A DNA stretch of 64,000 nucleotides, taken from NCBI RefSeq assembly GCF_902713615.1, contig NC_052164.1, positions 69,787,830 through 69,851,829 of the forward strand. Reading direction: 5' to 3'. Shown in pieces: positions 1 through 64,000 of this stretch. Both the position numbers and the translations under genes were made by a program. Numbering within the stretch: the first letter of the stretch is position 1; each line of letters opens with the position of its first letter. The notes below the pieces were generated by a model that saw only the letters and a list, made by a program, of their open reading frames with translations, was not told the DNA's origin and did no database searches. Origin of the DNA: Scyliorhinus canicula. Taxonomy: Eukaryota.

Positions 1-842
1 AGCGGTATATAGTCCAACACATAATCAGGACAGTGGCACACTGGTCCTTCGAGCATATCCCAAACAATGTGCATCATATACAAAATCTATCTCACATTAC
101 CAGTAAGCTATGTAATCTGTGAAGCATAAGTTGCTTGTGGAAGATTCCCATATGGTCCCAAGCACTGAAACAGCATCAGCTTAGAACTTGAACGCTACAC
201 AATGCTGAATATTTGCCACCTCATGTAAACCCCGCTAAGTATCTGTAGTAATGCTATCAGTGCTGTATGAGCAGCTTGGTTGATGCCTTTTTACCAACCT
301 CATTTGAAGTTGGCAGGTGTCCTTGGAAAACAACATTCCAGGAAACCAAAGTGAAAAAGAAAACCCGTAATTATATGGGCCAATAATAGAATTCAAGAGT
401 TAAGGCCCATCTTTCAGAATCACCCCGGGGCTGAAAAGCAGAATGAAGAAAGTGCATTAATGTGATTAATGAGAAATTTGTGAAATCAAGCTTGTGTTTT
501 AAAAGGTAGGAAGAAAAGGGGATGTATTTGTCCCCCATCCCAAGATCTTGTGAAGCAATGAAGGAGAATAGAACCCATTGACATGAATCTTGACTGCAGC
601 AGTGTGAAATAGTGATCAACAATGAACAGACCTGCCTTCCATAACAAGTGTCTGCCAATCCCTGACTGGTTCCATGCCAGATGATTGCTGGCAATATGCC
701 CTCTTGCTTAATATGCAGATATTTCAATGACTGAATTTTTGATCAACATTTCCAGAACTCATTAGGGTTTGGAGTGGGGTGTGGGGGAGGATTGATGCAG
801 TACACATTTAAAAAAGTACAATTACTACATAATCTGTTATCA

Positions 843-1036
843 GGGCAACATGGTGGCACAGTGGTCAGCACTGTTGCATCACTGCGCCAAGGACCAGGGT
901 TTGACCCGGCCCTGTGTCACGTCCATGTGGAATGTGTACATTCTCCCCTTGTATGTGTGTGTCTCACACCCACAACCCAAAGATGTGCAGGGTAAGTGGA
1001 CTGGCCATGCTAAATTGCCCCTTAATTGGAAAAATC
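843..1036 (+). mobile_element. tRNA-derived V-SINE (HE1-like, short form)
   Basis: A/B-box head, GTGGA..TG.ACATTCTCCCC V-domain, GGCCATGCTAAATTGCCC. Confidence 0.85.
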
Positions 1037-1924
1037 AAATATATATCTATATATATATATAATATGTGTTATCGATGTCTGGTCAGCTCTCAACAGTGGC
1101 TAACATACGGGACCAGATGCCATAACTTTTTAAAGTTTTAATGCGGTGTGGAAAGATCGATTCATTCCAGGAGTGATAATATAAGAAATAGGGCTTGGTT
1201 ATTTTATAAACAAACTTCATTTAAACAAAAGAAAAGAAAACAATATTTAAACTTTTACTTCAGCTCTAACACCAACTGATTATATGCAGTTTCCTAACCT
1301 TAACGCACTAGTTCCCATGAAACAATATTTTACACAAACATGTTCCACTCACACAAATAGACAAAGGCAATACTTGCATTGATAAAGCATTTTTTCTTCT
1401 GTTAGGAACAGTTGTTCAGAACCCTTTGCCAAAGCCTGCCCCAGTGACAACTTTCATGATCTCACTGATCCAATTCCACAGCCTTCTGCCTATAACTGTT
1501 CAGGTCAGCATTCTTTCTCTCGCTCTCGAAGCTCCGCCCACCCCTTCAAACAAAGGTTCACTCCTGAGGTGGCCAGGCTTGAATCCATATCGTTATCTTG
1601 GCTGTCTCATTTCCCACTCCCCTTTCTACAAAAGAACAGAGCTATGCCATTCATATGCAACTACCCTTCCACAGACTCTGTGATGGACTAATATCTGGTC
1701 AGCAAGGTTGCCCTGAAGATAATGGATCTTGAGTGGATCATCCTGACTGAACCAGGGCATCCTATGTACTCCCACTACCAAGATTACGTCTGAATGGGAC
1801 AAGGTAATTCATGCTGTGGGCATATCTCTCGGACTCTGCTGCCAGCAGTCTTTTCCCTCAGTCAGTTTAACCCCTAAATTGCCTGCCATATATTGGACCC
1901 CATTTCTGGACCCAAGTTCAGAAC

Positions 1925-2341
1925 AGGGACAGGAATGGTTGTTGGAAGTTCCGGGGTATAGATGTTTCAGTAAGAGTAGGGAAGGTGGTAAAAGAGGTGG
2001 AGGAGTATCATTGTTAATCAAGGATAGTTTAATGGCTGCAGAAAGGCAGTTCGAAGGGGATCTTCCTACTGAGGTAATATGGGCCGAAGTTAGAAATAGG
2101 AAAGGAGCGGTCACGTTGTTAGGAGTTTCCTATAGGCCCCCAAATAGTAATAGAGATGTGGAGGAAGAAATTGCAAAACAGATTATGGATAAGTTTGGAA
2201 GTCTCAGGTTAGTTCTCATGGGTGACTTTAACTTTCCAAATATTGATTGGAACCTCTATAGGTCGAACAGTTTGGATGGGGCAGTTTTTGTACAGTGTGT
2301 GCAGAAGGGTTTCCTGACACAATATGTGGGTAGGCCGACAA

Positions 2342-2382
<41 letters not shown>

Positions 2383-2525
2383 TTGGATGCGATTAGGCTA
2401 GAATTAGGGAGCATAAGATGAGAACAGAAACTGTCAGGGAAAGGCACAAATGAAAAGTGGAGCTTGTTCAAGGAACAAATACTGCGTGTCCTTGATAGGT
2501 ATGCCCCTGTCAGGCAGGGAGGAAA
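1925..2525 (+). mobile_element. CR1-clade LINE ORF2, APE endonuclease fragment
   Basis: GYRCF...RGGGVSLLIK...YRPPNS...MGDFNFPNIDW...FLTQYV.RPTR; contains a poly-G expansion and internal deletion. Confidence 0.9.
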
Positions 2526-2903
2526 TGCAACGCCATCCCCGCTCTCAAGACCAACCGCAACATCGTCATCAAACCAGCAGACAAAGGAAGGGCCACCGTC
2601 ATACTGAACAGAACGGACTACTGCAAAGAAGTATACCGACAACTCAACAACCAGGAACATTACAGACAGTTACCCGCAGATCCGACCAAAGAACACATCC
2701 GCCAACTCAACAGACTGATCAAGACCTTAGATCCAGACCTTCAGAGCACCTTGCGTGCTCTCATCCCACGTCCCATCCCATTCCCCGCATTGGAGATCTC
2801 TACTGCCTCCCGGAAATACACAAGGCCAAAACACCAGGCCGCCCTATCGTTTCAGTAAGAAGTCTTACAACACCAGGTTAAAGTCCAACAGGTTTGTTTC
2901 AAA

Positions 2904-2938
2904 CACGAGCTTTCGGAGCACAGCTCCTTCCTCAGGTG
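2904..2938 (-). ncRNA. Minimal hammerhead ribozyme motif, mirror copy
   Basis: Reverse complement reads CAC CTGAGGA A GGAGC TGT GCTCC GAAA GCTC GTG with fully paired helix II. Confidence 0.7.
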
Positions 2939-2944
2939 AAATTT

Positions 2945-2979
2945 CACCTGAGGAAGGAGCTGTGCTCTGAAAGCTCGTG
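2945..2979 (+). ncRNA. Minimal hammerhead ribozyme motif (Penelope type)
   Basis: CAC-CTGAGGA-A-GGAGC tgt GCTCT-GAAA-GCTC-GTG: catalytic boxes CUGANGA and GAAA, helix II, palindromic AGCT in place of helix III. Confidence 0.7.
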
Positions 2980-4785
2980 TTTGAAACAAACCTGTTGGAC
3001 TTTAACCTGGTGTTGTAAGACTTCTTACTGTGCTCACCCCAGTCCAACGCCGGCATCTCCACATCATGGCTATCGTTTCAGGCAATGGGACACTGTGAGA
3101 ACCTCTCTGGCTATATCGAAGGCATCTTGAAACCCATCGTACAAGGTACGCCCAGCTTCTGTCGCGACACGACGGGCTTCCTTCAGAAACTCAGCACCCA
3201 TGGACCAGTTGAACCAGGAACATTCCTCTTCACAATGGACGTTTCGGCACTCTACACCAGCATCCCCCATGACGACGGCATTGCTGCAACAGCCTCACTC
3301 CTCAACACCGACAACTGCCAATCTCCAGATGTAATTCTGCAACTCATCCGCTTCATTCAGGATCACAACGTCTTCACCTTTGACAACAAGTTCTTCATCC
3401 AGACGCACGGAACAGCCATGGGGTCCAAACACGTACCTCAATATGCCAACATCTTCATGCACAAGTTTGAACAAGACGTCCTCACCACACAGGACCTTCA
3501 ACCGACGTTAGACACCAGATACATCAATGACATTTTGTTCCTTTGGATCCACGGCGAAGAATCACTGAAACGACTACACGATGACATCAATGAGTTCCAT
3601 CCCACCATCAGACTCACCATGGACTACTCTCCAAAATCAGTTGCATTCTTGGACACACTCGTCTCCATCAAGGACGGTCACCTCAGCACTTCGCTTTACC
3701 GCAAGCCCACGGAAAACCTCACGATGCTCCACTTCTCCAGCTTCCACCCTAAACACATTAAAGAAGCCATCCCCTGTGGACAAGCCCTCCGTATACACAG
3801 GATCTGCTCAGACGAGGAGGAGCGTAACAGACGCTGAAGGATGCCCTCGTATGAACGGGATATGGCGCTCGACTCATCGATCGACAGTTCCAACGCGCCA
3901 CAGCAAAAAACCACACTAACCTCCTCAGAAGACAAACACGGGACACAACTGACAGAACACCCTTAATCGTCCAGTACTTTCCCGGAGCGGAGAAACTACG
4001 ACATCTTCTTCGCAGCCTTCAATACGTCATCGATGAAGATGAACATCTTGCCAAGGTCATCCCCACATCCCCACTACTTGCCTTCAAACAACTGCGCAAC
4101 CTCAAACAAACCATTGTTTGCAGCAAACTACCCAGCCTTCAGAACAGCGACCACAACACCACACAACCATGCCATGGCAATCTCTGCAAGACGTGCCAGA
4201 TCATCGACATGGGTACCACCATTACACGTGGGAACACCACCCACCAGGTATGCGGTACATACTCGTGCGACTCGGCCAACGTTGTCTACCTCATACGCTG
4301 CAGGAAAGGATGTCCCGAAACGTGGTACATTGGCGAGACCATGCAGACGCTGCGACAACGAATGCACGGACATTGCGTGACAATCACCAGGCAGGAATGT
4401 TCCCTTCCAGTCGGGGAACACTTCAGCCGTCAAGGGCATTCAGCCTCTGATCTCCGTGTAAGTGTTCTCCAAGGCGGCCTTCAGGGCAGGCAACAATGCA
4501 GAATCGCTGAGCAGAAACTTATAGCCAAGTTCCGCACACATGAGTGCGGCCTCAACTGGGACCTGGGATTCATGTTGCATTACATTCATCCCCCACCATC
4601 TGGCCTGGGCTTGCAAAATCCTACCAACTGTCCTGGCTAGAGACAATTCACACCTCTTTAACGTGGGGTTACCCCTATCTTTGGATCTGTAAAGATTTAA
4701 TTACCCACAAATGCTCGCATTCTAAGCATTGTCTGGCATCTTTGAATTTGTCTATATATATGTTTCTGGAACATATCTCTTCATT

Positions 4786-4820
4786 CACCTGAGGAAGGAA
4801 CAGTGCTCCGAAAGCTAGTG
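4786..4820 (+). ncRNA. Minimal hammerhead ribozyme motif in the Penelope pLTR
   Basis: CAC CTGAGGA A GGAAC agt GCTCC GAAA GCTA GTG; one helix II mismatch. Confidence 0.65.
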
Positions 4821-4902
4821 TTTGAAACAAACATGTTGGACTTTAATCTGGTGTTGTAAGACTTCTTACTGTGCTCACCCCGTCCAACGCCGGCATCTCC
4901 AC

Positions 4903-5020
4903 CTTATTAAGAAAGTAAGGAGGTGTGGGATAGAGGGAAATTTGGCCAATTGGATAAGTAACTGGCTATCACATAGAAGACAGAGGGTGGTGGTGGATGG
5001 AAAATTTTCAGACTGGAGTC
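4903..5020 (+). mobile_element. CR1 ORF2 RT fragment (continues at 8857)
   Basis: LIKKVRRCGIEGNLANWISNWLSHRRQRVVVDGKFSDWS, then interrupted by the LTR element. Confidence 0.88.
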
Positions 5021-8000
5021 TGTGGTGATCACAAGTTAACTAGATGCAATACAACTGAGCAAACACTAGAGGGAGCATGGGAGAGCCATATAAATAGACC
5101 GGGCAGGAAGTGAGGGCACACTTCACAGAAGGCAGAACTCGTAGCAGGGCACAGACACACCAGCTAGTAGCACTTGAGGTAGCCGTAGGTAAAGCTCTGA
5201 AGAGAGAACAAATTCACAATAAAGCATCTCCTCCACATTTGAGACTACGAGCTTTATTAAGACACGAGGAACAACACATGGTACCAGCAGTGGCTTCAGA
5301 CGCTTACTACAGGACAACTCAGCTGCAGATACAGAAAGAACAAAATGGCATGAAAATCTCTTACTGGACATTTGACTTGGGAAGACATCGCTAATTCGAG
5401 GATGTGGCATGGATACCCACCTCAGCTGGACATGACTGGCAATGTAAGAAATGTCTGGAAAAGGTTTAAACAAATGTTCGATTTTTATCTCATAGCTAAT
5501 GATGTAGCAGCAGCCTCAGACAAAATTAAAATAGCAATTCTCATCGCAGGGCATGAAAATAGGAAAGTTTATAATGGATTTAAATACTCAAAAAGTGAAG
5601 ACAGAAACAGCTTACAAACGATACTAAACAAATTTGAAGAGTACTGTAAGGAATTTGAACAGCAAGGCATGCTCAGAGGCCAAACTGCAGAGAGGCTGAG
5701 TGATGCAAAACTTAAAAAATCACGAAAAGAACAAGAAATCGCAAATGAAAGGTACAGATCAAAAAGAAGAAATAACATGAATTTTTCACAAAGCCAACAC
5801 ACTGAAATCCAGTCCAGATCGGAAAGAAAAGGTAACTTACAACTTTTAGAAAGAAAAAACGCTGAAATCCGCGAAAAAATGGCGTCGGAGCACATTTTGC
5901 AGTCTCGGGCAAGCAAAGAACTCCAAATTGCGTCTGCGCATGCGCCGGAACCGGAAGCCGCGCATGCGCAGTTAAAAAAAGGTTGCGTTGCCGATCGTTA
6001 TGCGCATGCGCAATGGACACAAAACCGCACAGTGAAGGAGGAAGGCCGATTTGCGCGTGCGCAATTCATTCCTACGCGTGACGTCATGACGTCTGAGCAT
6101 CCTACTTAAAAGGGAAATGCCCGAAAATTGAAAACAAGACACTTAAAGTGGTAAAAGCAAATTTTCTTGCCTCAGAACACAGAAAAACGCCTGAACTTAA
6201 ACCAGCAGTTAAAAATAACTCGCACAACACCCTGGAAAAAGCAGTCTGCACCACCCAAAGTGAAGAGAACAAAAAGAATTCCGAAACAACAAAAGATGAT
6301 TTGTTTTTCGAAGATTACCTCTCAGACATGGCTGAGTCAGTCGGATATGCTTATAACAGCATCAGCGACACGGTCGCAAAGTTCAACACGAATCAACTCG
6401 TGGTAGAAGAATCCAACCAAGATGATTTGGTTTTCGAAGAATACTACTCAGACATAGCTGAGTCAGTCGGATATGCTAATCACAGCATCAGCGACACGGT
6501 CGCAAAGTTCAACACGAACCAACTCGTGGTAGAAGAAGCCAACCAAGATGATTTGGGTTTCAAAGAATACTACTCAGAGATGGCTGAGTTATTTATGCTG
6601 ATCACAGCATCAGCGACACCGTTGCAAAGCTCAACATGAATCTACTCGTGGTAGATGAATCCAACACCATGATACCATGGCAGCTCGTCGATACATTGGA
6701 TGACAGCAATACCCAAGACGAAGACGACGCCACACAAGGAGCACAGAAAGACTCCACAGAGCGAGCGATGACAGGCTCCACAGTGCGAGTGATGAAAGAC
6801 TCCAACAGGGATGCAAGCAAACACTCCCTGGCGAACACCATGCATGAACAAGACCATGAAGGTAAACCCGCTGTATCTGAGCAACCACAAGCAGACTATG
6901 AAAGTCTACCAAGCTCACATGAACAGGAAGAAGACAATGTACCTCTACCCACTGCATGCGAAAACAGTGACAAGGTGATCACACTCGACGTACAGGATCA
7001 CAGCGAGACTGACAGTTCTCAGCTTGTCTGTACAGAAGCACAGAGTCGGGCCACCCAACAGACCAGTGAGACCATGCCAACAGAAACCATGCAGATTTTG
7101 ACTCCAGAAGAGGAGCACCTGGAGTCCAGTGAGACAACATCAACAGAAATCATGAAGATTTTAACTCCAGAAGAGGAGCACCAAGAGTCCAGAGAGACCA
7201 CGTCAATTGTAATCATGAAGTTTTTGACTCCAGAAGAGGAGCGCCAAGAATCCAGAGACACCGCGTCAAATGAAATCGAGAAGAAGTTGACTCCAGAAGA
7301 GGAGCACCAAGAAAGCAAAGATGAGGAATCAAATCCTCCACACATGATTGATGTCACCAGCACCGATGCAACATCAGATCATTCTCACCATTCTCGAGAC
7401 GAAATGTTCAATGACTCAAATTATCCACACGGGACACTCATAGAGTATAACAAGAAAAACAAAAGTCAAAAGAAGCACAGCAGAAACGAGAACAACAACA
7501 GCAAGAACAAAAGCAACATGAAGCGCGACAAGACCAACAACAATAGCAAGAAGCACAGCAGAAACGAGAACAACAACAGCAAGAACAAAAGCAACATGAA
7601 GCGTGACAAGACAAACAACAAAGTCAGGCACAACAGCAAGAACAAAAGCAACATGAAGCGCGACAAGACAAACAACAAAGTCAGGCACAAAGATAGCGAC
7701 AACGACAGAGACAGAAACAACAAGAACGGCAACGAAAACAACAAAGTCAGGAACAAAGATAGCAACAACACCAAAGACAGAAACGACAAGAACAGCAACA
7801 AGAACGGCAACGAAAACAACAAAGTCAGGAACAACGATGGCGACAACACCAAAGACAGAAACAACAAAAACAGCAACAAGTACGGCAACGAAAACAACAA
7901 AGACAGGAACGACAGAAACAACAGCAATGAAACAACGACTTGTACACAATGGTACTACTCGGCACATGAAGGACAATGCCACAGCACACTGCAAAACGAT

Positions 8001-8856
8001 GACAAGACTACAAACATGTCATGGGATGACGACGAATCGCACAAACTCACATCTGCTCCAGAACAAGCAAGCACACCAGCATCCAAGGCGGATGAGATAA
8101 TAAATCAATACCACAAGCACAGAAAAAAGTCCATGCCAGTCAACATCAGTGATGTGACCATGCAAACACCTCGGGATGACGCATTGGGTACTTAAAATAA
8201 CAAGGAACACCAACAACATTCACAACGGAGCTGCAATATCAATATCACCACGTCATCAACAACAAAAAGAAAAAAAAAATGAACAAATTCATCAAGTTTG
8301 GACTCATAAATGTTTTATTAAGATTGGACTCATAAATACATTGGCTTTGTAAAAAAAAAATATGCAATAGCACCATCACTTGTATAGATACGCATATCGT
8401 AAGTAACTGTTTTGTATAATTTTCTTTAACGATGTACAGAAAATATGTAAAGAGAAAAAGGGGGATGTGGTGATCGTAGATTGACTAGATACAATACAAT
8501 TGAGCAAACACTAGAGGGAGAGCTATAAATACACCGGGACAGGATGTACAATTTTCTTTAACGATGTACAGAAAATATGTAAAGAGAAAAAGGGGGATGT
8601 GGTGATCACAAGTTAACTAGATGCAATACAACTGAGCAAACACTAGAGGGAGCACGGGAGAGCCATATAAATAGACCGGGACAGGAAGTGAGGACACACT
8701 TCACAGAAGGCAGAACTCGTAGCAGGGCACAGACACACCAGCTAGTAGCACTTGAGGTAGCCGTAGGTAAAGCTCTGAAGAGAGAACAAATTCACAATAA
8801 AGCATCTTCTCCACATTTGAGACTACGAGCTTTATTAAGACACGAGGAACAACACA
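5021..8856 (+). mobile_element. Non-autonomous Ty3/Gypsy-type LTR retroelement (no pol)
   Basis: LTRs 5021-5278 and 8598-8856 (TG...CA, about 4 differences), 5-bp TSD GAGTC (5016-5020, 8857-8861), PBS TGGTACCAGCAGTGG at 5279 (tRNA-Leu-like), PPT AAAGAGAAAAAGGGGGA 8581-8597, TATAAATA and AATAAA within the LTR. Confidence 0.95.
5345..8195 (+). pseudogene. Disrupted long ORF of the LTR element: Gag N-terminal domain plus tandem repeats and low-complexity tail
   Basis: GNVRNVWKRFKQMFDFYLIA...KIAIL...VYNGF...ILNKFEEYC is a Mag-like Gypsy Gag N-terminus. ATG at 5345 has TGA at codon 3. ORFs 5372-6109, 6148-6639 and 6636-8195 are joined by two frameshifts. Confidence 0.75.
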
Positions 8857-9875
8857 GAGTCCAGTTGCCAGTGGTCTACTACAGAGATCAGTACTGTGTC
8901 CTCTGCTATTTGTGATTTTTATCAATGACTTGGAGGAGGGGGCTGAAGAGTGGGTCAGTAAATTTGCTGATGACACCAAGATTGGTGGAGTAGTGGATGA
9001 GGTGGAGGGCTGTTGTAGGCTGCAAAGATACATTGATAGGATGCAGAACTGGGCTGAAAAATGGCAGATGGAGTTTAACCCTGATCAGTGCGAGGTGATT
9101 CATTTTGGTAGAAAAAATTTGAATGCGGATTACAGGGTCAACGGCAGGATTCTGAGGAATGTGGAGGAACAGAGAGATCTTGGGGTTCATGTCCACAGAT
9201 CTCTGAAGTTTGCCAATCAAGTGGATAGAGCCGTGAAGGTTCATGTCCACAGATCTCTGAAGTTTGCCAATCAAGTGGATAGAGCCGTGAAGAAGGCCTA
9301 TAGTGTGTTAGCGTTTATTGACAGGGGGCTTGCAACTGTACATGACCCTGGTGAGACCACATTTGGAGTATTGTGTGCAGTTCTGGTCACTTCACTATAG
9401 GAAGGATGTGGAAGCATTGGAAAGGGTGCAAAGGAGATTTACCAGGATGCTGCCTGGTTTGCAGGATAGGTCTTATAAGGAAAGGTTGAGGGAGCTAGGG
9501 CTTTTCCCTTTGGAGCGGAGGAGGATGAGAGGCGACTTAATAGAGGTTTATAAGATGATGAGGGGAATAGATAGAGTGGATGTTCAGAGACTATTTCCTT
9601 GGGTGGATGTAGCTGTTGCAAGGGGGCATAACTATAAGGTTCAGGGTGGGAGATATAGGAGGGATGTCCGAGGTAGGTTCTTTACTCAGAGAGTGGTTAG
9701 GGTGTGGAATGGACTGCCTGCTGTGATAGTGGAATCGGACACTTCAGGAACTTTCAAGCGGTTATTGGATAGGCACATGGAGCACACCAGAATGACAGGG
9801 AGTGGGATAGCTTGATCTTGGTTTCGGAAAATGCTCGGCACAATATGTGCTGTACTGTTCTATGTTCTATGTTCT
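8857..9875 (+). mobile_element. CR1 (HER1-like) ORF2 3' half and tail
   Basis: LFVIFINDL...KFADDTK...RPHLEYCVQFWS...RGDLIEVYK...FFTQRVV..WN.LP; (TTCTATG)n tail; 54-bp internal tandem duplication near 9184-9292. Confidence 0.93.
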
Positions 9876-11169
9876 AAGTTCCTAGTATCTCCCTATCATG
9901 ACAGATGTTAAGAAGCTGGATAGAGATATTTGAGTAAATAGAAAATACTGAAAGTGCAATGCAGTCCTATCATCATCTCCAGTGAAAAAGATCAGTGTCC
10001 CAAATTGGTTTGAGTGTTACTGAATAGTCATCGGGAACCGCATCTGATTTTCTTTTCACTTCTTCTGGGTGCACCAAGTCCGATTCTAGCACCACCTCCT
10101 TGCTCAGCACAGACTGGAACCTTCCAATAATCTAACTGTTTTTAATGTTGAATTTCTCAAGGGAAATGAGAGATGGGCAACAAATGCTGGCCCAGCCAAC
10201 AACACTCCCATCCCCATGAATGAATTTTAAAAAAATACTCATTGGATAAACTGACTCAAATCCACTACAAGAGTCACAGCAAGAGAGAGAGAGATGGGCC
10301 TACCTCTTAGGTCTCCATCAAAATTAATGCTCACGGTCTCCTCCCAGAGCATAAACCCACCATCTCCCAGATAACCTGAACTTATAGTCATCTGTGCTTC
10401 AAATGTAGATCCCAGCTTTTCCTTTAGACTCTTGTGCAGTAATTCCACCAATAAGGAAGGACCTCGTCAGGACAATTTCCTTTGCCTGTTGCCTGCATGC
10501 ACACGTCTGCCCATTAATCGGATAGAGAATCACAGATGAGCCTGGCATTCCGATCTGTACAATCAGCAGTTACAGCTCCATCAATAGCACAAACTTGGAA
10601 AATTATCCCCTCTCCAGTCACAAATTAAGGCCCCCTCCCCCAGGGGCAACGTTGTCGCTGTGATTTTCCGCTCACCGACATGGAAGTGCAATGGGAGATA
10701 CTGAGCTGGATTCTCCCTGTGGGTTTCTGATCAGAAACCCTCATTGTATGGGGAACAGTCACCGAATTAACAGCACGCCGTCCAATTAACAGAGCAATTG
10801 GGTTCTTGAAGTTGGAAAACCAATCAGAGGGGGAGGGCACTTCAAAAATGGCTCCCTCTCTCCAACCTTTTCACAAGTTAAGTAAAAAATTACCTAGCAG
10901 CTGGGCCACCAGTCTTGGGATGGGGGGTAAGGTGAACCCCGCTACAGGACGACCTGAGTCGACTGCTGCCCCCCTGTCAGGCACGGTTGGCTCAAGTCTA
11001 CCAGCGCTCTGTGGTCCCCTGGTTTGTGGTTGGGTAGTCATCGCCACCTCCAGGAGGATGTGGAAAATCCTAGCTCGCCTTAATAGGCCCTTTGCAAATT
11101 TAATCAGCTACCCGCCCGTATCCTTTCCCCAACTCGCCTCCTGGAGAATGGTCAGCGAGGAGGAAAGGA

Positions 11170-11344
11170 TAATAATAATAATAATAATCTTTTATTGTCA
11201 CAAGTGTGAAGTTACTGGGCAAAAGCCCCTAGTCGCCACATTCCGGCGCCTGTTTGGGTAAGCTGGTACGGGAATTGAGCCCGCGCAGCTTGCCTTATTC
11301 TGCATTACAAACCAGCTGTCTATCCCACTGAGCTAAACCAGCCC
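11170..11344 (-). mobile_element. Short tRNA-derived SINE with GGCGACTAGGGGCTTTT tail
   Basis: Minus strand GGGCTGGTTTAGCTCAGTGGG...TCAATTCCCGTACC...GGAATGTGGCGACTAGGGGCTTTT...(ATT)n. Confidence 0.8.
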
Positions 11345-11799
11345 TGGTGTCCTCACACGGTCCAGCCACGTTTCTAGTCCTGGCAGGGGCTCAATGTCCA
11401 GAACTGAAACTTGTGCCCCACATCCAGCAAAGTTGCTGAGCAGAGAGTCTCTCTGTCGCCGGCCTGCGAGCCCGTGGTTTGGGAAAGGAAGTTATCCTTG
11501 AGCGGTGCTTTTTAGAAATTTAGCCACGTCCTGTGTACTTACAACCATTGTAAAATTGTGGCCAAAATTCTTGATTAGCTAACTTTGTTGCCAACATGTG
11601 TAAATTCCCAAGATTCCTCCCATTGTGTTCTATTTATAACTTGAGCCCCAGGATTTCAATTCTGTGTTTCATAAACAAATCAATCAGTGAGTGTAGATTC
11701 TAAATTTAGAAGGTGAGTGCCCTTTATTGTACGTGCTGTGACTTTGTAATTCAGACTGCGGGGAGGCGGCTCATTAGTTGAACCATGCTGTATGAAGTA

Positions 11800-12022
11800 G
11801 GATGAAATGAAAAATGAAAATCGCTTATTGTCACGAGTAGGCTTCAATGAAGTTACTGTGAAAAGCCCCTAGTCGCCACATTCTGGCGCCTGTCCGGGGA
11901 GGCTGGTACGGGAATCGAACCGTGCTGCTGGCCTGCTTGGTCTGCTTTAAAAGCCAGCGATTTAGCTGAGTGAGCTAAACCAGCCCCTAGTGAGTTAAAC
12001 CAGCCCCTGTGAGCTAAACCAG
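11800..12022 (-). mobile_element. Short tRNA-derived SINE, same family, with triplicated 5' end
   Basis: Same head and tail, (TTTCA)n end; gag(c/t)taaaccag occurs three times at 11972-12022. Confidence 0.8.
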
Positions 12023-12384
12023 ATGCGAGTTGTTTCTAGCTGAGAGAAGCAGTTCATGCCTCCCGGAATTATTTCTTGGAAGATTTAATCCCTTTTCTCC
12101 ACTCTTTCTCACCCGCTTCCCTCAAAATCCCAGAACAGCCCCCTGTCCACTCCTCTTAAGTGCCCCAAGGCCATAAAACAAGGAGCAAAATGAACCAAGA
12201 AACAAATTTCAGCTTTTCAACACAGTCCACATCAAATATTCACAAATTTTGCTCATATAAAACTATGAATATTACATTGTTTAAAAAATGGTAATTTTTC
12301 TCCTTATCCGATGTTTGCGTGTTTTAAGTATGTTACCCTGCTGATTCCTGCATCTGAGTACGTTGCAGTGTCCTCTCCGTACGA

Positions 12385-12690
12385 GCAGCACGGTAACACA
12401 GTGGATAGCACTGTTGCTTCACAGCTCCAGGGTCTCAGGTTCGATTCCCAGCTTGGGTCACTGTCTGTGTGGAGTTGGCACATTCTCCCCGTGTCTGCGT
12501 GGGTTTCCTCCGGGTGCTCCGGTTTCCACCCACAAGTCCCGAAAGATGTGCTGATAGGTAATTTGGTCATACTGAATTCTCCCTCAGTGTACGCAAACAG
12601 GCACCGGAATGTGGCGACTAAGGGCTGTTCATAGTGACTTCATTGCAGTGTTAATGTAAGCCTACTTTTGACAATAAAGGTGATTATTAT
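12385..12690 (+). mobile_element. V-SINE with GGCGACTA-type tail
   Basis: tRNA head, V-domain, tail GGAATGTGGCGACTA...GTAAGCCTAC...ACAATAAAG...(ATT)n. Confidence 0.88.
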
Positions 12691-13139
12691 GATCGTGGAA
12701 CACACTGCGATAAGTAATATGATAAAGCATGTAGTCTGCCATGCCCAAAATGAACCCACCTCCCCACATGAGGTCAGCTTAGTTATTTGATATTTTGGTG
12801 CACCATGCAATTTATTCATGGCATACTGAGAGTACCAGGATGAGTGTTGGGTGATGGCAGCCAGCCAAGGGATGTTGGCAGCTTGATCTATATTAGACAA
12901 TGCTCTGCCATTTGGTGATATTCCCTTGAGGAAAAGTTTCGGGGTCTTGGATTACCAGATATTTTTCTGTATCCAGTAAGTCCCCATTTTAAGTTGTCCC
13001 ATTTAGTGTCATTTTGATTTGACGCTCCAGATAAAATGGGGCCAGTATGGTCACTTAGCATCCGCTTTACCGTTGTTTTGTACCAGGGATGATATAGAAC
13101 ACATCGCCTCATGGGTGCCCATTTTGGATCACTATTTCC

Positions 13140-13390
13140 CGCTCCCCGACTTTCTCCTGTACACCAACCCTCCCCTGCTCCCCAACCCTCTTCCGTTCCC
13201 CAATCCTCCCACTCGCCGCTTCCCTCCTTGACCCTCCTGCTCACCAACTCTCTCCCGCTCCTGACCTTCCCATTCCTCAGCTTCTTGACTGTCTTCCACT
13301 CCTTGGCTCTCTCCTGCTTGCCAACACTTCCCTGCTCCCCACTCACTTCCATTCCTCAACCCTCCCACTCGTTTGCCTCCCCCCTCTCAT
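13140..13390 (+). repeat. C/T-rich low-complexity tract
   Basis: Strong pyrimidine skew. Confidence 0.7.
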
Positions 13391-14018
13391 CGCACCAGGG
13401 CAGGAAAGCAGCACGCGGGAGAGTTGATGAGTGGGAGGGTCAGGTAATAGAAGAGACAGCGAATGGGATGTGAGTAGAAAGAGCAAGCATATTTACTTTA
13501 TATTTTTAAAAGTATTTAATCTTAAAAATTACATCCTTTGTGGTTGTATAAATTTCCAGGTGTAATATTTTAATACTTTTTTCTGATGAGGAAGACTCTA
13601 CATAAACTAATTGCAGCTTTTACATTGGTTGTAATGGGAATGGTTGTAATGATCCACTTCATTTAAAGTTGCCCTTTTCAGGAATGCATGGACGATTTTA
13701 AGTGAGGAACTACTGAATGTCAATGGAGGCTGCCCCTAAGTACACACTCCAAACAGGCACTTGGAGCAATGTTTAGACTTTCTAGTCACAGGTAAATAAC
13801 AATTGAGGTTGGGGTTTACAGAGAATAATGGGAAACTGGTGGACAGGATCATAAACAACCCGTGCACAGACAAGACAGCTTCCCCAAACGAGTTATAGAC
13901 TTTAGGCCGCAGTACCCGATAATGCAGTTACCATTTGCCTAGTAGTGTCACATTATTAGCCCTCTTCTGGGTCAAAATACATATTTAAGTGACATTTTGT
14001 CTCCTTTTCAAATGGCAG

Positions 14019-14190
14019 GTTTGGTGTTACGTGAACGAGACACAATATCACAGAAACTGGACAGTAGATGGGAGCACGCACCAGCTGGAGATACCCGCAC
14101 TGAATTCTGGGATTGAATACCGTGTACAGATTGCAGCAATCAATGGTGCTGGAGTAGGGGTACACACCAAACCACAGTCTATCTATCTAG
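14019..14190 (+). CDS. ROBO4: ROBO4-like exon A: C-terminal half of the membrane-proximal fibronectin type III domain
   Basis: Acceptor ctccttttcaaatggcag, donor G|gtcagt (phase 0 to 1). Encodes VWCYVNETQYHRNWTVDGSTHQLEIPALNSGIEYRVQIAAINGAGVGVHTKPQSIYL, with the Robo FN3 pattern Y.V.(V/I)AA..GAG.G. Confidence 0.88.
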
Positions 14191-14498
14191 GTCAGTAAGG
14201 AGACATCAGAAATGAGGGAAAGAAAGACCATGGGGTATGGAGCCATGGTGGTGTGTTGGTAACGTCACTGAGCCAATAATCCCGAAACCTAGGCTAAAGC
14301 TGGAGGAATGGGAGCATGTGTTCAAATCTCACTGTGGTAACTGGAGGAATTTAAATTCCATTAAAAAAATATATAAAAAATGGAATTAGTTGCAGTTATC
14401 GGTGACCACGCAACTTTCATCAATTTTGCCTTGATTCTACTGAATGGTAGAGTTGGTTCGAAGGGCCAAGGGCTGACTCCTGCATTGTAAGATCCTCT

Positions 14499-15979
14499 TA
14501 TCTCAACTCGGGATAAGGTACTCACTCCGGTTGAAGACGTATCCAAGCGCTCTTTATTTTTCAAGAATCCACTGAATACATTTGCACAAAATTAAATTGA
14601 AAAACTTTTGAGAGTACGGTTAAGATATGGGAGAGTAAAACAAAAGGCTTCAAAATAAAAGTAGTTCCAGAAAAGGCAACAAACTAAAAGTAATTTCAAC
14701 AAAGGTTTTATAAGTAATTTTCAAGGATGCTTCAAGAATCTCTGAAGGATAAAATTCTTCTAATAATCAGTCATATGGATCATATTCTTAAGGACATTCT
14801 TATCTATGGTTTAGCCCCTTATTTACTTTCATTGGTTCTAAATCTCAGCTGAGATCTCCCTTGATTTGTTCAGGAAAGTGTCAGTCACATCTACAGGTGA
14901 TTGAGTAATTAGACATTAATCAATTATATAGCACAGTGGTTAGCACTGTTGCTTCACAGTGCCAGGGTACCAGGTTTGATGCCAGGCTTGGGTCACTGTC
15001 TGAAAGGAGTCGGCACGTTCTCCCTGCATCTGCGTGGGTTTCCTCCGGGTGCTCCGGTTTCCTCCCACAAGTCCCGAAACAGTAGCTGTTAGGTAATTTG
15101 GACACTCTGAATTCTCCCTCTGTGCACCCGAACAGGCGCTGGAATGTGGTGACTCGGGCATTTCACAGTAACTTCATTGCAGTGTTAATGTAAGCCTACT
15201 TGTGACACTAATAAAGATTTTTATTATTACACCAAATGAAATTATCCTTAATCTGACACCGCATGGTTCTTATGCATTCTGCCCCACAGTCAACCTCCTT
15301 ACATCATGGCCTGTTCTGTGCTGTAATTTCTATGTTCTATGTCCAGTCTCAGCAAATGTTTTTTTTTTCCTCTTTTCTTTCTTGTTTTCCTTAGCTTTTA
15401 TTTCTTTTGTTTTACTATTATTTTTATTATTACTAATTTATTCATTAATTTATTTTAAAAGTTTAAAATATTAAAAGGGGGGAGGTATTGGATTCAACAA
15501 TTATTTTGGGGGTCCTTGAGGAGAATCAAATAAAATATACTGGAAAATAAAATGATTCTTGAAAAATTACTGAATCTGCAGAAATATGATCAAGTTATAA
15601 AAAATTGACAAAACTATTGAACCCTGACCATGACTGACTATAGATGCTGATAAATGTTTGCAAAAGATGTACTGTACAAATATGTCTAGAGAAGCGATGT
15701 GAGGGTACATTCAACAAATTTGCAACAATCTCGTAACAATGGTATAAGCTGAGACTAGACATGACGTAAGGAGTAAATTACTTTTAAAACCTTTGTTGAA
15801 ATTACTTTTATTTTGAAGCCTTTTTCTTTTACTCTCCTGTATCTCAAGGACTTTTCACTGTACTCTCAAAAGATTTTGATTTAATTTTGTGCAAATGTAT
15901 TAAGTGAATTCTTGAAAAATAAAGAGTGCTGTGGATACCTTTTCAACCGGACTGAGTACCTTATCCTGAGTAGAGGATA
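14499..15979. mobile_element. Old DNA-transposon-like element with ~210-bp imperfect terminal inverted repeats
   Basis: 14499-14720 is the reverse complement of 15774-15979 (e.g. GGATAAGGTACTCA / TGAGTACCTTATCC and ATACATTTGCACAAAATTAAAT / ATTTAATTTTGTGCAAATGTAT). Confidence 0.75.
14930..15229 (+). mobile_element. V-SINE with GGCGACTA-type tail, nested in the long-TIR element
   Basis: Same structure as 12385-12690. Confidence 0.88.
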
Positions 15980-16237
15980 TGCTCTTCCATGCTCCGAATT
16001 CATATGTTCATATCACGCCAAATTCTATGTCCCATTTCCGCCAGTTCTGTGGGTTCTCAGAAGCCTCCAGCATTGTGACTTGCATAGGTCGGGTTGAGGT
16101 GTGTCAGTCAGTTTCCTTCTCTGAGTAGGGAGGGTGAAATCACAGACCCTTGTATAGTACAAGCTGCATTTCCGCTGTTAATCCAGTTCCTCCACACTTT
16201 TAGTGTCAGTAAGTCCTCCCAACCCACTCTGAATAGG

Positions 16238-16872
16238 GGACGGGATTCTCTCACCCCATGCCCGGGCCGGACAATCGTTGGGACCGGAGAGCTGAGAATC
16301 GGCGCCATTGGCGCCGGCACGGTTGGCGTGGTGCTGGTAGGGGGCCGCTCTACGGGCCCCCCGCTCAGTGGTTCTCGGCCCAGGATGGGCTGAGCAGCCA
16401 CAACAAAAAAGCTGAGTCACGGCAGCGCCGTTCACACCTGCTCTTACCTGGCGGGACCTCGGCGTGGATGCATCCGGTGGCGGCCTGGTGGGTGGGGGAG
16501 GGGGGGAGGGCTCCGCTGTGGCCCTACCGATCGGCGGGCTGGCCTCTCGCGCTGGGGTCCTCTTTTGTTCCGCGCCGGCCCCTGTAGCCCTACGCCACGC
16601 TGCGTCGGGCCGGCACTGTGCATGTGCGTGTTGGCGCCGGTCCCACTGCGCATGCGCGCATTGCCACCGGCGCAACTGTACATGTGCAGATCCGCAGCAC
16701 CCATCTGATGCCAGGGATCGGCAGCTGGAGCGGCGTGGGTCGCTCCAGTGCCGTGCCGGCCCCCTGGAGGGGTCAGAATTTCAGCTCCTGAGGGCATGTT
16801 GACGGCGCCAAGAAACACAACGCTGTTTACGACGGCGTCAACACTTAGCCTCAGGGTCACAGAATCCCGCCC
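16238..16872. mobile_element. PIF/Harbinger-type MITE, family A
   Basis: TIRs GGACGGGATTCT / AGAATCCCGCCC; 3-bp TSD AGG; GC/CpG rich. Confidence 0.88.
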
Positions 16873-17079
16873 AGGATTTTGGGTTTGGGTCATGTAATAG
16901 CCCCATGAGGCCCATGGAGACACCACAATCGTTCTCTCCATGGGCTCATGGAGTATGAACTTCAGCGGGAGGCTTGTAAAATTGAACATAAAAGCCGGCC
17001 CAAGCAGGGACTGGCGCATTAGTTGTCCCAACCGGGACTGTGATGTGTAAATAGTTACTGCCGTGGGCAGACTTTATGT

Positions 17080-17380
17080 TCAGAACATACAGTGCAGAAG
17101 GAGGCCATTCGGCCCACCGAGTCTGCACCGAACCACTTAAGCCCTCACTTCCACCCTATCCCCGTAACCCAATAACCCCTCCCAACCTTCTTGGTCACTA
17201 AGGGCAATCTAGCATGGCCAACCCACCTAACCTGCACGTCTTTGGACTTTTGGAGGAAACCCACACAGACACGGGGAGAATGTGCAGACTCCGCACAGAC
17301 AGTGACCTAGTGGGGAATCGAACCTGGGATCGTGGCACTGTGAAGCCACTGTGCTATCCACTTGTGCTACCGTGCTGCCC
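17080..17380 (-). mobile_element. HE1-like V-SINE with CR1-type tail
   Basis: Reverse complement of tRNA head, V-domain and GGCCGAATGGCCTCCTTCTGCACTGT tail. Confidence 0.85.
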
Positions 17381-17667
17381 CAAAAAAGTAAAAATAACTT
17401 GTTTTTAGTAAAAATAAATTGTTTGCCATTCCTACCGCTGGCTTACTTCGTCATTAAACTGGGGCCGAGGCAAAAGAAAACTCCCAGCTGCCCCGGAAGA
17501 CTGCTGTGGAGCAGCGTGAGGACCTTTTTGGTAAACTGGATGCCTTTGATGCAGGCCTGAAAGATTGGGCACAATATGTGGCACGTATGAGGTACATTTT
17601 TCAGGCCAAAGCTTTTTGGGAAAAGACTGGCAAGCGATAATCTTCCTAACAACTTGATGTAAATAGT

Positions 17668-17860
17668 TTTTTCAAATTTAGAGTACCCAATTTTTTTTCC
17701 AATTAAGGGGCGATTCAGTGAGGCCAATCACCCAGCCTGCACATCTTTTGGGCTGTGGGGGTGAGACCATCGCAAACGTGGGCAGAATGGGTAAACTCCA
17801 CACGGAAAGCGACCCGGTGCAAGGACCAAACCCGGGACCCCAGCACCACCATGCCTCCCT
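17668..17860 (-). mobile_element. V-SINE short form
   Basis: AATTTAGAGTACCCAATT...CCAATTAAGGGGC end shared with other short copies. Confidence 0.8.
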
Positions 17861-19589
17861 GACTTGTAAATAGTTACTGCCGTGGGTAGACGTTATGTTT
17901 AATTAAAATTAATTTTGTCATTCCTACCACTGGCTTCCCTGGTCATTAAAGGTCAGGACCCTGACATTGGGGTCAAATGGGGGTCGCAGCACTGCATTGG
18001 TGGGGAATAGTCACCTGACAGTATTTTTTTTACTTAATTGGCAAAATAGTGACTAGAGGGTAGTTTGCCATTCAATTAAAAATTATGGGTAGGCGTCCAC
18101 AGCTGGAGAGTGCTCAGAAGATTATGGAGCCTGTACTTCTGGTAATAAAAAGATATTGAGCCCCCATATTGAGGTTTATGGCCACAGCTGAACCAGGGCA
18201 ATGGAGTGGGCCTCATAGTCTGCCCAGAGCACTAGCCTCCTGGTGCCACCAAGAGGTGTCTTCAGGCATCTACTCTCAAGGAGCCCACAGGTTGACTAGA
18301 AAATTCCAGTGGACCTTGGACTGTAGGTCATGAATAGGCCATTTTTCCTGCTTAATTGACTGCCAGTCACTTTGAGGGCAGGTTGCTGTGCCTCGAGGGA
18401 AATGGCTCAGGAGCAGGATGGAGTTGCAAACCAGAGTGCCAGCCCCTGGTGTGAATTTTAACGTCTGCCACCTCCCAATGGAGGTGGGAATCCTGTCCCC
18501 ACCCCGCACTGTCACTGACTGCATCTCTATTGATGTTAATCCAGCTCCCTCAAACTGCCAGCTCAGTAACTCCTCCCAGCCACCAGCCTGGGGTTAAAAT
18601 TCCACTGAGCGCTGCCTTTACTGTAGTGGTTAATGAATTTGTCGACAATTTCCCCCCTGAGCTATTTAAATGAAAGTAAACGGATTAATGCCCTCATTAA
18701 ACTAGCAAGCCTGGAATATATGAGCCCGTTAAAATATTGCTCAGTGGAAGCTCAGCTACTGCATCTCCACGAATGGTTATCTGTAGGTTGGCAACTTCTC
18801 CCAGTCAAGCCCATGGGCAACTGACATTGAACTCTGTAATTGAGATAATAAAGTCCCTTGCAATGGTTTTCAGTTGGGTTGTTTCCCAAAAGAGACTGAT
18901 AGTCACAGAATCTGAAAGAGTCTGATACTGTCTCTGCTCCACAATTCACAAGGTGAGAATGCCAATTACTCCTGCGGCATTTTCTCCATTAGCCGACTCC
19001 ATGAAGGAGGAGGGTGATTTTAGTGAATCAACAGACACTCGAGAACAGGACGATGCTTTATGCTTTGGCACGAGTGTGCTGAACATGCAAGATATTGAAT
19101 AATCGGTAAAAGCCTGTACAGACAGATATTTAGATGGAGGAACAGATGTGTGTTTCTTTGATACCTCGTCTGGTAGAAGAGTCTCCCCTGAAAGATGCCA
19201 CTTCTGACAGTGCAGCAGTCCCTCAGTATTGCACTGCATTGGAATCAGCTTTGGGTATGTGCTCAAGCCCCTGGAGTGCGACTCAACAATTTGAATTACT
19301 CACTGGGCTATTGTGTGCATGTAACCAAATTTCCATTGCGGTAAAGGACACGGACAAAGCTCCCCTTGCACCAGGATTTTTTTCTGAATAATTGCATTTC
19401 CAGGTTTAGCAGAAACCCAGACATAACATGGAGAATACAGGCTAAAAACCCAGACTGTGCTGAGCTGGCTGGTACTGGGTGGGACCTAGCAGTAGGGAAG
19501 TGGGGAGGAACAATCAGCCAGCATTCCTAAAGCTGGCAAGTTTGCATGTTGGGTGAGGACAGGATCTGGTTCAAGGGTGATAAAAATGG

Positions 19590-20047
19590 AAGAACACAAG
19601 AACTAGGAGAAGACGTAGGCCACTCGGCCCCTCAAGCCTTTACAACATCATGGCAGATAAGATTGCGGTCGCAATTCCTCTTTCCTGTCTGCCCCCATAA
19701 TCTGAACTGCCTTGTCGATCAAAAAATCGAATTCAGCCTTGGATACATTCATTGCTCCTTCCTGCGCTGTGCTATGAGGTAGAGAATTCATAGACGAATT
19801 CTGTGAGAGAAAAAAATTCTCTTCATCTCCATCTAGACCCCTGATTTTTAAACTGTGCCCCCCCTAGATCTAGTGTCCGGAAACTTTAGTAAAGACATGG
19901 GACGTCCACAAAGAACTTTGATTATTTACAATAGTGGTATCTACACTTCCCGGTAAATCTGTATCGGGTCTCTATACGGTCAGTGCCTTACTGGCTGAGC
20001 TTTTTTACAATGCTAAATGGAGTTCCCCCACCGCTTGGACAGGGGGT

Positions 20048-20081
<34 letters not shown>

Positions 20082-20770
20082 GGTGGCGGAGTTTGTATTC
20101 CGCGAGAAGAGAATCATTCCCGCCCCGTAAGTCCCGTGCGGGATGTTACAAAAACATTCTCCTGGCATCCACTCTGTAAAGACCCCTCATTATCTTACAT
20201 GTTTCAATTAGATCACCCCTCATTCTTCTAAACGACAGTGGCTATAATAGGCCCAAACTGTTCAATCTTTCCTCACAAGCTCATACCTTCATTCAGATAT
20301 CAGTCCAGTGAGCCTTCGCTAAACTGTTCCTAATGCAATTTTTCTCTTTTTTAAAGTAAGGAAACTTTCGAAATTGCACTCCTGATGTGGTCTCATATAA
20401 GGCCCTGTACAGCTGTGGCAGTACTTCCCTACTTTATGCTCGATTCCTTTTACAATCCTTCTGCTCTGTAGATTTCTGCAGTCTCTCTCTCCATTTAAGT
20501 AATATACTCCTTTTTTATTCTTTGTGCCAAAACGGACAAGATCACATTTTCCCTCATTATGCTCTGTCTGACAAGGTTTTACCCACTCACTTAACCTATC
20601 TAAATATTTCTGTTGACTCTAATGTGCTGCTGCAGCTTACTTTGCTATCTATTTTTGTGCCATTAGTAAATTTCGTTACTGTCCATTCAGTCCCTTTATT
20701 CAAACTTCATTGATACCGATTGCAAATAATTGACCATTGGTTCCTGTGGTACTGCACTGGTGGCAACTTG
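19590..20770 (-). mobile_element. Degraded CR1 3' fragments
   Basis: Patchy similarity to the reverse complement of the CR1 ORF2 end and tail. Confidence 0.55.
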
Positions 20771-21243
20771 CCAACCATCTCCTATGGCTGAATGACCTTT
20801 CTGTCAAAGTTAAAAGGAAAACTAGGGAGAGGAAAATCCCAGCAATTGAACCCAATGTTCTCTGAATTGGAACTACACACAGATGTTAGCTTCAGAAGGT
20901 GAACAATGGGCTGAGGTTCTGTGGGTGAGGATTTTTCATTTGTTTCGGTGTTCTGCCCACACAGTTTCCTGAATTGTTCCTGGATTGTTCCCCACTTCTC
21001 TTTGTTGGGGCCCTTTTCTGAATTCAGTCAGGGTGTTGCAAACTGGTGCCCCAAATAGGGAATTTGAGAACATAGTCCAGGCTAATGCTCTAGCAAGTGC
21101 TGCATTAGCAGAGGTTCAACTCTGTAGATGAGGTGCTACATTATGGTCCAGTCTACCTGTTCCAGTGATTATGTGGATTCTATAGATCACACAGAAGTAT
21201 TGGAAGAGCAATAGGCCATTCATGTCTGAAACAACAACCCTCA

Positions 21244-21281
<38 letters not shown>

Positions 21282-21459
21282 CCCATTCCCCTCTCGACCC
21301 TCTCTTGGCCAGTGTACCCAGTTCCGTTAGCTTGTACCCCTTCCAGGCCTTCCTGCGTCCTGGGTCGTTTAACCACATTCAGCCACAGCTCATCCTCCCT
21401 CAGCCCACATTTCCTCCTCTTGGCAAGCAGCACAAGAACCGAAGAACTGCTCACTGATG

Positions 21460-22055
21460 ACTACCTATCTGTAAAATACACTGCAGGAACTGATCAAGAC
21501 TCCTTAGGCAGATCCAAACCCACGACCACAACTATCTAGAAGGATGGGTGGCATATTGGCGCAGTGGCTAGCACTGCTGCCTCATGGCGCTGAGGTCCCA
21601 GGTTCGATCCCGGGTCACTGTCCGTGTGGAGTTTGCACGTTCTCCCCGTGTTTGTGTGGGTTTCACCCCCACAACCCAAAAGATGTGCAGGGTAAGTGGA
21701 GTGGCCACACTAAATTGCCACTTAATTGTCAAAAAAAAAATAGGGTATTCTAAATTTTAAAAAAACATCTGGAAGGACAAGGGTAGCAGATACCTGGGAA
21801 CACCACCGCCTGGAGGTTCCCTCCAAGTCACTCACCTCCCCAAGTTGGAAATATATCGCTGTTCCTTCATGGTCGCAGGGACAAAATCCTGGAACTCCCT
21901 CCCTAACCGCCTAACAGCACTGTGGGTGCAGCTACACCTCAGGGACTGCAGCAGTTCAAGTCGGCAGCTCACCACCACCTTCTCATGGGCAACTAGAGAT
22001 GGGCAATAAATGCTGGGCCTAGCCAGTGACACCCACATCCCGTAAATGGATTTTA
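21460..22055 (+). mobile_element. CR1/L2-group LINE 3' end (second family)
   Basis: Ends GGGCAATAAATGCTGG..CTAGCCAGTGAC.CCCACATCCC; homologous to 53885-54520. Confidence 0.75.
21545..21765 (+). mobile_element. V-SINE short form inserted in a LINE 3' end
   Basis: TSD-like ATCT(A/G)GAAGGA on both sides. Confidence 0.85.
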
Positions 22056-22949
22056 AACAAACATTATGGGGTCTTGTTGTGCAATGGAATAGATGCCATC
22101 CTTGCCCACATAGCAACAAAGCGATTCATTGCACGTAAAATACCTGGAGGCATTCTGAAGATATTCAGTAAGGTGCTGTAGTCTTTCTTTATCTCTGGTC
22201 TGTTCAGCCTCTTGTCCTGGGCATTAAACACTACCTGCACAACCGACTTGAAGCAGCCGAAATAAGTAATTTTGATCTCACATATGATGGATTTTAGCTC
22301 TGTGCAAGTCAGGCAAAGGTTACCTTGTGTGATCATGAAATACAACAATCTCATTTTTTTTAATAATGAAAAATCTATTCATTTATCCATTGTAGATTCT
22401 TCCTGGGCTGTGTTGCAATGAGTTGATACAGAAAACAATCATCTATCATTCGCCCTATGCTGTAGAATTGAGACAGAATTATTTCACATCATGTCGGTCA
22501 CTTGATTGGAAACGGGAAAACAGGAATTGTGTAAATTACACGCTCAGCTCCCTCATTCATCTCCATCAATCACCTGGGGTTTGATGCCAATAGACTCTGG
22601 CCCCCTTTAACACATGCAGCCCAGTTACAAAACAAAGTAAAAACAACACAACAGAAAATACAGAGTAATTTCAGAGGGCAATTTTTATGGAGTTGGGTGC
22701 AATAAAATCATTCTATGATCCCAGTCAGGAAAAATGATGGTACTTTACCAGGATGTCAAAATCACTTTTCCAGCTAAGAATGTCTGGGCTGCTTTGAAGG
22801 AAAATAAAGAATTTCATTATTATGGCACCTATTGCAACCTCAGGATATCCCAAAGCAGTTTACACCCAATTAAGTACTTTTGAAGTGTAGCCACTGTTGT
22901 AGTTGTAGGAAACAAATTTTTGTGCAGCGAACTCCCACAAACAGTAATA

Positions 22950-23250
22950 CGAACATACGAATTAGGAGGAGTAGGCTACTCCGCCCCTCGAGCCTGCTCC
23001 GCTATTCAATAAGATCATCGTTGATCCGATTGTAACTTCAACCCCACTTTCCCGCCTAGCCCTGGCAACCTTTCACCCCCTTGTTTATCAACAATCTATC
23101 TACCTCTGACTTCAAAATATTGAAAGACTCTTCTTCCAGGGTCTTTTGATGAAGAGAATTCCAAAGATTCACGATTCCCTGAGGAAACAAATTCTCCTTA
23201 TCTTTGTCTTAAATGGGTGACCCCTTATTTTTAAACAGAGACCCCTAGTT
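22950..23250 (-). mobile_element. CR1 3' end
   Basis: CCCCTCGAGCCTGCTCCGC.ATTCAATAAGATCAT tail, reverse complemented. Confidence 0.75.
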
Positions 23251-23371
23251 TTAATGTGATAATGACCAGGTAAACTGTTCCAGCGATGTTGATTTAGCAA
23301 TTAAAGGTTTCGGTTGGGGTTCTGGGAAGAACTTCCCTGCGTTTCTTTGAAATAGCACCATGGGATCTTTT

Positions 23372-23718
23372 TCATAGAATTTACAGTGCAGAAGGGGGCC
23401 ATTTGGCCCATCGAGTCTGCACCGGCTTTTGGAAAGAGCACCCTACCCAAGGACAACACCTCCACCCTATCCCCATAACCCAGTAACTCCACAAAACACT
23501 AAGGGCAATGCTGGACACGAAGGGCAATTTATCATGGCCAATCCACTAACCTGCACATCTTTGGACTGTGGGAGGAAACCGGAGCACCCGGAGGAAACCC
23601 ACGCACATACGGGGAGGATGTGCAGACTCTGCACAGACAATGACCCAAGCCGGAATCGAACCTGGGACCCTGGAGCTGTGAGGCAATTGTGCTATCCACA
23701 ATGCTACCGTGCTGCCCT
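23372..23718 (-). mobile_element. HE1-like V-SINE, full length
   Basis: Near reverse complement of 26394-26720. Confidence 0.9.
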
Positions 23719-23782
23719 TACACTTAAATCCAGTTCAGAGAGCAGACAGGGCCTTTGTTCAAGATTCAATCTGAAAAGTGGT

Positions 23783-24591
23783 CAGCCAGATTGTCCGTTC
23801 CGGAGACTAAGTATTGACGCCGGGGCAGGATTCGTGCTGTTCTACGACAGCAAAATTGGCTCCGCGCCAGGACCGATTCAGCGACCGATGAGGGACTGAG
23901 TACGGCGCCACGTGGAACATGATCGATTCCGATGTCAGGATTGACAGTAGAGAGGCTGACAAGCTGCAGCCACATATTAGTAGTCCACTCCCCACACACA
24001 CTCATCCCAGCCAACAAGATGGCACATGTTATGCTGGAGTGCAGCCATCTTGTTGATGGGTTGGTTGGGGCCAGAGGGTACCTAGGAGGGATGGCCTTGG
24101 GGGCACCCATACAACCCATGGCACTAGGTTCACAGTGAACAGCAGGCGCAGGCACATGGTTGCCTGACAGGCTGCGGCAATGATGTTGCGTTCCTGTCTA
24201 CCCCAACCCCACAGCCCACCTCTTGGCCGCCCCCCCGGTACTCCATCCTCACCCTGGCAGAAGCCCCTTTCCGTAACTCCCCTCGCCCTCTCACCAACCA
24301 CGGCACCTGGTCACGATTTTTGAAAGCACAAGTGAACTTCGCCACCGGGAATGCCTCCCAGTGGAAGAGGAGAATTGCATAGACCCGGGAGAATATCGGG
24401 TCTGGCCCGCTAATGATATCAAACGGGGTTTACTGTATGTGCGGAGTAGAATGCATTGACGCCGCTGTCGAGGCATTGGAGAATTGCGATTGGGCGTGAC
24501 CCTAGTGCTGGCCATCATTTTGACATCGAAACTGATTCTCCGCCCAATCGCCTTTCCTGATTTCAGTGTCGGCCAACGGACAGTCACATCT
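23783..24591 (+). mobile_element. Non-autonomous Harbinger derivative, family B
   Basis: Degenerate TIRs; left 240 bp homologous to the reverse complement of 55835-56099 including the Myb gene start CCAGCCAACAAGATGGCA; TSD GGT/GGC. Confidence 0.75.
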
Positions 24592-24954
24592 GGCACCTCT
24601 GATAGTGCAGCACTTCTTCAGTACTGCAGTATGGGAGCTTCTAGTGCAGTGGTCATTGCAATATATTGTTGACCGTATAAACCCACTCCCCTCATATTTA
24701 TCAATAGGCCCTCCAGCTCTGGAATGATGAAAGTATCAAATTGCAAAGGGCACAAAATGCTCTCGTAAACGTTTGGGCAGGGGGAGGGGCATGAGTTGGT
24801 GCTAATCCAGGCTAGAAACGTGGCTTTGAACCCCCCCCAATAATAGCAGGACATTTAAATTTTCATACCTTTTGAAGTGAACACCCCCCCCCCCCCCCCC
24901 CTCCACACACACACACACACACACGGGGTCATACAGGACAAGGGGAGGAACCCA

Positions 24955-25535
24955 GGGCGGGATTCTCTGATCCTGAGGCTAAGTGTTGACGCCATCGTAA
25001 ACACCGTCGCGTTTCTCGACGGCGTAAACTTGGCCTCAGGAGCAGCAATTCTGACCCCTACAGGGGGTCAGCACGGCACTGGAGCGACCCACGCCACTCC
25101 AGCTACCCATCCCGGTGTCAGATGGGCACCACGGGTCTGCGCATGCGCAGTGGGGCCGGTGTCAACTCGCGCATGCGCAGTGGGACCGGTGCAATTGTCG
25201 CGCATGGGCAGTGGCTCCCTTCTCCGCGCCTGCCCTGGCGCAACATGGCGTAGGGTCACAGGGGCCAGCGTGGAACAAAAGAAGCCCCCAGCCCGTGAGG
25301 CTGGCCCGCTGATCGGTAGGCCCCGATGGCGGGCCAGGCCACAACGGAGGACCCCCTGGGTCGGACCCCCTCCCCCACCACCAAGCCACCCCCAGATGCA
25401 TCCGAGCTGAGGTCCCGCCGGGTATGAGCCTCCGCTCTCCAGAGAATTGGCGGACCGGCGTCTGGGCGGCATGGCGCGATTCACGCCAGTCCCAACGATT
25501 CTCTGGCCCGGCCCCGGGGTCAGAGAATGCCACCC
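24955..25535. mobile_element. Harbinger-type MITE, family A (inverted relative to 16238)
   Basis: GGGCGGGATTCTC...GAGAATGCCACCC; TSD CCA. Confidence 0.88.
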
Positions 25536-25934
25536 CCAGTGTCCGGCTTTGGGCCAGCAACATATCCGTTGGATTTTCCTGGCTAATGAGGGACTGAGCC
25601 CATTGCACTGATACCTTTTCAGATATGCAACTGCCTGCGATCCTGCCAACTCTGAAGAGTCAGTGGTGGATGTCCTGCTGCAACAATTGGGATTGGCCAC
25701 AGACAATAATTGTCCAGCAATGGACTTTATAACTGTTTACCTGGTTGGTGTGTAAATTGGTCATAACCGGTTGGGGAAAATGATCTACTCTTCCAGATTT
25801 CTGCCCATTAACACCTCACCTGATTTTCTGGTCAGCTTCAGTACTGAGGCCTAAAGGAACAAAGCAGGGAAATTTGTAATATTATTTTCAGAATATTTGC
25901 AAATCTTTTTGCCTTTTTAGTTTAGTTCATCAAG

Positions 25935-26240
25935 TGTGTGGCATGGTGTCACAATGTTCCTCACAACACCAAGAACCTTGGTTTGATTCTGACTTTGGCC
26001 TGTGTGGAGTTTGCACGTCCTCCCCATGTTTGCGTGGGTTTCCTCTGGGTGCTCCAAAGATGTGCAGGTTAGGTGGATTGGCTATGCTAAATTGCCCCTT
26101 AGAGTCCAAAGATGTGCAGTTTAGATTTAGGTATGGGGATAGGGCAGGGGAGTGGGCCTTACTAGGGTGTTTTTTTTCAGCGAGTCAGTGCATACTAGAT
26201 GGGCCAAATGGCCGCCTTCTGCACTGTAGGGCTTCTATGT
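25935..26240 (+). mobile_element. HE1-like V-SINE (diverged)
   Basis: V-domain and CR1-type tail. Confidence 0.8.
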
Positions 26241-26393
26241 ATTCTGCTATTTATTTGATGCATCCAGGTGTCCGGATGATGGTTCTCCCAATGGTAATTA
26301 TCCCACAGTTATGATTTTGTGAGGAAGAATACCGTGACGAATAGGTAGATATAGATAGATGTACTGGAGGCAGACTCCACATTCATATCATAA

Positions 26394-26720
26394 GGGCAGC
26401 ACGGTAGCATTGTGGATAGCACAATTGCTTCACAGCTCCAGGGTCCCAGGTTCGATTCCGGCTTGGGTCACTGTCTGTGTGGAGTCTGCACATCCTCCCC
26501 GTGTCTGCGTGGGTTTCCTCCGGGTGCTCCGGTTTCCTCCCACAGTCCAAAGATGTGCAGGTGAGGTAGATTGGCCATGCTAAATTGCCCATAATGTCCA
26601 AAATTGCCCTTAGTGTTGGGTGGGGTTACTGGGTTATGGGGATAGGGTGGAGGTTTTGACCTCGGGTAGGGTGCTCTTTCCAAGAGCTGGTGCAGACCCG
26701 ATTGGCCGAGTGGCCTCCTT
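26394..26720 (+). mobile_element. HE1-like V-SINE, full length
   Basis: GGGCAGCACGGTAGCA...GGTTCGATTCC B box, V-domain, CR1-type tail. Confidence 0.92.
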
Positions 26721-26859
26721 TTGCACTGTAAATTCTATGATATCATGTTCTTCCCACACAAATATACCTGTCCAGTGCCAGCACAAAACTAGTCAGACAG
26801 CCTCAAGGTCAGTAGGCAGTCAGTTCCAGAACTGTACAATCTACTACAAGAATAGATTA

Positions 26860-27214
26860 AGGGCAGCACGGTAGCATGGTGGTTAGCATAAATGCTTCAC
26901 AGCTCCAGGGTCCCAGGTTCGATTCCCGGCTGGGTCACTGTCTGTGCGGAGTCTGCACATCCTCCCCGTGTGTGCGTCGGTTTCCTCCGGGTGCTCCGGT
27001 TTCCTCCCACAGTCCAAAGATGTGTGGGTTAGGTGGATTGGCCATGCTAAATTGCCCGTAGTGTCCTTAAAAAGTAAGGTTAAGGGGGGGGGGGGTTGTT
27101 GGGTTACGAGTATAGGGTGGATACGTGGGTTTGAGTAGGGTGATCATTGCTCGGCACAACATCGAGGGCCGAAGGGCCTGTTCTGTGCTGTACTGTTCTA
27201 TGTTCTATGTTCTA
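26860..27214 (+). mobile_element. HE1-like V-SINE, full length
   Basis: Tail GCTCGGCACAAC...TGTGCTGTACTG(TTCTATG)n matches the CR1 tail at 9833-9875. Confidence 0.92.
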
Positions 27215-28301
27215 ATACCTGTATCTAAAAAAGCAACAAAGTGCTGGCATTGCTGGTAACCATCTCCTGTGACGTGAAGCCCTCTTCCACTGTCTTTCCC
27301 GGAATGCTGCATTGCCATCTGTTCAAGATAGCATGGACACGCTTCATGCTACCTTGTTCTGAGCCATATGCAGAAACAGTTAACTTAAGTGCTACTCCCC
27401 ACATCTATCACAAGCGCCATTGGGTTCTGGTGATTTTTGACGCCGAAAGAAACTTTGCAGAAATTGAGTACACAGTCAAAATATTAGACACCTTTTCCAT
27501 TTTTATGGACATTTGAACCCTGAAATAACTCCGGCGGAAACTGTCATAAACATAACTGGATTTATTTACATATATACAAGTTATTCTTGTACCTCACTCC
27601 CAATGTAGACCTACTAGGAGGATAGATCTAACCAGGCCCTGACTGGGGCCTGCTTTTATCTTCTCGTCTGATGAGCCTCACGTGGTGGATCTCCGTCCCT
27701 ACCTGGGGAGCTCATATTCAATTAGTTGCCTCATGAGCCTCTTGCGAGTTATTAAAAAACCCCAACCACTTATACATTTAAATGGCCCTATCACATTAAA
27801 TTTACCCATAACCTTTTACACCTGATTTCCATATATATATATATAATATACACACCTACACTCTGTATCAGGAATTCACTCATGTGCTGTAAATTAAGAT
27901 GGCTCTAACCAAGAAATCAAACGGGGTCAGTATACGAATGGTTACACAGGCTCCTACTGCACAGTGACCAGGATGTTTCTTGCTAGAAAATCTAGCCATT
28001 GAGTTCACCAACAGCTTCTGTGGTTTACTTTTTAATAAGAAACTCATTTTCCGTTCTTTCACCCTCAGAATCCATGGCTCCAGTGGGTGGGGAATGATGG
28101 ACAAGCCAGCCGACATGGCCATGATAGGCTGGATGGCCTGCGGTGCTGTAATAATTGTAAGGCTGGGTGGACCCGTAGACCTTTTCCTGCCCATCATTTT
28201 CATGCTTGCATGCTGTTTCGTTAAGGGATAATAAGTGTCTATGCACCATCTCATTACCCGTGCGTTAACTGTTAAGAGTATTTATTTCCTTTAAATTTCA
28301 G

Positions 28302-28493
28302 ATCCTTCAACTCAAGAAAAATCAATGGAGTCCTCGCTCCTCGAGGTTGTGCTGGAGTTTGTGAGGCAGCCAGTTTTCATTGCAAGTGCTGGGAGTTTGA
28401 TCTGGGCCATCCTGATGGTGCTCAGCGTGTGTTTGTACTGTCGTCGCCGTACAAAACGCTGTAATATTCAGAAGAAACACAGACTAAGCAAAG
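28302..28493 (+). CDS. ROBO4: ROBO4-like exon B: juxtamembrane region and transmembrane helix
   Basis: Acceptor tttaaatttcag, donor G|gtgaga (phase 1-1). Encodes (D)PSTQEKSMESSLLEVVLEFVRQPVFIASAGSLIWAILMVLSVCLYCRRRTKR...SK; VRQPVFIA plus a hydrophobic helix and basic stop-transfer residues is the Robo TM signature. Confidence 0.9.
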
Positions 28494-28592
28494 GTGAGAG
28501 AGACCTGTTGACAAGTTATCAAAAGCAGAGGACTGTTTAAGAAGGGTGGAGACTTGCCAAAGTTGTAACAGGGAGCCGAGGGCAAGCAGGTT

Positions 28593-28921
28593 ATAGAATC
28601 ATAGAAACCCTATAGTGCAGAAGGACGCCATTTGGCCCATCAAGTCTGTATCCACCGTCTGAGGAGCACCCTATCTCGGCCCAAACTCCTGCCCTATCCC
28701 AATAACCCCACCTAATCTTTTGGACACTAACGGGCAATTTAGCATTGCCAATCCACCTAACGTGCACATCTTTTGACTGATGGAGGAAACCGGAGCACCC
28801 ATATGAAACCCACGCAGATATGGGGAGAATGTGCGAACTCCACACAGGCAGGCTAGACTTGAAGACCGGTCTCTGGAGCTGTGAGGCAGCAGTGCTAACC
28901 ACTGTGCCACCTTGCCGTCCC
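28593..28921 (-). mobile_element. HE1-like V-SINE
   Basis: Reverse-complement head, V-domain and tail. Confidence 0.85.
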
Positions 28922-28997
28922 ATCGATGCTACTCACCCATAGAGCTGCTTATTGAAGAGGCCCCTTGTTTAGTATTTGACTAATTAGATGGTAAATG

Positions 28998-29225
28998 TTT
29001 TTTTTTAAATTTAGTGTACCCAATTAATTTTTTTCCAATTAAGGGGCAATTTAGTGTGGCCAATCCACCTAGCCTGCACATCTTTGGGATGTGGGGGCGA
29101 AACCTACGCAAACACGGGGAGAATGTGCAAACTCCACACGGACAGTGACCCAGAGCCGGGATCGAACCTGGGACCTTGGCGCCGTGAGGCTGCAGAGCTA
29201 ACCCACTGCTCGACTGTGCTGCCCT
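28998..29225 (-). mobile_element. V-SINE short form
   Basis: Homologous to 33800-34023 and 36200-36423. Confidence 0.88.
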
Positions 29226-29304
29226 TTAGGTGGTAAAAGTAAAGGGCTGGAGCATAATTCTACTGACATGAAATTGTTGGTCAAGGACATGCTTACAAAT
29301 TATG

Positions 29305-29720
29305 CATGTAGGCCCTTCGAGTCTGCTCCGCCATTGAATGAGGTCATGGCTGATCTGACTGTACCTACTACTCCACATTGTCACCATTCCCTGATAACCT
29401 TGCACCTCCTTGTTTATCAAGAGTTGATCTCGCCCTGCCTCAAAAATATTCCAAGTCTCTGCTTCCACCACATTTTGACGAGAAGTATTCCAAAGACTCA
29501 CAATCCTCTGAGAGAAATCATTTCTCCTCATCTCTGACCTACATGGGAGACCCCTTATTTTTAAATAGTGGCCTCTAGGACTAGATTTTCCCAAGAGGAA
29601 ACATCCTTTCCACATCCCCCTATCAAGACCTCTCAGGATCTTATATATTTTGATCAAGTCGCCTCTCGCTCTTCTAAAAGCAGATACAAACCCAACCTCT
29701 ACAAACATTCCTCATAACCA
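29305..29720 (-). mobile_element. CR1 3' end
   Basis: RGDLIKIYKILRGLDR...RGHYLKI...FSQRIVSLWN. Confidence 0.85.
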
Positions 29721-29739
29721 CCCAAAACATGGGGCGGAA

Positions 29740-31576
29740 CACCCGCAAGGGGGGGGGGCAGCACTAAAGGGGCTGCCGTTCAAACAAGCCCGACATAAAT
29801 TCCGCTACCTGGGGATCCAAATAGCCCATGACTGGAAAGGCATCCACAAATGGAACCTCACCAGCCTGACGGAGGAAGTTAAAAAGGACCTGCAAAGATG
29901 GAACACACTCCCGCTCTCCCTCGCGGGGAGAGTTCAGACGATCAAAATGAACGTACTGCCCAGGTTCCTCTTCCTGTTTAGATCCATTCCGATCTACATC
30001 CCCAAGGCCTTTTTCAAAGCGCTGGACAAACTCATCATGGCGTTCGTATGGGGGGGTAAAAATGCTAGGATCCCAAAGAAGGTCTTACAAAAAACAAAAA
30101 CCAGGGGAGGGTTAGCCCTCCCGAATCTACAATTCTACCACTGGGCAGCAACAGCCGAGCGAGTAAGGGGATGGATCCAGGAGCCAGAAGCTGAGTGGGT
30201 GCGTGCGGAGGAGGCCTCCTGCATGGGAACCTCCCTCCGGGCCCTCGCCACGGCAGCACTCCCATCCCCACCCAAAAAACACTCCAGCAGCCCAGTGGTG
30301 ACAGCCACCCTCCAATCCTGGAACCAACTGCGGCAGCAACTTGGCCTGACCAAAATGTCGAACAGGGCTCCCATCTGCAACAACCATAGGTTCACACCAG
30401 CACTGACTGACGCCACCTTCAAAAGGTGGAGGCAGGACGGGGGGACACTGACAGTCAGGGACCTATACACGGACGACAGGATCGCAACACTGGACGAACT
30501 GACAGAGAAATTTCAGCTAGCTGGGGGGAACGAGCTACGGTACCTGCAGCTCAAAAACTTCCTATGAAAGGAGACGAGGACGTACCCACAACCGCCACGA
30601 CAGACACTACTGGAAGACCTACTGGACGCAAGTATCCTAGAGAAAGGGAACTGTAGTGACATGTATGACCGACTGGTAGATAGGGACGACACCGTACTGG
30701 ACGCAACAAGGAGGAAATGGGAGGACGACCTGGGGATGGAGATAGGGTGGGGACTCTGGAGCGAAGCACTGCATAGGGTCAACTCCACCTCCACGTGCGC
30801 AAGGCTCAGCCTGACGCAACTAAAAGTGGTACATAGAGCCCACTTAACAAGAACCCGTATGAGTAGGTTCTTCCCGGAGGTGGAAGACAGATGTGAACGG
30901 TGCCAAAGAGGCCCGGCCAACCACGCCCACATGTTCTGGTCTTGCCCCAGACTCGTGGAGTACTGGACAGCCTTCTTCGAGGTTATGTCCAAAGTGGTGG
31001 GAGTGAGGGTGGAGCCATGCCCGATAGTGGCGGTCTTCGGGGTTTCAGAACAGCCAGATCCATTCCTGGGGAGGAGGGCGGACGCCCTTGCCTTTGCCTC
31101 CCTGATCGCCCGCCGTAGAATCCTGTTTGGCTGGCGGTCAGCAGCACCGCCCAGAGCTACGGACTGGCTGTCCGACCTCTCGGAATCTCTCCAAATGGAG
31201 AAAATCAAATTTGCCATCCGAGGGTCGGACGACGGCTTCCACAGAACGTGGGAGCCATTCATGCAACTGTTCCGGGACCTATTTGTGGCCAATGTACAAG
31301 AGGAAGAATAGTCGGGGGAAGGTAGCGGGAGGGGGGGGGGGGGGGCTACAGGTTCATTACGGGGGTTCGATGGCTAGCTAAGGCCCAAACCAAACTAAAT
31401 AAACATGTTGAGGGGGGGGGGGGGGGGGGGGTGGGGGGCGCAGTTACTACTACGAAGATGCTTACCTGTAAATATGTATGTTAATTTTTGCGTGTTTGTT
31501 TTTTTTCTCTCCTAACAATTTGTAATTTGTTCAATATAAAATATGAAAACTGAATAAAAACATTTATAAAAAAAAA
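29740..31576 (+). mobile_element. L1-clade LINE, 5'-truncated (ORF2 C-terminal part, 3' UTR, poly-A)
   Basis: FRYLGIQI...LSLAGRVQTIKMNVLPRFLFLF...GGLALPN...CERC...HAHMFWSC; a single stop at 30565; AATAAA and A-tail; TSD AAAACATGGGGCGGAA (29724-29739, 31573-31588). Confidence 0.93.
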
Positions 31577-31580
31577 CATG

Positions 31581-32192
31581 GGGCGGAATTCTCCGCAAGG
31601 TTCACGACGGCGTCAGAAGCCTCTCCCGGCCCCCTACGGGCCATACTGGGAAACTCGGCGGCCGGGCCTTGTCCCTGGCCTCAAGGCCCGGCGCGCCAAG
31701 AATGACGTGGCAGCGGCGCCTAATGACGTCAGCCGCGCATGCGCGGGTTGGATAGCATGCGCGGTTGCCGTCTTTCCCCTCAGCCGCCCTGCAAGACGTA
31801 GCGGCTTGATCTTGCGGGGCGGCGGAGGGGAAAGAGTGCGTCCCCTTGAGACTCCGGCCCGACGGTCGGTGGCCACCGATCGCGGGCCAGTCCCCTCCCG
31901 AGCACGGTCGTGGTGTTCGATCCCCGATCCGCCCCCCTTAGGCACCACACTTACCTGGTGCGCCATGTTCATGACGGCAGCGACCAGGTGTGGTTGCCGC
32001 CGTTGTGAACAGGTCATGAACGGCAGGCCGCTCGGCCCATCCGGGTCGGAGATTATGGCGGCCTACGTTTCTCCGAGCGGCGTGTCGGAAAGCCGGACAT
32101 GCCATTTTGGGGGGGGTGGGAGAATAGCGGGAGGTGCGGGAGCGGACCTCCCGCTATTCTCCCACCCATCGTGGTTGCGGAGAATCGCGGCC
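31581..32192. mobile_element. Harbinger-type MITE, family C
   Basis: GGGCGGAATTCTCCGCAA...TTGCGGAGAATCGCGGCC; TSD ATG. Confidence 0.82.
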
Positions 32193-33339
32193 ATGTTGTC
32201 TGAATGGTTGTGAGGATAGGCCAAGTGGCTCCTTCAGCATTGTGAGAGAGAAATGTTTGCTGGAAAGTGGGACAGGGTGAGTGACGGTTTGCGAGGAGGG
32301 AGAGAGATTGAAATGAAAGAGAAGGAGGAGAAATGGATTTGTGAAAGAAGCAGTGAGAGACAGTACTGGTGGAGGAACTGTCAGAGGTAGGAATGGAAGG
32401 CAAGGAAGGGAGATAGTAATGGAAGCATAGAAAATATATGAGACCCTTCAGCCCATCCTGTCTGTGCAGTTGAAAAGTGGCTACCCAGCTGAATCCCAAT
32501 TTCCAGCCGAGGTTATGGTACTTCAAGGCCAAAACTTTGCCTCTTTCCCCCTGCTTAAGGGACTTCTTCCTGCCATCACGAGTATTTTATCAGTGGCGGG
32601 GTGGGGGTGTGGTGGTGCCTGGTTGGGGGGGGGGTTGCAGGAGCTATGTCAAATGATGATGCAGCCAGTGTACCTGGCAGTCTGCCTGTGGACTTGGGGG
32701 AAGGGACATTCTGTACACCATGGATGATTGGCTGTCGAGTGACAAGAGCAGCCCCTGCTTCTGGAAGAACCCTAAGCCTCTCAAATGACCCACCAATCCC
32801 CTACCCCTCCTGCCCACCATTGTAATATGCCTTTAAGGGATAGCAACTTGACATGTCATGTTTCCGTTTTCAGATTTTCTTGTTTTGAGCCGAGCACAGC
32901 GCTCACCGCTGATGTCTTCAAGCTTTTTATCCATGTATATATTTTCTCATGTGCCTAGTTTTAATAAATGAACCTCCAATATGTTAATTAAATCCTTTAA
33001 GAGTGATTAGTGCTTTTATATTATTATAAAATCACATCACCACCAATTATTGGGACCTGCCTGATTGTCCTTTGGGAGCTCGTCTCACTCATCTCTCTTT
33101 CAGAGGGGAGGTGCTTCTGCCTGTGTCCCAGGATTGACCAGTGCTCCCAGTGGCGCTGCTGGGACTGAAGAGCTGCTGGTAGCTTTTGGAAGAGGGAGAT
33201 CCTGCCTCCGGGAGGAGTGGAAGCAGAAGCCATGATTTCAAGCAACTAATTGTCTGAACCACGTGAAATAGAGTCGGGGCTTCCTGGACAGGCAGAGGCA
33301 AAGTCGCCCTGCATTGCCGAAGCAGTGCACTTTAATCCA

Positions 33340-33770
33340 TGGCCAAGTGCTTAGCCACATTTGTTTTCAATGTAATGAGGGTTTCTACCTCTTCCATGTT
33401 TCAGGCAGTGAATTACTGATCCCCACCAAACGTTCTCCTTAAATTCCCTCTAATCTTGGATACATGTTCTGCGCTGCAAATTTGAATGATTCTAATCCCT
33501 TCCACCAATTACTTTAAATCTATATCCCCTGGTTAGGGACCTCACTGTTGAAAGAAATAGGTCCAGTCTGACATAATTTTACACGCCTCAATTAAATCTC
33601 CTCTCAGTCACCTCTGTTCCAATGAAACCAACCCCAGCCTCGCCAACCTTTCCTTATTGTTAAAATCCCCCATTCCTGGCAACATCTTGTAAATCTCCTC
33701 TGTACCACCTCTAGTGCGAATCACATCCTACCTGTGGCCAGGACTGCACGGCGTAGTCCAGCTATTTCTA
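33340..33770 (-). mobile_element. Degraded CR1 fragment
   Basis: CCTGGCAACATCTTGTAAATCTCCTCTGTACC (reverse of QRRFTRMLPG). Confidence 0.65.
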
Positions 33771-33799
33771 TGTCCTTGTTGTCTCGGAGGCTGTGAGAT

Positions 33800-34023
33800 T
33801 AAAAAAAAAATTTAGAGTACCCAATTCATTTTTTCCAATTAAGGGGCAGTTTAGCGTGGCCAATCCACCTACCCTGCACATCTTTGGGTTGTGTGGGTGT
33901 AACCCACACAAACACGGGGAGAATGTGCAAACTCCACATGGCCAGTGACCCAGGGCCGGGATTGAACCTGGGACTTCGGTGCCGTGAGGCAGCACCTGCA
34001 GCACTGCACCACCATGCTGCCCT
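33800..34023 (-). mobile_element. V-SINE short form
   Basis: Family consensus match. Confidence 0.88.
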
Positions 34024-34683
34024 GAAGCTGAAAAAGATTGACAGAATTCAAAGGTGGGAGAGGTGGGGGAGGGAAGTGAGAGACGGAAATGAAGGCGAAG
34101 TGGAGAGAAAGAGACGGAAGAGCGAAGAAGTCTGGAATTCTACGGTTATTGCGACTCAATTTTCCCACCGGCAGCGCAACCCCACCAGTGCGTTTCACGG
34201 AGGTGTGGTGTGGTTACAATGGGAAATCCCACTGACAATCGGCAGGAGGATAGAATCCCGTCGGCAGCGAAGAGCGCGCGGCCGGGTAACACGCGGCTGG
34301 CGGACTGGAGATTCCCGCACAAAGAGAATTACACTTTCACGAACACAGCACCATAGCTAATGGAGCAGAAGAAGTTAACTGAAAGTTTTAATTGACTTGA
34401 CCCATGAACCTCTGAGACCCACTGATCGATGTTCATTACTATCCTTATGAGCCTCATTACTGATCCTAACCATATAGGCATCAGACTGCTTTAAAAGGGA
34501 TTAATTATCGCAGCTTTAACTGCCTTTGTTGGGAATCTGTTCTACATATTAGTTACCCTATGGGGAGCAATATTAGTCATGTTTATATGAAATAAAAAAT
34601 CAAGAATTACGGTGGTTGCATCAGATAGGAGGATGATAGAAGCTTTTCAGTGAACACACCATGTTTCCCCTGTATATTGGAGT

Positions 34684-34983
34684 GGGCAGCATGGTAGCAC
34701 AGTGCTTAGCACTGTTGTTTCACAGCACCAGGGTCCCAGGTTCGAGTATTGGCTTGGGTCACTGTGCGCAGTCTGCACATTCTCCCTGTGTCTGCATGGG
34801 TTTCCTCCGGGTGCTCCAGTTTCCTCCCACAAGTCCCGAAAGACGTGCTGTTAGGTGAATTGGACATTCTGAATTCTCCCTCTATGTACCCGAACAGGCG
34901 GCAGAATGCCACGACTAGGGCTTTTCATAGTAACTTCATTGCAGTGTTAATGTAAGCCTACTAATGACAGTAAAGATTATTAT
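34684..34983 (+). mobile_element. V-SINE with GGCGACTA-type tail
   Basis: Same structure as 12385-12690. Confidence 0.88.
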
Positions 34984-35317
34984 AGAAGTGAAAATATTGT
35001 TCTACCAATTAAAGTTGGGACAACATGGTATATTTAGGTCTTCCTGCTGTTGATGCATAATTGTTAAGTGCTGGGAACCTCGATTCACACTTTCCAAGGC
35101 TGGCTGATTTGTGCTCCTAGTTGTGCATCCAGAATGTGTTAGTGTGCAATTTGTCCAACCTTTATTTGTTACATCTATTATTCGCCCTACCTTCAGACGA
35201 TACACGTGCAAACTTGATTGACCCACACAAAATACAAATCACTCGATGATCAGAGACAACCTAGAACGCTGAGGTCTCATACCATCTCATTCATTTGTGT
35301 TACTTTATGCACTGCAG

Positions 35318-35360
35318 GCTTGTACAGACTAGCTGATGAAGACATTATTATCAAACACAG
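35318..35360 (+). CDS. ROBO4: ROBO4-like exon C (43 nt)
   Basis: ctgcag|...cacag|gtacgt, phase 1 to 2. Encodes GLYRLADEDIIIKHR, resembling the ROBO4 post-TM segment as I recall it (GLYRYTSEDAILKHR-like). Too short for the ORF track. Confidence 0.85.
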
Positions 35361-35443
35361 GTACGTTGAGACAAGATGAAGTAAGGATTTGCATTAGTTA
35401 ATCACGGGAGAGCTGGCCTGATCACCTTTCTGCTCTGTTCCAG

Positions 35444-35574
35444 GATGAACCTGACCGATTCCCCCTGGCTGTCGAATTCCTGGAAATCCGGCAGCTGCTC
35501 CAAGAACTTCAATCCCGGCAATGGTCAGCCCCTCTGGCCCCACAGCCAGGAGAGACAGACCTATTGGAAAACTG
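35444..35574 (+). CDS. ROBO4: ROBO4-like exon D
   Basis: ctctgttccag|...actg|gtgaga, phase 2 to 1. Encodes MNLTDSPWLSNSWKSGSCSKNFNPGNGQPLWPHSQERQTYWKT, containing the Robo (P/Q)WL..(S/T)W motif. Confidence 0.85.
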
Positions 35575-35924
35575 GTGAGATGGAAGTGATGGAGTGGCAC
35601 AAAGCAAATGACTGACAAACAAGGCTGCGTTTATTACCTGGGTTGACTTGAAAATGTGTTGGGATTGTGCCATTTTCCTGTTCTCATTACAGCAGTGGGG
35701 TGGGAATTTAATGGATGCATCCACAATGATGAAGGGTTTTGATAGACTGGGTTGGGGAGAATCGGTTTCCACTAGCAGAAGGGTCAGTAACTGGAGCAGA
35801 CAGATTTAGCATAATTAGCTAAAGAACCAGAGCGGTTATCTCATTGCACGATGGAGCAGACTTCATGGTCCGAATGACCTACTGCTGCTCTTACATTTTA
35901 TGGTCCTAAGATGATGGGAATTAC

Positions 35925-36423
35925 TTTTTTAAAATAAATTTAGAGCACCAATTATTTTTTTTCCAATTAAGGGGCAATTTAGCCTACCCTGTACATCTTT
36001 GGGTTGTGGAAGAGGGGGGGGGGGGGGGGGGGGGGGGGGGTGAAAAACTGCACATGGACAGTGAGCCAGGACTGGGATCAAACCCAGGTCCTTGGCACTG
36101 TGAGGCGGCAGCGCTAACCACTACGCAACCGCCCCCCCCCTTCCCTCCACAAATTATCATGATCCAGAGCCTGTTGGGTTGGTGGATGCAGATTCTTTAT
36201 TTTTTTTTAAATTTAGATTACCCAATTATTTTTTCCAATTAAGGGGCAATTTAGTGTGGCCAATCCACCTACTCTGCACATCTTTGGGTTGTGGGGGCGA
36301 AACCCACGCAAACACAGGGAGAATGTGCAAACGCCACACGGACAGTGACCCAGAGCTGGGATCGAACCTGGGACCTCAGCGCCGTGAGGCAGCTGTGCTA
36401 ACCACTAGGCCACCGTGCTGCCC
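35925..36423 (-). mobile_element. Two V-SINE short-form copies (35925-36135, 36200-36423) within a CR1 3' remnant
   Basis: Family match; second copy flanked by TGGTGGATGCAGATTC direct repeat. Confidence 0.82.
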
Positions 36424-37074
36424 TGGTGGATGCAGATTCAATAGTAATTGTGAAGAGGGAATTGGCTGTGTACTTGAGTAAGTATATGTGGAGTGCCATG
36501 GGGAAAAAAATAAGAAGGCGAGACGAACCAGAGAGCTCTTTGAAAATGACTGCAACAATAAGCTGGGCTGAATGGCCTCCTCCTGTGCTGTGGGCGATTC
36601 TCTATATCACTTGAGTCCTTGTGGTGATGACGTCGCCATGATAGGGTGAGTGTGATCTAGGCTACCTTGAAGAGTTGCAGTTCAGGTTTTGGGTGACTGA
36701 CCCGCTCACCTCCCACCTCTGAGACCCTGCTTTGAATTAGTTACAGGTTGATCGCTCCGTTAAATGAAAAATCAATAGCGAATTCCCATCTGGTGTCCCT
36801 GGTGTCAACTGCAATTATGAAGATAGACGGTTCAACCCATCGAGGTGACAACCTAACATATTGCCATAGATTGGCTGTTAAGGGCAATAGAAGTAAAAAT
36901 TCCACCCGAGTCCCCCAAGGGAGGGGATACAGCATTTAGTTGGGCTTTAACTACATTCAATCTGGACATATGCTTTGTTTTTGGGCTGAATGCAAGGAGT
37001 GGGAAGTACCCCATTCTCCACCACTGATGCCTCTCACGCAGATGAGCACAAGCACAATGGAGGCCCACCAGAAT

Positions 37075-37500
37075 AATCCCTGGGATGTCAGGATTGTTTT
37101 ACGAGGAGAGATTGAGGAAACTGGCTCTGTGTTCATAAAGTTTCAAAAAATGAGAGGCGATCTCATTCAAACTTACACAATTCTTACTGGACATCACAGG
37201 GTAGATGCAGAAAGGATATTTCCCCGGGTTGATGTGTCTATAACCAGGGCACACTGTCTCAGAATAAGGGGAAGACCATTTAAGACTGGCGAGAGGAAGA
37301 GCTTCTTCACTCAGGAAGTGGTGAATCTTTGGAATTCTCTACCCCAGAGGGCTGTGGAAGATCAATCAATCAAGACAGAAATCAATAGATTTCTGGTCAC
37401 TAATGACATCAAGGGTTATGGAGAGCGTGTAGGAAAGTCACATTGAGATAGATGGTCACCCATGGTCTAATTGAATGGGCTACTTTGTTCCTATCTTACT
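37075..37500 (+). mobile_element. CR1 3' end
   Basis: MRGDLIQTYTIL...FFTQEVVNLWNSLP. Confidence 0.85.
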
Positions 37501-37878
37501 AAGTAATCGGAGAAATAAACTACCAACCTACCTCCCAATGTATAATTGTTTCATTTCTTGATTGATGCCTGAGCAGATTTAAGATGTGAAAGTAAGTTCG
37601 TCATGAAGGATGCTACAATGATTTATTAGAGTTCCTTATATTTCAGTTCTAATTAGATTACCTCCTCATTGATTATACAGTAAAGACCATCCAATTGAAG
37701 TAATGCGCACAGGAAGTGGCTTTCACTGTTGATTTTCTCAAGATTCAACAGTACGCTGTGTTCGCTCTATCAAAACAATATCACCAAGCTATCATCAAAT
37801 GCCTGGATCAAGCCAACTAGAATGCTGACCCAAAATACTTAAGTTTCTGTCACTTATACCACCTGATTGATTTTGTAG

Positions 37879-38193
37879 GTCCATCGCTTGAGAAGGCCCA
37901 GGCTTTGAGAGACCAAAACCCTCTCATAGTGCCCGATAACGGCCTGTACGGTACGTTCAGCGTTGACATTAAAGAAGAAGATTTGAAGATGTTTAATACT
38001 CCGCTCTCGCAGAGGTCTGTCAATTCCAACTATAATGTTCAGCTGACTCCAGACCAAAGTCCTTTGCCGCTGTTGAAAAACAACATGAATCGAAAAAACA
38101 TCAACAGCCTCGGTCAGGTTACAAAGTTACCATGGAAACCAACGCCCTATCTCCAGCCAAATCCAGACTTGCGGGACAAAAACTACAATAACG
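37879..38193 (+). CDS. ROBO4: ROBO4-like exon E (cytoplasmic, CC0-like tyrosine motif)
   Basis: ttttgtag|...aacg|gtgaga, phase 1-1. Encodes GPSLEKAQALRDQNPLIVPDNGLYGTFSVDI...KNYNN, open throughout. Confidence 0.82.
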
Positions 38194-38504
38194 GTGAGAG
38201 TTTAAATCACCCATTAGCTCTGGGAAATTCTACTTTGAACAAAAACATTTTCTCAATAATGCTTCCTTTGTTGCAAGTGTTGGCACTGTCACTATGGAAT
38301 GGTTCTATGTAAGGTCATTGTCTTCTGGTACTTTATCCAATTGACCAGTCCCATGTTTTGAGACTTGTCAGTGAATGTCAGCAGGTCACTCAATTAAGGA
38401 TACCTTACTGCTGTGTCCAATCACATTTTCCTCTCACCCCACAGCAACCACATAAGAATCTGCAGCAAAGATTAATTTACAGATGGAAAGCACACAATTT
38501 GTCT

Positions 38505-39235
38505 GATTCCCCCATTCTCCTCCCCTTCCCCTTCTTCTTCCACCCTTCATCTCCCCTTCCCTGCCCCCTCTACTCCCCAAATGCTCCTCCCCTCCTTCCC
38601 CATTTTCTGCCCCTCCTTCCCCTATCCCCTCCTCTCCCACTCCCACCAACCATCCATCCCCCCTTGTTCCCCCTCCTCGCCCCACCTCGTTCCCTCTCCT
38701 CTGCCCCTCCTCCCTACTCTCCGCATGCCCCTCATTCACTCCTCTTCTCCTCCCCTCCTCTCTTCAACACCACTCCTCTCCCCCTCCTCCCGTTTCCCCT
38801 CCTCTCTTCCCCATCATCTCTGCCTCCCGTCCTCTCCTCTTCCTCCCCTTCTGCACACATACCCTCTTCACCATCTCCCCTCACCCCTTTTCCTCCCCGA
38901 CCCCCTCCAACCCTCACCTTCTCCCCCTTCCCTTTCCCCCTCACCGCTCTCCCTCCCCACATTCTGTCCCCATTACACTCTTTGCCCTACACACTTACCC
39001 TTCCCCATCCCCCCTCACCTCTCCCCTCACCTTCTCCATCTTCTCTCTCTCATCCCCTTTCCCTCAACTTCTTCCCCTTCCTCTCACCTTCTTCCCCCTC
39101 ATGTTCTTCTGCCTCCCCCTTCACCTGCTCCCCCTCACCCTCTTCCTCTGTCGCCTTCTTCCTCCGTCACCCTCTTCCTCGCCCCCTCCTCACCCACTCT
39201 CTTCCACTTTCACCCTCCACCTCACACTCTCTCTT
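38505..39235 (+). repeat. ~730-bp polypyrimidine low-complexity tract
   Basis: Almost entirely C/T on the plus strand; produces spurious P/S/L-rich ORFs. Confidence 0.9.
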
Positions 39236-40793
39236 GACTTATAAAAGCTAGTCTCAGTAATGGTGACCATGGAACTATCATCGCTTATTGTAAATAATAG
39301 TGGCTCACGAATGTCCTTTAGGGAAGGAAATCTGTCATCCTTCCCTGGTCTGGCCTAGAGTGGCTCCAGACCTACAGTAATGTGGTGGACTCTCAACTGC
39401 CCTCTGGAATATTCAGTTCAAAGGCAATTAGGGAGGGGCAACAAATTCTCATTAAAGAATAAAGAAATAATAAAAGATGAGCTCAGTTAACTCAGCACAG
39501 ACTGGGATGGATCCTAGAATCTTCTATGTGGCGAACAACTTAGGGCAGCGAGATAATCAAGATAATTTAGATGGATGGTATAAGCATGAGGCTCCTCGTC
39601 CATATTGCTATCCTGTGATCTGGTGCGTGTCGATTAGGGAACAGATCCGACTCTGCTCTTTAGCTCTCCAGTGTCCCATATCCTGCTGATTCTCACTATC
39701 TAAGCATAGTCAATTTAATGGACCTTTTTATGAGGTACCAGAGGTGCCTGTTAGATGATGGATGTAATTTATTCAGGAAAGGAGAGGAGAGAAAACTGAA
39801 CAGTTAAAAAGAATACGTAACCTTAAGCATTCATTCTAGGGCAATGTCACAAATGTTGAAGCAGACACAACCCTTAAGGTGGAGAGATACTGAGCTGTAC
39901 AGTACAGGAAAGATCCCAAGTTTAATCATGGTAGCCAGTGTTTTAGTCTTATATTCAGCCTCACGTCAACTGATTAATAAAATGAAGAATTGTCCTGGGT
40001 TCCTGATTGCTATACAACAATTCTTGGATGCCATAAGAGGGCGGACAAGCTCGACTGTGCTCGCCTGCCACAGTTGCGACGCTTCCTCGTACTCAATGTC
40101 CAGGATCACAAGGGGGGGTAATGGAACGGGATAGGACAATCCCAGGCACCAAGTCAACATCTCCAGAGAGGAAAAACTAACGGAATAAGGCGGGAAAATA
40201 CTCGAGAGGTCAAGGAGGATGTTTATACATTTCTTTTGTTTCAACCCACATAGGTTTATATAACAAAATCATGCTTCTACATTCTAAAAGCTGATGGAGT
40301 CGATAGCTCCATTTCAAATCCTGCTCCCTTCCTAAAAGTTCCTGATTTGTTTTCCTGTGTTTCCATTGTAGCTATGAGAAATAGTTACCTTGAAGTATAA
40401 AGAATAGATTATTAATGGAGCAAGCTGGAATCTCACTGTGTGACAGAGTACAAAACCATTAATGAATTAGCCTAGAGTTAACTTAGACATTAACCAATAA
40501 TTATCATTCCAATTATGTTAAACAATTTATCTTAGCCTATTTCAACGGTCATCTTAACCCATTATGTTACGCTTGTTTATGTTGATTCATTTATTTAATC
40601 TGTTTATTTTAACCTGTTTGACCAGTTTATTTAATGAGTTAAACCTCCTTATGTTTATCTTCTTTTCAACTCATTTATTTAACCCATTTTATTTCAAACT
40701 GTTTAGTTCAATTATTTTAATCCGGTTACTTTAAAATGTTTAACTTAACCCATTTGTTTTTAACTTGTTATTATAATCGATTTACTATGATAA

Positions 40794-41008
40794 GTTTTTG
40801 AAATGTTTTTTATTTTTTATTACTTTATCAGACTTACAAAGCCAGAGCTCATAGTGTGGACAGGGACAAACCCCTAATCCAGCTCATTGCCTGCTCCAAT
40901 AACCAATTCAAATTGAATCCAATTCATGGTCCCCACAAGAGACACACTCCAGATCCAGGCATTACACCTGATCTCACGCTCATCTTAGCCAAAAGGCCGA
41001 GAAGCGAT
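40794..41008 (-). mobile_element. U2 snRNA-headed, polyadenylated SINE-like retroposon
   Basis: Minus strand begins ATCGCTTCTCGGCCTTTTGGCTAAGAT (U2 nt 1-27), then ~150 nt of non-U2 body, AATAAA and an A-rich tail; TGATAA on both flanks. Confidence 0.8.
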
Positions 41009-41562
41009 TGATAACCAGTTTATTTAATTGGATCTTTCAAATGCCCTTGTTAAGACTGGGTGGAAGTCATTCGTATGAACCCAGCGACAAACCAAAAATT
41101 ACACGTTTTTGCCATCATCTTGCAGTTACCAGTCTGGTTTCTATGAGCTCAGTTTCTTAGCTGGAAGCCTTTGCCTGAGCTGCAGTTTGTACAATATTTT
41201 CATGTTGGGAAAATATGGAATTCCTCACAGTTCTTAGAGAAAAAGGAGGGGGAATGAGGGCGCCATTAAAACTACATATGGTATAATTTACAGAAGATTT
41301 GTGAAGTGGCCCTATCTCCCATTTTGCTAACTCTTTCCAGAATCTAGTGAACAAGATGTGAAGCCAGTTATCTGTGATTTTGCTTGATTTACCTTGTGAA
41401 TGGATTGGGGAGAAGCTTTATGGATCCTTCGTCGTGTGGGGTTTGGAACTTGATCCATTAGTCTATGACTGGCTGGGTTGTACATATTCTGTGGAAGCAT
41501 GAATGTTGATGCGCTTTTATCATTTGTATCTTTTCACTGAGTCCTTTTGATTCCATTTCCAG

Positions 41563-41628
41563 AAAATAATGGATCTGTAATTACTGTCAGTCGAAACCCA
41601 ATCACCAGCCCCGGATCCAGCCGCAAAG
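41563..41628 (+). CDS. ROBO4: Probable ROBO4-like exon F (66 nt)
   Basis: ttccatttccag|aaaataat...cgcaaag|gtatga, phase 1-1, open frame (E)NNGSVITVSRNPITSPGSSRK. Supported by splice signals and phase only. Confidence 0.6.
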
Positions 41629-41754
41629 GTATGACACTGTCTGTATTGTGATGAAGTTGGCTTTCATCTGGGCACCTTGATTGAATGGGGCTGCAATACC
41701 CCTGGGAAGGGTGGAAACTTGAGGTCTTACTCTGGAAGTGGAAGTGCACAGAGA

Positions 41755-42070
41755 GGGCAGCACGCTGGCACAGTGATTAGCACTGCTGCCTCATAGCGCT
41801 AGGGACCCAGATTCGTTTCCGACCTTACGTGACTGCCTGTGTAGAGTTTTCACGTTATCCCCGTGTCTGCATGACTTTCCTCTGGGTGCTCTGGTTATCA
41901 CCCACAGTCCAAAGATGTGCAGGTTAGGAGGATTGACCATGATAAATTGTACCTTAGTGTCCAAAGGTTGGGCGGGTTTATGGGGATGGGGTGGGGAGTG
42001 GGCCAATATACAGTGCTCTTTCAGAGGGTTGGTGCAGACTCAATGGGCTGAATGGCCTCCCTCTGCACTG
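41755..42070 (+). mobile_element. HE1-like V-SINE
   Basis: Head, V-domain, CR1-type tail. Confidence 0.85.
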
Positions 42071-42689
42071 TTGTGGCACTAGTATTCGCAGGTTCAGTCT
42101 CTCAGTCTCCATTGGTCATTTGGAGGAGGGGGTGGGGTTACTGGTGTACACATGACTAAATGAGATGGGAGTGATAATTGGAAAGTGAGTTGCTCCAATT
42201 GCTTGATGACTCATTTCACATCATTAGTTAAAATGGTATATGGCACAGATTGTCACTGTGGGGAGAGTTATTAAATCTGAATTAAAAGAAATTTGATTTG
42301 TCCAAACTAGTGTGTAAAATGGTCAATTAATTTAAAGCTCACATGACCTATGAACAGCCTTCTCATCTTTCTGTCAACTGTGAAACGAGAGCGAGTTTGG
42401 GTGGACAGTGTAGAGAGGAACTAATTCTACCTCCAATCTCTACTGTACCTCACTTGGGAGCGGTCTGAGAGAACAGAGTACATTTACGATTTGCTGTCAA
42501 CTGAAACTTGCGCCTCATCTCCCGAGCATCAAGGTAAAGACCTAGGAATGAAAGCGAAATGCCACCACGCGGTGATCACAGCACTGAAACCAGATTCTAC
42601 TCTGAATCTTATTAAACCTGGCACAGAATTTCAAATTTAATATTGTTTCAATGTGTTCTTGTACTTGCTCATTTCCTGAGGCATTGACT

Positions 42690-43937
42690 CATGGGTGATA
42701 CCAGCCCTCGATATGCCTCGCTTGGCATGATCCTGGTCAGCATATTTAAATGAGCCATTAGGCTCATTTAAATACCCAGACACCACTTTCACCCGGTGCC
42801 CGGGAGTCGATGGCTGCGCCGATGAGACCTTGACTGGACCGGGTGCCGTTCACCACTGGTTTTCACAAATGTAGACCAGCCATTATGGCATCTCGGGGGG
42901 TCTTGCAGGCCATTTCAGACCCATGGATGGTTGGGGACAGGTGAGAGTGGTAGCCTGGCACACCCCCTAGCACCGGGGCACCTTGGCACTGGCATGCTGA
43001 GGGTATCTGGTTGACACTTCCAGGGTGCCAGGCTGGCAGTGCCAAGGTGCCCAGGTGCCAGGGTCACATTGCCAGGGTTCTGGGCCGGGGTGCAATTACC
43101 CATTTGAGGGACGGTTCCATGGCCACGGGAAGGTTGGAGGGGTGAAGAGGGGGTGTTCAGAAATTGGGATTGGGGGGGGGGGGGGGGGGGAGGGCCTGAA
43201 ACCAGGTGCGGTGGGGGGGGGGGAGGGGGAGGAGAGATCAGGGCAGCGAGTTAAAATAGTGCCTCGATCTGCAAGGAGCCATTCCTGTTGCCGAGCTCAG
43301 CTCTCCAGTGCATGAAATCCACTAAAGTGAGATCTCAGTGGGGAGAAATTCCCTGAGGCCCAGAAAAATGGCAAAGTGCTGGTGAGTAATGGGATGAACC
43401 TGGGTGCTTCAGCCCGAACGGCTTCTTGTCTGCTAAATCACACCCTAAGTGTTCCCACCAGGGCTGAATAGTGTGTGACTTGTGTTCCCTTTGGGTCAGG
43501 GCATGTAAATGCATCACGTGCCCACAAAAATCGAGAGTGATTCCCATCCTTGATGGCGACTGATTCGCTGGGGAAGAAATTTGCGCTGAAGAGCTTGACA
43601 AGGTGGAGATGTTTTTTAACACTCCACTCCCCACACACGCTCTTTCCAGCCAAGAAGATGGCAGAAAGGAGACCTGCTCCCCCACTTTGGGGAAAGTGAG
43701 CTTGATGGAATGCTGGATGCAGTGGAGGAGATGAGGGACAACCTCTTCCTCAGGGTGGGTGCCAGCTATAGTCGCCAGGTCCTGGGAGCAGGTGGCAGAG
43801 ACGGATAATGCTGCCAGCCTCACGCAAAGGACTGGAAGCCAGTTCCGCAAAAAGATAAATGACTTCCTGATTGGAGTTCGGGTGAATCACCACCTCTGTG
43901 GGCCCTGACATCACCCCTGTCCCTCACTCCTCCCATC

Positions 43938-43970
<33 letters not shown>

Positions 43971-46800
43971 ACAATCCCCTAGAGGCCAACCACACCTCAC
44001 TTGCCTGCATCTCTCTTACATTCCACCGTCCATCAAACCCGAACACTTGTATTGGCCATTTTGGGCAGGAGCCTTGCACACACGTGCCACCAACTACAGA
44101 TCCCCTGTAGAACTCACCTCCCCGCATCTCACTCCATCCTTTCTCTGTCCGCTGAGGGATAAGATGGCCCATAGTAGGCATGAACGCCAAAAGACTGGAG
44201 GGGGTATCTGTGAACTGTGGATCCATATCCCAGCCGAGAAGAGGGCCTTGCAACCAGCAGGCGAGGCTGAGGAAAATGCAGTGGCTGAGATGGAGATCAG
44301 CATGCGGCTCCACAAGTGAGAGCCCAAAGTAAGTGAGTACCCTCTCTCACCGACCACTCCATCTCACCATGCCTTTTGTCTTGCAGGATGACCATCAGAC
44401 GAGGTCGGGCTGTCCGTGGTCACTGCTCCCCAGCCACATACCCAGCACACCCTGAGCACCAGTCCGGGGAAGACACCGAGTTCTTGTCACTGTTGTCATC
44501 TGCACCCTCAATATCACGGAGGCTATCACCTTGGTGGGACATTTTAGTGAAGAGGCTCCTGGGTCACCTTCTAGTGCGCACTTCACAGATGTTGCAGGAA
44601 CCCCTTAGGCTGCAGATGGTTGGAGGGCTGCCCAATCCCAGGGAACAGCTGTAGTCCGGTCAGGTGTCGCATTGATCCCATCACTGGTGGAGACACAGAC
44701 ACAGAGCCAGGGTTCACAGGATAGGGTGTCAGCAACATTTCAGTACCTGCAAGTACAGCTGGAGGAATCCAACCACCTTCAGGCACAGGAGATGGTGCTA
44801 ACAATGCATGTCCCTCAAGCAAACACTGAAAGAGTGGCTTCCACAGTGGATGGCCTGGGACAAAATCTCAGTGTCATGGGTCAAGATGTCCAAGGTTTGG
44901 GGTAATCTGTGCGGTCGATGGATGAGGTGCAGGATAGAGGAGCCCAGTCACGGGCAGACATGTCCCAGTCCCACATGCATGTTGCTGTGGCACTTCAGAG
45001 CTTGGCCCATTCACAAAGGGTCATTGCTGAGGGCATTAAGAGCATTGGCCGGGTGCTGACTGACCTTAGCCAGTAGAGGGAGATGGCACAGTCACAGAGG
45101 GACATGTCCCAGTCTCAGTGCTCCATGGCTGAGGGCATTGTAACCATGGTTAGATAAGGATGGGCCTCTGTTACTTGCAGCATCATGTGATGGTGGAGCT
45201 TCTGGAATTCATTCCAACCTCCCCTCTGTTCCATTGAGGAGGGGCCCATGCCAGTCCCTCCCGCAGGGAAAGATCTGGAGCACCTCACCCTTTCCTCAAC
45301 CTTTCCGAACCCCACCGAACCCTCCAGAGGACAGCGGCCAAGGACATCACAGGTCAGAGGGCAAGACACTCAGCAGACCACCAACACTTCTGATATGCTG
45401 TTGGAGTTACACCTAGAAGGTGTGATAGACCACAGAAGATAAGAAAGTTGGCACGGGTATAGCACAGAAGTGATAGTTGGGGGGTTAGAGTGGAACCATG
45501 TATATACTCACCATTAAACACTCTCGTACCAACGGTTCGGCCTGCCTCTATCCTCTGTCTGATGGGTGTAAGGGATGGGCTAGGCCTGGTTGCCCCCCCC
45601 CCCCCCCACCCATTGATATATGGGTGTGTGAGATGGATTGGCCAGCGGGGATCACCCGGACGGACAGTGGAATGGGATCCTAAAGGCAGGAGTCAGACTT
45701 CGTCAAACAATGAGGAGCACCAGAGCTCACCTCATAGCGAAGTCGTCATGATCCTCCAGTGGATCCAGTGGACAAGACCCTCTGATACTGCTAACACCGG
45801 GCCAACACCCTGTGGTGATGCTGGTAGCACCTTCAGAGTGATGCGTGTGACCTTTGTTTGGGGTGAGCTCTGATATCTCCCTGCCGTGGGGGTGTGTTTC
45901 TGATGAGTGCACTGAGGAGTTGCAGCACTTGGTGTGCCGCTGATTGAGCTTGGCCACGCCCATCCCATTGATGGGTTAGCTGGGGTCTGAGGGTTTCCAG
46001 AGGAGTGGCCTGGGTGGGCTCCAAGATGACCAGAGGCTCTGAGAGCATTTACAGGACACAGTCAGCAGTTAGCAGAGTGAACAGCCAGGAGGCTGTAAGT
46101 AACACCATAGGGGTGTGTTTAAATCACACACTGCAGCAATGGTGGTCTGAGCCAGCCCACCCTGAACTCGAATCGAACACCCCGAGCGCATGGACCTGGC
46201 ACCAAGGCATCCCCTGCAACTCCTCCTGGCCCAGACAGCTACCCCCCCCCCCCAGCAAGCCCAATACTTTTGGAGAGTTTTTTTGGAGTTTTCTTAACTT
46301 CTCGCTCTCCTTCAACAGCTGTAGTGCTAAGGCCCTACCAGGGGCTGGTATAGCACAGTGGGCTAAACAGTTGGTTTGTAATGCAGAACAATGCCAGCAG
46401 CGCAGGTTCAATTCCTGTACCGGCCTCTCTGAACAGGCGCCGGAATGTGGCGACTAGGGGCTTTTCACAGTAACTTCGTTGAAGCCTACGTGAGACAATA
46501 AGTTATTATTATTTAATTACTTGCACCAATTTGTGCCCATGTGACTTCCACCTAAGAGGGACAGAGCATTGCGGAGAGGTGGTGCATGAAGTGTCCAACC
46601 CACTGATGATATTTAAATCCATGCAAATGAGTGTTTTGCATGGATCCGCCAGTGCGGGGTACAAACTTCGATAACCCCGCCAGTGAGGGACTGGAACATG
46701 GCGACGGAGCCGGGCGCAAATCACGATTTTTCTGTTGCGCGCTATTCGCCACCCGATCACAATCCTCACTGCCGGCGTTGCAAAATGGAGAACTCAGCCC
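42690..46800 (+). mobile_element. Large degraded Harbinger-related region with a spliced Myb/SANT gene remnant
   Basis: ATG 43658 MAERRPAP.FGESELDGMLDAVEE...WEQVAE...RTGSQFRKKIND (to about 43881); exon 2 DKMAHSRHERQKTGGG (about 44158-44328); further exon from 44387; TIR-like GGAGAACTCAGCCC at 46787-46800. Left boundary uncertain. Confidence 0.7.
46341..46512 (+). mobile_element. Short tRNA-derived SINE with GGCGACTAGGGG tail
   Basis: Same family as 11170-11344; a tail-only copy lies at about 46835-46932. Confidence 0.82.
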
Positions 46801-48023
46801 AGACTGCAGAAACAGCTGGAAGCCAGAGCTGAAGCGCCAAACAGGCGCCGGAATGTGGCGACTAGGGGCTTTTCACAGTAACTTCATTTGAAGCCTACTC
46901 GTGACAATAAGCGATTTTCATTTCATTTTCATGAAGCATGGAGTGGTCATTTTAAAGCACTGTGAATAAAAGCTGCTTCACACATTGAAACTGGTGTCAC
47001 CTCTGCATAACTCTGCAATGTAAACTAAAGGCACTAATAGTGACTGGCACTCACTTGCAGTACAATGACCAAATCACTTGGCCTGGAGCCGCTGTGGAAA
47101 TTGAGTGAACCTTCACTCACTCAACCTAGCAGCTGATGTGACAAAACTGGGTCCTGCCCAAGGACCAGGAACTACTAGTTTAGGGAGTTTCTGCCCCTGA
47201 TCCTGCCCCCTGCTGCCATTTGTCCTCCGAGAAATGTACATCATTTAGGTATCGTTCAGGCTGAGCTCCAGCCTTGCAGGGCTCCCCCATTTGAAGCCAC
47301 TTGGTTTTCTCAGTTGGTTGTGTTCTCACTTCGGATTCAGCACAAATAATAGCTTCAATCTCCGGTTCATGATTGGAGTAAATAATCTAGCAGGCATTCC
47401 AGTGCATTGCTAGGCAGCAGTGTGATATTGGAGGATGCAGTCTTCTAGATGAAGTATTAGATGAGTCGTCCTTGTGGGTATAGTATACAGGGGTTTGTCC
47501 TGAAATTGAGAGCACCAAAGATGTTTATGGGACGTTTCTGAGGTGTGATTAGTCTTTCAAATATCTTCATCCCAAGCAGTTACTGGATTCCGCCCCTAGA
47601 GAGCAGCACCAATTCACAGTTGATCGAGCCGAATGTGACGAGAGTATCATCCCACAGTAACCAGCAGCTCTAGTGAATGTCAGCACAATATCTGACCATG
47701 ATAGCAGAGCTGAGCCTGTGCCCGAGTTCAGCCAGGGTCCAGTTTGAGTGAATTCTAACCTGGAGTTTCTTCATTTACAGCTGTTACATGCCACTCGATT
47801 GAAATGTTTAACATTTAACAATTGTTACTTGTTCAATATGTTTGTCTTAAAATAAACCTAGTCACCTGTGCTTGTTTGCTTTTGAGTTGTCACCTGAACG
47901 CGTTTTATTGAAGTTTGATCACATTATATCTCCCAGTGTTGCTCCATTGGGCCCCCTGTATTTGAGTCTCTTTGCTTGTTTCACACCAGCAGCTGTTGCA
48001 GGAGAGGTTTGAAGCAGAAGAAG

Positions 48024-49347
48024 TGATGCACTATCAATTACGACGAGACGAGAGTAGAGAGTAATCGAGGATTTATTAAGCAGAGATGTGGATCCTCCCG
48101 CAGCTGCTGCCGAAATGGCTGCAGCTCGGAGAGCCTACACATTTATACTCCGCCTACTGGGCGGAGCCAGCAGGCAGGGATCTACCCCGGTACCTGTAGT
48201 ACAGGGGCCTTACTGTAATACCCTCGTATGCAGTATACACAATACAACAGTGGTGACTACCACATTCACCCCCTGTTAAAAAGGAGTCCAGTGAGGGTGG
48301 TGGAAAACTATTTACATACAGGTTGGTAAAAAAATTTTGAAAGAGTCTACAAATTTAGACGGTCGGGCGCCTTGATCCGCCATTGCGAGCACCGCAGGTG
48401 CGGTGTTGATGCCGGCGTTGGTTCGGTCGTCGGTGACTCCGGGAGCGTGTCGACCTCATCTTGATCCACAGGTGGGACCAAGGGGAGGGTGGAACATCCT
48501 GGAGTGGGGGCTGTGGCGGGGTGCACCGGGGGAAGGGAGGGTGGTGCCGGGGCAGAGGGGGGGGGGGGTGTGTGCGGGGACCCAGCTGGTGCCAGGTCCC
48601 GAAGGGAGACTGTGTCTTGGCGGCCGTCGGGGTACGCTACGGAGGCGTACTGTGGGTTCGTGTGGAGTAGCTGTACCCTTTCAACCAACGGGTCCGCCTT
48701 GTGGAGCCGCACGTGCTTACGGAGGAGAACGGGTCCTGGAGCTGCCAGCCATGTCGGGAGCGAAACCCTGGAGGTGGACTTCCTAGGGAAGGCAAAGAGA
48801 CGTTCATGGGGAGTTTCGTTAGTCGCGGTGCACAGGAGCGACTGAATGGAGTGAAGGGTGTCGGGAAGGACCTCCTGCCAGCGGGAGACTGGGAGATTTC
48901 TGGACCGTAGGGCCAGCTGGACGGCCTTCCAGACCGTCCCATTCTCCCGCTCCACCTGCCCATTTCCCCGGGGGTTGTAGCTGGTCGTCCTGCTCGAGGC
49001 AATGCCCCTATTGAGCAGGTACTGGCGCAGTTCATCGCTCATAAATGAGGATCCCCCGTCGCTGTGGACGTAGGCGGGGAAACCGAACAGAGCGAAGATG
49101 GTGTTAAGGGCTTTGATGACGGTGGCAGATGTCATGTCGGGGCATGGGATGGCGAAGGGGAATCTCGAGTACTTGTCAACCACATTGAGGAAGTACGTGT
49201 TGCGGTGGAGGGGAGGGGCCCTTTGAAGTCCACGCTGAGGTGTTCAAAGGGGCAGGAGGCCTTCACTAGGCGCGCACGGTCTGGCCGGTAGAAGTGCGGT
49301 TTACACTCCACGCAGACCTGCCAGTCTCTGCTGATAGCCCTGACTTC
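48024..49347 (-). mobile_element. Ty3/Gypsy 3' fragment: integrase, PPT, 3' LTR
   Basis: Integrase VDFKGPLP...VVDKYSRF...VHSD.G..F.S...YNPRGNGQVER; PPT ACAGGGGGTGAA; LTR 48264-48024 TGTGG...GCATCA. Confidence 0.92.
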
Positions 49348-49349
49348 CT

Positions 49350-50545
49350 CAATGGAGGCAACCAAGTGCCCACATGCCAAAGCCATGACAGCAGTTGGAT
49401 TGTGGATGGATTCCTCCAGCCTTCATCCAGTCTACGCATGGCCCCTGGCAACTCTACCTGATGTTCTCCTGTCTATCTCTGCGTCTCCAACAAGTCTCTT
49501 AGAGTCAAGCTCAGCGGCTCCACATCTGCTTGGGGCTCAGCAGGGGCCTGGCCTCCAGCAATCGTCAGAGTGTCAGAGGCCTCGGCTGTCACTGCCTCCA
49601 CCATTTCCAGACCCGATTGGAACCCCGAGCCTACTCTAGAACATGGACTGAAATGAAGGTATCCGTGCTGGTGGAGGGTGCACGTGATGGTGCATCCTCT
49701 GAGGATTCTGAGACATCTTCATCAGAAGTGGAGTTGGGACTTGGGCTTAGTGTTTGTGGGTAGCAGTACCTCCCGGCTTCTTGCTGGCACCTGGGATAGA
49801 GAAAAGAAAGATTAAGTGATTCACTCAGCAGATTTGTAAATGAAAGAGAAGGCAGTGCCAGTGTGCACAATTGAAAATTACAGACCGATGCTGCCTCACT
49901 GGCTTCCTGGGGGAGTTCTATCTTGTCTTCAGCAGAGGCCCGGCCCTGCACCTCCCCAACCAGCTCAGCGCCCTGTCCTTCAAAATAGGTGAAGATCCTG
50001 ATTTCTGGCATTCTCCTCCAGCCTTGACCCTCTCCCTTCTGTTTTGGGTGTTCTTCTCCTTCAGAAAGCTGGAAGGATTGGTTGTCAATGGGTGAGCAGT
50101 TCAGGAGTGTGCCTGCCTGTGGCAGCTGCTGGGCCCCCAAGTCCTGCAACTGACATGGGACTGAGGGTTTAAAGTTGTTGATCTCGCACCTGCTGGTCGT
50201 GTATGACATCCCTGTGCACTCTAACCTTTAGCCTGTCTGATGCCCTGATGAGAGTGTCAGTTCACAGGAAGACGACAATGTACTCACCCTGGTGAGCAGA
50301 TCATTCTTCCGGCACTTCTGGTCGGTTTGCCTTTGGGCACCATGGGTGATAACCACCCCTGCAAACTCCTCCCAGGTTGCTATGCGCCTTCTGCTGCCAC
50401 CCTGGGGAAACAGCAACTCTGCCTTTTCTGGACGGCCTGGAGGAGAATCCCAGGGGAGGCATGACTCAACAATGTGGCCGAGGGTTGCTTCCTTCCGCTC
50501 AACATTTTTGTGGATGCAGAGTCCAGAGCTCCTGGCCAGCACCGA
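49350..50545 (-). mobile_element. Harbinger Myb/SANT gene remnant (third family)
   Basis: LFPQGGSRRRIATWEEFAGVV...RQTDQKCRKNDLLTR followed by gtgagt; downstream MPEIRIFTYFE segment. Confidence 0.65.
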
Positions 50546-50568
50546 GTGAATTGTTGTCTGTAAATATG

Positions 50569-51097
50569 GGGCGGGATTCTCTCAGCCCAGGGTTGGGCTG
50601 GAGAATCCCTGCAACCGGCGCGAATCGCGCCACGCCGCCCTCACGCCGGGACGCGATTCTCTGCAGAGCGAAGAATCGGCGCCATTGGCGCCGGCGTGAT
50701 TGGCGGGCCTGTCGGGGGCCGCTCTAAGTGGCCCCTCCCGCCAATTCTCGGCCTAGGATGGGCCGAGCGGCCGTCGCAAAAAACTCGAGTCTCACTGGTG
50801 CCGTTCTAATCTGCTCTTAGCCGGCGGAACCTTGGCATGGAAGGCTCCGTGGGCGGCCTGTGGGGGGCCCTGGTGGGGGCCTCCTTTGGCGCCGGTGTCA
50901 TTGCGTGTGCGCGGACCCCGCGGCGAACAGTTGACGTTGGGATCAGCAGATGGAGTGGCCTGGGCCACTCCAGTGCCGTGCTGGTCCCCTGTAGGGGCCA
51001 GAATTGCCGATCCTGAGGCCGTGTTGACGCCATCGAGAAATGTTACGGCGTTTCCGACGGCGCCAACATTTAGCCTCAGGATCAGAAAATCCCATCC
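50569..51097. mobile_element. Harbinger-type MITE, family A
   Basis: GGGCGGGATTCTC...GAAAATCCCATCC; TSD ATG. Confidence 0.88.
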
Positions 51098-51604
51098 ATG
51101 ATGCCTAGATCTTCAGCCCCATAAGGTAACGGGTCTGTGTCCACCATTAGATTTCCCATGGTCTGCCCTGATGAATAAGTAATGACTGAACAACGCAACA
51201 TCACATGTGTTCAGCAATCACACCGACTTCTCCACCTGCCAGTGGAAGATTTCACCCTTACTGTGTGGAGGGATTCACAGAAAAACCAGTAGGTGGAGCT
51301 TTGATTCCACTAGTAATGAATAGGGGCTCACTGATAAGTAATACCGGTAAGACTTAGCTTTCACTCGTGGCCAGCTGTATTACAATAACACACTGAGATA
51401 TAACGTGTAATAATAGGCAATATTATATCAGTACCTAATTGTTCTACAGCCTGGTAATATTCAATGACTACAGAGTAACTCTCTGCTGTGTTATTAACAT
51501 TGACAGGTTGTAGGCTGTATGTGTGTTTTTATTTTGATATATTTTGCTGGAAACAGTGGCCATTTTCTCTCCAGTTTTGGCTGGTTCAGTTTTGTTTGCC
51601 AACT

Positions 51605-51790
51605 CAAATACTCAGCAGTTCTGGCAGCGTCTGTGGAGAGAGAGAGAGAGAGAGAGGGATAGGCTTAACATTCTATCAAACTTCATCGACCTGAAGCATT
51701 AACTCTATTCCTTTCTCAACAGATGCTGGCAGACCTGGGCACTTTCTGTTTCAATTCCAGATTTCCAGCGTCTGCAATATTTTGCTTTTG
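51605..51790. mobile_element. Degraded inverted-repeat mini-element, probably a Penelope pLTR of a second family
   Basis: TCTGGCAGCGTCTGTGGAGA and TCTCAACAGATGCTGGCAGA are imperfectly inverted, followed by a CAGATTTCCAGCGTCTGCA tail. Confidence 0.55.
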
Positions 51791-51839
51791 TGTTGCGTGA
51801 GGACATTAGGCCCAAAATGCAGCATTTAGTTGCGTTACG

Positions 51840-52825
51840 AAGCCTGTTGTTTGTGATCTACATAAATGACCTGGAGGAAGGTATAGGTGGTCTGATTACC
51901 AAGTTTGCAGATGATACTAAGATTGGTGGAGTTGCAGATAGCGAGGAGGACTGTCAGAGAATACAACAAAATATAGATAGATTGTAGAGTTAGGCAGAGA
52001 AATGGCAGATGGAGTTCAATCCAGACAAATGCGAGGTGATGCATTTTGGAAGATCAAATTCAAGAGCGGACTATATGGTCAATGGAAGGGTCCTGGGGAA
52101 AATTGATATACAGAGAGATCTGGGAGTTCAGGTCCATTGTACCCTGAAGGTGGCAACACAGGTGGATAGGGTGGTCAAGAAGGCATACAGCATACTTGCC
52201 TTCATTGGAAGGGATATTGAGTACAAGAGTTGGCAGGTCATGTTACAGTTGTATAGGACTTTGGTTCGGCCACATTTGGAATACTGCGTGCAGTTCTGGT
52301 CGCCACATTACCAGAAGGATGTGGATGCTTTGGAGAGGGTGCAGAGGAGGTTCACCAGGATGTTGCCTGGTATGGAGGGTGCTAGCTATGAAGAAAGGTT
52401 GAGTAGATTAGGATTGTTTTCGTTGGAAAGACGGAGGTTGAGGAGGGACCTGATTGAGGTCTACAAAATTATGAGAGGTATGGACAGGGTGGATAGCAAC
52501 AAGCTTTTCCCAAGAGTGGGGGTGTCAATTACAAGGGGTCACGATTTCAAGGTGAGAGGGGGAAAGTTTAAGAGAGATGTGGGTGGAAAGTTTTTTACGC
52601 AGAGGGTGATGGGTGCCTGGAATGCTTTACCAGCGGAGGTGGTAGAGTCGGGCACGATAGCATCATTTAAGATGCATCTGGACAGGTATATGAACGGGCG
52701 GGAACAGAGGGAAGTAGACCTTGGAAAATAGGAGACAGGTTTAGATAAAGAATCTGGATCGGCGCAAGCTGGGAGGGCCGAAGGGCCTGTTCCTGTGCTG
52801 TAATTTTCTTTGTTCTTTGTTCTAT
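51840..52825 (+). mobile_element. CR1 (HER1-like) ORF2 3' part and tail
   Basis: LFVIYINDL...KFADDTK...MEFNPDKC...; (TTCTTTG)n tail. Confidence 0.93.
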
Positions 52826-53194
52826 AGTTGTATATAGTACTCAGTTGTATATAGTACTTAGTATATGATTATGTAGTACAATATGTGGGCATATGTGTGT
52901 AGAACAATGAAGTTTTATATCGGTTAATGTAACGATATGCTACAATTGGATCAAGTCAAAAAACTGAACAAAACAAGCGATTTATTTTAATCTGCATACA
53001 AACAGGGAATTAATCATTCCAGACAGACAGATGGAGCTATCAACTTTCCTTTTAAGTGCTCCTTCTTGTTATAAAACTGCCTTTGGCACCAACCTCAATT
53101 CTGGAGCTGGCACTGTGAGGTATGAGGTTTCCTGACTCCCCCTGGCATTGGTGTGTGCCACGTGAGACGTGGTCTCCACAGGTATCCAATAGGA

Positions 53195-53424
53195 ATTTTT
53201 TTTTAAAAAATTTCGAGCAGCCAATTATTATTTTTTCCCAATTAAGGGGCAATTTAACGAGGTCAATCCACCTAACCAGCACATCTTTGGGTTGTGGAGG
53301 TGAAACCCACGCAGACATGGCGAGAATGTGCAAACTCCACATGGACAGTGACCCAGGGCTGGGATTCGAACCCAGGTCCTCAGCGCCGCAGTCCCAGTGC
53401 TAACCACTGAGCCACATGTCGCCC
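53195..53424 (-). mobile_element. V-SINE short form
   Basis: Family match. Confidence 0.85.
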
Positions 53425-53884
53425 TACCAATAGCAAATATAAACACATCCATGTGAGAGTGTGGAGCCGCCATCTGTTCTGGCCAGCGGTCTGTTTGGCA
53501 TATCCAAGCCTCCAAGGGCCTGCTCACTCAGTTGTCCGTTGTGGTGGTGCTGTGGATGTGCCCAGCAATGCTTACGGAATGGAGTCACTGTAGTCAAAAG
53601 CTGCAGGCTGCTCAGAATACACCTGCGGTTATTTACAAGCTCAAGGTAGGATGATCATTACCTATAGCAACAGTTTGGCTCAAAACAGTGTGTTGTGTTT
53701 GTATGTCTGGGTAAAGGGATGTGAACAGAAGCAACTTTTAGATAAAACTTGCCAATCACCGATTAAGAATTTAAACTATGTATTCAGTTTTGATTGCTGT
53801 TCAACAGCTCAAGGGATGTAGGCGAGAGGGAAGAAAGAGGAGATACCTACGCTGCCACTCACTCCTTCCATTAAAGACACAATT

Positions 53885-54522
53885 AGATCACTGTCAACAT
53901 ACTGTGGGTTACTATTGGCCAAAAACTGAACTGGGTTAGCTCTATAAATACTGTGGCTATAAGAACACCTGAGAGGAAAGGAATCCTGACTGCCCAAAGC
54001 CTGTCCACAAGGCATAAGTCAGGAGTTTGATGGAATGCTCTCCACTTGCCTGCATGAGTGAAGCTCCAAGAACACTCATGAAGCTTGTCACCATCCAGGA
54101 CAAAGCAGCCCACTTGATTGGCAGCCAGTCCACAAACATTTACTCCCTCCACCAACAACACACAGTGGCAGCAGTGTGTACCATCTACAAGATGCAGTGC
54201 AGGAACTCGCCAAGCCTCCTCAAGCACCACCTTCCAAATCCACGACCACCACCATGTAGAAGGACAAGGCAGCAGACACATGGGAACCCCACCACCTCGG
54301 CATTCTCCTCCAAGCCACTCACCACCCTGATTTGAAAACATATCACCGTTCCTTCACTATTGCTGTGTCAAAATTCTGGAACTCCCTCCCAACAGCACTG
54401 TAGGTGTACTGACACATCCTGGAAGAAGGCAGCTCACCTCTACCCTCTCAAATTCAATTAGGGATGAGCAATAAATGCTGGCCTAGCCAGTGATGCCTAC
54501 ATTTGCATGAATGAATAAAAAA
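53885..54522 (+). mobile_element. CR1/L2-group LINE 3' end (second family)
   Basis: VRSLMECSPLA...IQDKAAHLIG...AAVCTIYKM; tail CAATAAATGCTGGCCTAGCCAG...ATGAATGAATAAAA. Confidence 0.8.
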
Positions 54523-54527
54523 AACAA

Positions 54528-56390
54528 CGGTGGCAACTTTGATTCAGTGGGTAGCGCTCTTGCCTCTGAATCAGAAGGTTGTGTTCTTTGTTCCCACAAA
54601 GACTTGGGTGAAAAATCTAGGCTGATCTCAGTGCGTAACCGAGGTACTGGGCAGGATACTCCATTGACTGACACCAGAATCGCGAAACGCTCTTCACAAA
54701 CCAACAGGGGTTCCACTCGATGAACGTGCAGCTGGTGTGTGACCATGCGATGTGCATCATGCATGTCTGCGCCGTATACCGGGGCAGTGTGCATGATGCC
54801 TTCATCCTGCCACACTCTACGGTTCCTGACCTCGAAAGTGCCCAACCGAGGCGAGGTTATCTGGGATGGTGGAGGGTGTTGGAGACACTGTGATGTGAAG
54901 TTGATATCTTCCCTGGACTCGAGCTCTGGGGTGTCACGGGATGCGGTCGATGGTTCCCATTCGTGTTGGTGTCATCGTCGTCGCTGGTCAGCACCTAGGG
55001 TTGTGGTTATGGTTGGGTGTGGGGGAGGGGGCGGGACACACCAGAAGGGCCCGCTTCATCACCAGCTCCTGCCATGACACACGGCAAGACGCCTGATTGC
55101 ATCATGGGTGGGAGTGTGTGGGGCGAGGGGGGCTGTGTGGGGAGGGGTGTGGTGGTGGTGGAGAAGGGGTATGGGGGGTTGCTGGAGGGTTGACACAATT
55201 GCCATGGGGAACCACAACTTAGTAGGGTCTCACTTCCTCGCCCGATGTAAACCTCCGCCCCGATGACTGTCCTTCGGGCCCCGCGGCCACATCTTCTGCT
55301 GTGCTGAGGGGCCGTAACTCTGGTAGTCCCTCCAGTCTTCCCGCCCCTTGGTGGTTGTGGGTGACTTTCTCCTGGCCGGGGGGGGGGGGGGGGGGGGGGT
55401 TGGGAAACAAAAACGCACAATGTTAGATAGACCAATGCATGCAGCCCAGGGGGTGGGTAGCTGATGGCTTCAGTGGCCAGGGCACATGGCCATGGTGGCT
55501 GATATGTGGTGCAGGGTGGGGTTTGGCTGCCCTCCAGGTCAGGGGGGGGGGGGGGAGGGGGGGGGGCATTTATGGGGGGGTGGGGCGGGGCACAGTGCTG
55601 CCTACTCACTCTGGCCGCCCTGAGAAGATCATGCAGTTTTTTTTGCCACTATTGGCTGGTCCTTGTGGTGTTGCCCACAGCGCTGAAGACTTCTTCCACC
55701 TGCGCCTTGGCCTGGCGAAAGCCAGGCAGCCTCCTTCTCACCCCAGGATACAGGGTCACCCGCCTCATCTCCACCGCATCCAGCAGGGTCACCAGTTTGG
55801 CATCTCTGAACCTTGGTGCCGCATGTCTTGCTGCCATCTTATTGGCTGGGATGGTGTGTGTGGGGAGTGAAGTGTGTATATGTGGCTGCAGCTTGTCAGC
55901 CTCCTGAGTGTCAATCCCGAACTCGACGAATCTGGCACCATGTCTGATTGGAATTGAATGTGTTCCACATGGGGCACCCGGTGCCACCCCCTTAACAGTT
56001 GCTGAATTGATCCAGGTATGGCCCCAATTTGGCTATCAGAGAAGTCCACTAATCCTGCCCTGGGGTCAACATTTGTCTCAGGAACGGGGAATCCGGCCCA
56101 CTGTCTTTCAGATGAAACATTAAACCAAGTCCCTATTAAACATTTTGTGGATGTAAAAGAATAGACCGTTCGATTTGGAAAAGAACAATGGAGTTATTCT
56201 CAGGTATATCCTGGTCATTTGCATCCCTCAACCAATATCGCCATAACAGGTTACCTGGCCGTTATATCATTGCTATTTTTGGCACCTTGCTCTGCCTAGA
56301 ATAGTTGCCATGTTTCCTACGTTACAACAATTACACTTCAAAAAGCACTTCTTTGTTATAAAGTGTTTGGGGGCATCCTGAGTCTGTGAG
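54528..56390 (+). mobile_element. Deu-domain SINE split by a Harbinger insertion
   Basis: Head GGTAGCGCTCTTGCCTCTGAATCAGAAGGTTG...GAGGT|ACT, resuming GTCTTTCAGATGAAACATTAAACC...TTGCC..GTTTCCTAC.TTACAACA. Confidence 0.75.
54649..56099. mobile_element. Internally deleted PIF/Harbinger transposon with both gene remnants (family B)
   Basis: TIRs GGGCAGGATACTCC / GGGGAATCCGGCCC, TSD ACT. Plus strand (about 54690-54860): NQQGFHSMNVQLVCDH...YRGSVHDAFIL, HARBI1-like DDE. Minus strand: spliced Myb gene, ATG 55837 MAARHAAPRFRDAKLVTLLDAVE..., donor at 55609, exon 2 about 55371-55234. Confidence 0.9.
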
Positions 56391-56564
56391 ATGTGGTCGC
56401 CACAGATAGCCAATGTCCTGAGGTCATGGAAATCAGCATATAACAACAATCTATGCTTGTATTGCATCTTTGGCATAATATAATATACCAAGGCGCATCA
56501 AAGGGGTTCAGGGGTCCTGTGTTCTAATAGCACGTTTTCATGTTAGTATGGTTGATACTATGGT

Positions 56565-57545
56565 TGACCCTCCTGTTCCCTGCTCCCCTCCCAATCGCTG
56601 ACCCTCCTGTTCCCTGCTCCCCTCCCAATCGCTGACCCTCTTGTTCACTGCTCCCCTCCCAATTGCTGACCCTCTTGTTCACTGCTCCCCTCCCAATCGC
56701 TGACCCTCTTGTTCACTGCTCGCCTCCCAATCGCTGACCCTCTTGTTCACTGCTCCCCTCCCAATCGCTGACCCTCTTGTTCACTGCTCGCCTCCCAATC
56801 ACTGTCCCTCTTGTTCACTGCTCCCCTCCCAAACGCTGACCCTCCTGTTCACTGCTCCCCTCCCAAACGCTGACCCTCCTGTTCCCTGCTCCCCTCCCAA
56901 TCGCTGACCCTCTTGTTCACTGCTCCCCTCCCAATTGCTGACCCTCTTGTTCACTGCTCCCCTCCCAATCGCTGACCCTCTTGTTCACTGCTCGCCTCCC
57001 AATCGCTGACCCTCTTGTTCACTGCTCGCCTCCCAATCACTTTCCCTCTTGTTCACTGCTCCCCTCCCAAACGCTGACCCTCCTGTTCACTGCTCCCCTC
57101 CCAAACGCTGACCCTCCTGTTCCCTGCTCCCCTCCCAATCGCTGACCCTCTTGTTCACTGCTCCCCTCCCAATTTCTGACCCTCTTGTTCACTGCTCCCC
57201 TCCCAATCACTGACCCTCTTGTTCACTGCTCGCCTCCCAATCGCTGACCCTCTTGTTCACTGCTCCCCTCCCAATCGCTGACCCTCTTGTTCACTGCTCG
57301 CCTCCCAATCGCTGACCCTCTTGTTCACTGCTCGCCTCCCAATCACTGTCCCTCTTGTTCACTGCTCGCCTCCCAATCGCTGACCCTCTTGTTCACTGCT
57401 CGCCTCCCAATCACTGTCCCTCTTGTTCACTGCTCGCTTCCCAATCGCTGTCCCTCTTGTTCACTGCTCCCCTCCCAAACGCTGACCCTCCTGTTCACTG
57501 CTCCCTTCACAATCGCTGACCCTCCTGTTCACTGCTCCCCAATCA
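56565..57545 (+). repeat. 34-bp minisatellite, about 29 copies
   Basis: Unit GCTGACCCTCTTGTTCACTGCTCCCCTCCCAATC; starts at 56631, 56665, 56699 and so on. Confidence 0.95.
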
Positions 57546-57918
57546 TTGACAAACTTGTTTGCCATCTCTCCCTCCCAATCTCCAACCCACCCGCTTACTG
57601 TCTCCTTCCCACTCGCTGCCTCCCTCTCCAACACTTCCACTCAACACTTCCCCTGATCCCTCTCACTGCTCCTTGGGGCATGGCAGAGAATTGGAGAATT
57701 GTGGGAGATGTGGTGAGCTGGAGATGGGAAACAGCAATTAGGAACTAAGTCAAAGAGTTGGTGTTATAAGTTATTAAGCGTTAGTACGAGTGTGTAGGAG
57801 AATTCTTTGCGCTGATTAGGTTAAAGACAGCCAATGGGATTTTAATGTGAAATTACAGGTTAAGAACCTATCATATTCCATGTTTTCTTGTGGACAAGTG
57901 TTTAATGTTCAGCGTTCT

Positions 57919-58567
57919 GGGTGGGACTCTTCATTAACCGACGCCAAAATCAGAAAAGGAGATTGGACGGAGAATCGGTTTCCGACGCCAAAATCGCGTC
58001 AGGCGCCGATTTGACACCAAATCGCAATGCTCCAGCACCTCGACAGCAGCATCAATGTGTTATGGAACGCATGTACAGTAGAGACCATTTGTATATCATT
58101 AGCGGGCCCGACCCGGTATTCTCTGGGGCCTCTGCGATTCTCCGCCTCCGATGGGCTGAGTTCCTGATGGCGGGGTTCACTTATGCTTTTGAAAATCGTG
58201 AAACTGGCGTGGCGGCTGCTTCAGGAGAGAGAGGGCGTACGAAAAGTATCCAACATCGCCGCTGTTTGCTGACAGTTGTGCTGCTGGCCGGGGGGCTTCT
58301 GCCAGGGCCCAGGGGAGTAGCAGTGCGTAGCCTGGAGGAAGGCTGTGGGGTCGGAGAACACCATTGTCGCAGCTGGAAAGGCAGCCATGTCAATCACGGA
58401 CCTGGTAAATCCCGCACCGTTTTTCATTGGAGTTGAGTGTGTTCCACGCGGCACCGGTGCGAGCCCCTTTATAGTAGCAGAATCGGTCCAGGCGAGCTAC
58501 CAGTTTTCTGTCGTGATAATCCACAAATTCTGCGTTGCCGTCGATACTTAGTCTCAGAAACGGAGAA
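57919..58567 (-). mobile_element. Non-autonomous Harbinger derivative, family B
   Basis: Reverse-orientation homologue of 23783-24591; left end resembles 54649-54690; right TIR clipped after GGAGAAT. Confidence 0.72.
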
Positions 58568-59091
58568 TGTCTTTGGAAACACATTAAGGGTGCTGACAAG
58601 GGATAATTATATTATGAAACAAAATATGACACCGAGTCGCATAAGGAAATATTAGGTCAGATCAAAAGCTAGTCAAAGAGTTAAGTTTTTAAGGAGTGTT
58701 TTAAAGGAACAAAGTGAGGTAGGTTTGGGGAGTAGGGGTATGAAGAAGGGAATTCCGCATGTGAGGAAAGTTAGCGAATTTGTCAATGGAAAAGTCAATT
58801 TCCCTCTGCAATGATCATTACTCCAGGACGTTATAGTGTATTTATACTGTGTGATTTTCACCTCACCTATGTGCAATTTGAAAAATGAAACTACTCTTTG
58901 ACACTTAGCCTGGCATCGATATTATATTGTTGTGCTGACACCTTTGCAGATAGCAACATCGCTGAGGAAATAACAGACTGTTAATTGGGTCTCTACATTG
59001 GAGGATCAAGTTGATGGTACACCTGGATTGGTATTACAATGCTATTATCTACTCCTGTCCTGTGTTTCTAACCTCTCTGTCTCATTGGCAG

Positions 59092-59232
59092 GTGACGGCA
59101 GGAAGGCGATGAAGACTTTCTGTTCTCCAAAGATCCAGCATCACGCTTTTGGGCTCAGACTGGTGGATGCACTCCCACCTCCTCCACCCCTCCCTGTGGA
59201 GGAACCTAGGCAAGTCTGGGGAACAGAGGAAG
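59092..59232 (+). CDS. ROBO4: ROBO4-like exon G (CC2-like proline motif)
   Basis: ctctctgtctcattggcag|...gaag|gttaag. Encodes GDGRKAMKTFCSPKIQHHAFGLRLVDALPPPPPLPVEEPRQVWGTEE; LPPPP is the Ena/VASP-binding Robo CC2 motif. Confidence 0.8.
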
Positions 59233-60004
59233 GTTAAGGACTGTTCTATGTTACTGAGAAAAATGGGGGATGACATTCATTCATGGGAAGTGGAGCCAGC
59301 ATTTTCTGCCCATTCCTAATTGCCCATGAGCTAAGTGGCTTGCTGGGCCATTTAAGGGTCACAGGTAGGCCAGATCAGGTAAGAATTGCAGATTTCCCCC
59401 AGTTGACAATGGTTTCATAGTCATCATTAGACTTTTACCATCTGCTGTGGTTGGATTCGAACCCAGGCCCACAGAGCATTACCGTAGGTCCACTAGTCTA
59501 GTGACAATACTACTATGCTACTACTATGTATCTAATTGTTCAACACCATTTATTTAAATACTAACGGAAGGTTAAAGTCACCCATTTGTGTTAAAGTCAC
59601 CCATGATTATTACCCTCCCTTTATCACCAGCACCCAATATTTCTTGTTTACTTTGTCCTACATAGCGGCTACTTTAGGGGCCTGTGGACCACTGTCACTA
59701 ATGACTTCTTTCCCCCACTATTCCTCATCCCCACTCAAACCAATTCCACATCCTGATCTCCTGAACCAAGGTCAATCCTAACTGTTGCACCTATGCCTTG
59801 ATTAACAGTGCTACCCCTCCACCTTTACCTAGCTTCATATTCTTCTTGAATGTCAATATACCCTTCAATATTCAGGACCCAATGCTTGTCATCCTGCAGC
59901 CATGTCTCCGTAATGGCTATCAGATCTGATCATATTTATTTACTTCATCATGTGCTATCAATTTATTTACTTTGTTATGAATGCTACGCACATTCAGATA
60001 TAGA

Positions 60005-60654
60005 GGACGGGATTCTCTCACCCCGGGGTCTGGCCGGAGAATCGCCGGGACCGTGGCTAATCGCGCAACGCCGCCCTGATGGCGGTCCGCCGATTGTCCG
60101 GAGTGTGGAGAAACGGCGACAGCGCGGTCGGCGCGTCGCCGGTCGGGAGTCGCTCTATGGGGCACCCCCCGCCGATTCTCGGCCCAGGATGGGCCATGCT
60201 GAAAAAGCCGAGTCCCGCCGGCGCCATCCACGCCTGCTCTTACCCAACGGGACCTCGGCGTGGATGCATATGGGAGGGGCCTGGTGGGGGGGAGGGGGGT
60301 CCAACCCCGGGGTGAGCCTCCGCTGTGGCCTGGCCCACAATCGGGGCCTACCGATCGGCCTCTCGGGCTGGGGGCCTCTTTTGTTCCGCGCCGGCCCCTG
60401 TAGCCCTACGCCATGTTGCGTCGGGGCCAGCGCATGCGCACGTTGGCGCCGGTGCCACAGCGCATGCGCGGACCCCATGGCGCCAATCTGATGCCAGGAT
60501 CAGCAGCTGGAGCAGCGTGGGTCATTCCAGTGCCATGCTGGCCCCCTGTAGGGGTCAGAATTTCTGCTCCTGAGGCCATGTTCAAGCTGTCGAGAAACGC
60601 GATGGTGTTTACGACGGCGTCACCAAGTAGCCTCAGGATCAGAGAATCCCGTCC
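60005..60654. mobile_element. Harbinger-type MITE, family A
   Basis: Perfect TIRs GGACGGGATTCTCT / AGAGAATCCCGTCC; TSD AGA; sits in a minus-strand CR1 endonuclease remnant (about 59540-60004). Confidence 0.9.
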
Positions 60655-60904
60655 AGAACTTTTGTTTTGTTGTTTTGTTATCTTTGTATTGTCTAGTCTT
60701 GATTCTCTGTGCATTCTTAGATTTTTTTTCTCTGTCCCTTCTAACATTCTCCGACCCTCATTTCCCATTGTGCTTCTGAAGGGCAAATAGGGATGGGCAA
60801 TAAATGCTGGCCTAACCAGCAACGCCCGTATCCTGTAAATGAATAAATAAAACAATATATATATAAATATATTTTCCTCTCTTATCTTGTCTCTGCTCTT
60901 TGAT

Positions 60905-61322
60905 ATAGAATTTAGAAGAATGAGTGGGAATTTTATAGAAACATAAAAAATTATGAAGGGAATAGATAGGATAGAAACAGATAAGTTGTTTCTACTGGCG
61001 GGTGAAAATGGAACTTGGGGGCATAGCCTCAAAATCAGGGGGACCAGATTTAGGTCTGAATTGAGGAGGAACTTCTTCACCCAAAGGGTCATGAATCTGT
61101 GGAATTCCCTGCCCAGTGAAGCAGTTGAGGCTACCTCGTTAAATGTTTTTAAGGCAAAGGTGGATAGATTTTTGAACAGTAAAGAAATAAAAGATTATGG
61201 TGAGTGAGCGGGTAAGTGGAGCTGAGTCCACAAAAGATCAGCCATGATCTTATTGAATGGCGAAGAAGGCTCGAGGGGCCAAGGTGGCCTACTTCTGCTC
61301 CAAGTTCTTATGTAATGTTCTT
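60905..61322 (+). mobile_element. CR1 3' end
   Basis: KIMKGIDR...GHSLKIRG...FFTQRVMNLWNSLP and tail. Confidence 0.85.
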
Positions 61323-61329
61323 ATACCAC

Positions 61330-63435
61330 ATCTTTCCACATTTGAACCCTTAACGCACTATTTAGTTTAAAACCCTCTCTACTCCCCTTGTTATGTGGCT
61401 CATAAGAACAGTGGTCCCAGGATAGTTCCGATGTTGATCTTCCCAATGGGACGACCCCTACTCTCCCCATTATTGGAGCCAATGCCCACAAATCAGGGTC
61501 CATTTCTCCCACACCAAACTTTGAGCCACATATTCATCTCTCTAATTTTATGTACCCTGTGCCAAATTGCACGGAGTTTGGGTAATAATCCGGAGATCAA
61601 AGTTTTTGAGGTTCTGCTTTTAAATTTAGTGCCTAACTCCTCATACCCCTACGCAGAATCTCTTTCCTAGTTCTGCCTATGTCCTTGGTACCTATATTTT
61701 TTTTTAAAAATAATTTTTATGGAGATTTTCACAAACCCCTGTACTGATCCCCTCAGGGCAAATTTCACCCTCTCCAATTTGATGAACCCTGCCATATCAT
61801 TGACCCAGGCCTCCACGCTTGGGGGCCTCGCATCCTTCCATTGAAGCAAAATCCTCCGCCGGGCTACTAGGGACGCAAAGGCCAGAACACCGGCCTCTTT
61901 CGCCTCCTGCACTCCCGGCTCCACTGCAACCCCAAAAATTGCGAGTCCCCAGCCTGGCTTGACCCTGGATCCTACCACCTTCGACACCATCCTAGCTACC
62001 CCCTTCCAAAATTCCCCCAGCGCTGGGCAGGCCCAGAACATATGGGCATGGTTCGCTGGGCTCCCCGAGCACCTAGCACACCTGTCTTCGTCCCCGAAAA
62101 ACCTACTCATCCTCGTCCCAGTCATGTGAGCCCGATGTAGCACCTTGAACTGTATGAGGCTAAGCCTCGCACAAGAAGAGGAGGAATTCACTTTTTCCAG
62201 GGCATCCGCCCACGTCCTCTCCTCAATCTCCTCACCCAGCTCCTCTTCCCATTTACCCTTCAGCTCCTCCACTGAGGCCTCATCTACCTCCTGCATTACG
62301 TGGTACACGTCCAAAATCCTCCCTCCTCCAACCCACACCCCCGAGAGCACCCAGTCCCGTAGCCCACGTGGGGGCAGCAGAGGGAACCCCTCCACCCGCC
62401 ATCTGGCAAACGCCCTAACCTGCATGTACCTAAACATGTTCCCCGGGGGGAGCCCAAACTTCCCCTCTAACTCACCCAGGCTCGCAAACCTCCCATCCAC
62501 AAACAGATCCCTCAACCTCCTAATACCTACCCTGTGCCAGCCAAGAAACCCGCCATCGATGCTCCCTGGAACAAACCGGTGGTTCCCCCGTATCGGGGAC
62601 TCCATCGAGCCCCCACCTCTCCCCTATGCCGTCTCCATTGCCCCCAGATTTTGAGGGTAGCCGTCACCACCGGGCTCGTGGTATACCTCGTTGGAGGGAG
62701 CGGCAACGGCACCCTTACCAGCGCCTCCAGGCTCGTGTCCACACAGGACGCCATCTCCATCTTGGTACCTATATCATAGAATCCATAGCATCATAAAATC
62801 CCTCCAGTGCAGAAGGAGGCCATTCGGCCCATCAAGTCTACATCAACCCTCTATATGGACCATGACAATTGGATCCTCTCCTGGGCAGGCATCACAGCCG
62901 TCTAGACTCTTGCTCTTTGCTGCAGAGAAATGTTAATCACCCTCACCACACCGTCCCCTACTACCACTAAGTTATGTTTTGCTACCCCCTCTCTCCGCAA
63001 CTTGAGTGGCTTCCTCCAGCACAGTACCATGGGTCATTTTTTTCATCCACTTTGCAGCCCCACTCTTGTCCAAACAAGCTGAGAAAACCTCATGCCTATT
63101 GGATAATTGCAGAGGCTCACACTCTGGTAATTCTGCCCTTTTGGCTCCCCTTACTTGCCTCACTCGCAGTCACACTCTCCTGCCCCTGACCACTGACCAA
63201 ATCAGGAGACCCAATCCTAAATGGTGTGACTGCTCCCTGGCGTAAAGCATCCAGGTAACGTTCCCCCTCCCTGATATCTCGCAGAGTCTGCAGCTCAGCC
63301 TCCAACGCAATGACTCTGAACCAAAGTTCCTCAAGCTACAAACACTTCTTGCAGATGTGTTTGCCCTGGATCACAAAGTTATCCAGGAGCTCCCACATGC
63401 TGCAGCCTTGAGACATCACCTGTCCTGCCATCCTT
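61330..63435 (-). mobile_element. CR1 ORF1 remnant (Cys-rich, coiled coil, esterase) split by an L1 copy
   Basis: CSMWELL...HICKKC, LEAELQTLRDIREGERYLD, LQLSNRHEV and downstream esterase-like pieces. Confidence 0.7.
61698..62760 (-). mobile_element. L1-clade LINE, 5'-truncated, internally deleted 3' end
   Basis: CARLSLIQFKVLHRAH...CARC...HAHMFWAC; poly-A; TSD CTTGGTACCTATAT (61684-61697, 62761-62774). Confidence 0.92.
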
Positions 63436-64000
63436 AATATGCTTTCAATTATTATTTAATGATATTTACTTATTTATGTTACCTTTTAAATAAATGTTGT
63501 TAACTTTACCACAAATATGTATAGAAATATGTATATACTAAACCTTAGTGATAGAATAGAACTTACCCACTTACCAGATAGTCACCAAACAGCTAGCTCC
63601 TTCCCCTCTAGTAGAGTAGGACCAATTCATACAGGGTGAGAAAAATAGAAAAAGGAAATGAACATTCCGCCATCACCAAATTCCCAAGTCTGCACTCGGT
63701 TTCCTCAACTGCACTCCGTTTATCAAACAAATTCGGCACCAAGCTATATCAGGAAATATTAGGATAGTTGGTCAAATAATCTTGGTTTTAAGTAGATGCT
63801 TGAAGGAGAGAGAGAGAGAGAGAGGTAGAGTCGGTGCGGTTCAGGGAGCACTTCTGCTGTTCCTGTCTTCCTATGAGTTGTGTGTTGGGTAGGCTGGGTC
63901 TATGTGGACTGTGTTTGATGCAGTGTAGCGAGAGACAGACTTCCAACACTTGATGAGATGCAACACGATTTTATTTAACATCTAACTATTTTACATGTTT

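Follow-up and report, generated by a model that had tools for sequence, protein, structure and literature searches.

At positions 40788 to 41021 of the window, by which we mean the whole 64,000-nt stretch of shark DNA analyzed here, the minus strand opens with the 5' end of U2 small nuclear RNA (snRNA) and closes with an A-rich tail and a short flanking duplication. Such a locus raises the question of whether it is a U2 gene, a chance product of retroposition, or one copy of a mobile family and, if the last, where the remainder of the element came from, how it was transcribed, and what moved it. An earlier note on this DNA had read it as a U2-headed SINE with an unrelated body, or possibly as a chimera between U2 and the 3' untranslated region (UTR) of Keno, a LINE of the Tx1 clade.

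Structure and U2 origin of the copy in the window

The genome's own U2 genes were located with the Rfam model RF00004, at 160 to 192 bits, and were read out for comparison with the window copy (Table 1). The minus strand from 41008 to 40982, ATCGCTTCTCGGCCTTTTGGCTAAGAT, is identical to nt 1 to 27 of these genes, so that the element begins exactly at U2 nt 1, as the earlier note had stated. Two further readings of that note held up. A partial U2 repeat follows the head, in which AGATCAGGTGTA, inside GAGATCAGGTGTAATGCCTG, has a single base change relative to U2 nt 23 to 34, and the branch-point recognition sequence is destroyed there, GTAGTA having become GTAATG. At the place of this diverged repeat, an older form of the family (X, described below) retains colinear U2 nt 22 to 67. 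From the alignment of majority sequences, the GAGCGT filler between head and repeat is probably itself diverged U2 nt 28 to 33 (CAAGTG in U2; CAAGCG in the X form). The U-run of the Sm site reads TTATT in the window copy (40902 to 40898) and TTTTT in the family. The body is ~135 nt long and has GTAAT at its end (40819), overlapped by an AATAAA at 40821 to 40816; this AATAAA and the A-rich tail had both been reported earlier and are present. A TGATAA duplication had also been proposed. TTATCA does stand on both sides of the copy (41014 to 41009 and 40793 to 40788), but the length of 6 nt is probably too short, the likely duplication being AAACTGGTTATCA versus AAACTTATCA with a 3-nt indel between them. 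This is the single copy of the family within the 64-kb window, and it lies 4.7% away from the majority sequence of subfamily A, to which it belongs.

Table 1. Parts of the retroposed copy in window coordinates, in 5' to 3' order of the minus strand
Feature	Positions	Strand	Basis
5' target-site duplication, AAACTGGTTATCA (TTATCA part, 41014-41009)	41009-41021	-	Reading of sequence
Head, U2 snRNA nt 1-27 (5' end and stem-loop I)	40982-41008	-	Identical to the genome's U2 genes; subfamily A majority sequence identical too
GAGCGT filler, 6 nt	40976-40981	-	Reading of sequence
Diverged copy of U2 nt 22-41, GAGATCAGGTGTAATGCCTG	40956-40975	-	Reading of sequence
Diverged U2 nt ~57-141, with a small insertion before the Sm site	40853-40955	-	Local alignment (z = 18.6); Rfam U2 alignment; fold of a near-majority copy
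Stem-loop-III-like hairpin	40897-40853	-	Fold of a near-majority copy and U2 alignments
Strongly diverged, shortened U2 3' part (putative stem-loop IV region), ending GTAAT (40823-40819)	40819-40852	-	Weak homology
A-rich tail	40798-40818	-	Reading of sequence
3' target-site duplication, AAACTTATCA	40788-40797	-	Reading of sequence

The sequence behind the head had been described as ~150 nt of unrelated body, and in this the earlier reading was mistaken. When the subfamily A majority sequence, minus its first 27 nt, was aligned to shark U2 nt 28 to 191, a local score of 33 was obtained over U2 nt 58 to 141, compared with 8.7 ± 1.3 (maximum, 15) for shuffled sequences (z = 18.6). The aligned part takes in TGGGGACCAT, the U-run of the Sm site, and the region of stem-loop III. 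A multiple alignment of U2 with the majority sequences of all subfamilies was colinear from end to end, with body identities to U2 of 71% in X, the nearest, and 65 to 67% in A to D. The Rfam U2 model (positions 1 to 192) scored 63.2 bits on a D copy, 46.3 on C, 42.2 on X, and 36.8 on A. The last part of the body, by its weak homology, would correspond to the stem-loop IV region. Judged by these alignments, the entire ~190-nt unit is shown to descend from U2 snRNA and is a rearranged U2. With the whole body alignable to U2, nothing remains that could be a LINE 3' UTR, and the proposed U2/Keno chimera is not supported. Neither a LINE-derived 3' part nor an insertion in a U2 gene was found; an exact pattern for a copy inside a U2 gene, with the body 3' end followed within 15 to 70 nt by U2 nt ~49 to 65, gave 0 matches.

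An element that is U2 from end to end might also be a working variant U2 snRNA gene. The Rfam U2 model does align to the window copy over its full length (40815 to 41008, minus strand; model positions 1 to 192), and a near-majority copy folds with stem-loop I and the stem-loop-III-like hairpin kept, though only modestly better than shuffles (z = -2.0, compared with -4.5 for real U2). However, the window copy scores only 28 bits (E = 0.01) where the Rfam gathering score is 46 bits, its branch-point recognition sequence is lost, stem IIa is deleted, neither a proximal element nor a 3' box accompanies it, and an A tail and a target-site duplication are present. The base before the Sm-site U-run is A in U2 and G in the family, and it is therefore uncertain whether RNA of the family would bind Sm proteins. 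A functional U2 gene is so improbable here that we give it next to no weight; with its branch-point recognition sequence lost and without a promoter, the stretch is one inactive retroposed copy of subfamily A.

Size, subfamilies, and repeated head capture

When the element was searched against the entire 4.22-Gb genome, 2,608 first-look candidates were obtained; the 40 of these that were scored show 90 to 94% identity and are spread over many chromosomes, almost all of them beginning at U2 nt 1. Motifs were counted in the genome with up to 3 mismatches allowed, each alongside a control pattern. The head-body junction of subfamily A had 1,158 matches, 170 of them exact (control, 22), and a body motif had 3,353 (control, 6). 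A second type of junction, that of subfamilies Y, B, C, and D, had 720 matches (control, 6), and a motif of the older X form had 927 (control, 0). These counts show a nonautonomous, noncoding retroposon family of about 3,400 to 4,300 copies. In 70 copies that were fetched and aligned, the flanks were unrelated and no shared target was apparent. The earlier proposal that an elasmobranch has a family of snRNA-headed SINEs is thus supported, the junction being found in sampled copies with differing flanks and duplications of their own, and the body is neither single-copy nor unlinked to the head. As in the SINEU elements, whose 5' region derives from U1 or U2 snRNA, the unit is short, noncoding, and multicopy, its rearrangements are common to the copies, and its 5' region is U2 (41008 to 40982 in the window copy). 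Mammals are known to have snRNA chimeras that arose as single events (cited in PMC4494074), and the window copy taken singly might be such a chimeric U2 retropseudogene, made by one template switch and with no family behind it. A junction common to 1,158 copies and a body common to 3,353 refute this explanation, to which we assign a negligible probability.

Sorting into subfamilies was based on 40 copies picked on the body motif alone. Subfamily A, with 16 of the 40 copies, consists of head 1 to 27, GAGCGT, diverged U2 nt 22 to 41, and the body. In subfamily Y, an internally deleted U2, nt 1 to 27 are joined straight to about nt 58. Subfamilies B and D carry a fresh U2 nt 1 to 36 or 1 to 43 before a Y element that begins at its nt 12, and subfamily C is a diverged derivative of B or D. 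The rest of the 40 copies were 5' truncated. Form X, recognized via loose ends in public contigs, is nearly whole U2; its U2 nt 22 to 67 are colinear, and the AGATCAAG segment occurs in it as short tandem repeats. The subfamilies are shown to be successive, X being nearly whole U2 and A, Y, B, C, and D having internal deletions; from the multiple alignment, A could be derived from X through two deletions.

Over U2 nt 1 to 27, the majority sequences of A, C, and D are identical to U2, and that of B, which was built from 3 copies, has one difference. X excepted, all the majority sequences built open with a U2 5' end that has changed little or not at all, and additional pieces of the U2 5' end (nt 1 to 27-43) have been gained more than once. 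At L057 (C1:109.27 Mb) and L058 (C1:116.31 Mb), two or three U2 5' pieces are stacked within one 16-bp target-site duplication. The extra U2 nt 1 to 35 or 1 to 30 stands ahead of a slightly truncated element inside that single duplication, and head addition therefore took place at individual insertions as well.

Individual copies differ from the majority at 8.5% of sites in the head, compared with 4.2 to 4.5% in the body. Since copies decay freely, the head more than the body, the exact U2 head belongs to the source sequences and is not due to selection on copies. We suggest, tentatively and with some doubt, that the U2 5' end and stem-loop I may form a working module that source sequences must keep; this suggestion comes from the unchanged heads of A to D, while the rest drifted to about 65 to 71% identity, together with the repeated capture of fresh 5' ends. 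If true, such a module would point to a general route, dependent on RNA polymerase II and an snRNA head, by which short retroposons spread. This route would then have arisen independently in sharks, with an L1-type partner, and in crocodilians, with a Tx1 partner, and the shark family would provide a second system for learning how promoter-less snRNA SINEs are transcribed.

The copies nearest the A majority sequence are 1.6% away from it, A copies not chosen by likeness to the window copy are 4 to 12% away, and the best matches to a C copy are 94 to 96% identical to it; among these closest A and C matches, no young copies or recent activity were seen. Words of a near-majority copy were found in public runs under three organism codes and from nine studies, all of them contigs and none on record as RNA. 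The flank of one A insertion (L004) was found in contigs from two organism codes. In a search of public runs with the window locus, no run held more than 0.34 of its words.

Two groups of X-type copies were considered and set aside. Ten X copies at C1:188.0-190.0 Mb (L103 to L112), examined as possible source genes, are the same X-type element within a tenfold repeated segment no shorter than 900 bp, with pairwise identities of 57 to 99.7%; their long shared flanks reflect segmental duplication and not independent insertions. L094, L095, and L097 (C16:22.89 Mb, C16:55.63 Mb, and C17:92.91 Mb) have one 5'-truncated X-type element in common and also share its upstream sequence for at least 650 bp, at 94 to 97% identity. 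This shared 5' flank was considered as a 5' transduction and rejected, because a 400-nt flank occurs only at these three places, as in a low-copy duplication.

Insertion marks, transcription, and mobilization

All sampled copies have A-rich tails of variable sequence, some with a T-run before the A-run, and 31 copies have clear target-site duplications of 10 to 19 bp (median, 15). In these 31 duplications, A was found at +1 in 24, at +2 in 23, and at +4 in 22, and T or C was found at -1 in 20. A 3' A tail together with target-site duplications is the mark of LINE-type retroposition, and the duplications fit L1-type target-primed reverse transcription at TT/AAAA-like sites, with the reservation that calling boundaries beside an A tail may add to the A signal.

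A different partner would be a site-specific, Keno-like LINE of the Tx1 clade that moves the family, the head and promoter having been gained by insertion in U2 genes and the window copy reflecting relaxed nicking at a U2-like TTATCA. For crocodilian SINEU, mobilization by Tx1-Mar has been proposed, and the targets of Keno are U2 genes (PMC4494074). The U2 pieces added in the shark family always run from nt 1 to nt 27-43, and 3 of 56 copies have TTATCA in their duplication zone, compared with 0.34 expected. That excess, which bears on the relaxed nicking put forward in the earlier note, is small and post hoc, drops to 2 of 55 once the copy that prompted it is left out, and is measured against a genome-wide control and not against AT-rich target sites; we do not uphold the proposal. 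The flanks of the 70 copies contain no shared target of the kind preferred by Tx1-Mar (a trait of the crocodilian families, not a definition), and duplications of 10 to 19 bp with an A-rich start fit L1-type nicking. In addition, no copy was followed by the rest of U2 in the exact-pattern search, and no U2 promoter precedes the A junction: an exact search for the U2 proximal element linked to that junction gave 0 matches in the genome, its pattern being narrow, since an old source gene may have decayed. A tolerant scan of the 70 copies found no U2-type proximal element or 3' box where real U2 control genes gave both; it is narrow too, and a decayed old source gene could be missed. We regard mobilization by a Tx1-clade LINE as improbable and prefer an L1-type partner.

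Runs of T lie inside the unit, T4 at nt 15 to 18 and T5 at nt 107 to 111 of the majority sequence, and 38 and 39 of 42 copies, respectively, keep them intact. By the reasoning used for crocodilian SINEU, such runs argue against RNA polymerase III. A canonical SINE nonetheless comes into question, with an internal polymerase III promoter that evolved inside the U2-derived unit. In its favor, the stem-loop-III region of subfamilies B, C, and D contains GGTTCGCCCC, B-box-like at 7 of 9 defined positions, and a T-run precedes the A-run in many tails. The internal T4 and T5, however, are kept in about 90% of copies, no A-box-like motif was seen by eye near the 5' end, and subfamily A reads GGTTTG instead of GGTTCG. 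A canonical SINE has A and B boxes and no internal polymerase III terminator; this combination was not found, and we consider transcription by polymerase III improbable.

Overall, it is very probable that the window holds an inactive subfamily A copy of a family that derives from whole U2, was transcribed from outside by polymerase II, was mobilized in trans by L1-type machinery, and received its heads by template switching. In such a scheme, a few source loci would be transcribed from an outside promoter, and polymerase II is the most likely enzyme because polymerase III would terminate at the T4 and T5 runs and the unit showed no internal promoter. An L1-type LINE would use the A-rich 3' end in trans for target-primed reverse transcription at TT/AAAA-like sites, and new U2 5' pieces would be joined on through template switches of the reverse transcriptase to U2 snRNA. 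A search for the partner LINE through its L1-type ORF1 (PF02994) gave 4 weak matches in the genome, at 31.8 to 34.6 bits, and the locus examined as a lead (L114) was without a long open frame.

Relation to known elements and to the U2 genes of the genome

SINEU-3 of crocodilians consists of the 5' 32 bp and a middle 83 bp of U2 followed by a poly(A) tail, and about 1,600 copies are known (Kojima 2015, PMC4494074). About 90% of these lie in one Mariner element, pointing to Tx1-Mar, and the transcription of snRNA SINEs without an internal promoter was stated to be an open question (PMC4494074). Judged by this published description, SINEU-3 is the closest known relative of the shark family. In both families, the whole unit is an internally deleted U2 snRNA with a poly(A) tail, oligo-T runs stand inside it, no internal promoter is recognizable, and the copy number is similar. 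In contrast to SINEU-3, which sits in one Mariner target, the shark copies are dispersed and have L1-like duplications. The shark family also has an older, nearly whole-U2 form and several subfamilies, and its host is a cartilaginous fish, so that the two lineages are about as distant as jawed vertebrates get. SINEU-1 and SINEU-2 (PMC4494074) resemble the shark family in the repeated 5' addition of U1 or U2 5' pieces, both in subfamily founders and in single copies. They differ from it in the non-snRNA 3' half of SINEU-1 and the U1 head of SINEU-2, only U2 having been seen in the shark family.

Mammals have L1-made snRNA retropseudogenes and U6/L1 chimeras (cited in PMC4494074), in which the reverse transcriptase of a LINE has likewise copied an snRNA; these show target-site duplications along with an A tail or a template switch. 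Those are independent one-offs, whereas thousands of shark copies share their rearrangements and therefore came from propagating source sequences. Keno has in common with the shark family the involvement of U2 sequence, but nothing in the shark element derives from a LINE, and the exact-pattern search detected no copy within a U2 gene. FLAM and FRAM are free Alu monomers derived from 7SL RNA, which has an internal polymerase III promoter where U2 is without one. Like the shark family, they come from a cellular RNA that is small and structured, have lost an internal part of it, end in an A-rich stretch, and are mobilized in the L1 manner.

In the literature searched, no snRNA-derived SINE was reported from cartilaginous fishes, and such SINEs were described there only from crocodilians. 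The shark family is an snRNA-derived SINE in a cartilaginous fish, an added family of a known type. It seems to use an L1-type and not a site-specific Tx1 partner, and it offers a series of subfamilies from nearly whole U2 to internally deleted forms. The repeated capture of U2 5' ends recurs in it, making it an independent system for comparison with crocodilians. Its interest lies in this subfamily history and in the question of how transcription occurs.

Two copies reach the Rfam U2 gathering score of 46 bits, one of subfamily D (L059:278-484; 63.2 bits) and one of subfamily C (L055:289-483; 46.3 bits). Since some copies pass this threshold, automatic annotation of shark genomes may count retroposed copies as U2 genes. 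In the canonical U2 genes of this genome (L031 to L036), the upstream region from about -65 to -35 (positions ~1430-1470) contains a common element, …GCTGTAAAARAGGGA…GCATATG…, and a common 3' box, GGGGAATTTCAAA…AAAAACAG, follows ~9 nt past the coding end (positions 1700-1725). Variant U2 genes (L037 and L039 to L042), scoring 160 to 180 bits, form tandem arrays at C26:12.68-13.13 Mb and C20:74.9-75.06 Mb. The array on C26 has a spacing of ~970 bp and many sequence differences, and its upstream region is unlike that of the canonical U2 genes on C5, C15, and C18. Elsewhere in the window, at 42963 to 43065, a GC-rich near-palindrome gave weak matches to microRNA precursors on both strands (mir-1263, E = 0.09 and 0.17; mir-96, E = 0.5) and is probably just an inverted repeat.
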